This document shows, piece after piece, positions 1-64,000 of a stretch of DNA of 64,000 bases. The stretch covers positions 434,001 to 498,000 of the forward strand of contig NW_027271377.1 in the NCBI RefSeq assembly GCF_040938485.1. The letters run 5' to 3'. The translations under genes and the position numbers were made by a program. The number at the start of each line of letters is the position of its first letter. Within the stretch, counting starts at the first letter, position 1. Source of the DNA: Diadema antillarum. Taxonomy: Eukaryota. Under the pieces are notes generated by a model that saw only the letters and a list, made by a program, of their open reading frames with translations, was not told where the DNA came from and did not search any database.

Positions 1-90
1 AACTGTAGGGAAGACTGTATTCTCGTTATAAATCTAATGTCATTGTTTGTCAATCTGGAAGTTCCAGTCACCCATTCAAAAATTGCCCTG

Positions 91-268
91 GGGGGGGGGG
101 GGGGTGTTTCATAAAGCTGTTCATAAAGTTACAAACAACTTACGAGCAACTGGTGATCAGTTCTGATGTGCTATACTTATCAGAATTTCCATAAGTCAGC
201 ACAAGCACTGATCACCAGTTGCTCGTAAGTCGTTCGTAACCTTACGAACAACTTTACGAAACACCCCC
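91..268. mobile_element. Palindromic non-autonomous MITE, PIF/Harbinger-like
   Basis: Left arm GGGGTGTTTCATAAAG...CTTACGAGCAACTGGTGATCAGT is inverted at right as ACTGATCACCAGTTGCTCGTAAG...CTTTACGAAACACCCC. CTG flanks both ends (88-90, 269-271), a 3-bp CWG TSD. Confidence 0.75.
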
Positions 269-311
269 CTGGTCTGAATTGAAGTAAATGAGGCAATGTA
301 AGCGCTCCAGG

Positions 312-560
312 GTGGGGGAGTTGAGGGGAGAGGACTGGGGGTAGGGAAGAAGAGAGGATGGGAGGGGAGAGCGAGGGAATGGGAGGGGAGAGGGAATGGG
401 AGGGGAGGGAGAAAGGAGGAGAGGGGAAGGTGAGAAGGATGGGAGTGGAGAGAGAAGAGACAGGGAAGGGAGATGGAAGGGAGGGAAAGAGGAGGGGAGG
501 GGAAGGGAGGGGGAGAGATAGAGAAGAAGGGATTGGTGGGAAGGGAAGGGGGAGAGACAG
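312..560 (+). repeat. Polypurine (G/A-rich) low-complexity tract
   Basis: About 250 bp of almost pure G/A with many GGG and GGGG runs. It explains the spurious ORFs 180-569 and 358-735. Confidence 0.9.
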
Positions 561-1588
561 ACCCTGCATTCAGGCTAGGTCACGTGTTGTAGAAATCCCA
601 CCCCCCCCCCCCACCCCTACCCCCACCCCAAAACATAGTTTTGATGGTCAAGGGGAATTCTGTTATTGTTCTCTTCAGAGACAAAATTTGGAGAGGAGAG
701 CGACCTTGGGCTTGAAATTGATAGCGCCCAATTGAATTCATCAAATGTGTGCATGCACGATCTCTGTTCTCAAATGGCAGGGCGCTCCTCTTCAGCGCCA
801 AGCAAATTTCGATTGTCCCTGCAGCTGAGGGACACTCAAAAGAATTGTAGACAGTCGGCCACAAAAAGATTTCTGTTTCTCGAATAAAGAGGTTCTTTCC
901 TGACGGTACCAGAGATGCAGACAGGTCCGTATTCTAAATGGAGGGATAAAGAATGGGAGGAGTCACAGAGGGGAGGGAGAGGGTTCGAATCAGATTGGGG
1001 GGGAGGGGGGGGGGGGTTGTCAAGTTGTCAGCCTGTTCCAGATTTCCATCACATTGTATACATATTGAATACTTCTGTATCAAAACGACATGAAATGATG
1101 AACAGCAGGCTGTTCAGCACTTTGATAAAGAGATCATGATCTCATACTCAAAAGGTGTAGAGATGCATTTTATCATGTCTGGTAGATAAGTGCATCTTTA
1201 TGTTAGAATTCAAAATCTTAGTTGGCAGAATATCATTCCTAAAAGGAGTAATAATAATAGTAATAATATAGACAGACATAACATGCAACATATCCTCTCA
1301 AAGGTGCTCAAGGCGCTCCATTTGGTTATAAACATTCGGTCATGAGGAGTAATTCAATTCCTGGGTAAAATATTCTTCCAACAGCATTAAAAGTCATGGT
1401 AAATTCAGGATCAAATTTTTGATTGGTATTTGTATTGGTTGTTGTTGTTTTTTTAATCAGAGTCCACATTATCAAAGAAAATATACCAAAACCATAATTT
1501 TCCTTTGCAAAGTGATTTATTAGGATCACAAAGTTTTCAAGTGAATACATCAGCTAAATATCTGTGATGTTGTCTGTCTGGTTTTCAG

Positions 1589-1657
1589 AGAAAAAGCTGG
1601 AAAAGAAGGTACTTCATCCTCGATGATCAAGGAATCTCTTATTACAAGTCAGATCAA
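1589..1657 (+). CDS. PLEKHA1: PLEKHA1/2 (TAPP) orthologue, internal exon encoding RKSWKRRYFILDDQGISYYKSDQ (second PH domain, N-terminal strands)
   Basis: Acceptor gttttcAG at 1587-1588 and donor GTAAGT at 1658; 69 nt, phase 0/0. The peptide resembles TAPP1 [21 protein letters not shown] as recalled from the known protein. Earlier exons lie upstream of the window. Confidence 0.92.
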
Positions 1658-2264
1658 GTAAGTGATGTAAATATGCAAAGTGACATCCAGATTTGAGTGC
1701 CCTTGGCCTTACAGTGCCTATGTCGTATTTTACTCAACCTTGGACAAGCAGTGAGAGGCAAGTGTTCAAAACTCATATAGGTGCATTTTAAGGAAAGTGA
1801 GGGTGACAAGCAACCTGTCTACATTTGCCTAAAAACAGATGCCTTGTTTAAGATGAGAAGGCAAGAAGAAAGTGGTTGAAACTTGCCAAAGCACTCTGAG
1901 CAGGACAAGAGAATGAGAAGGTGACTTGTCAAAACTAACCGAGGTGCCTTGTTCAGGACATGAGAGGCGAGAAAACAACTTGCCAAAAAATTCACTTTGC
2001 CACCTTGATCAAGGTTAAAAGACCCAAACTCATCAGTGCCTTTTTCGTGACGAGAGAGAGAAGGTGACTCTTTAAGGGTGAGAAGGGTAACTCTGCTACA
2101 ACTCACCTGGGCAATTTGCTAAAAATCTTGTACCCTGAAGGTGCCTTGTTCAGGGTAAGATGATGACTATTCAGAACTTGCCGAGCACCTTGCTTTAAAC
2201 AGGAAGTCGTCTTGATGACTTGGTAAATTTCAACAAGGAGTGTGTTTTGTTTTGATGTAAATTG

Positions 2265-2590
2265 TTTGGACTGACCCAAGTCTGGACTGAGCAATGTTGT
2301 GTGTAAGCATACCATCCCCTCTAGCACGAGGCAGAACACTCTGTCCCTCGGATAGGACAATATGGAGGTCCCGTGTGTGAGAGAGTAACAACTCATGCAC
2401 GTAAAAGATCCCGCTTCATTCATTCATCGTAAAGAGCAGGGTGTTTAACCCGGTGAAGTGCTCCCACCTCAAATCCAACTGGACCCCATGGAAGACCAGC
2501 TTAGTATACTAGTAGCTGAATATGGGCTATCCAGCCATCTTCTCAGATGGAAAATGAACAAACAAAAAACAAACAAACAAACAAACAAAT
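2265..2590 (+). mobile_element. 5'-truncated SINE with Deu/Nin-type central domain and (CAAA)n tail
   Basis: Blocks GAGGTCCCGT (2365), ACGTAAAAGATCCC (2399) and AAGAGCAGGG..CCCGGTG match the DeuSINE/Nin central-domain pattern. A second copy lies at about 31490-31700. The 5' boundary is approximate. Confidence 0.75.
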
Positions 2591-2805
2591 ACTTTTAATC
2601 TGTATCAGTACCTTCTATACCAAACCAAATGTTGCTCATTTAAGGGCTTGGGTCACACTGACTGCAGTGCCACTTACTGCACAAAGCTAATAATCTATGG
2701 AAAGTAGCTTCGCAGCTGAATGTCAAGCATGGCTTTATGACTTGTGAATACATATTTCTTTCTTTCTTTTTTGAAATTTATGTTTTTTGTTGTTTTACTC
2801 TGCAG

Positions 2806-2870
2806 GAGAAGATACACATCCGAAGCATTCCACTGAAGGAGATCTCTTCTTGTAGAATATCAGAACATGG
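2806..2870 (+). CDS. PLEKHA1: PLEKHA1/2 exon encoding EKIHIRSIPLKEISSCRISEH(G)
   Basis: Acceptor tgttttactctgcAG and donor GTAAGT at 2871; 65 nt, phase 0/2. Resembles TAPP1 EKEPLRVIPLKEVHKV. Confidence 0.92.
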
Positions 2871-3313
2871 GTAAGTCTGGAGGCAGTGAAAGACAAGTTC
2901 TGGGAGGCAGACGCTGTACTGACGTAAATGCCGTGGGCCCACGCCGTCCCCCAGTCCCACACAGTGTATTCCATGTCGTCCCCCGGTGCCTGTAATGTGA
3001 CCCGTACGTCACCACAGAGCTCGAAACTGAATCTGTGCTGTGGTGAAATGGGGCAGCCACTTGATAAGGCAATGTAATACAAGTAACCCAGAAATACAGA
3101 CGGATACACATATCTTTTATCATCACCACCTACTGCTGTCTGTCAGCTAACGCATAGCAAAAACTTTTTATGGAATCTGAACATGAGAAAGGCTTAAGCA
3201 AGTATGTAAATGTGAACTTTATAGTCTTCATTACATCATGACAGCTCACAAAGGAATCATGTTGACATGTATGACTAGGATTTACAGAGTCACATTTATT
3301 TCACTTATATTAA

Positions 3314-4133
3314 AGGAATGGTAAAGTATTGGTTGAGGTGAGGATTTCCCTTTTAACTTTTTGTAAGATACTTAGATAATACTGTGTAATGCTGAAGAGT
3401 AAAAAATTTTAAGAGGAATTCAAAGTTTAGTTGATGAAAATTGGTTTTTGAATAATAATAATAATAATTGATAAGATTTATATGACGCCAAATCCACTCT
3501 CCAGAGCGCTCTAGGCGCGGAAGGAAGAGAAAGTGAAGGAGATAAAGGACATACAAATATCAAATACATGTAATGAGTAATCAAATGGAGGCCTTAAACA
3601 GGTGAGTTTTTAGACTACTTTTAAAGGAGTCTGATGAAGAACAATTTTTTATGGCTGAAGGTAAGTTATTCCATAAGGTGGGAGCAGCATGGCCAAAGGC
3701 ACGTGTGCCCCATATTGTAGTGAATCTTGGAATTATAAGAGAACCGGAGTTGGATGAGCGTAGAGATCTAGCAGGGATGTAATTATGGAGTAAGTCAATG
3801 TTATACTGAGGAGCAGCGCCCTGAATGCAATGAAAAGTCAGAAGTAAAATCTTAAAGATAATGCGATCTTTGACTGGTAATGGCCGAGTTATCCAAAAAG
3901 AAAGAAAAACAAAGTGATCTTAATAAAAGGTGGGTCCCACCTTTTGTTAGCATCACTTTGTTTTGGATATCTCAGCCATTTTAAAACCAATTTCCATCAA
4001 ATAAATTTTGAATTCCTCGTAGAATTATATGGTCTTTCATATTTCGTAAAAGATTTCTCATTATCTTGAAAAATCATCATCAAAAAACATTGAAAACCAG
4101 AAGCACCATCTCAACCGAAACTGTACCATCCCT
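3314..4133. mobile_element. TTAA-flanked MITE (Kolobok-type termini AGG...CCT) interrupted by an L2 LINE fragment
   Basis: TTAA at 3310-3313 and 4134-4137. Termini AGGAATGGTAAAGTATTGGTTGAG / CTCAACCGAAACTGTACCATCCCT, with an internal palindrome GGTGGGTCCCACC. Same family as 32083-32498. Confidence 0.75.
3451..3883 (-). mobile_element. L2-clade LINE 3' fragment (ORF2 C-terminus, 3'UTR and (ATT)n tail)
   Basis: The minus strand 3883->3581 reads open: LPVKDRIIFKILLLTFHCIQGAAPQYNIDLLHNYIPARSLRSSNSGSLIIPRFTTIWGTRAFGHAAPTLWNNLPSAIKNCSSSDSFKSSLKTHLFKASI*. This is the typical L2 ORF2 end. The tail is an (ATT)n run at about 3451-3470. Confidence 0.9.
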
Positions 4134-4497
4134 TTAAAAAAGATGGAATTTAATGAAGATTTTGTTTGTCAGTGGGAAACATCTGAGGGTGATGACATCA
4201 TCACTTCATCTGATATTATTGTGAATGTAACCAATTATTCAGAATTCCCACAGCTGTGTATTTTTTATCATGGGCAGGGCTCTCTGGAAGAGCAGGATCT
4301 GCTGGTCTTGATGAGACTACCCTGTGGAAATAAAACCGAAATAAATGAATAAATAAAAAACTGTTTTGTACAATGCCTGATCTTTCAATAATACTTCTAT
4401 GTGGAGTGACCATGGAGTGGCACATCACTCTGACCTCTGACCTTTGACCTCTGACCTCTGACCCTTTTCCTCCCTCTTGATTTTCTCTCTCATTCAG

Positions 4498-4561
4498 ACC
4501 CAGCATTCAGAGGGACAACCTGTTTGAGATTGTCAGTGCGTTACGGACGTTCTATGTACAG
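4498..4561 (+). CDS. PLEKHA1: PLEKHA1/2 exon encoding (G)PSIQRDNLFEIVSALRTFYVQ
   Basis: Acceptor ttttctctctcattcAG and donor GTATTT at 4562; 64 nt, phase 2/0. RDNLFEIV..RTFYVQ is characteristic of the TAPP PH2 domain. Confidence 0.93.
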
Positions 4562-4610
4562 GTATTTAGAAATCGGATATAAGATTGATAAGACAAATAC
4601 AAGACGACTG

Positions 4611-6030
4611 TTTTTAGCTCACCTGAGCCAAAGGCTCAAGTGAGCTATTGCGATCGCCCTTCGTCCGGCGTCCGTCGTGCGTCGTGCGTCGTCCGTCGTC
4701 CGTCGTCCGTCGTCCGTCGTCCGTCGTGCGTAAACTTTTTACATTTTCATCTTCTTCTTGAAAACCCCATGACCGATTTTCATCAAACTTGGCAGGTAGC
4801 ATCCCTAGGGGGTTAGGAACTCAATTTGTTAAAATGGGCACCATGCCCCACCCAGGGGGCCCCCAGGGGGGCCCAAACCCCCAAAAATTAAGGAATCTGT
4901 AAAAATCTTCTTCTCTAGAACCAGAAGTGATAGAGCGAAGTTAATACTATGAGTTAGTACATTGATGACTGTAGTTTCAAGTTTGTTCATGGCAGAATCA
5001 GGGGTGCCCCCCTTGGGACCCAGGGGAGGGGGGTGGGAAAGGGTTCTAATGGGGCCTAAATTGTACATTTTCATCTTCTTCTTGAGAACTCCATGACCCA
5101 TATTCACCAAACTTGGCAGGTAGCATCCCTAGGGGGTTAGGAACTCCATTTGTTAAAATGGGCACCATGACCCACCCAGGGGGCCCCCAGGGGGCCCAAA
5201 CCCCCCAAAATTAAAGAATCCGCAAAAACCTTCTTCTCTAGAACCAGAAGTGATAGAGCTAGGTTAATACTATGAGTTAGCACATTGATGACTGTAGTTT
5301 CAAGTTTGTTCATGGCAGAATCAGGGGTGCCCCCCTTGGGACCCAGGGAGGGGGGGGGGGGGGGGGGGTGAGGAGGGGTCCTAATGGGGCCTAAATTGTA
5401 CATTTTTATCTTCTTCTTGAGAACCCCATGACCCATTTTCACCAAACTTGGCAGGTAGCATTCCTAGGGGGTTAGGATCTCAATTTGTTAAAATGGGCAC
5501 CATGCCCCGCCCAGGGGGCCCCCAGGGGGCCCAAACCCCCCAAATGAAGGAATCTTTAAAAATCTTCTCTAGAATCAGAAGTTATAGAGCTGAGATAATA
5601 CTATGAGTGAGTACATTAATGACTGTAGTTTCAAGTTTGTTCATAGGAGATCCAGGGGTGCCCCTCTTGGGGGTAGGGGGGAGGGGGGTGGTTGGAAGGG
5701 TCCAAATGGGGGCCTGAATTGTACATTTTCATCTTCTTCCTGAAAACCTCATGATGGATTTTTTGTCAAACTTGGCAGGTAGCATCCCTAGGTGGTCAGG
5801 ATCTCAATTTATCAAACTGGGCACCATGCCCCACCCAGAGGGCCCCAGGGGGCCCCAATTCCCCCAAATTAAGGAATCTTGAAAAAATTGGGCCCTTATT
5901 GTACATTTTCATCTTCCACTTGAGAATGCCTCGTCAAATTTTGGTAGAGCTGTGAATAATTTAGATTAGTGACTGCGTGAAAGGTGAACTTGCGATACTC
6001 AGGTGAGCGCTAGACCCGCGGGTCTCTTGT
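4611..6030 (+). mobile_element. Helentron/HINE-type (Pearl/DINE-1-like) non-autonomous element with an internal tandem array of about 323-335 bp units
   Basis: In order: T-run; 5' hairpin AGCTCACCTGAGCC-AAA-GGCTCAAGTGAGCT (4616-4646); (CGTC/GTCGTCC)n microsatellite 4661-4730; tandem units starting at 4740, 5064, 5399, 5722 and 5902 (the fourth shortened, the fifth partial); 3' subTIR CTCAGGTGAGC (5998-6008); hairpin AGACCC-GC-GGGTCT; end CTTGT. Confidence 0.85.
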
Positions 6031-6044
6031 ATTTGGATGATATA

Positions 6045-6447
6045 TCACTTGGTCTACTCGCACTTCGTCTAATAGCCCTTTAGTCTCAACCCACGTGGTC
6101 TAATCCCATTTTGCCTACAACCAGTAAGTCTAACAACCATTTAGTCCAATTGCCACTTAGCCTCATTACCAGTTCATCTACTCCCAGATGGGCTATGCCC
6201 ATTTCGTCTAATACCCACAGTTTATTAGACAAAATGGAGAAAAAAAAATCCAAGGAGTCAAAATTGCAATTAGACCATCTGGTCATTAGATGAAATGATA
6301 ATTAGCCAAACTGGACATTAGACCAAGTGAGGATTAGACCAAACGGGCATTAGACGAAATTGATAGTAGACCAAATGAGTTTAGCTGTAGTGGTGTTAGA
6401 CAAAGTGGGAATGAGACGATCTGATATTAGACCAAGTGGCAATAAAC
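6045..6447. mobile_element. Foldback-type MITE with about 15-bp subterminal repeats
   Basis: The left arm repeats a CACTTGGTCTAAT-like unit, and the right arm repeats its reverse complement ATTAGACCAAGTG, ending GTGGCAATAAAC. Confidence 0.7.
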
Positions 6448-6814
6448 TTTTTATTTGTTACTCAGAAAAATATGTATTTTTAGATGAAATTAACATGTTC
6501 ATGATCACTCTATAGTCTAACTTGTGCTGATTAAAACACTGGTTAGCAAACCAGTTTTGCCCCTTTACTAGGTAGGAATTGATTATTTATGTGAATTTTT
6601 ATCTGTTTATGTATTAATTGATAGATAATGATTAGCTGAAGATATAGTTGTATTGGTAGATAAGTTTATAAAGGTGTATATTATGTGTATATATTATATA
6701 TTTAGTTTTTGCAATGAGAATGCATTTGGCGTAAGTGTGTGTGTATCCATTACATTTCATTACATTATATTGTATTAATACATTTATGTAGCACATTTTC
6801 TGTTTACCAATATG

Positions 6815-6900
6815 TTCAAATGCGCTTTGCTATTGGATCATTAATGAAACAAGTGAGTTTTTAGCTGTTTTTTGAAGATGATAAGAGATTGCTGGTTGCA
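6815..6900 (-). mobile_element. Short L2-like 3' remnant
   Basis: The minus strand reads ...IIFKKQLKTHLFH*, followed by an AAGCGCATTTGA-type 3'UTR. Confidence 0.55.
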
Positions 6901-8016
6901 GAGATTACTGTTATAAATATTTACTTGTGTTAAAGTAAAAGAAAAGATGTCCCCAGAACAAACACAGTGTATCACAATGAAAGAGCCAACCAAGTACTAA
7001 CAGATACCCCAATGTAGCCTGAAGGAAATCAAGTGCAGATGATTAGAGTGAATTCTTTAGTCAAGGAAATGACAAAGCGATCCAAAGTTTTGAAGCCCTT
7101 TTGTACTCTGAAACTTTCCAGTTCTGATGATTCCTCTGTTTTTAATGCCTGTTGCCAAGCAACTAATATATTGTGCTTATCTGTTTGGGGGAAAATGAGC
7201 AGTGTAGATCTTTATTTATTTTTATTTTTTTGCCTGCCACTCCTGGGGGAGCTGTGACACAGATGTACAAATTTATCTGCTCCATCACTGGAAAAAGATG
7301 TTCGGAGATGCATAGTACCAGAAGTCTGAGAGAAAGATGAAGTCATCATCTTGAAAATTTATCAAGTCCAGATGTCCTAACTGTGCATTTTTCTTGACAT
7401 CTCTTTTGACAACATGTTGGCAAAGTATTGCAGGAGAGTAATATGATTTGATATCTTTAGAAATAATTTGCTACCTTTAGGAAATGGGGAGAATATGTAA
7501 TAGAATTGTCATGATATGATGATTCAGCTCCAGAAACCCATTTTTTATGGTTTGGTGCTGTTTCTTTAAATTTTGTTATTTTCTTTTCATAATAACTCTT
7601 TCATACGAAAGAGTCAATAAAAACAACATCAACAAACAAATATTTTGCTCTAGCTTGAGTGCAGGATTTTCTAACGCTTCTTATGTGGTAAACGTATGAA
7701 TAATTCTTAAATTGGCAACATGTTTAAGAAGATCATATTTCTTATTTCTCTGTCAAATTGGCACATTTTTGAAAACTCCCTTGTAAAGTTAGTGCAGATT
7801 AAGCGGCTCTAACCAACTCCACCTAATATTTTTCCAATGCAGGACATGCAGTAAAAAATCATGTTTGCCAATTTGATGAAGACAAAGCTGATAATTTCCA
7901 CAGGAAAATTACACAAGGGCCTGATGGGTTTTAGTAGGAGTATGAGCCATCTAGTCGTGCATTATCTCTGCAACATTGCTGTAACTGATGAATAAGAATG
8001 ATGCTTCTTCCCATAG

Positions 8017-8100
8017 GCATATTCACCGGACGAGATGGAGTCATGGGTTCAAGCCATCAACAATGCTGTTGCTGCCAAAAAGAGAAGCTTAGAGCAAAGC
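8017..8100 (+). CDS. PLEKHA1: PLEKHA1/2 exon encoding AYSPDEMESWVQAINNAVAAKKRSLEQS (PH C-terminal helix)
   Basis: Acceptor cttcttcccatAG and donor GTAAGT at 8101; 84 nt, phase 0/0. Resembles TAPP1 ADSPEEMHSWIKAVSGAI, including the invariant PH tryptophan. Confidence 0.93.
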
Positions 8101-8427
8101 GTAAGTTCGGTGCCCTCATCGCAATTTTGGCATCATCAAGATTTGTCGCCTTTGCTTTGATTTTTTTTTTTAATGTAACATGCAAATTGGTAGATGACAC
8201 CCAGAACAAAGCAAAAACAAAAGCAAAATAACAGCAACAATTGCCAAGATAATTGCTGTTTGTTATAGTATTCGTGGAGGAATACTTCATATGAAGCAAA
8301 TGGTTGTTACTTGTTCAAGATGACTGAGGTGGACAAGAAAAAAAAAGTAATGAAAACAAAAGATAAATCATTACTTTTTTACAGCTTTTGTAGTGGATTA
8401 TTGGATGTAGAGTTACAGGGTCCTAAT

Positions 8428-8538
8428 AGGCGTTTTCACATCAGCCCGATGTTTCGAAATAGCGCGCTATTTTCTGACTTGGGAAATTAAAAAAATATCT
8501 CGAGCTTGGATTTTTATCGGGCTGATGTGAAAACGCCT
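8428..8538. mobile_element. 111-bp MITE with perfect 23-bp TIRs and a 3-bp TSD (PIF/Harbinger-like)
   Basis: AGGCGTTTTCACATCAGCCCGAT ... ATCGGGCTGATGTGAAAACGCCT, with AAT on both flanks (8425-8427, 8539-8541). Confidence 0.85.
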
Positions 8539-10151
8539 AATGAAACAACAGCTAGCAAGCTTCAAGCAATTTGCAGTTTAAAATCATATCTCATCACATA
8601 TTTCTGGAGTAAGATGCTATATAATGATGAATAGATTTCATAGTTTGGTCAAATTGAAAAACCATTCACTGTTGTTTCCTGGTCATGTTTATTGATGTGA
8701 TTCTGCTAATACTTATTGTACGAAAGAGTACATATATACAGTATGTATGCAAGTTGATGGGTATCTGGAGCTATGTTTAGAAATGCTTCATGTCTTTAAC
8801 TTTGAAACATCATGCTGATTATCTTAGATGCAGCTTTGCAAATGTATGTTTTGCAGATCTTTTTGCAGTTAGGAAAGTTAGGAATATATATGATATATAG
8901 TTAGGAATATGGGAATATAATATATATATAAATAATATATATAATTGAATATAATATAAATAATTGAATATAATATAAATGAAGGAATATAATAAATGAG
9001 GAATATGATTCTTTCTGTTTGAGATTATTCTACCCGATGCTTCTTTTTCTTAAAAGAGCAGAGAATTCAAGAAATATCTGCGATGTGACTGAGAGCAAAA
9101 AGAGTATGAACAATCGCTAGAAAAAAATATTGTTCTCTTTTGCATGGAAGTCATAAGATATAATGACAAGAGTTTGTGTCAATATTTCAACCAAAGCCTG
9201 CTGTTGACTCTATACCTGAAAGTGCACATTTTTACAACCCTTAATGTTTTGGTTCCATTTCAGTTCTCAGCTCTTTTGAGTCAGGAGGAAGAATATCTTT
9301 AAAATAAAACAAACAGAAAAGCCAGAGAGGTGGGAAGATTCTTATGGTAACAACATGCTGTAGGCTTAGATGTGCATTTTTTTTCTTTATTCTTACATAT
9401 TCCACTGCCTTCATTTATTTGATTTGTCATTTTTTTACATTAGAATGACTGACAAGTATTTTCACATACCTGGTAGCTTTTGACAAGCTCCTCTCACAGC
9501 ATAGTGTCAATAACATTGCATATCACAATAGTGCATTTTTCGTTGTTGATTGATTTGTAAGTGATAGCATGACAAGGGTTTGTGCAAGTTGCATACTTGG
9601 AAATTAGCTCAGTGCCAGCCCTTCAAAGCCACAGCAAAGTTTCTGAAAACAAAAGCACAACAGAGTTTGCTTGGATGGATGTCTATGAAATAAAAAGAGA
9701 ACTTCCAGATAGTGTTGCATTTGATTGGCTCTTCTCCCTACTGAATCTCCTGACTCACACAGTCATATATAGCAGATATCAACAAAATGAAAGTATGTTG
9801 TAAGAGAAAATGTTTAGAATTTTCTCGGGTTGGTTGTTTTATGCGATTGATGTGAACCCTGAGAATATGTAGCACTTGATTAGCACTTCACCTCACATCA
9901 CCTTAGTCTCCTTCATAAAGTAGGCACAAGGGTCCATCGAACAGCCTGGTGTCACCACCGTCTGGCATTGTCCAATGGTTTTCCATGTCAGTGATGGGTT
10001 GTTGAGGCTTGTCCATCCTTTACCGCTGTCCATCCAACACTTGGTTTGACTGCCAACAATAGTTGGAAGAATCGCTGAAAAGATTCATCTCATTGGAATG
10101 TCAACTGGATAAAAGTTCATTTTGCCACAATCAGCTGTAATTTACCTGTTT

Positions 10152-10193
10152 GATGAGACTTTCGCCTACTGGACCTGTAGGCTTCTTCAGATC
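10152..10193 (-). ncRNA. Minimal type I hammerhead ribozyme motif (minus-strand copy)
   Basis: The minus strand reads GAT-CTGAAGA-A-GCCTAC-AGGTCCA-GTAGGC-GAAA-GTCTC-ATC. This gives a complete core, a 6-bp stem II, a near-palindromic mini stem III and a 3-bp stem I. Activity is untested. Confidence 0.7.
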
Positions 10194-10382
10194 GATTGCT
10201 ACTGTGAGAGAGTTGTTTCGATGGATAAGGGAAGTCATCCACATTCACAAGCAACAAGGAAGAACTTTCAACCGAGACCTGGGGCAATACTTGCTTTCTT
10301 CAATCTACAGTCCGATTCTCTCAGATCGGCGTGTGCCAGCTACGTTGGCTAGTGGGAAAACCACTCTCTCACAGTAGCGATC

Positions 10383-10424
10383 AATCTGAAGAAGCCTACA
10401 GATCCAGTAGGCGAAAGTCTCATC
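10383..10424 (+). ncRNA. Minimal type I hammerhead ribozyme motif (plus-strand copy)
   Basis: CTGAAGA 10386-10392, extra A, stem II GCCTAC 10394-10399 / GTAGGC 10407-10412, GAAA 10413-10416, then GTCTC. Predicted cleavage is after C10421. Stem I is weaker here (AAT/ATC). Confidence 0.65.
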
Positions 10425-11140
10425 AAACAAGTAAAGTACAACTGATTGTGGCAAAATGAACTTTTATCCAATCTTAGGAAGATCGTTGTGGAGTATGACA
10501 CGACTGAACCCTGATTGCTTCCTCCCCTTCACTGGACGAGGGATTCCTGGGAACCCTGTCGGTCATGTGACTGGGCTTCACGCACAATCCTTTTGTCTTC
10601 CAGTCATTTTTGAGCAGATTCCGAGAAAGCTGCCTGAAGCACTTTATCTCAGCCATCAAGATTTTTCTTGGAGGTCTTGGCTGTTGTCGTTCGAAATTGT
10701 GCAACCATGTGGCAGAATGGAATCAATCAGCAAAACTAACGCTTCGATCTTCGTAAGTGGAAAGCTGATGTCACTGCTCGTCCATCAAGGTCTTACCGTG
10801 TTTTGCCAGGGATGATGTTGCAGTGAAGAAGCCTGGTTCAGATATCTCAGACATTGAGTACCTGTCTTTGGTGAGGGTGATAGTAAGATTCTTGAAGGCA
10901 TCTACTCACTCCAGCTGTTTTCCACCCATGTGAAACTTTGCCGTAGCGTTGTTTACACTGCCGACTATGACTCTACATTTATAGTCGGTACTATCTTCCA
11001 TCCCATATGCACCCACCCTATTCATGCAAGGCTGTTTGCCACACTTTGGAGTTCCTTGTTGCGCCTCCCAACAGATCTGTGTCTCCTGAAGAGTTCAAGT
11101 TGATGTCAGTGTGGTAGCTGTAAAGTACTTGTGTCATGGT

Positions 11141-11414
11141 TCAAATTCGTGAAATTCTTCCGTCGAGATGTTTTCGTTGCAACTGATTGACAAATTGCCC
11201 TACATCGACGTAAATATGCACTGAATTAAACATCTCGATGGAAGAATTTCATGAATTTGAATAATTACGCAGTACCTGCTGCATGCTATAAGAAGTAGAA
11301 CCAACACTTGCTGTCAGGAGGAAGCTCAGTGGTCTAGTGGAGATGACGCCTGTCCGGCGATCAGAAGGTCGTAGGTTTGAATCCTGCTCGAGTATGTACG
11401 CCCATGATTTCTTC
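11141..11414 (+). mobile_element. 274-bp insertion with a 9-bp TSD carrying a hairpin and a tRNA-like Pol III cassette
   Basis: TGTCATGGT flanks both ends (11132-11140, 11415-11423), and the RTE sequence is collinear across it. Inverted repeat 11141-11173 / 11228-11260; A box TGGTCTAGTGG 11330-11340; B box GGTTTGAATCC 11374-11384. Confidence 0.75.
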
Positions 11415-13389
11415 TGTCATGGTGTTCTCCAGGAAGAGATTGTGGAGGATCAGTGAGAGCGAACAGCCTTCCGGGATTCTAACTGAGGTCTCACGGTGGC
11501 CTGCCAGCTGACTGTGGAGGAGGATCGCACCTGATGAAGGAGTTTTCTGTCACTTCCACGATCTAGATCAGACCCTCTTTGTTCATCCCAGGTGATGTAG
11601 CAGAAGTCAGCAAATGGTATCAACCAGGCATGCGGTGCCACATGGGCAAAAGATACCCCATCAATAGTGATATCGAGTGCATCCATTGAGCAGGCTGTAG
11701 TTGGTCATCACAGTGCCATGTCTGTCAGTTTGTGACTGTTGAATATTCTGCTATCGGCCTGCCAGAGTTATCTGTGAAGACTGAAGCCTTGTTCTCAAGT
11801 GCCCATGTCAGTTTCTGCGGTATGTTGTTGTTTCCTCTGACATGCCTGATTCAATATTTTTGCGCTGTCCAATGATCTACAGAATTGCTCCTTGACTTTG
11901 TTCATCTTCTTCCTTACTAGGCTGTTGGTCTCACAATTCACAGAAACTTTAGAAAGGAACTTATTTTTCATAAGCATAGTTGATTCAAAGAGCCTTTGTT
12001 GTAACTAATACCAATCTTCACCTTATTCTTACATTTTGTTCCAGCAATCAGTGATTATCATTATTTGTAGTGACTGTACATTGTTTTTAGATATATTGTT
12101 ATTTTGTCATCACTGTCAGTTTCATGTGGGGGAAATTTTTTTTTTTCATACAATACTCTTATTTTTTTTTTATGGGGGGGGGAGGCAGAAAGATCTTAGC
12201 TTGTTAGACTTTGTATAGAGTAAAGTTCCCTTTTTGAATGAGGTTGTATTATTATCATTTCGCTGAACTACTGTGAGATTTGTATGTTAGAGTTTTATTC
12301 GTGCAAGTTCTTTTTGGCAGCAATGATTGTGTACACAGGAGGAATAGATGCCTAGGCACCTAATGTACACCAATGTTCGGAGAAAGAATTCTCTGCATGT
12401 ACAGGAGGAATAGAATGCACCCCTTCTCCCTACTGTGTAACAACAGAGAGATTATGCTTAGCCCTTCATACACCCATTGTGGTTTCCAGCCAGTGCCGAG
12501 GTACTGGTCATCCAGCATATGATGTGTTTTTAGTCCATTGACCCCACTGAAAGACTCCTCAACAGGAAAAGAGGAACAACAACAAAAACAACAACGGGAT
12601 ATTGTGGGATTATCTATGACAATGGAATTGATCCCGCTTACAATACAATCTACGAAAGGCAGTAGGCATAGATGTCAACAAAAACAGTGATTACACACAA
12701 AAAAAAAGGATGAACAGAACATGACACCTCGTGCTAATAAACATACACCTGGCTATGTTGAGAGTCAAAGAACTCTCAACATACACCTAGGTACGTTGAA
12801 AAGAACTTTACACTTGCCAATGTTAGTGTGGTTTCAATTAGCCCTGACTTTCATCAGGCTAGCATTGATCAAACGTGGATTGCTATCCAGCAATATGATT
12901 TACTCCTCACTCTTTTTGTTCCCCTCAATGACTGCACTTAGGCCACTAGAATTGCAATTATGATGAATGTTTAAACTTGCTAAGGATGAAATTGAAAATC
13001 CATGATCTGCCATCTCTCCTCCATGTTTCTGACACTAGTTGCACCTGTTGCACCTGTTGGTGTGTGTGTGTGTGTGGGGGGGGGGGGGGAGGGGGAGGGG
13101 GGCAATCAAGGGTTACCAGTGAAAGTGGTCACCCAGACAGGTGAACACAAGATATAAGTGATACCTCTTGCTGATGTTTGGACAAAGCGTACTTTTCTCT
13201 ACAGATTGATTTTGGAGGGGGGGGGGGGGGGGGGGGGTTGGGGTTTCATGAGCCACTCTTGTTGGATTATGACTACCAGCAGATTACCTCTTTAATAGGT
13301 GATCTGATATGATGTGATAGTGTTACTCTATTACCAAATGTCCTATCATTCAGTTTTTACTAAACAAGAAGAGTAGATTTAATAGTAAT

Positions 13390-13623
13390 GGTATATCAGG
13401 GCAATTACCCCCCAAGGACAATTCCCCCCTACCCTCCCTCCCCCCCCCCCCCCCCCTCGGCTAAATACTGGTTAGTGATAAGTTTAAAGTAAGGATTAGG
13501 GTTAGGGTTCAGTTTGGGGTTAGAGTTTGGGTTAGGGTTAGGATTAGGTTCAGGATTATGATATGGGTTAGGGTCAGGGGAAGGTTCTGGGGTAATTGTT
13601 CAGGGGGTAATTGCCCGAGAACC
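13390..13623. mobile_element. MITE with a telomere-like (TTAGGG-variant) core and a 6-bp TSD
   Basis: TIR core GGGCAATTACCCCC / GGGGGTAATTGCCC with termini GGT...ACC. AGTAAT flanks both ends (13384-13389, 13624-13629). Internal GGTTAG/TTAGGG variants lie at about 13495-13575. Confidence 0.75.
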
Positions 13624-15508
13624 AGTAATGGAGTTTGCAACATTAGATTGTAATCACTGGTGCCGAACATTCTGATGTTGCCGTCTCTCCACAACATGTT
13701 GCACCGTCCATGGCTCCAGAGTGGAGTAGGGACGAAATTTAGAAGTGCCTATTTATGTTTTGTTCACGTGTCCAACAAGAGTCCAATCTGTTGGTCATAG
13801 CTATTACTTGTACTCACAAATTTTTCATTCCAGTCCACTAAGTCATTTTGTTTTCTATTTCTTTTCCACTCTGCATATTCTTCCTCATCCCATCTTGCAT
13901 GTCTGGTTTGTTTTTTTCACACCTGCACACCTGCCACTTCACCTGCGTGACACCTGAAAAAAATAACAAACACCCAACAACTACAGTGATGAGAAAAGTG
14001 GACCAGTTTGTCCTGTACAGATTTTGTAGGTGAGTGCGCCTTGACCCCATGACCTCTGGGATGACCTGAATGTAATGACACTTTCACTACCCCTTGCCAA
14101 TTGATGAAATGAGAGTGAACCCCATAGATTGAGCTTCAAAGCATTGTCTAATCCTTTTCTGCATTTGCAAATATTATTTCTTCAAAGGGGCCTTCTGGGT
14201 CAAACACATTTTTAGTCTGTAGATAATCTGACTATGCTGCCATTGGAAAAAGAATAAAAAAGACTTGAAAATTTGATACATTATTTTTGAATGTCTTGTT
14301 CTTATTGGTTGCAGATTACATTCAATGATTTTCAAGCAGTCAATGCCAATTGTTTGCTTGTTTTGTTTGTTTGTTGTTTATTTGCAAATGTGTTGCTGGG
14401 CATGTCTTTGTTTTGTTTAACCCAATACTGATATGTGGATTTTGTCATTTGAAATGTGATTAGAAGAGGCAATGCCTCGGCTGAAAATTTCCCCTGTGTG
14501 GAATTGATTTGATTTCTTGTCGCATTCTGCAGCAGACAGGCGCCAAATATCCAGGATGAATACTCTAGAGATATTTCAAAACACACCTGTTATGAGATTA
14601 CACTTTTTTCTCATACCATCAAAATGAGATTAGCCAAGTGATTTAGAGAATTGAAAGCATTATTTTTTTTTCATGCATGATTGCTGCCAATAAAAGCTGA
14701 TTTTATGTTTTATTTATATGAGATTGTGCATGTAATGTTACCATGCAGATGAGCTTTTTTAAATATTTGTCCAGCACTATATGCATTATATTATTTGATG
14801 ACATTTCACTCTCTCAGTCAAATCAAGTTCACCATTTGGAATGAAAATTATGTTTTTGCATCCTGCCATCAAAAAGGTGTTGATATGTTGATATTTTGAA
14901 GAGTATTTTACCTTGTTTACATTTACACATAACTCTCCCGTATCTGTTGAGTGAGGTATCGTTGAGGGACATTTTCCAGGAAATATGCAAATCAAATCTG
15001 AAAAAAAAATGGAAGACAAACTATTCTTCCTAAAAATCTTGTTTGCTATTTGTGTGATTCACTAACTAAAATCCTCTTAGGACAAAAGGAAATTATTTGA
15101 TGACTGGTCAAGTTCAACTTGACGCTCTCATGTAAAATATGAGCTAGGTAGATGTAAATATTGTATATTCTAAACTTTGTATTGGCGTGTACATGAAATA
15201 CGAAGAAAGTAAACCAAAAAATAACAGGTTCCTGTACATGACCACAGCAAAGATGTGGAGACACATTGCTTGACAAAGAGCCAATCAAGGGAAAGGTATG
15301 ATAATACCAAATGTGATCATCAATACAGATGTACTGTAGGTTCCAAGGAATTTACATTCCTGGACATGAGAAGAAATGTTGAAGTTGAAGTTCAAGTGCC
15401 ATGTTGATATTTCTAGTTATAGACTTGAGAGGGTGTTACTATTTGACCTCTCTGTTATACCACAGACAGGCCAATATTTTGACACTGTTGAAGCATGGTC
15501 AGATTATG

Positions 15509-15665
15509 CAGGGGGGATCCAGAAATTTTGTAAAGAGGGGGTGGGGGTGCCTTTACAGAATTAAAGGGGGCTCACACACCCCATTTTTTCTTTTTAATTC
15601 TTTTGTTTTAACAAAAAGTTAAGGGGGGCATGCACCCTGTGCACCACCGCCTGGATCCGCCACTG
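15509..15665. mobile_element. Small MITE with CAG(T/G)GGCGGATCCAG-type TIRs (hAT-like)
   Basis: CAGGGGGGATCCAG at left and CTGGATCCGCCACTG at right; no clear TSD. Confidence 0.6.
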
Positions 15666-15806
15666 TTATATATACCTTGATTTGGCAATTTTCTTATTAT
15701 TCAAATTTCGTTACATGCAGTGGCTAGTGCTTATTCATAAAACTTTTTCATATAATTACCCCTTCCCCCCCCCTCCCCCCCCCCCCCCCCCCCCCCGAAT
15801 CTCCAG

Positions 15807-15845
15807 ATGTTTGTGAATAAAGAAGAGAGGGACACCTTCTTGTGA
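15807..15845 (+). CDS. PLEKHA1: Probable terminal coding exon of PLEKHA1/2: MFVNKEERDTFL*
   Basis: Poly-C tract then ctccAG at 15805-15806. Phase 0 joins the 8017-8100 exon and gives a C-terminal T-F-L, a class I PDZ-ligand pattern (TAPP1 is known to end in a PDZ ligand). An AT-rich UTR-like region follows, with AATAAA at 16087. There is no homology support for the tail itself. Confidence 0.6.
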   Translation: MFVNKEERDTFL

Positions 15846-18800
15846 GAAGGAGCACAATGCCGGAGAAGTCTCCTAAGTGACTGTGACCAGCTTCCCCGCT
15901 CCCAGAGCCATCTCTCATCAACTTCCAGCGTCGTCTTCTCTGTGTCGTCATGACTACCAGCTGGAGGGCATCAAAACCCAACCTTTCCATATCATCTGCC
16001 GTGGATGCGAGGATCACATCCACCGTACAGTGTCCCCTCGTTCAGACGGAGAACATTAGTTGTCGTAATGTTAGAAAATCAAAGGAAATAAAATGAAGTT
16101 TTCCTCCAAAAGTGTTCAAAGTTGGTGACTTGAAAGTCCGACCTGTGTGAGTTTAATTCTTCCCCCCTAGGTCTGTCTCCCAAAGTTTCTGTACGGGATG
16201 TCCTGTGATATCATATTCACTGAAGATCAGATCTGACTCTCTCTCTCTCTGATCCGTATGTCTTTATCAGATAATGAATGACCAAAAAAACAGAAAAGAA
16301 AAAAGAAATGAACCTGGACATGGCTACATGTAACTTTAGTGATGACTGACAAGGGTTTAGCAGTGTAAGCTTTTCCTGTAAACTCTTCATTGTTCTTTCA
16401 AAAAGTGTAAAATCAAGCAAATCTGAATCTAAAATTATAGCTGTGCTTAAGACTTTGATCTTGGCGAAGTGTTTTTACATCACTTTTCATTTTACACATG
16501 TGATGGTCATTTTGGTCGGAAGGAGATGAAAACCTCGATTCTAACGTGGGCAATTTGTTGTGAATGATAAACTACTTAATTCTTTTCTTTTGGCAATCTA
16601 CAAGTTATTTGCTCAAGTGAAAAAAAAATTTGATGCAAATCTTGAAATGATTTTTTTTTCAAAGAAACATCATGTTCCTTTACAACAGAACAATTTAATG
16701 TGTTCACTAAATGACTCTTCATTTACTTGGAACTCATTATCTAAGTCCACATTGTAGCATTAAAGACCCCTGTAATCAGAGAGTAATTTGAATAAGATCG
16801 TATTTCAGTTGAACCTCTTATATTCTGCCAGTTTCATGTCTTGATTGTTTTTACCACCATGCCATGGCTTTTGCACTGCTCTGAGGACAAAAACAGTTAC
16901 TACGAGAAAACAATATTTTGTACGGCTGAGAATTAAAAAGTTATTTCTGCTCTTGGTATGACAAACGTGTATTTTCTTTCTCACCCAAAGCAACATCATT
17001 CCTTTGAAAAAAAGAGTCATTTTTTCATGTATCTGTGTATGTATATACAAACATGGATATTGAGCTGTTGTTTAAGTGTAAACATAGACATTGTAGAATA
17101 GATCTGTTTGGGTGTTCATAATCTCATATTAATTTGTAGGGGAGGGGGAGCACAGAAAAGAAAAGAATACTTCCAAAAGATACAAAATATAAAATACATG
17201 TATATCAATGTTATCCAGACACAAATTCATCAAAACAGGGGAAAATCTGTTTTTTATTATCTAGAGCCTAGGACATATATTTTCACGATGTTCCCATGAA
17301 ATTAAAAGCACACTGACAGTTCAAGCAGGAATAATGTTCATATCACTATCATTTCTTCTTTTTTTCATAATCTATTTATTTGATTGACATCTTGAATCTT
17401 GTGGACAAGTTTTGTATGTTATCTTTTCCACTCTTGTTTTCATCTAGAAACATACTCTTTTTTTTTTAATGAAAAACATGTCAGAAAATCACACGTGGGT
17501 CATGTAAACTTGTGGACAGTTTGGACCTAATGCTGGGCCTTGATATTCGAAACATTTTGAGTGAAGCAATTAAAATTGCAATAGCTTCTTACCAATGGCA
17601 GTGCTTTTTTTCCTTTTGTACGATATTTTCTTACCAGAATTATGTATATAGAAGAATATTGTATATGAATTGTATGTGTAAAGAGTATATTAAGCGAGTT
17701 TATCAAGGCTCTTTCATATAGTATGATGCACCAGTGCTCATTTCCGTTTTTGAAAAACTCTTGGGAATATTTTGAGTGAAATCTCATTGTGTTTTATGTC
17801 TCTCTTCTTTTTTTCTTGTTCTTTTTTGTCATTGCATTAATATTATCATAGATGTATGTATGCTATGATGTCTTGTAATTTTGTGGATTTATGCGAGGAG
17901 GAAATAGCTGAAAATGATTTGGCCTTCAGTAAAAGGGATTTGTTATTCTTTTATTGTATCAGTAATCATGATTGTGATTTAAGACAGACCTGAGTGTCAC
18001 ATTGGAATTCCCTTTCTCCCAACTCGACGATGTGATGTTGGTTTCCAATCTGTGAATCCATCAGGAATATTCTGATCTGTCTTCAGAGTTACATTGTGAT
18101 TACAGTTGTTGTCGGGAAAGAAATATATATTTGGTCACAGAATGTGTCAGATGGCAAACTGACAATATATTCTGAGTTGTTAGAGAGATGGGGGGGGGGG
18201 GGGAGAGTAAAGCCACATTCATCTTGTGTAATTTCCGCAAGGAGTACTGATTCTTGGAACTGCAAAGACTGTTTTCCTTTGTTTTCGTGAATATTTTGTG
18301 GCATGGAATATTCGTGTTAAGGGACATTCCTGTATTACAGCTGTCATTCTTTTCAGACCAAAAAAAAAAGAAGACCAGCAAACAAGCCAAAAGTTATATA
18401 CATGTAGTTTCATACAAGGAAGAGCAATAATGTATGACATGTTGCTCGTCTGTGTTTGTATGTGATTGCAAGTTCCATCAGTAATTCGGTCAGATTTTGG
18501 TGGTGTGATGTGTTTTGAGGTTATTAATGCCCTACAGAATGTCTCATTTGTGAAGTCTGATGGCAACTATTGTTACGACTGCCGTGAAAGGATTTTAGTG
18601 TCCTGCCGGATAAGGTGAAGAATGACATTTCATGGGATGGTGTGAAGGGGCTGTACCAAGGAGGTTTAAGAGTTGGAGTTCCAACTGGCTGTAATTATTC
18701 AAACAGTTGTCAGATTTCTATTGATGTACAAATGAATTCCACAGGTGCATTCATGCCCTTGATGATCGATGTTCGACGCCGCCGTCTTGCTGAGCAATCT

Positions 18801-19214
18801 GAAGATTCATTTTGAACGTTAACATAATGTTGGCCATATTTTGCTTGTTTATTTATTAAATGAAATGAAATTTCAGTTAATGATTAAGCATGTAAAACAA
18901 AAGTCAATCCCATCCAGAAATTTGTGCAAAAGTGCAAATCAGAGCTGTATCATGTGAAAATGTTTAAAATTGTACCATCCTGGAAAGCCGGTTTTATCAC
19001 TTTTCCACTAAATTTCCACAAATAAAACTAATATGGAATAATCTTCAATATCTATCAGATTAGTGCCCAGGTATGCCCAGTCGAGTAATTTTCATCTTAA
19101 TTTCAGCATTTTTTGGTGCAATTTCTGTTCACGCATCCTCGTGTCTGTACCACCTACCTTTTATAAGAAGGGATAGCGAAAAGTACTTATCATTATAAAG
19201 ATATATCTCTCTTA

Positions 19215-19825
19215 AGGCCCGGTCACACTGCCCAAAAGTCGCGTAAACGCATGAATCACGCAAGAAATTTGATTGTGCGTGCTTGTCCGTCGAGAATTTT
19301 CGCTGATCTACGCGATGGAAATCACCTATGAATTGCGCAAGAACTACGGAATGATCACGCAAAAATCCCTAACAAACCACGCACTTTCAGCGCATAGGCA
19401 CGCAAAGGCCCCAAATAGGGCGAATTCGTGGTTGTGCGCGACGACTGAGGTCCACGGAAAACCACGCATAATCTGCGCATTATCACTATGAACTGCGCAT
19501 GAACGCGATAGCGGCAACTTTTTCGCGAACGATCACTGATATTCCACTCATATTTCGCATTGTTCGCGTAAGAACTACGCAAACTACACAAAAATTACGT
19601 AAAACAGCGCAATACTACGTAAACTTTTACGCGAAGCCGAGTTTTGAACTGCTCAAAACATGGAATCGCGTAAAGCGTCGATCCCGACGCACATCGGCGG
19701 ACAACTACGAAGGTTCCACGTCAGACAAACTCATGAAATGCGCAAATCGCGCATTTATCGCGTAAGGCTCGAATTTCTATGTGATTCATGCGTTTACGCG
19801 AGTTTTTGGCAGTGTGACTGGGCCT
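19215..19825. mobile_element. 611-bp PIF/Harbinger-type MITE
   Basis: TIRs AGGCCCGGTCACACTGCCCAAAAGTCGCGTAAACGCATGAATCAC / GTGATTCATGCGTTTACGCGAGTTTTTGGCAGTGTGACTGGGCCT. TTA TSD at 19212-19214 and 19826-19828. The interior is CpG-rich. Confidence 0.9.
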
Positions 19826-22800
19826 TTAGAAAGTGGGCAGTGATTATGCAAAGAGACACGAGTCAATTGTCTTTCTGTCTGCGTGGCAGATCTTGTTTGG
19901 CACATGCTCTAAATATTTTTGTGCGACGGCATCGAACATCTAGCAAAGGAAATAAGACGGTTGTGACTCCATTCTCTTGAACCTCCTTGGCTATACTTTG
20001 TGTCCCTGGGTTGCGACACTGATGCGATTGTATCAATTCAGCAATAATTATCCCGTTCGGTACAGGAACCTGGTGGCCTGTGTATTGGGATTGCAAAATT
20101 CAGTATGGAACAGCTTAATTAATTTATAGGTCAGTCAATCAGTTAGTCAATCCGTCAGTCCGTCTCTTTCGTGGAAATAATTGTGTTAGGGCATACCACT
20201 GTTATCACAGATCCGGTTCGTTTTAAAAAGAGTAACTCATTAATTTTACTTTCAACAATGCTGCTATTCATGTCATTGGTCGGATCAGTAACGCATCCGC
20301 AAAGCGTATAGGTTTCCTACGTCTACAAACGTGTTTCAGTAGTGAATAACGGCGACTTGGTCATCAGGGGGATTTGTGAATTGATGTTGCTGAAAGAAAT
20401 GGAGTAGGTTTCCCAGGGACATTAGTGTGAAAGGAATGCAGATATAAGTAGACGTAGAACTTTACATGCAAGAGAACTCCACAAAACAGCTGCCGATCGA
20501 GCCGTGATGGAAGTGTTAGCGGGGCGGGTAATGAGGCAGCGGTCCGTATTTCACGCGCCGGCTTTCTCCGCAGCATTTCCGCCAGGTTGGCTACTTTGTC
20601 GAACAATTTGGCAAAGTCAACACAGATTTCCTCGTGAATGCTAATTTTGTCCGTGTTTTTTTCCTTCATTCCACGCCGCGCAAAGTTCAGATGAACTCCT
20701 ACTGGACACCGAAAAGTTCTTACCTTAATACCCGTCAACGTTTACCGATGGTCAGAAAAAATAAACTTACGTGCAATCATTATTTCTTTTTTTTTCGCGA
20801 TTGAATCAATTCCATTTTCTCCGTTGTGGTCTTTCATTTTGGCATTCTGCAATTATTTTGGGGTATGTCAAGGCGCGGGGGCTTGAAAAGCATTCCAATA
20901 TCGATAATTTTCCTCAATTAAACGCTTTTTGGGTGAAATTCCCGATTTCGATACATTTGCAGCTTCCTTTCATGCCGTTATACTTTCATATCAACTTACA
21001 ATGCGTTATTTCACGACACTCAATTTTACTCGAAATTCACCGACACAACATTAAGAGAGACTGAGACAGGCTTTAGACATTTTCTTTTTTTTTATGTAGA
21101 TGAAAATAGATGTCATTGTTCGACTTATTGTTTGAGCGTTTTCGTGCACAGATCCAAAACTGCGTAAGTAGATTAGTGCGTTTCCATGTTTGAACGCAAA
21201 TTTCAACAGCGATTGAATTGCAATGGCAGCAGGCTGTCCGAAAAAAAGAAGAAAGAAAGAATTGAGAGTAAATAAAATTATATATATTTATATTTTGATG
21301 CCTGATGAAATGAAGAATCGCAATGGGTATATCATAGCACGACAATTCTCGTAAGGTTTGATCACCGCATTCATTGAAACACTTCCTATCATATGAACAA
21401 GTATTAAGTGTGTATATGTTGTTGGAGCAATAATAGAACTTACACCGGTTGCTTCCCACTTAATAGTATTGGCAATTAAGAAAGATCGTCATCATCATCA
21501 TGTACATAGCAAGCTGAATAGCACTGTACAGTATTCGGTGTGAACTATCCGCTTTGTTTTGCGCCTTCGTTGAGATGAAGTAAAATATACAAGGTGGAAA
21601 AGATTCCAGTAAGCCAGTTCACAGTTACAATCTGAGCGTATGCAGATAAAGGTCATGGCAGACCTGAATTCTCTTCAAATTGACCTGTAACTAAGGTACA
21701 CGTATTTGACTGATTGTGGGTCTTCATAAAAACTACAAATATTCATGTATAGGAGGTCAATGTGTATTCTTAGTGAATTAACAAAAGACATTCATGCAGC
21801 AGTTAACACGTAAATTTGTGCCACTTTCTGCTCGGCTGTTTTCAGCTGCTCTTCGAAAAGATTATTTCATGTTTTTGTAAAGTCTGTGGTTGCAGATGTT
21901 ATTGCAGACTATAGTGCTAACTGTGAACTGGCTTATATAGGAACGTACGTCGTACTTCCCTTGAGCCAGAGCTCATTGTGCAACTTCAATCGTTATCGGT
22001 CGAAGTACGTATGTGTGTGTGTGTGTGTGTGTGTTTCTGTTTTGCTAGGTTTTTTTTTTTTTTGTTTGTTTTTTTGCTCATGCTTATTTCATTCATGGAA
22101 GCTTTTGGAGATTATCCAAAGGCATTTAATGCTTGATTTTTGTTTGTCTTTTTTTTTTCAGAGCCTCATAAGAAATTGAACGCTGCCGTATAAATTTGCT
22201 TGGAATGTCCAAAGCGCGGTAAACTAGATTTCGTTTAGACGGTTAATACATTGCATTTTTGTAGCGGTTTTTTTTTTCTTCAAATTTCCGTTGCTTTTGC
22301 GACTGTAATGTGTCAGTTACGTTTAATGATATCAAAGGCAGTCAGACTGTACTGGCCGTATAGGTTTAACACGCCTCCACAGTCCTGTTTATACATGATA
22401 CAGATTGAGATGACCACGACTGACCTTTCGAATGGGTCGAATCATGTAATCCTCCAAGTGATTAAAAAAAATCCAGTGGGCAGCTGTCTGCAGAATTTGC
22501 TCATGGCTGGACTACGGAATTAATATGAATATTGACTCCAAACATTAATTTTCTGACTCAATGTATAGGATCCGTTTGCGCTAGTGTTCTGTGCTTTAAT
22601 AGTCTTAAGAGTTAAAGCTCAGACGTACCTATATCAGTAACCATGTGGTGTCACCACGCATAGAATATATCAGTTTTGTTTTTCTTCTCAAAATAATTTT
22701 ATATCCTGTAGGACGCCCTCTGTGTTGCACTGTATACCTTTGATCCTGCTAGGGTGAGGGCGTGCACACAAATCCTTGGAAATTCACAAATCATTGCACT

Positions 22801-24333
22801 TGCCATTTCGTTTACGAAATTGTCGGCTAACTGCGGTGACGCCATAATGAGAGACTTGCCGCAGGCCACATTAGTATTGTTTCGTACAAAACTCGTATTT
22901 TCAAATAGAAGATTATGATAACTGATATTGTATTGCGCAGGCTGGTCTTGCTGTTTTATGTTTACGCTTCTTGTATTTTTTTGTTGTTTATGTTATTGGT
23001 TTCTTTAAGCACTGTTCACACAGGACATGGTGTCAGGATGGTTTGTTCATGACTTCAACAGCTCATTGTTAACAGGGCTCAGGCTACTTAATAATTTGCG
23101 GACATGTAGACAAACGCCTTTAGTGAATTGGCGACTGAGATCATCGGATATTCAGATGTGTCGGTTGAACCTTCCCCCATGCATACCTATTGAATCATTT
23201 GTCGGGGGGGGGGGGGTTATTGAAACTTTTTTTTTTTTTAGGTGGTAAAAAATTTGTGCTGCCTACTTTGCTGTGGTGGATACTAACAAGCCAAAGAGAG
23301 ATACGGAGTACGGAGAGAGAGAATGGTATAAGTTAGTGGGCACCATTAACGGTTGTGTCGAATGTCTTTTACCACAGACTCTTTCGACACGCAAAGTATT
23401 CATATACTATGTATGGATAGTATGAGCATGCCCTACTAAGTTACTTGTGTAGGACGCACTAGTAGGAGGCCATTCAGACACGATACGTCACATGACTACA
23501 CGCTATGTAACTGGTACCCATACCTCCTTTATCCGAACTCCGTTGAGTTTATTTAGTGTTATGTATATTTTCCGCTTGCGGACGTCAAACATCCTCACGT
23601 CGTTTATCCATACGAAAATTTGCCAATCTCGGATGAGAACGCCGCTCATGCACACAGTCGACGGAGTTGTGTGCTAAACATTGCATGTGATCAGTGCTTT
23701 TCTATTTATCGCTTTTGCCCAACCTTAATGAAATTTAATGTCTTGTCGTGTGTTAAAGCCAGTAAGAAGCAGCCTATGTTTGTTGATTTTGTCATGTTAA
23801 GAAGGAACAATTCCATCGATATGAATTTTAGTGTACACAATTTTTATAGAACCATTCGATATTCAATAATAATTGTCGGAGATGGATTTTTCATGTGGTA
23901 TCTACGTTTGCTTCAATTTCTTGGCTCATTTAATTATTGAGGACTGCCTAATTATAAACAGATGTTAATACCTGAATTCAAGTGTATCATTTATGTTGAA
24001 CGTGGTGTACACCTATAACATTTTCAGCGTTGTAATAAACAAATACAAGATCATAAATCAAGGGCTGTCTTTTAGTTTTCAATTGCTTGGATGTCGTCAA
24101 AGTACCGCACCGTACCGTACCCAGTATCGTATGTCGATGGTATGGCGAAATGATAGATTAACCCTTTCTACCATACACTTTGATTCCCTATTCCCACCAT
24201 ATTGTCAGATTTCCAGTTGAGATTATTATGTTATAATCGGCTTCTTCCTCATTTTGAATATGTCGTTTTGCGCAGTTGAGTATAGGCCGTGTATGATAAT
24301 ACATGGATGGGAATACATGGAAACTGCGCAATA

Positions 24334-24547
24334 NNNNNNNNNNNNNNNNNNNNNNNNNNNNNNNNNNNNNNNNNNNNNNNNNNNNNNNNNNNNNNNNNNN
24401 NNNNNNNNNNNNNNNNNNNNNNNNNNNNNNNNNNNNNNNNNNNNNNNNNNNNNNNNNNNNNNNNNNNNNNNNNNNNNNNNNNNNNNNNNNNNNNNNNNNN
24501 NNNNNNNNNNNNNNNNNNNNNNNNNNNNNNNNNNNNNNNNNNNNNNN
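24334..24547. other. Assembly gap (N run)
   Basis: Run of N. Confidence 1.
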
Positions 24548-26852
24548 TTATACTATTATTCACTTTGAACTCGTGCTGTAGAGTGTATCGTGGAATGTGT
24601 TTTTGAGCATGTTGTGACGATTGAGGAAAGGACCTGCGGAATTACAAACATAAATACACAGAGGGAATTCATATTAGAAAATGAAATTGAAGGAATGGAG
24701 TTATTGGTAGGCCTATATAAGGAATTAAAGGTTAACCGTTCGCTTCCTGGAACCAGACAAGCCATAGATTAGTCATAAACAAAATGCAATGTCTCGGAGA
24801 CAGTGGGTTAGCCGTAAAGAGAGGAAGGGCAAAGATTGATGTGGACAAAGATATAAATGAAGGATAAGAAGAGAACAGGAAAGAAAAGGTGAGATTGATC
24901 AGTTACCAGAGTGAATGTAACTACTAGAAATGGCAGGGTGGTTAAACAAGCAGTTCGTTTTCCAATGTCATTCATTGTGCTATAAACACAACAATATGGG
25001 GCCTATTACTTTATAGTGTTTTTTTTTTAAATAATGAATTCACAATGCAAATATTTGTATTCATTATGGTAAATATGTTTATTTTTATACATGTATTCAT
25101 TATTGTAAATATGCTTATTTTATACACATTCATTATTGTAGATATTATGTTCTTATTGGGACTCTCTTACTCGCGATCGGGGGTTGATAGAGTTTAATAA
25201 AAATCTTACAATCTTAAAGATTAGATTAATAAAAGATGTAATAGGAAGGGAGGAAGAAGGAAATCGATTTCTGAACTCAAATAACATGTAGTCAAAGACG
25301 TAGGCAAATCGTGTGGACAGATGAGAGAAGAGAAGGGGTAAAAAATAAATGAGGCAGGAACGGATGAGGAATAAAGGGAAGAGTTACAGCCAGAATGTAT
25401 AGTTTCCCCTAGGTTCAGAATCCATCTTCCACCATTTTGAATTGGCTCACAATACATCCAAATGGTCTACCAAGAAACCTCTCTGGCTGACGCGATTTGC
25501 CAGGAAAATTAGTTGTTTTTGGGGTACATTTTGAGACTGAATGTTTAGAATATTTCGATCGTAATGAATGTCACTTTTATTCCTGAAGCGCCCTTCCCAT
25601 TCAGTACAGTGGGAAGTGTATAGAACGTTACGCGATGACCGATCTTGCGCGTGCAATCGTATTTTCCAACAAGCTGCGTGAAATTCGCTGTAGCATAAAG
25701 ATCGGTGGACACTGCTGTGGCGCGATTTCAGGTTGGATAAACTGTATCGATAATCAATTATTTAAAAAAAAAGGGAATAATGCTCTGATACTGTAGTACT
25801 TTCGACGAACCTTTTAGGTTAATATTTTCGTCGGTACCCAATTGACATCGTATTATTATTGCATCATTTTACACGTGTATTATTATTATAACTATATAAT
25901 GGTTCCCTTTAAAAACTTTTAGTGACGAGAGAGAAGGAACAACTGCTTGATCATCATTGAAAAAAGGGCGTCCGAGAGGAGAGGAGGTAGATATATGCAG
26001 TGGAAGCATTAAATGGAAAGAGAAATAGAGATTGATATGGGAGAGACATCGATTTGAGTGATGGAGTGAAGTAGGAATAGCAGAATTGCCAAGACAGGAA
26101 AGGAAATGGAGATCCATGTCTCACGAAGTAATCGGATAAAAACGGGGAGAGGACATGAATTAGCGGGGACTGTATGGTTAGAGTAGTCATATCGAAGTGT
26201 GTGGGATTCTATGATAGTGAACAAGATTATAGGGTTGTAATAAAAAGAAGAAGAAAGAACTGGAGGAGCGAATAACGAGGCGCGAAGAGGAAGATAAAAC
26301 AAGCCTACAGACACAATAGACAAGCGAAAATCGCAGAAAATGCGCCCCATTTGATAACGAAATGGTATAATCAATTCTGCATTTAGGAATTGGATATCTA
26401 AACAAGTTGGCAGTCTGCGTAAAAGCTGCGAAGATGGCATTCATTTATTTTAAAGGCTATTGTGTTGTTAGTATCATTATAATTTTATCAGTATTATTAC
26501 TATGCTGTTTTGATTTAGTGCTATAAAGTGCTGAATACGTACACTTCTCACAGAGTAATAATCGCTTCGTGTCACTGGGCAATGCTGGGCATGTGGGCTT
26601 GTGAAAGTGAACATTGACGATAATGTTGATAGAACTTAAGTTTGATAAAGGCCTACTGGAAGGTACTCTTGACTGCAATCTACATGGTAATAGTAGTAAT
26701 TTGTAGATAAAGTAAAACAGATGCTTACATTTCCATTTTCCTGAAAAAAATAGAAAAAAAACTCCCTCGTTTTGGATTGATATACTCTTGAACCTTAATA
26801 AGGTGTTTGACCAGTTTGTCACAAGTGTTATAATTAATCATCCAACTATATG

Positions 26853-26923
<71 letters not shown>

Positions 26924-29900
26924 ATAAATTCATTTCCAATCCGTTTCCAATCTTTGCCAAAATGCAGCATGCCTTATTACACACACATCAGAGGGACGAA
27001 TGATTCCACACACTGGCATGGTAATAGACTTCTTACGTAACACCTCCCCTCTCTCCATCCCTCTCTCCCTCTCTTTCACTTTGCATCTATCCCGTCATCT
27101 TTTCCTCACACAAAAAAATTCCCCTGCCTTCACAGATTTTTTGACGTGAGACATTCGGTTTTGCTGGAGGAAACATGCTATAGCGAGCATAACCTCCACC
27201 CCAAGCCACTGGCGACGGGCAGGGAACTCGGGGGGCCTTCGTCCTAAAGGGCTCCAGATCAAATTACGCGAGCATTTTACTGACGGAACACATCCTTTCA
27301 GAGATATTAAACTTTGCTTCCCCGAGAGCCGTTTCCTCTCATTCTTGTGCCGTTCTTTTACATCGTCGCCTCGCAGACCTGTTCTAAGTTTAGATTTGGC
27401 TGTAAGCAGCATATTTTGCACGCTATTTGTCCCGATAAAATCGATAAAATCGTGGAGTTACAAGACACGCACATCGCGCAGACAACCTGCAGAACACTCG
27501 TCGCCTAACGGGACAAAAGGTTTGAAAAATATTCGTGTGAATGCTAGAGGGAATAAAAAAAGAATAAGAAAGAGAGTGCGGGGGGGGGGAGGGTGGAGGA
27601 AAACGCACTTTGGGGACAAGGTATGACTTATGTGATTGGTAATTTCTCTCATTGATAAAAATTGCCCGAGTGCCCTTCAGTCATAGCACGAAATGTGTGG
27701 AATGATAGATCGAGTTTCCTCCAGTTTTCTGGTCGATACATTCCTGTAGTTGCACTTTGTTTCGCTGCATGACGATTTCTGCCCTCGAATTCTGTCTTCA
27801 AATGGCACTTAATCTGATAACTTCCGTAGGGAAAATAGGAAGAGAGCAATGTGAAATTTGAACTTTGTTTCTTTTGATCTTTAACACTTTCAGTACCATG
27901 GGCAACCTTTCTGTGTGTAATATCAATGACAGCTCGACTTGTTGGCCCTAAAGGGGTTAAACGACGTCCATTCTCTTTGTGTATGACCAAGTTTCAATTT
28001 ATTCTACTTTACTCCATAGGTCAAATGCAATCAAACTTAAGCAACTCCCAAATGTTGTTTTCCATAGACTTTAGAATCTGATAATACACACAAAAATATA
28101 TTCGCGCAAAAATGGATTACAGTTCGTTATTCCAAAGGTTCGTTACCCCGAAAATGAATAACGGAAGTTTTCAATCTCTTTTTTTTTTTTAAACTGATTC
28201 AGATTCAAAGGGGGCTATCGAAGAGCTTTTGTGTAGTTATTGTAACTCAGAAATTTTGGATCAGGCGGCTGTTGCGTTCTGCAATGAAACTCTTCATAGA
28301 GCGCTCAACACTCTCTTGGGAGTTACATTTTCCCCTCGAGACAAAATTTCCTTAGATATTATTTCACTTGAGGAAAAATAACGGTTAAGTGAAGTCTTAT
28401 ATCACACATCTAATAAGCAATGATAATTATGCAGCATGCCATAAGAAAAAGTAGACCAATCAGAAACTAGGTTAACGGCTAGTACTGGTTAGTATAACAG
28501 CGAGTAATTAAGTACAATGTACATTATTTTTGATCTATCCGTCCTTACACGCCACATCAATGGCCATTTACCTATCGTAAATTATTCTGTATTTTCCATC
28601 CACGTTTGTTATATGAAGAGCTTGCTTCCAAAAGGCGCTAAATCCATTGAAAAAAATGATGGATTTAGCGCATTTTGGAAGCAAGCTCTTCATATGATGT
28701 CATACTGTAAATCATAATGTAAATAACAGGGAGTTTTATATCAAACTGATATTCATTTGTCACATGTGTATTCAATAGTGAACCGTGATGTGTAGCCGGC
28801 CTATATACATCCATACCTTATCGGTGTATTTCACCCGTGGATGTATTTCCCAGTTTAGCTTCATTGTTTATAGTAATCTTTTGTTTAGGGGATTAATGGA
28901 AAGTTATTAAAGTACAGGAAGGGAGCACCATCAGAGTATAAACATAGGAAGACCTGATCGTCGAATATACTGTTGCAAACACAACTAGCAGTGATTGTGG
29001 CATTATGTGAGCTTGTCTTGCCCTGTGCTTTCATTCAGTGTTGCATAACGTGTGAATTTAATATGATCATTGATATGTCATGATTCAGGGAATATGTGTT
29101 TCTTTTTGTTTAAAGGCTATGTTCACCGGCAATCTGAACAACCTGAAATTTCCTCGTAATTTTATCACGTTACACAATCAAACCCCAACAAAATAAGAAT
29201 ACTATATAGGTATATATAGTGTTAAATGAAGTGAATCAATTATCATAATCCAGGGTCGACGCACCCGAGTGTGGTTTTACATTATGCTTAACTAGAATTT
29301 AAACCAGTGCGTGACAACCAGAGAGCAAAGTTGCAGCCTAGATTAAATTGTCTTTAAAACCTGCCAATCTCTTGATTTTATGGTAACGGTGTCAATAAAG
29401 TTGCACGGCACACTGTAAGCAGGGCGCTATCACAGCCGGAAATTCCAGGTCCCTGGCACGTTGCTTTTCGCGCCATTTATGCAGAGGGCGCGAAGCGAAT
29501 GCATTGACGTGAGAATTAAGCGTATAGTGGCATAAAACTTCCCAGAGTATTCAATAATCTACGGGCATTACACCCCCCACCCTGAAAAAAAGAAGAAAAA
29601 AAAAGATGCAAAGAGGGAAGACTTGGAAAAAAGACGAAGAAAACGGGGAAATGGGACTGGACAAGGCCATCTTGCGTCGCTCGATCCCGATGAGGCGCAG
29701 TCTTGGTCCCGACTCTCCAAGGACGGTTTTTTTTTCTTTTGTATCAGTAAAGAGAGCTGTTTTGTATTATTCTTCGACGACAAAGATCAACAATACTAGT
29801 TAGTTGTTATTCCTGTGATTTCCAAATCATGTACATTCACATCGATGCATGCACCAAGGGGGCTTCATGACACGAAACTCAACTGGAAGTTAATCATGAA

Positions 29901-31489
29901 AATATCAAGGGTAAACGAAGGAGAGAAATCGTTTTACTTTGTTATTCAGTTACGTGTAATTAGCAATGACGGTAAACTGTAGAGGACGGTATCTATCATA
30001 ATAGAGAATATACTGAACAGACAAAATAATGCGCGTAAGTAATGCGCGTTGGCAGCTTTTGTTTCCTTGTTCGTTCGTTTTTCTTCTCTACGTTGTCTTT
30101 TGTTTGATTTTCCAGGCCCTTTCACACCACGGCGGTTTATGGCGGTTCTAAACCACCATAGTTAATTTGTAATGTACACAGCAAGGAAAATGTACAGATT
30201 GTCAGAGAGAGAAAGAGGGGGGAGGGTAGGGAGAGGAAGAGATAGACTGAAGGGGAGGTAGAAAGACAGAGATAGAGGGGAGAGTTGGAGGATGATAGAA
30301 CATACAGATTAATCCCTGGAATATTGCGCGCAATTGAATCCCTTCACCCGACGGGCTAAAGTTGGCTTTGCATACATTGGGATAAAATCTTGAGCCACCT
30401 AATACCATCTTTACCTACTGCCAGTAATGAAAATCCTGAAAGTAAGAGAACGAATTGGCAGCCACCAAAGCTGAAGGAATTCTAATGGTCCTGAAAAAAA
30501 AAAACCCGAATAGTGTTACTATAATATCTGCGGCCTGAAGAAAGAGCCGTTCATGTTGGAAGCTAATTTATCGCTTAAAAGGTTTCAACAGCAATTAAGT
30601 GTATCAACAGAAGCTCTTTACCACCACTGTGAACTACCAAGTACAGATCATGTAGATGTTTCAGCTCAATGTATATCTGGAGAAAGGGAACAGTGCTGTT
30701 CAGCATGATATTATATACTCACTGTAGCTGCAGGGGAAAATAATCATGGAAATGTTCCTCTAGCACATTCTCAGCAAATTATAAGACTTGTGCCATGCGA
30801 ATGAAGTTTAGCACAAAGAAAAAAGATAATAAAACAGTAAGAGATGAAAATGCGGCCAGACGAGAAAAATGTAGAGGTGATCAGGTAACTTATCCCATCA
30901 TACCGAGGGATAAAGTTTTACCGCGCCTTACTAGCCGCAAGGTGCGGATATGCACAGCCTCAAAGTAGGTGATAGGTCTGCCCGTATTCACTTACGAACT
31001 TGCTCGATTTCCCTACATACTTCACATCATCGCATCTTTATCTAGCTCCGTATTTCTCTTGAACATCTCTAGGTGCCCTTTTGTTTCCTTAGTCATGATT
31101 TTTTTATCTTTTTATCTTCTTTTCTCTTTATGTCCTACTACTATTCCTCTGGTCACTCATCTGACCTGTTCGTATAATGCACAATACTATTTTTGTGTGC
31201 GCAGTCTTGGGAGGGCAGCCTGGACTGTCGCCCTGTCATTAGTCCACCCAGTGTAGAGTATGTCTTCATCTACGGTAGATAGATAGGAAACTGAGCACCA
31301 CGCCGATTTTCCGGGCAGAAGAAAATGAAGAAACAAATAAACAGACACATACACAAATGGTCAAACACGAAGTTTGGCAGATTCATGAACGCCCTGTCTG
31401 TGATTACACTTTCTTTTTATTACTCAGATTGTTGGCGACTCGACCAACACTTAATGGGTAGTAACGCATTCTTCACAAGATTGTTGGAT

Positions 31490-31700
31490 ATGACACAAAA
31501 TAGAGGTCCCGTGTGTGAGAAAGTCACAACTCCAACACGTAAAAGATCCCACTTTATCCATTTATCGCTGAAAAGCAGAGTGCATAACCCAATGAAGTGG
31601 TCCTCATCACATCCAACTGGACCCCATGGAAGACCAGCTATAGTCCAGCCGAATAAGGGCCATGCAGCCATCTTTTCAGATGGAAAATGATACAAAAAAA
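31490..31700 (+). mobile_element. Second copy of the Deu/Nin-domain SINE (5'-truncated)
   Basis: Shares GAGGTCCCGTGTGTGAGA, ACGTAAAAGATCCC, TCCAACTGGACCCCATGGAAGACCAGCT and GCCATCTT.TCAGATGGAAAATGA with 2365-2560. Confidence 0.8.
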
Positions 31701-32082
31701 ACATTAATGCTACAATTTTTCCGTATATGTACTGTTAAATCACATAGAATAATTTCGCTATATGTGTCCATTAAAATGGCAAATCTGTATACGTATTTTG
31801 ATGTGAGCAGATTAGAACTAAATCACTCTCACTTTTGAGTGTGATGATGATGACGATAATGATAGTCCATTAAATTCTTAAAACATCTTATATAATACAA
31901 CACCAATTTATTACAACACTTCTATTCAAGATGATACAAAATTCACAAGTGACTGGAGCTGCAGTCTGTCAAGTTTGTGCTGTAATAATCATGATTCATT
32001 AAAAAAAAAGAACTGGGAGTAACAGTACTTCAGACAGCCATTTTCATGAACACAGTATCATTTTATTTTAGACATATGTTAA

Positions 32083-32138
32083 AGGGATGGCGTAGTTTTG
32101 GTTGAGATGGGGCTTCGGGTTTCTAACTGTGTGTCTGT

Positions 32139-32190
<52 letters not shown>

Positions 32191-32498
32191 TAATGAGAAA
32201 CATCTTATGAAATGTGACAGACCATAATTATAACTCTAAGAGGAACTTAATGGCAGAGATATCTAAAACAAAGCGATCCTAGTAAAAGATGGGACCCACC
32301 TCTTATTGCGACCGCTGTGTTTTACAGTACTTCGTTTTGGGATATTTCAGCCATTTCAAAACCAATTTTCATCAAATAAACGTCGCATTCTTCTTATATA
32401 GTATCGTATGCTCTTTAAGTTTTCATACAGTGGTTTTTAAGTATTTCGCAAAAAGTTAAAAGTTGAATCCTCATCTCAACCAGTATTATACTATCCCG
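32083..32498. mobile_element. TTAA-flanked MITE (Kolobok-type), same family as 3314-4133, with an internal (GT)n
   Basis: TTAA at 32079-32082 and 32499-32502. Termini AGGGATGG..GGTTGAGATG / CATCTCAACC..CTATCCCG. Shares GGATATTTCAGCCATTTCAAAACCAATTTTCATCAAATAAA with 3965-4005. Confidence 0.8.
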
Positions 32499-32624
32499 TT
32501 AACAATTCATTGGATATAGGCTAAATAGCTGAATAGGTAGTGCGTTAAAGCGAGTAGTTAGTCAAGTCGACACCAAGACGCAAGAAGTAAGTTGAGACAT
32601 CCGGTAGGATGACAGGAAGACTCA

Positions 32625-33340
32625 ACGAATGAGTCAGTGGTCAAGGTAGAGGGTAGTCTCTTTAACGACTAGACGAAACGAGTGAGTCAATGTATGGGGT
32701 AGCCTAGTCAACGACTATACACAACGAGTGAGTCAAGGTAGGAAGTAGCCTATAGTCATCGACTATACACAATGAGTGAGTCAAGGTAGGAAGTAGCTAG
32801 CTAGTCAACGACTAGACACAACGAATGAGTCAAAGTAGGAAGTAGTCTAGTCAACGACTAGACACAACGAGTGAGTCAAGGTAGGAAGTAGCCTAGTCAA
32901 CGACTAGACACGAGTGAGTCAAGGTAGGAAGTAGCTAGCTAGTCAACGACTAGACACAACGAGTGAGTCAAGGTAGGAAGTAGCCTGGTCAACGACTAGA
33001 CACGAGTGAGTCAAAGTAGGAAGTAGTCTAGTCAACGACTAGACACAAAGAGTGAGTCAAGGTAGGAAGTAGTCTAGTCAACGAATAGACACAACGAGGA
33101 GTCAAGGTAGGAAGTAGTCTAGTCAACGAATAGACACAACGAGTGAGTCAAGGTAGGAAGTAGTCTAGTCAACGAATAGACACAACGAGTGAGTCAAGGT
33201 AGGAAGTAGTCTAGTCAACGAATAGACGCAGCAATTGAATCAGTTATATAGCAGGAGGCAGCCTGGCCTAGTCAACGACTAGACGCAACGAATGAGCCAA
33301 GGTAGGAAGAAGTCTTTTCAATGTCTAGACGCAACGAGCA
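32625..33340. repeat. Minisatellite, about 46-bp unit (43-50 bp), roughly 14 copies
   Basis: Consensus ACGAGTGAGTCAAGGTAGGAAGTAGTCTAGTCAACGACTAGACACA. The core (32720-33230) is homogeneous and the edge units are diverged. Confidence 0.95.
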
Positions 33341-60010: not shown

Positions 60011-63000
60011 TGAAGATCATCCATCTAGCCATGGAGCATTTGTAGCTCCTATGATCTATAACCAAAGTCGAGGAGGCAGTACAGTCTGTTCCGACACACA
60101 ATTGGGTTACGCCTTCGTATTCATTTCAAAACGGTAAACCGGTCCTGCTTCGCTCATCATCTCCACCAATGCAATGAGATGTCTTTTTTTTTTTTACCGG
60201 CGTTCGTGTTTCTTTCTTACTACTCGAAAATGTTTGAACGAATTCAAACTTTTAGGATGGGCAGCTGTTGTAAAAGGAACAGTCGTTTAGTTTATGGTGG
60301 TAATCCGGATCGTCATTCGGATTCTGGATCTTTTTTCAAGAGATGCATAGACTCTTCTTTGGTGTATATGACCTTGACGGAGGATTTAGCGCGATGAGTT
60401 CTTCTAGGATCTGGTGATACATAACTTAACATGATGTTGTCTGGATAAGGCGTACGATAACTGGTAGATCAAAATATCGTAGACGCATTGTCGGTAGACA
60501 GGGGTTGAACATCTTACACCTATCGTTATGTCTTCAAATACCAAACAAGTCGCATAGATGCCTTTCCCCCATCTTTTGAAAGAGCAGGATAGCTAAGTTA
60601 AATTAAGTAGAAAGAAAAAAGTATTGCTGTTTTTTTTTCTGTTGACATAGTGTCATGTATAAAGAACAAAATACGCACTTTGAAGAGTATATTCCAATGG
60701 CCGTTTCATTGTTAGTCAATGCAAAGTTATACACACTTGTATCGATGTGATGACAAAATAATGACAGTCATGTTTTATGATAAGTCTGAAAATTCCTCTG
60801 CGCGTCGGACGACGGAAGACTATGGCAGAAAATAGGGGTTATCTTAGAATCTGCTTCCAGGCCATTTTCATCGATGTTTCCTGCCTTCTTCTCTGCTCAT
60901 CAGCCTGTTGCTTGGAAGTCGGTGATACGATCCTTTTTTTTGGGGGGGGGGGAGGGGAGGGGTGGGTATAGAGGACCCCATGTTATCGAGTGCAAGAGGG
61001 GGGGAGGTCAATGGTAAAAAGACGTGACAACAATTTACAAGTAAAAATTTGGGTAATGTTCAAATGTTCAAAAGTAGTCATTCGAGTACACATGAATGAA
61101 ACGCCATGGTAACTGTTGGTAAATTTTGTAATATCCCCTTAAAACAGTCGAAATGTATGTAACATTATATTTACCACTGGAACGGGTCGTTCGACCTCTG
61201 CTATCTTTCTAATTTGTCCAATCTCTTTTGTTGGAAATTTCACGAATCTATAGGCAGTTCACTTATGTTGCACCAGAAAAAAAAAATAATGACTCTTCCT
61301 AACCTTTTTTTTTTTCTCAAATAAACGCTGGAAATTTCACGAATCGATAAGAATTTCACTAATGTTACTCCAGAAAACAACCCAAACAACTACACTCTTT
61401 CTATCATTATTTGATTTTTTGTTGCGTCTTCGGGGTATAAGAGAGTCTTGATATAGAGAACAAATGAAAATGAGGAAATATATGTTTTATGGATACGACT
61501 ATCAATATAAGACATAATGATTATTACGATGAATATAAAATGAAGATAACGTGGAATGGTTCCCGTACGAGAAGTGCCATCTTCATGAGAAATAATGCAC
61601 ATGTTGAGAGTTCTGGAAGGAAAGAAAAGACTATATAGTGAGAACATCCACTGTGGTCCACACTGAGAAAGCAAAGCAAAGCAAAGCAAAAAACAACAAC
61701 AAAACTAAACAAAACTAAACTAAACACAACAAAACAAAACAAAACAAAAATAAATTAACAAAACAAAACAAAACAACAAAACAAAAACAAAAATGATAAA
61801 ACTCCACTCGAATTTGGAGAAAGCGAGTGATGTGTGATAACCTCTGTGTATCTTATGATGCACTTTTGCGGCTTGATTAAAAAGGGAAAAAATGATTGGG
61901 TCTTTAAGTTGGATCTGAATAAACGACGTACGTAAATATGCATGTGAAAACATACCATTGTGTTTAGTATTGATGTGTTTAGTATTGATGTATTTACTAA
62001 ATCAAATTAAATGGGTGACATGAAATTAGTCTGACAGGACTGTTTATCTGCACACATAATCTTTGAATTGCACGTGGAACAGAAATTTGGTTTGCATTCA
62101 TTTTAGGCAAGGAGAACTGTTTTAAGAAAACATTCGGCAATATGGCTTTGATATTTTGAACCCCTCAATCACAAGACTTGATGAGTTGTGGGAGCCTTGA
62201 AGCTGCTTGGCTACGGTCGATTATCCATCCAAATAAAACTACCAGCACGTTTGTTACACGGGTTTGCACGTTTTATGGCATATTCCTCTAACGTGCCAAA
62301 CGGTACATTATCGCATTCCACTGGCTGCCACGTGACCTTCAAAAAATAAGAAAGAAAGAAAAAAAAAACTAAACAAAGCAAACAAATTCAACTGTCTGAG
62401 TGGCTTGTAATGACTAGATACGCTAAAGTCAGCATTCCACGCACGCACTGAAATAACGGGACAATCGATTCTTTTCCCAGTACGAATGTTTGTCTGTGGA
62501 TGAATGTTGTACACAGCGTCTGGCGAGCATGTAAATTACACGCGGCGAAAGTTCCGTAGCTGACTAAGCTTGCACATTGATATGCTTGCATGCCCTTTGG
62601 TAGAATAAGGGACTGTAGGCAGTCATAATTATTGTAGCTGTACAACCTGAGGACGTAAGTTCAGGAAAAAAACAACAACAACAACGACAACAACAAAACA
62701 TTTACAGCCGTTACTGATCAGGTAAGAGAATTACCCATATCACCTGGAATATCCATCTGTGAAATGCGCTACGAAACTCTTATCCAGAGGATTTTTCTAT
62801 ATCATGACCTTTTCCAACTTGCAAGGAACCCAATTTACATACTGCTTGTTGCTATGTCAAGCAAGCCTAGGGCGGGCGTTATTTTATAGCCATCTGGCGC
62901 AACCGCTGTGGCAAAGCCAAAGGTACTGCATGCATTTTGACGTAAGATTTGAAAATGACGTGAATAGGCCGGACACGAGGAAATCCATAACATATGATCA

Positions 63001-63867
63001 TTATTCTGCTGATTAGTAGTCTCTTTGCCTGTTGATCGGTGTAATTATTGTTGTTTATATGGACAGAGAATCATTGAACTGAATTTTATTTCAGGTGTTT
63101 TGAAAGTATGTAGATATTCTGTTAGGTATATGCAGTTTGTTTCGTCACCATCGCTGTTCGGTAATCCAGCCGGTGATTTAGCCAGCCTATATTGGCGGCA
63201 GAACAATGCCAGGCACCAACGTGCAAACAACGGAAATCCTCAAGACTGACAAATCGAAACTTACCTTCTTATCCTCTTACTCTTAACTTTAATGAAATTA
63301 GCCACTTTTTCAATCTTTTTATAACTGACAAGATAATGTACTTGAACAGAAGTCCTCTTAACAGCTCATGATTTGCACTTCTTTCCCCAAAACCTTTGAT
63401 GAATCACTACAGAGTATACGCACTGATTGTTAACTAATATTAGTAACAATTTGTATCAATATCTGTTTTTTTAATCAGAAGGATCATGGTCAACAAAAAT
63501 GAAATTTGGTAAAATAGCAGGAGAAGAAGAAGAAAGACACTGAAAACGAAAACATGGGCACATCACCTAGAAAACTCCGTTGTTTCATGACAGCACGGAT
63601 TATTACCATGGTTCTCACTTACCATCAACATCTCTTCAGTTTGAATGACCTTTACATGGGTCATTAACTCATCATTTTCTTTGAAAGAGAGAGAAAAAAA
63701 AAACTCGTCTGTTTTCCTTTGATACTACAGTAAATGCTTAGTGATTACAGGTGCCAATCCCATATACAAGGAGTCCATCAGCGTTTAATTTTTGAGCTTC
63801 ATTTTAATGTCCAAAAAAGTGTTTGACGATACTCTTTGTGTCGCTCACATTATGTCTACACAGTGAT

Positions 63868-63881
63868 GTTGCCATGACAAC
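63868..63881. promoter_or_regulatory. RFX X-box motif GTTGCCATGACAAC
   Basis: Near-canonical X-box, followed by CpG-containing sequence and ATTGG (reverse CCAAT) at about 63905 near the window end. Confidence 0.5.
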
Positions 63882-64000
63882 AAAATCGAGAGCGCGGGAC
63901 ATTGATTGGACGTTAAAAAGCAGCAATTTGGGGCCTAATTTATTGAATGACAGTCGTTTGGCGAAATTTTGGAAGACTCTGGGAGACGAGGTGTGTTAGC

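What the first reader, a model, noticed from the sequence alone, without database searches (positions are those of the whole stretch)
10106..10470. Two opposed hammerhead-ribozyme cores in an inverted-end Penelope insertion inside a host intron
Seen: 108-bp inverted repeats flank a GIY-YIG C-terminal coding remnant. Each repeat contains CTGAAGA-A-[GCCTAC/GTAGGC stem II]-GAAA-GTCTC, and the two copies differ in the stem II loop and stem I but not in the core or stem II. Known: Penelope-like elements carry minimal type I hammerheads whose very short, self-complementary stem III is thought to work as a dimer, and an extra A between A9 and G10.1 is a tolerated variant. Inference: the + copy is sense to the PLEKHA pre-mRNA, so it could cut the intron co-transcriptionally. 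Alternatively, the 108-bp foldback could sequester it as dsRNA, an ADAR or Dicer substrate, giving a self-silenced ribozyme. Because the copies face opposite ways, a sense transcript has only one active-sense core and would need a trans partner.
Basis: partly seen in the sequence, partly recalled or inferred. Interest (0 to 1): 0.75.

Follow-up and report, generated by a model that had tools for sequence, protein, structure and literature searches.

The report
Dead Penelope retrotransposon stub with twin hammerheads
This is a short, broken, head-to-head insertion of an abundant Penelope-like jumping gene, probably inside an intron of a PH-domain gene. Each half carries that element's own minimal hammerhead ribozyme motif, an arrangement already described and probably inert here.

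Summary
The arms are 113 nt, not 108 (10106-10218 / 10358-10470, 94% complementary). The insertion runs from 10072 to 10470, because the minus-strand copy carries an extra 34-nt "tail".

Between the arms lies the last 52 codons plus stop of a Penelope-like element (PLE) RT/GIY-YIG ORF. Each arm has a minimal type I hammerhead: CUGAAGA, an extra A, a 6-bp helix II, GAAA, AGUCU, then H17. That matches the min-HHR class of Cervera & de la Peña 2014, who also reported paired motifs on opposite strands.

The motif is not chance: 0-0.02 are expected per window, and 85 exact-pattern copies occur genome-wide against 0 for the control. Five other PLE families in this genome keep the same architecture with different helices.

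The host gene is on the + strand (TAPP/PLEKHA-like PH exons at 1589-1657 and 8017-8100), so the + copy is sense and probably intronic.

Intron cutting is not supported. The + copy has only 2 bp of helix I, there is no same-strand partner within 64 kb, and the predicted RNA is a -217 kcal/mol hairpin that buries both cores. Published min-HHRs are inactive as monomers. No RNA run was listed.

Earlier notes of this scan describe the same kind of stub elsewhere in this genome. Verdict: ordinary.

The parts
10072..10105 (-). 34-nt optional PLE 'tail' extension at the 3' end of the minus-strand copy
   Evidence: The same about 34 nt follow the element's shared 3' end in about 10 other family copies but not in the rest. 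In each of 7 inverted pairs only one arm has it. This matches the 30-40 bp tail of PMC8557442 and PMC11167929.
10106..10218 (-). Inverted, 5'-truncated copy of the PLE 3' end (left arm)
   Evidence: It is 113 nt and 94% complementary to 10358-10470. It matches the family at 79-94% identity.
10152..10193 (-). Minimal type I hammerhead motif, minus-strand copy, with a 3-bp helix I (GAU/AUC). Predicted cut between 10155 and 10154.
   Evidence: It passes the strict descriptor, with 0 hits in 100 shuffles. Core, extra A, 6-bp helix II, GAAA, AGUCU and C17 are all present.
10219..10377 (+). Remnant of the PLE ORF: the last 52 codons plus stop. [quoted passage not shown]
   Evidence: BLASTP gives E 1e-26 to L030:940-1662 and E 8e-5 to the end of the 842-aa RT+GIY-YIG ORF in L038. 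It aligns with the invariant R, E and N columns. 8 of 10 aligned sequences hit PF01541.
10358..10470 (+). Right arm: the 3' end of the plus-strand PLE copy, in the short-tail form
10384..10423 (+). Minimal type I hammerhead motif, plus-strand copy, sense to the host gene. Helix I has only 2 bp. Predicted cut at 10421/10422.
   Evidence: It is found only with the relaxed descriptor (helix I >= 2 bp), which gives 0.02 hits per shuffle. The G-to-A change at position 2.3 is derived relative to the family.
1589..1657 (+). Host exon encoding the start of a PH domain, flanked by an AG acceptor and a GTAAGT donor
   Evidence: PF00169 match at C489:435586-435666, + strand, 24.8 bits. The splice signals were read directly.
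8017..8100 (+). Host exon encoding the C-terminal helix of the PH domain, ending in a GTAAGT donor 1.97 kb upstream of the insertion
   Evidence: The best PDB match is TAPP1 (PLEKHA1) C-terminal PH domain 1EAZ, E 0.021, followed by PLEKHA6.

Best explanation
The region 10072-10470 is one old, dead insertion of an abundant Penelope-like retrotransposon. It consists of two 5'-truncated copies of the element's 3' end joined head-to-head at 10218/10219. One copy is 147 nt on the minus strand, with the long tail. The other is 252 nt on the plus strand, with the short tail and the last 52 codons of the RT/GIY-YIG ORF.

The hammerhead motif is the element's own. It sits 9 nt after the stop codon in every family copy and at the equivalent place in other PLE families.

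Inferred mechanism of origin: the PLE protein cut both target strands and primed reverse transcription on both, each from one of its two internal start sites. The two short cDNAs were then joined.

In the parental element the motif is thought to act only as a dimer or with protein help on multimeric PLE RNA. In this copy it has no demonstrated role. In host pre-mRNA the two arms should zip into a 113-bp imperfect hairpin that buries both ribozyme cores, so self-cleavage of the intron is unlikely.
For: The family has at least 53 DNA matches at 79-88% identity, and 975 first-look protein candidates. Longer relatives encode RVT_1 plus GIY-YIG.

The same inverted arrangement recurs with a different junction in each copy. 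Many (-)/(+) motif pairs lie about 200-400 bp apart among the 85 exact-pattern hits, against 0 for the control. The tail sits at one end only.

The motif fits the published min-HHR traits: an extra nucleotide after A9, G10.1-C11.1, a long helix II and a short helix I. H17 is C, A or U and never G in 41 copies.

Five further PLE families keep the architecture with different helices I, II and III, in 13 of the 19 loci scanned for this (L038, L047-L064), downstream of the EN-coding stretch. About 0.001 hits per locus would be expected by chance.

The foldback has MFE -216.7 kcal/mol, z -20. The active-like monomer folds are worth -5.7 and -9.4, and the dimer helix III alone about -1.3 kcal/mol.

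The derived changes split 4 to 3 between the arms (read). That fits two arms born identical, each about 3% decayed since. The insertion is present in both haplotype contigs.

Literature: PMC4209133, PMC8557442, PMC11167929.
Against: No RNA data could be obtained; no run was listed. Inactivity is therefore inferred, not shown.

Both cores and both helix II stems are intact despite about 6% divergence between the arms. That is expected by chance at P about 0.2.

The twin-priming origin is extrapolated from in vitro work on an Anolis PLE. No clear target-site duplication and no empty site were found.

Rfam hammerhead models do not recognise the motif.
Confidence: 0.85

Rival explanations
1. The sense (+) hammerhead cleaves the host PLEKHA-like pre-mRNA intron co-transcriptionally. 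This would happen either alone or with a trans partner RNA or PLE protein, and would affect host gene expression.
For: The core and helix II are intact, and the + copy is sense to the host gene. A PLE hammerhead can be protein-assisted (PMC11167929). ORFs of 842 to 856 aa without internal stops occur in other PLE families of this genome.
Against: The + copy has only 2 bp of helix I. No same-sense partner lies within 64 kb. The complementary arm 140 nt upstream gives a -217 kcal/mol hairpin. Min-HHR monomers show no detectable cleavage and dimers only weak cleavage (PMC4209133). There is no sign of selection on this copy. In the family, G12 is lost in 12 of 41 copies through CpG decay.
Confidence: 0.04
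2. The intronic 113-bp foldback is used as double-stranded RNA. It would be edited by ADAR or diced into small RNAs that target the PLE family, making it a by-product silencing trigger rather than a ribozyme.
For: The predicted hairpin is long and very stable in either transcript direction (z -20). It is probably transcribed as part of the host intron.
Against: No RNA or small-RNA data were available. Seven mismatches interrupt the stem. Dozens of similar foldbacks exist, so this one has no special role. Intron lariats are short-lived.
Confidence: 0.1
3. It is a non-LTR retrozyme, or another non-autonomous element, that propagates as a circular RNA.
For: Hammerhead-bearing short repeats related to PLE pLTRs exist in animals (bioRxiv 10.64898/2026.07.22.740005).
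Against: There is no direct or tandem repeat. The copies are inverted and contain an ORF remnant. Each inverted pair in the genome has its own junction. Only the allelic contig shares this one.
Confidence: 0.01

Closest known systems
min-HHR of metazoan Penelope-like elements (Cervera & de la Peña 2014, PMC4209133)
   Same: It is type I with the CUGANGA/GAAA/UH core. It has an unpaired nucleotide between A9 and G10.1, a conserved G10.1-C11.1 pair, a long (6-bp) helix II and a very short helix I. Helix III is reduced to a few self-complementary nucleotides. It lies in the PLE terminal repeat or 3' region, and it also occurs as paired motifs on opposite strands 100-700 bp apart.
   Different: Helix III is a 5-nt AGUCU (2 bp plus one central U), so the dimer helix would carry a U.U mismatch rather than being a perfect palindrome. 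A second family here has the analogous ACUGU. Activity was not tested.
Canonical EN+ PLE insertion anatomy (Craig et al. 2021, PMC8557442; Frangieh et al. 2024, PMC11167929)
   Same: Heavy 5' truncation, an adjacent inverted 5'-truncated copy forming inverted repeats, a 30-40 bp tail at only one end, an RT plus C-terminal GIY-YIG ORF in longer relatives, and a hammerhead near the 3' end.
   Different: This is only a 399-bp stub with no RT left. The clade (Penelope/Poseidon, Neptune or Nematis) was not determined.
Rfam Hammerhead_1 / HH9 / HH10 intronic hammerheads
   Same: The same catalytic core, and an intronic, sense-strand location as for amniote HH9/HH10.
   Different: There is no stable helix III and no loop-loop tertiary contacts. 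There was no Rfam match at E <= 10. It is a repeat copy, not a conserved single-copy locus.

Membership tests
Hammerhead ribozyme, minimal type I (PLE min-HHR) | Catalytic core C3-U-G-A-N-G-A9, G12-A-A14, A15.1...U16.1-H17 | tested here: met
   Both copies have the full core. The H17 column is C17/A18/T6/G0 in 41 family copies.
Hammerhead ribozyme, minimal type I (PLE min-HHR) | Helix II closed by G10.1-C11.1 and supported by compensatory changes | tested here: met
   Within the family there are two helix II forms, A-U and G-C, plus G.U and A.C intermediates. Across families, 4 of 6 pairs change on both sides. Caveat: the cross-family sequences were picked by a descriptor that demands pairing. 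The independent evidence is their position downstream of the EN-coding stretch, against about 0.001 chance hits per locus.
Hammerhead ribozyme, minimal type I (PLE min-HHR) | Helix I formed by the flanks next to C3 and H17 | tested here: inconclusive
   The minus copy has 3 bp (GAU/AUC). The plus copy has 2 bp with a C.A mismatch at 1.3-2.3. There is no covariation within the family, but helix I differs and still pairs in other families.
Hammerhead ribozyme, minimal type I (PLE min-HHR) | Unpaired nucleotide between A9 and G10.1; self-complementary 15.2-16.2 | tested here: met
   The extra A is present in all six families. G15.2/C16.2 are complementary, with one central U.
Hammerhead ribozyme, minimal type I (PLE min-HHR) | Self-cleavage at H17 | not testable with these tools
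   No RNA run was listed. Predicted folds do not favour the active form.
Rfam hammerhead families (curated covariance models) | Score against a curated hammerhead model | tested here: not met
   There was no hammerhead hit at E <= 10 on 9000-11600 or on 10130-10450. This is expected for motifs lacking helix III.
Penelope-like element (EN+) | Single ORF with RT followed by a C-terminal GIY-YIG endonuclease in longer relatives | tested here: met
   L037, same family: RVT_1 E 4.6e-8 plus a weak GIY-YIG match. L038: RVT_1 E 1.2e-9 plus PF01541 E 0.0011. PF01541 is hit by 8 of 10 aligned sequences, best E 1.5e-6. A profile search against PDB gave nothing.
Penelope-like element (EN+) | The window peptide is homologous to the PLE EN C-terminus | tested here: met
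Penelope-like element (EN+) | Inverted 5'-truncated copy and a 30-40 bp tail at one end | tested here: met
Non-LTR retrozyme | Tandem same-strand repeats, each with a hammerhead | tested here: not met
   No direct repeats in 9500-11100, and no other family copy in the window.
Host gene: TAPP/PLEKHA1-2-like tandem PH protein | PH-domain exons on the + strand flanking the site, i.e. an intron location | tested here: inconclusive
   Two PH exons upstream with splice signals, and an earlier PH exon 34 kb upstream of the 1589-1657 exon. The best PDB match is TAPP1, E 0.021. No exon downstream of 10470 was identified.

The most novel reading that the evidence does not exclude
The sense-strand min-HHR, or the 113-bp intronic hairpin that contains it, is actually processed in vivo. 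It might be cleaved with help from trans PLE RNA or protein, or edited or diced. In that case a dead PLE stub would influence the TAPP/PLEKHA-like transcript or feed small-RNA silencing of the PLE family.
Probability: 0.08. Interest if true: 0.45.

Novelty: new member of a known kind. Interest (0 to 1): 0.15.

Why it matters
It matters little by itself. It is one more decayed copy of a hammerhead-bearing Penelope-like element, in an arrangement already described.

The modest value lies in the family survey. At least six PLE families in one genome keep the same minimal hammerhead architecture with different helices. Two of them use an odd-length helix III with a central U. Inverted pairs consistently carry the 34-nt tail on one arm only. 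This fits the published model in which the PLE enzyme primes on both DNA strands from two internal start sites.

Tried and rejected
- Rfam cmscan at permissive thresholds on 2.6 kb and on 321 nt gave no hammerhead hit.
- The search for public RNA runs listed none. End mapping, editing and small-RNA tests were therefore impossible, and read laying was not used.
- Within-family covariation was uninformative: one compensatory event, no better than shuffles.
- Pfam on the window peptide and on L030's EN segment alone gave nothing. A PDB profile search with the EN alignment gave nothing.
- Pfam on ten long window ORFs gave nothing, and one regex attempt found no host exon. The exons came from the PF00169 genome scan and a second regex.
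- The retrozyme reading and the propagating-foldback reading were rejected.
- The target-site duplication is unresolved. A shared GGAAGA lies near both flanks but is offset, and both haplotype contigs are filled, so there is no empty site.
No copy was singled out for revival.
- The N runs in the window were left alone.

Full report
**Observation.** The window holds an inverted repeat with arms at 10106-10218 and 10358-10470. The arms are 113 nt, 106/113 complementary and 139 nt apart.

Both arms carry the string CTGAAGA, A, GCCTAC, 7 nt, GTAGGC, GAAA, GTCT, C. In hammerhead numbering the + copy reads as follows:
- C3-A9: 10386-10392
- Extra A: 10393
- Helix II: 10394-10399 paired with 10407-10412
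- G12-A14: 10413-10415
- A15.1, G15.2, U, C16.2, U16.1: 10416-10420
- C17: 10421

The mirror copy on the minus strand runs 10190-10155.

I wrote a descriptor after the published min-HHR definition and scanned the window on both strands.
- Strict form (helix I of at least 3 bp): only the minus copy is found, with 0 hits in 100 dinucleotide shuffles.
- Relaxed form (helix I of at least 2 bp, U3-A8 cores allowed): both copies and nothing else are found, with 0.02 hits per shuffle.

**What the insertion is.** The 252 nt at 10219-10470 have at least 53 matches in the window's own 1.75-Gb genome at 79-88% identity. A 99% copy lies on contig C213, which is the other haplotype in reverse orientation.

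Longer relatives continue upstream into frames with the RT YVDD motif and an endonuclease block.
- A 610-aa ORF of the same family hits RVT_1 (E 4.6e-8), with a weak GIY-YIG match.
- An intact 842-aa ORF of a distant family hits RVT_1 (E 1.2e-9) and PF01541 GIY-YIG (E 0.0011).
- Eight of the ten aligned sequences (nine EN segments from several families plus the window peptide) hit PF01541, best E 1.5e-6.

The window peptide (10219-10374, stop at 10375-10377) matches the end of the family's EN-containing segment at 79% identity (E 1e-26). It also matches residues 804-832 of the 842-aa ORF (E 8e-5). It covers the invariant Arg, Glu and Asn columns of the alignment.

**True boundaries.** The 34 nt to the left of the left arm (10072-10105) also belong to the element. 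The same stretch follows the shared 3' end in about ten other copies and is absent from the rest. In each of the seven inverted pairs I examined, exactly one arm has it.

This is the 30-40 bp "tail" that Craig et al. describe as often present at only one end (PMC8557442). Frangieh et al. trace it to two adjacent internal reverse-transcription start sites (PMC11167929).

The insertion is thus 10072-10470. It comprises a 147-nt minus-strand copy with the long tail and a 252-nt plus-strand copy with the short tail, joined head-to-head at 10218/10219.

Other inverted pairs of the family have other junctions. Each is therefore a separate event, not a propagating foldback element.

Frangieh et al. 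also showed that a PLE protein cleaves and extends both target strands. That gives a ready, but inferred, origin for such head-to-head stubs.

**Is the hammerhead real?** Within the family, the core and helix II are conserved. H17 is C, A or U and never G.

Covariation inside the family is no better than shuffles. It amounts to two helix II forms, A-U and G-C. G.U and A.C intermediates turn up among the 85 exact-pattern copies genome-wide, against 0 for the reversed-pattern control.

The stronger evidence comes from other families. I scanned 19 loci from more distant PLE families (32-51% identity in the EN-containing segment). In 13 of them the descriptor finds a motif downstream of the EN-coding stretch, and in nearly all of these on the strand of the EN match (in L047 it lies about 1.2 kb away on the opposite strand), often with a second inverted copy. 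About 0.001 hits per locus would be expected by chance.

Five further families show the same architecture with different helix I, II and III sequences. All have the extra A, G10.1-C11.1, mostly a 6-bp helix II, a 2-4 bp helix I and a 4-5-nt helix III. Two of them have the U3-A8 core variant. On a nine-sequence alignment, 4 of 6 helix II pairs change on both sides. This count is circular, because the descriptor demands pairing; the position argument is not.

All of these traits are the ones listed for metazoan PLE min-HHRs by Cervera & de la Peña (PMC4209133). They also report dual motifs 100-700 bp apart on opposite strands.

Rfam's curated hammerhead models do not match. That is expected for a motif without a helix III.

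**Host context.** A PF00169 scan of the genome hits the window at 1586-1666 on the + strand. Reading the sequence gives two exons:
- 1589-1657, with an AG acceptor and a GTAAGT donor, encoding the start of a PH domain.
- 8017-8100, encoding the PH C-terminal helix and ending in GTAAGT.

The best PDB match of the second exon is the C-terminal PH domain of TAPP1/PLEKHA1 (1EAZ, E 0.021), followed by PLEKHA6. A first PH domain ends about 34 kb upstream of the 1589-1657 exon.

The gene is therefore on the + strand, and the + hammerhead is sense. The insertion lies 2 kb past a donor site. No downstream exon was found, so "intronic" is probable (about 0.75), not proven.

**Does it cut the intron?** Nothing supports that.
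- The + copy has lost the third helix I pair. This is a G-to-A change at a CpG, derived relative to the family.
- No other copy of the family lies in the 64 kb, so there is no cis partner for a dimer.
- As RNA, 10096-10480 folds into a full-length hairpin of -216.7 kcal/mol (z -20).
- The active-like monomer folds are worth -5.7 kcal/mol (+ copy) and -9.4 kcal/mol (- copy). The AGUCU dimer helix alone is worth about -1.3 kcal/mol.
- Published min-HHRs do not cleave as monomers and cleave only weakly as dimers.
- An active Anolis PLE hammerhead needed its protein, and no RNA-seq ends were seen at its site.

The seven arm differences split 4 to 3 as derived states (read). That fits two arms that were identical at birth, each about 3% decayed since.

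Missing the 46 essential positions by chance has P about 0.2, so there is no sign of selection. In the family at large, CpG decay has destroyed G12 in 12 of 41 copies and changed C11.1 in 17.

No RNA run was listed for this stretch. Cleavage ends, editing and small RNAs could therefore not be examined.

**Verdict.** The feature is real but ordinary: a dead PLE stub with its family's minimal hammerheads. Earlier notes of this scan describe the same kind of head-to-head stub elsewhere in this genome, and call the genome a sea urchin, which I did not verify.

No copy was singled out for revival.

Noticed in passing
window 11323-11395 (+): tRNA-like sequence (Rfam RF00005, 30.4 bits, E 0.001) about 850 bp downstream of the insertion.
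   Followed up: no
L038 (G000:C3:671500-677500); also C390 and C1436: Tandem PLE copies of a distant family carry ORFs of 842 to 856 aa without internal stops. EN matches on C390 and C1436 recur every 2,528 bp. A U3-A8 variant min-HHR follows the end of the 842-aa ORF in L038 and recurs 2,531 nt away, where the next ORF ends. Described only.
   Followed up: partly
L050, L052, L063, L064 and window 10416-10420: Two unrelated PLE families use a 5-nt helix III with a central U (AGUCU and ACUGU) instead of a 4-nt palindrome. The presumed dimer helix would therefore carry a U.U mismatch.
   Followed up: partly
L004/5, L009/10, L011, L020/29, L025, L026 and window 10072-10470: In all seven inverted PLE pairs examined, exactly one arm carries the 34-nt tail extension and the other ends at the short site.
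   Followed up: partly
G000:C213:1-10000 (L046) versus window 2001-12978: Contig C213 is the allelic haplotype in reverse orientation. It is 94-98% identical over most aligned blocks, with indels and gaps between about 3.4 and 8.5 kb, and the PLE insertion is shared at 99%. Many family loci come in such near-identical pairs, so copy counts are inflated by up to about 2-fold.
   Followed up: partly
family alignment, columns of window 10412-10413: The CpG spanning C11.1-G12 has decayed to TG in 17 and to CA in 12 of 41 copies. This is the commonest way this family's ribozyme core is lost.
   Followed up: yes
window 24334-24547, 48826-49052, 49253-49418: Runs of N (gaps or masked stretches), left untouched.
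   Followed up: no
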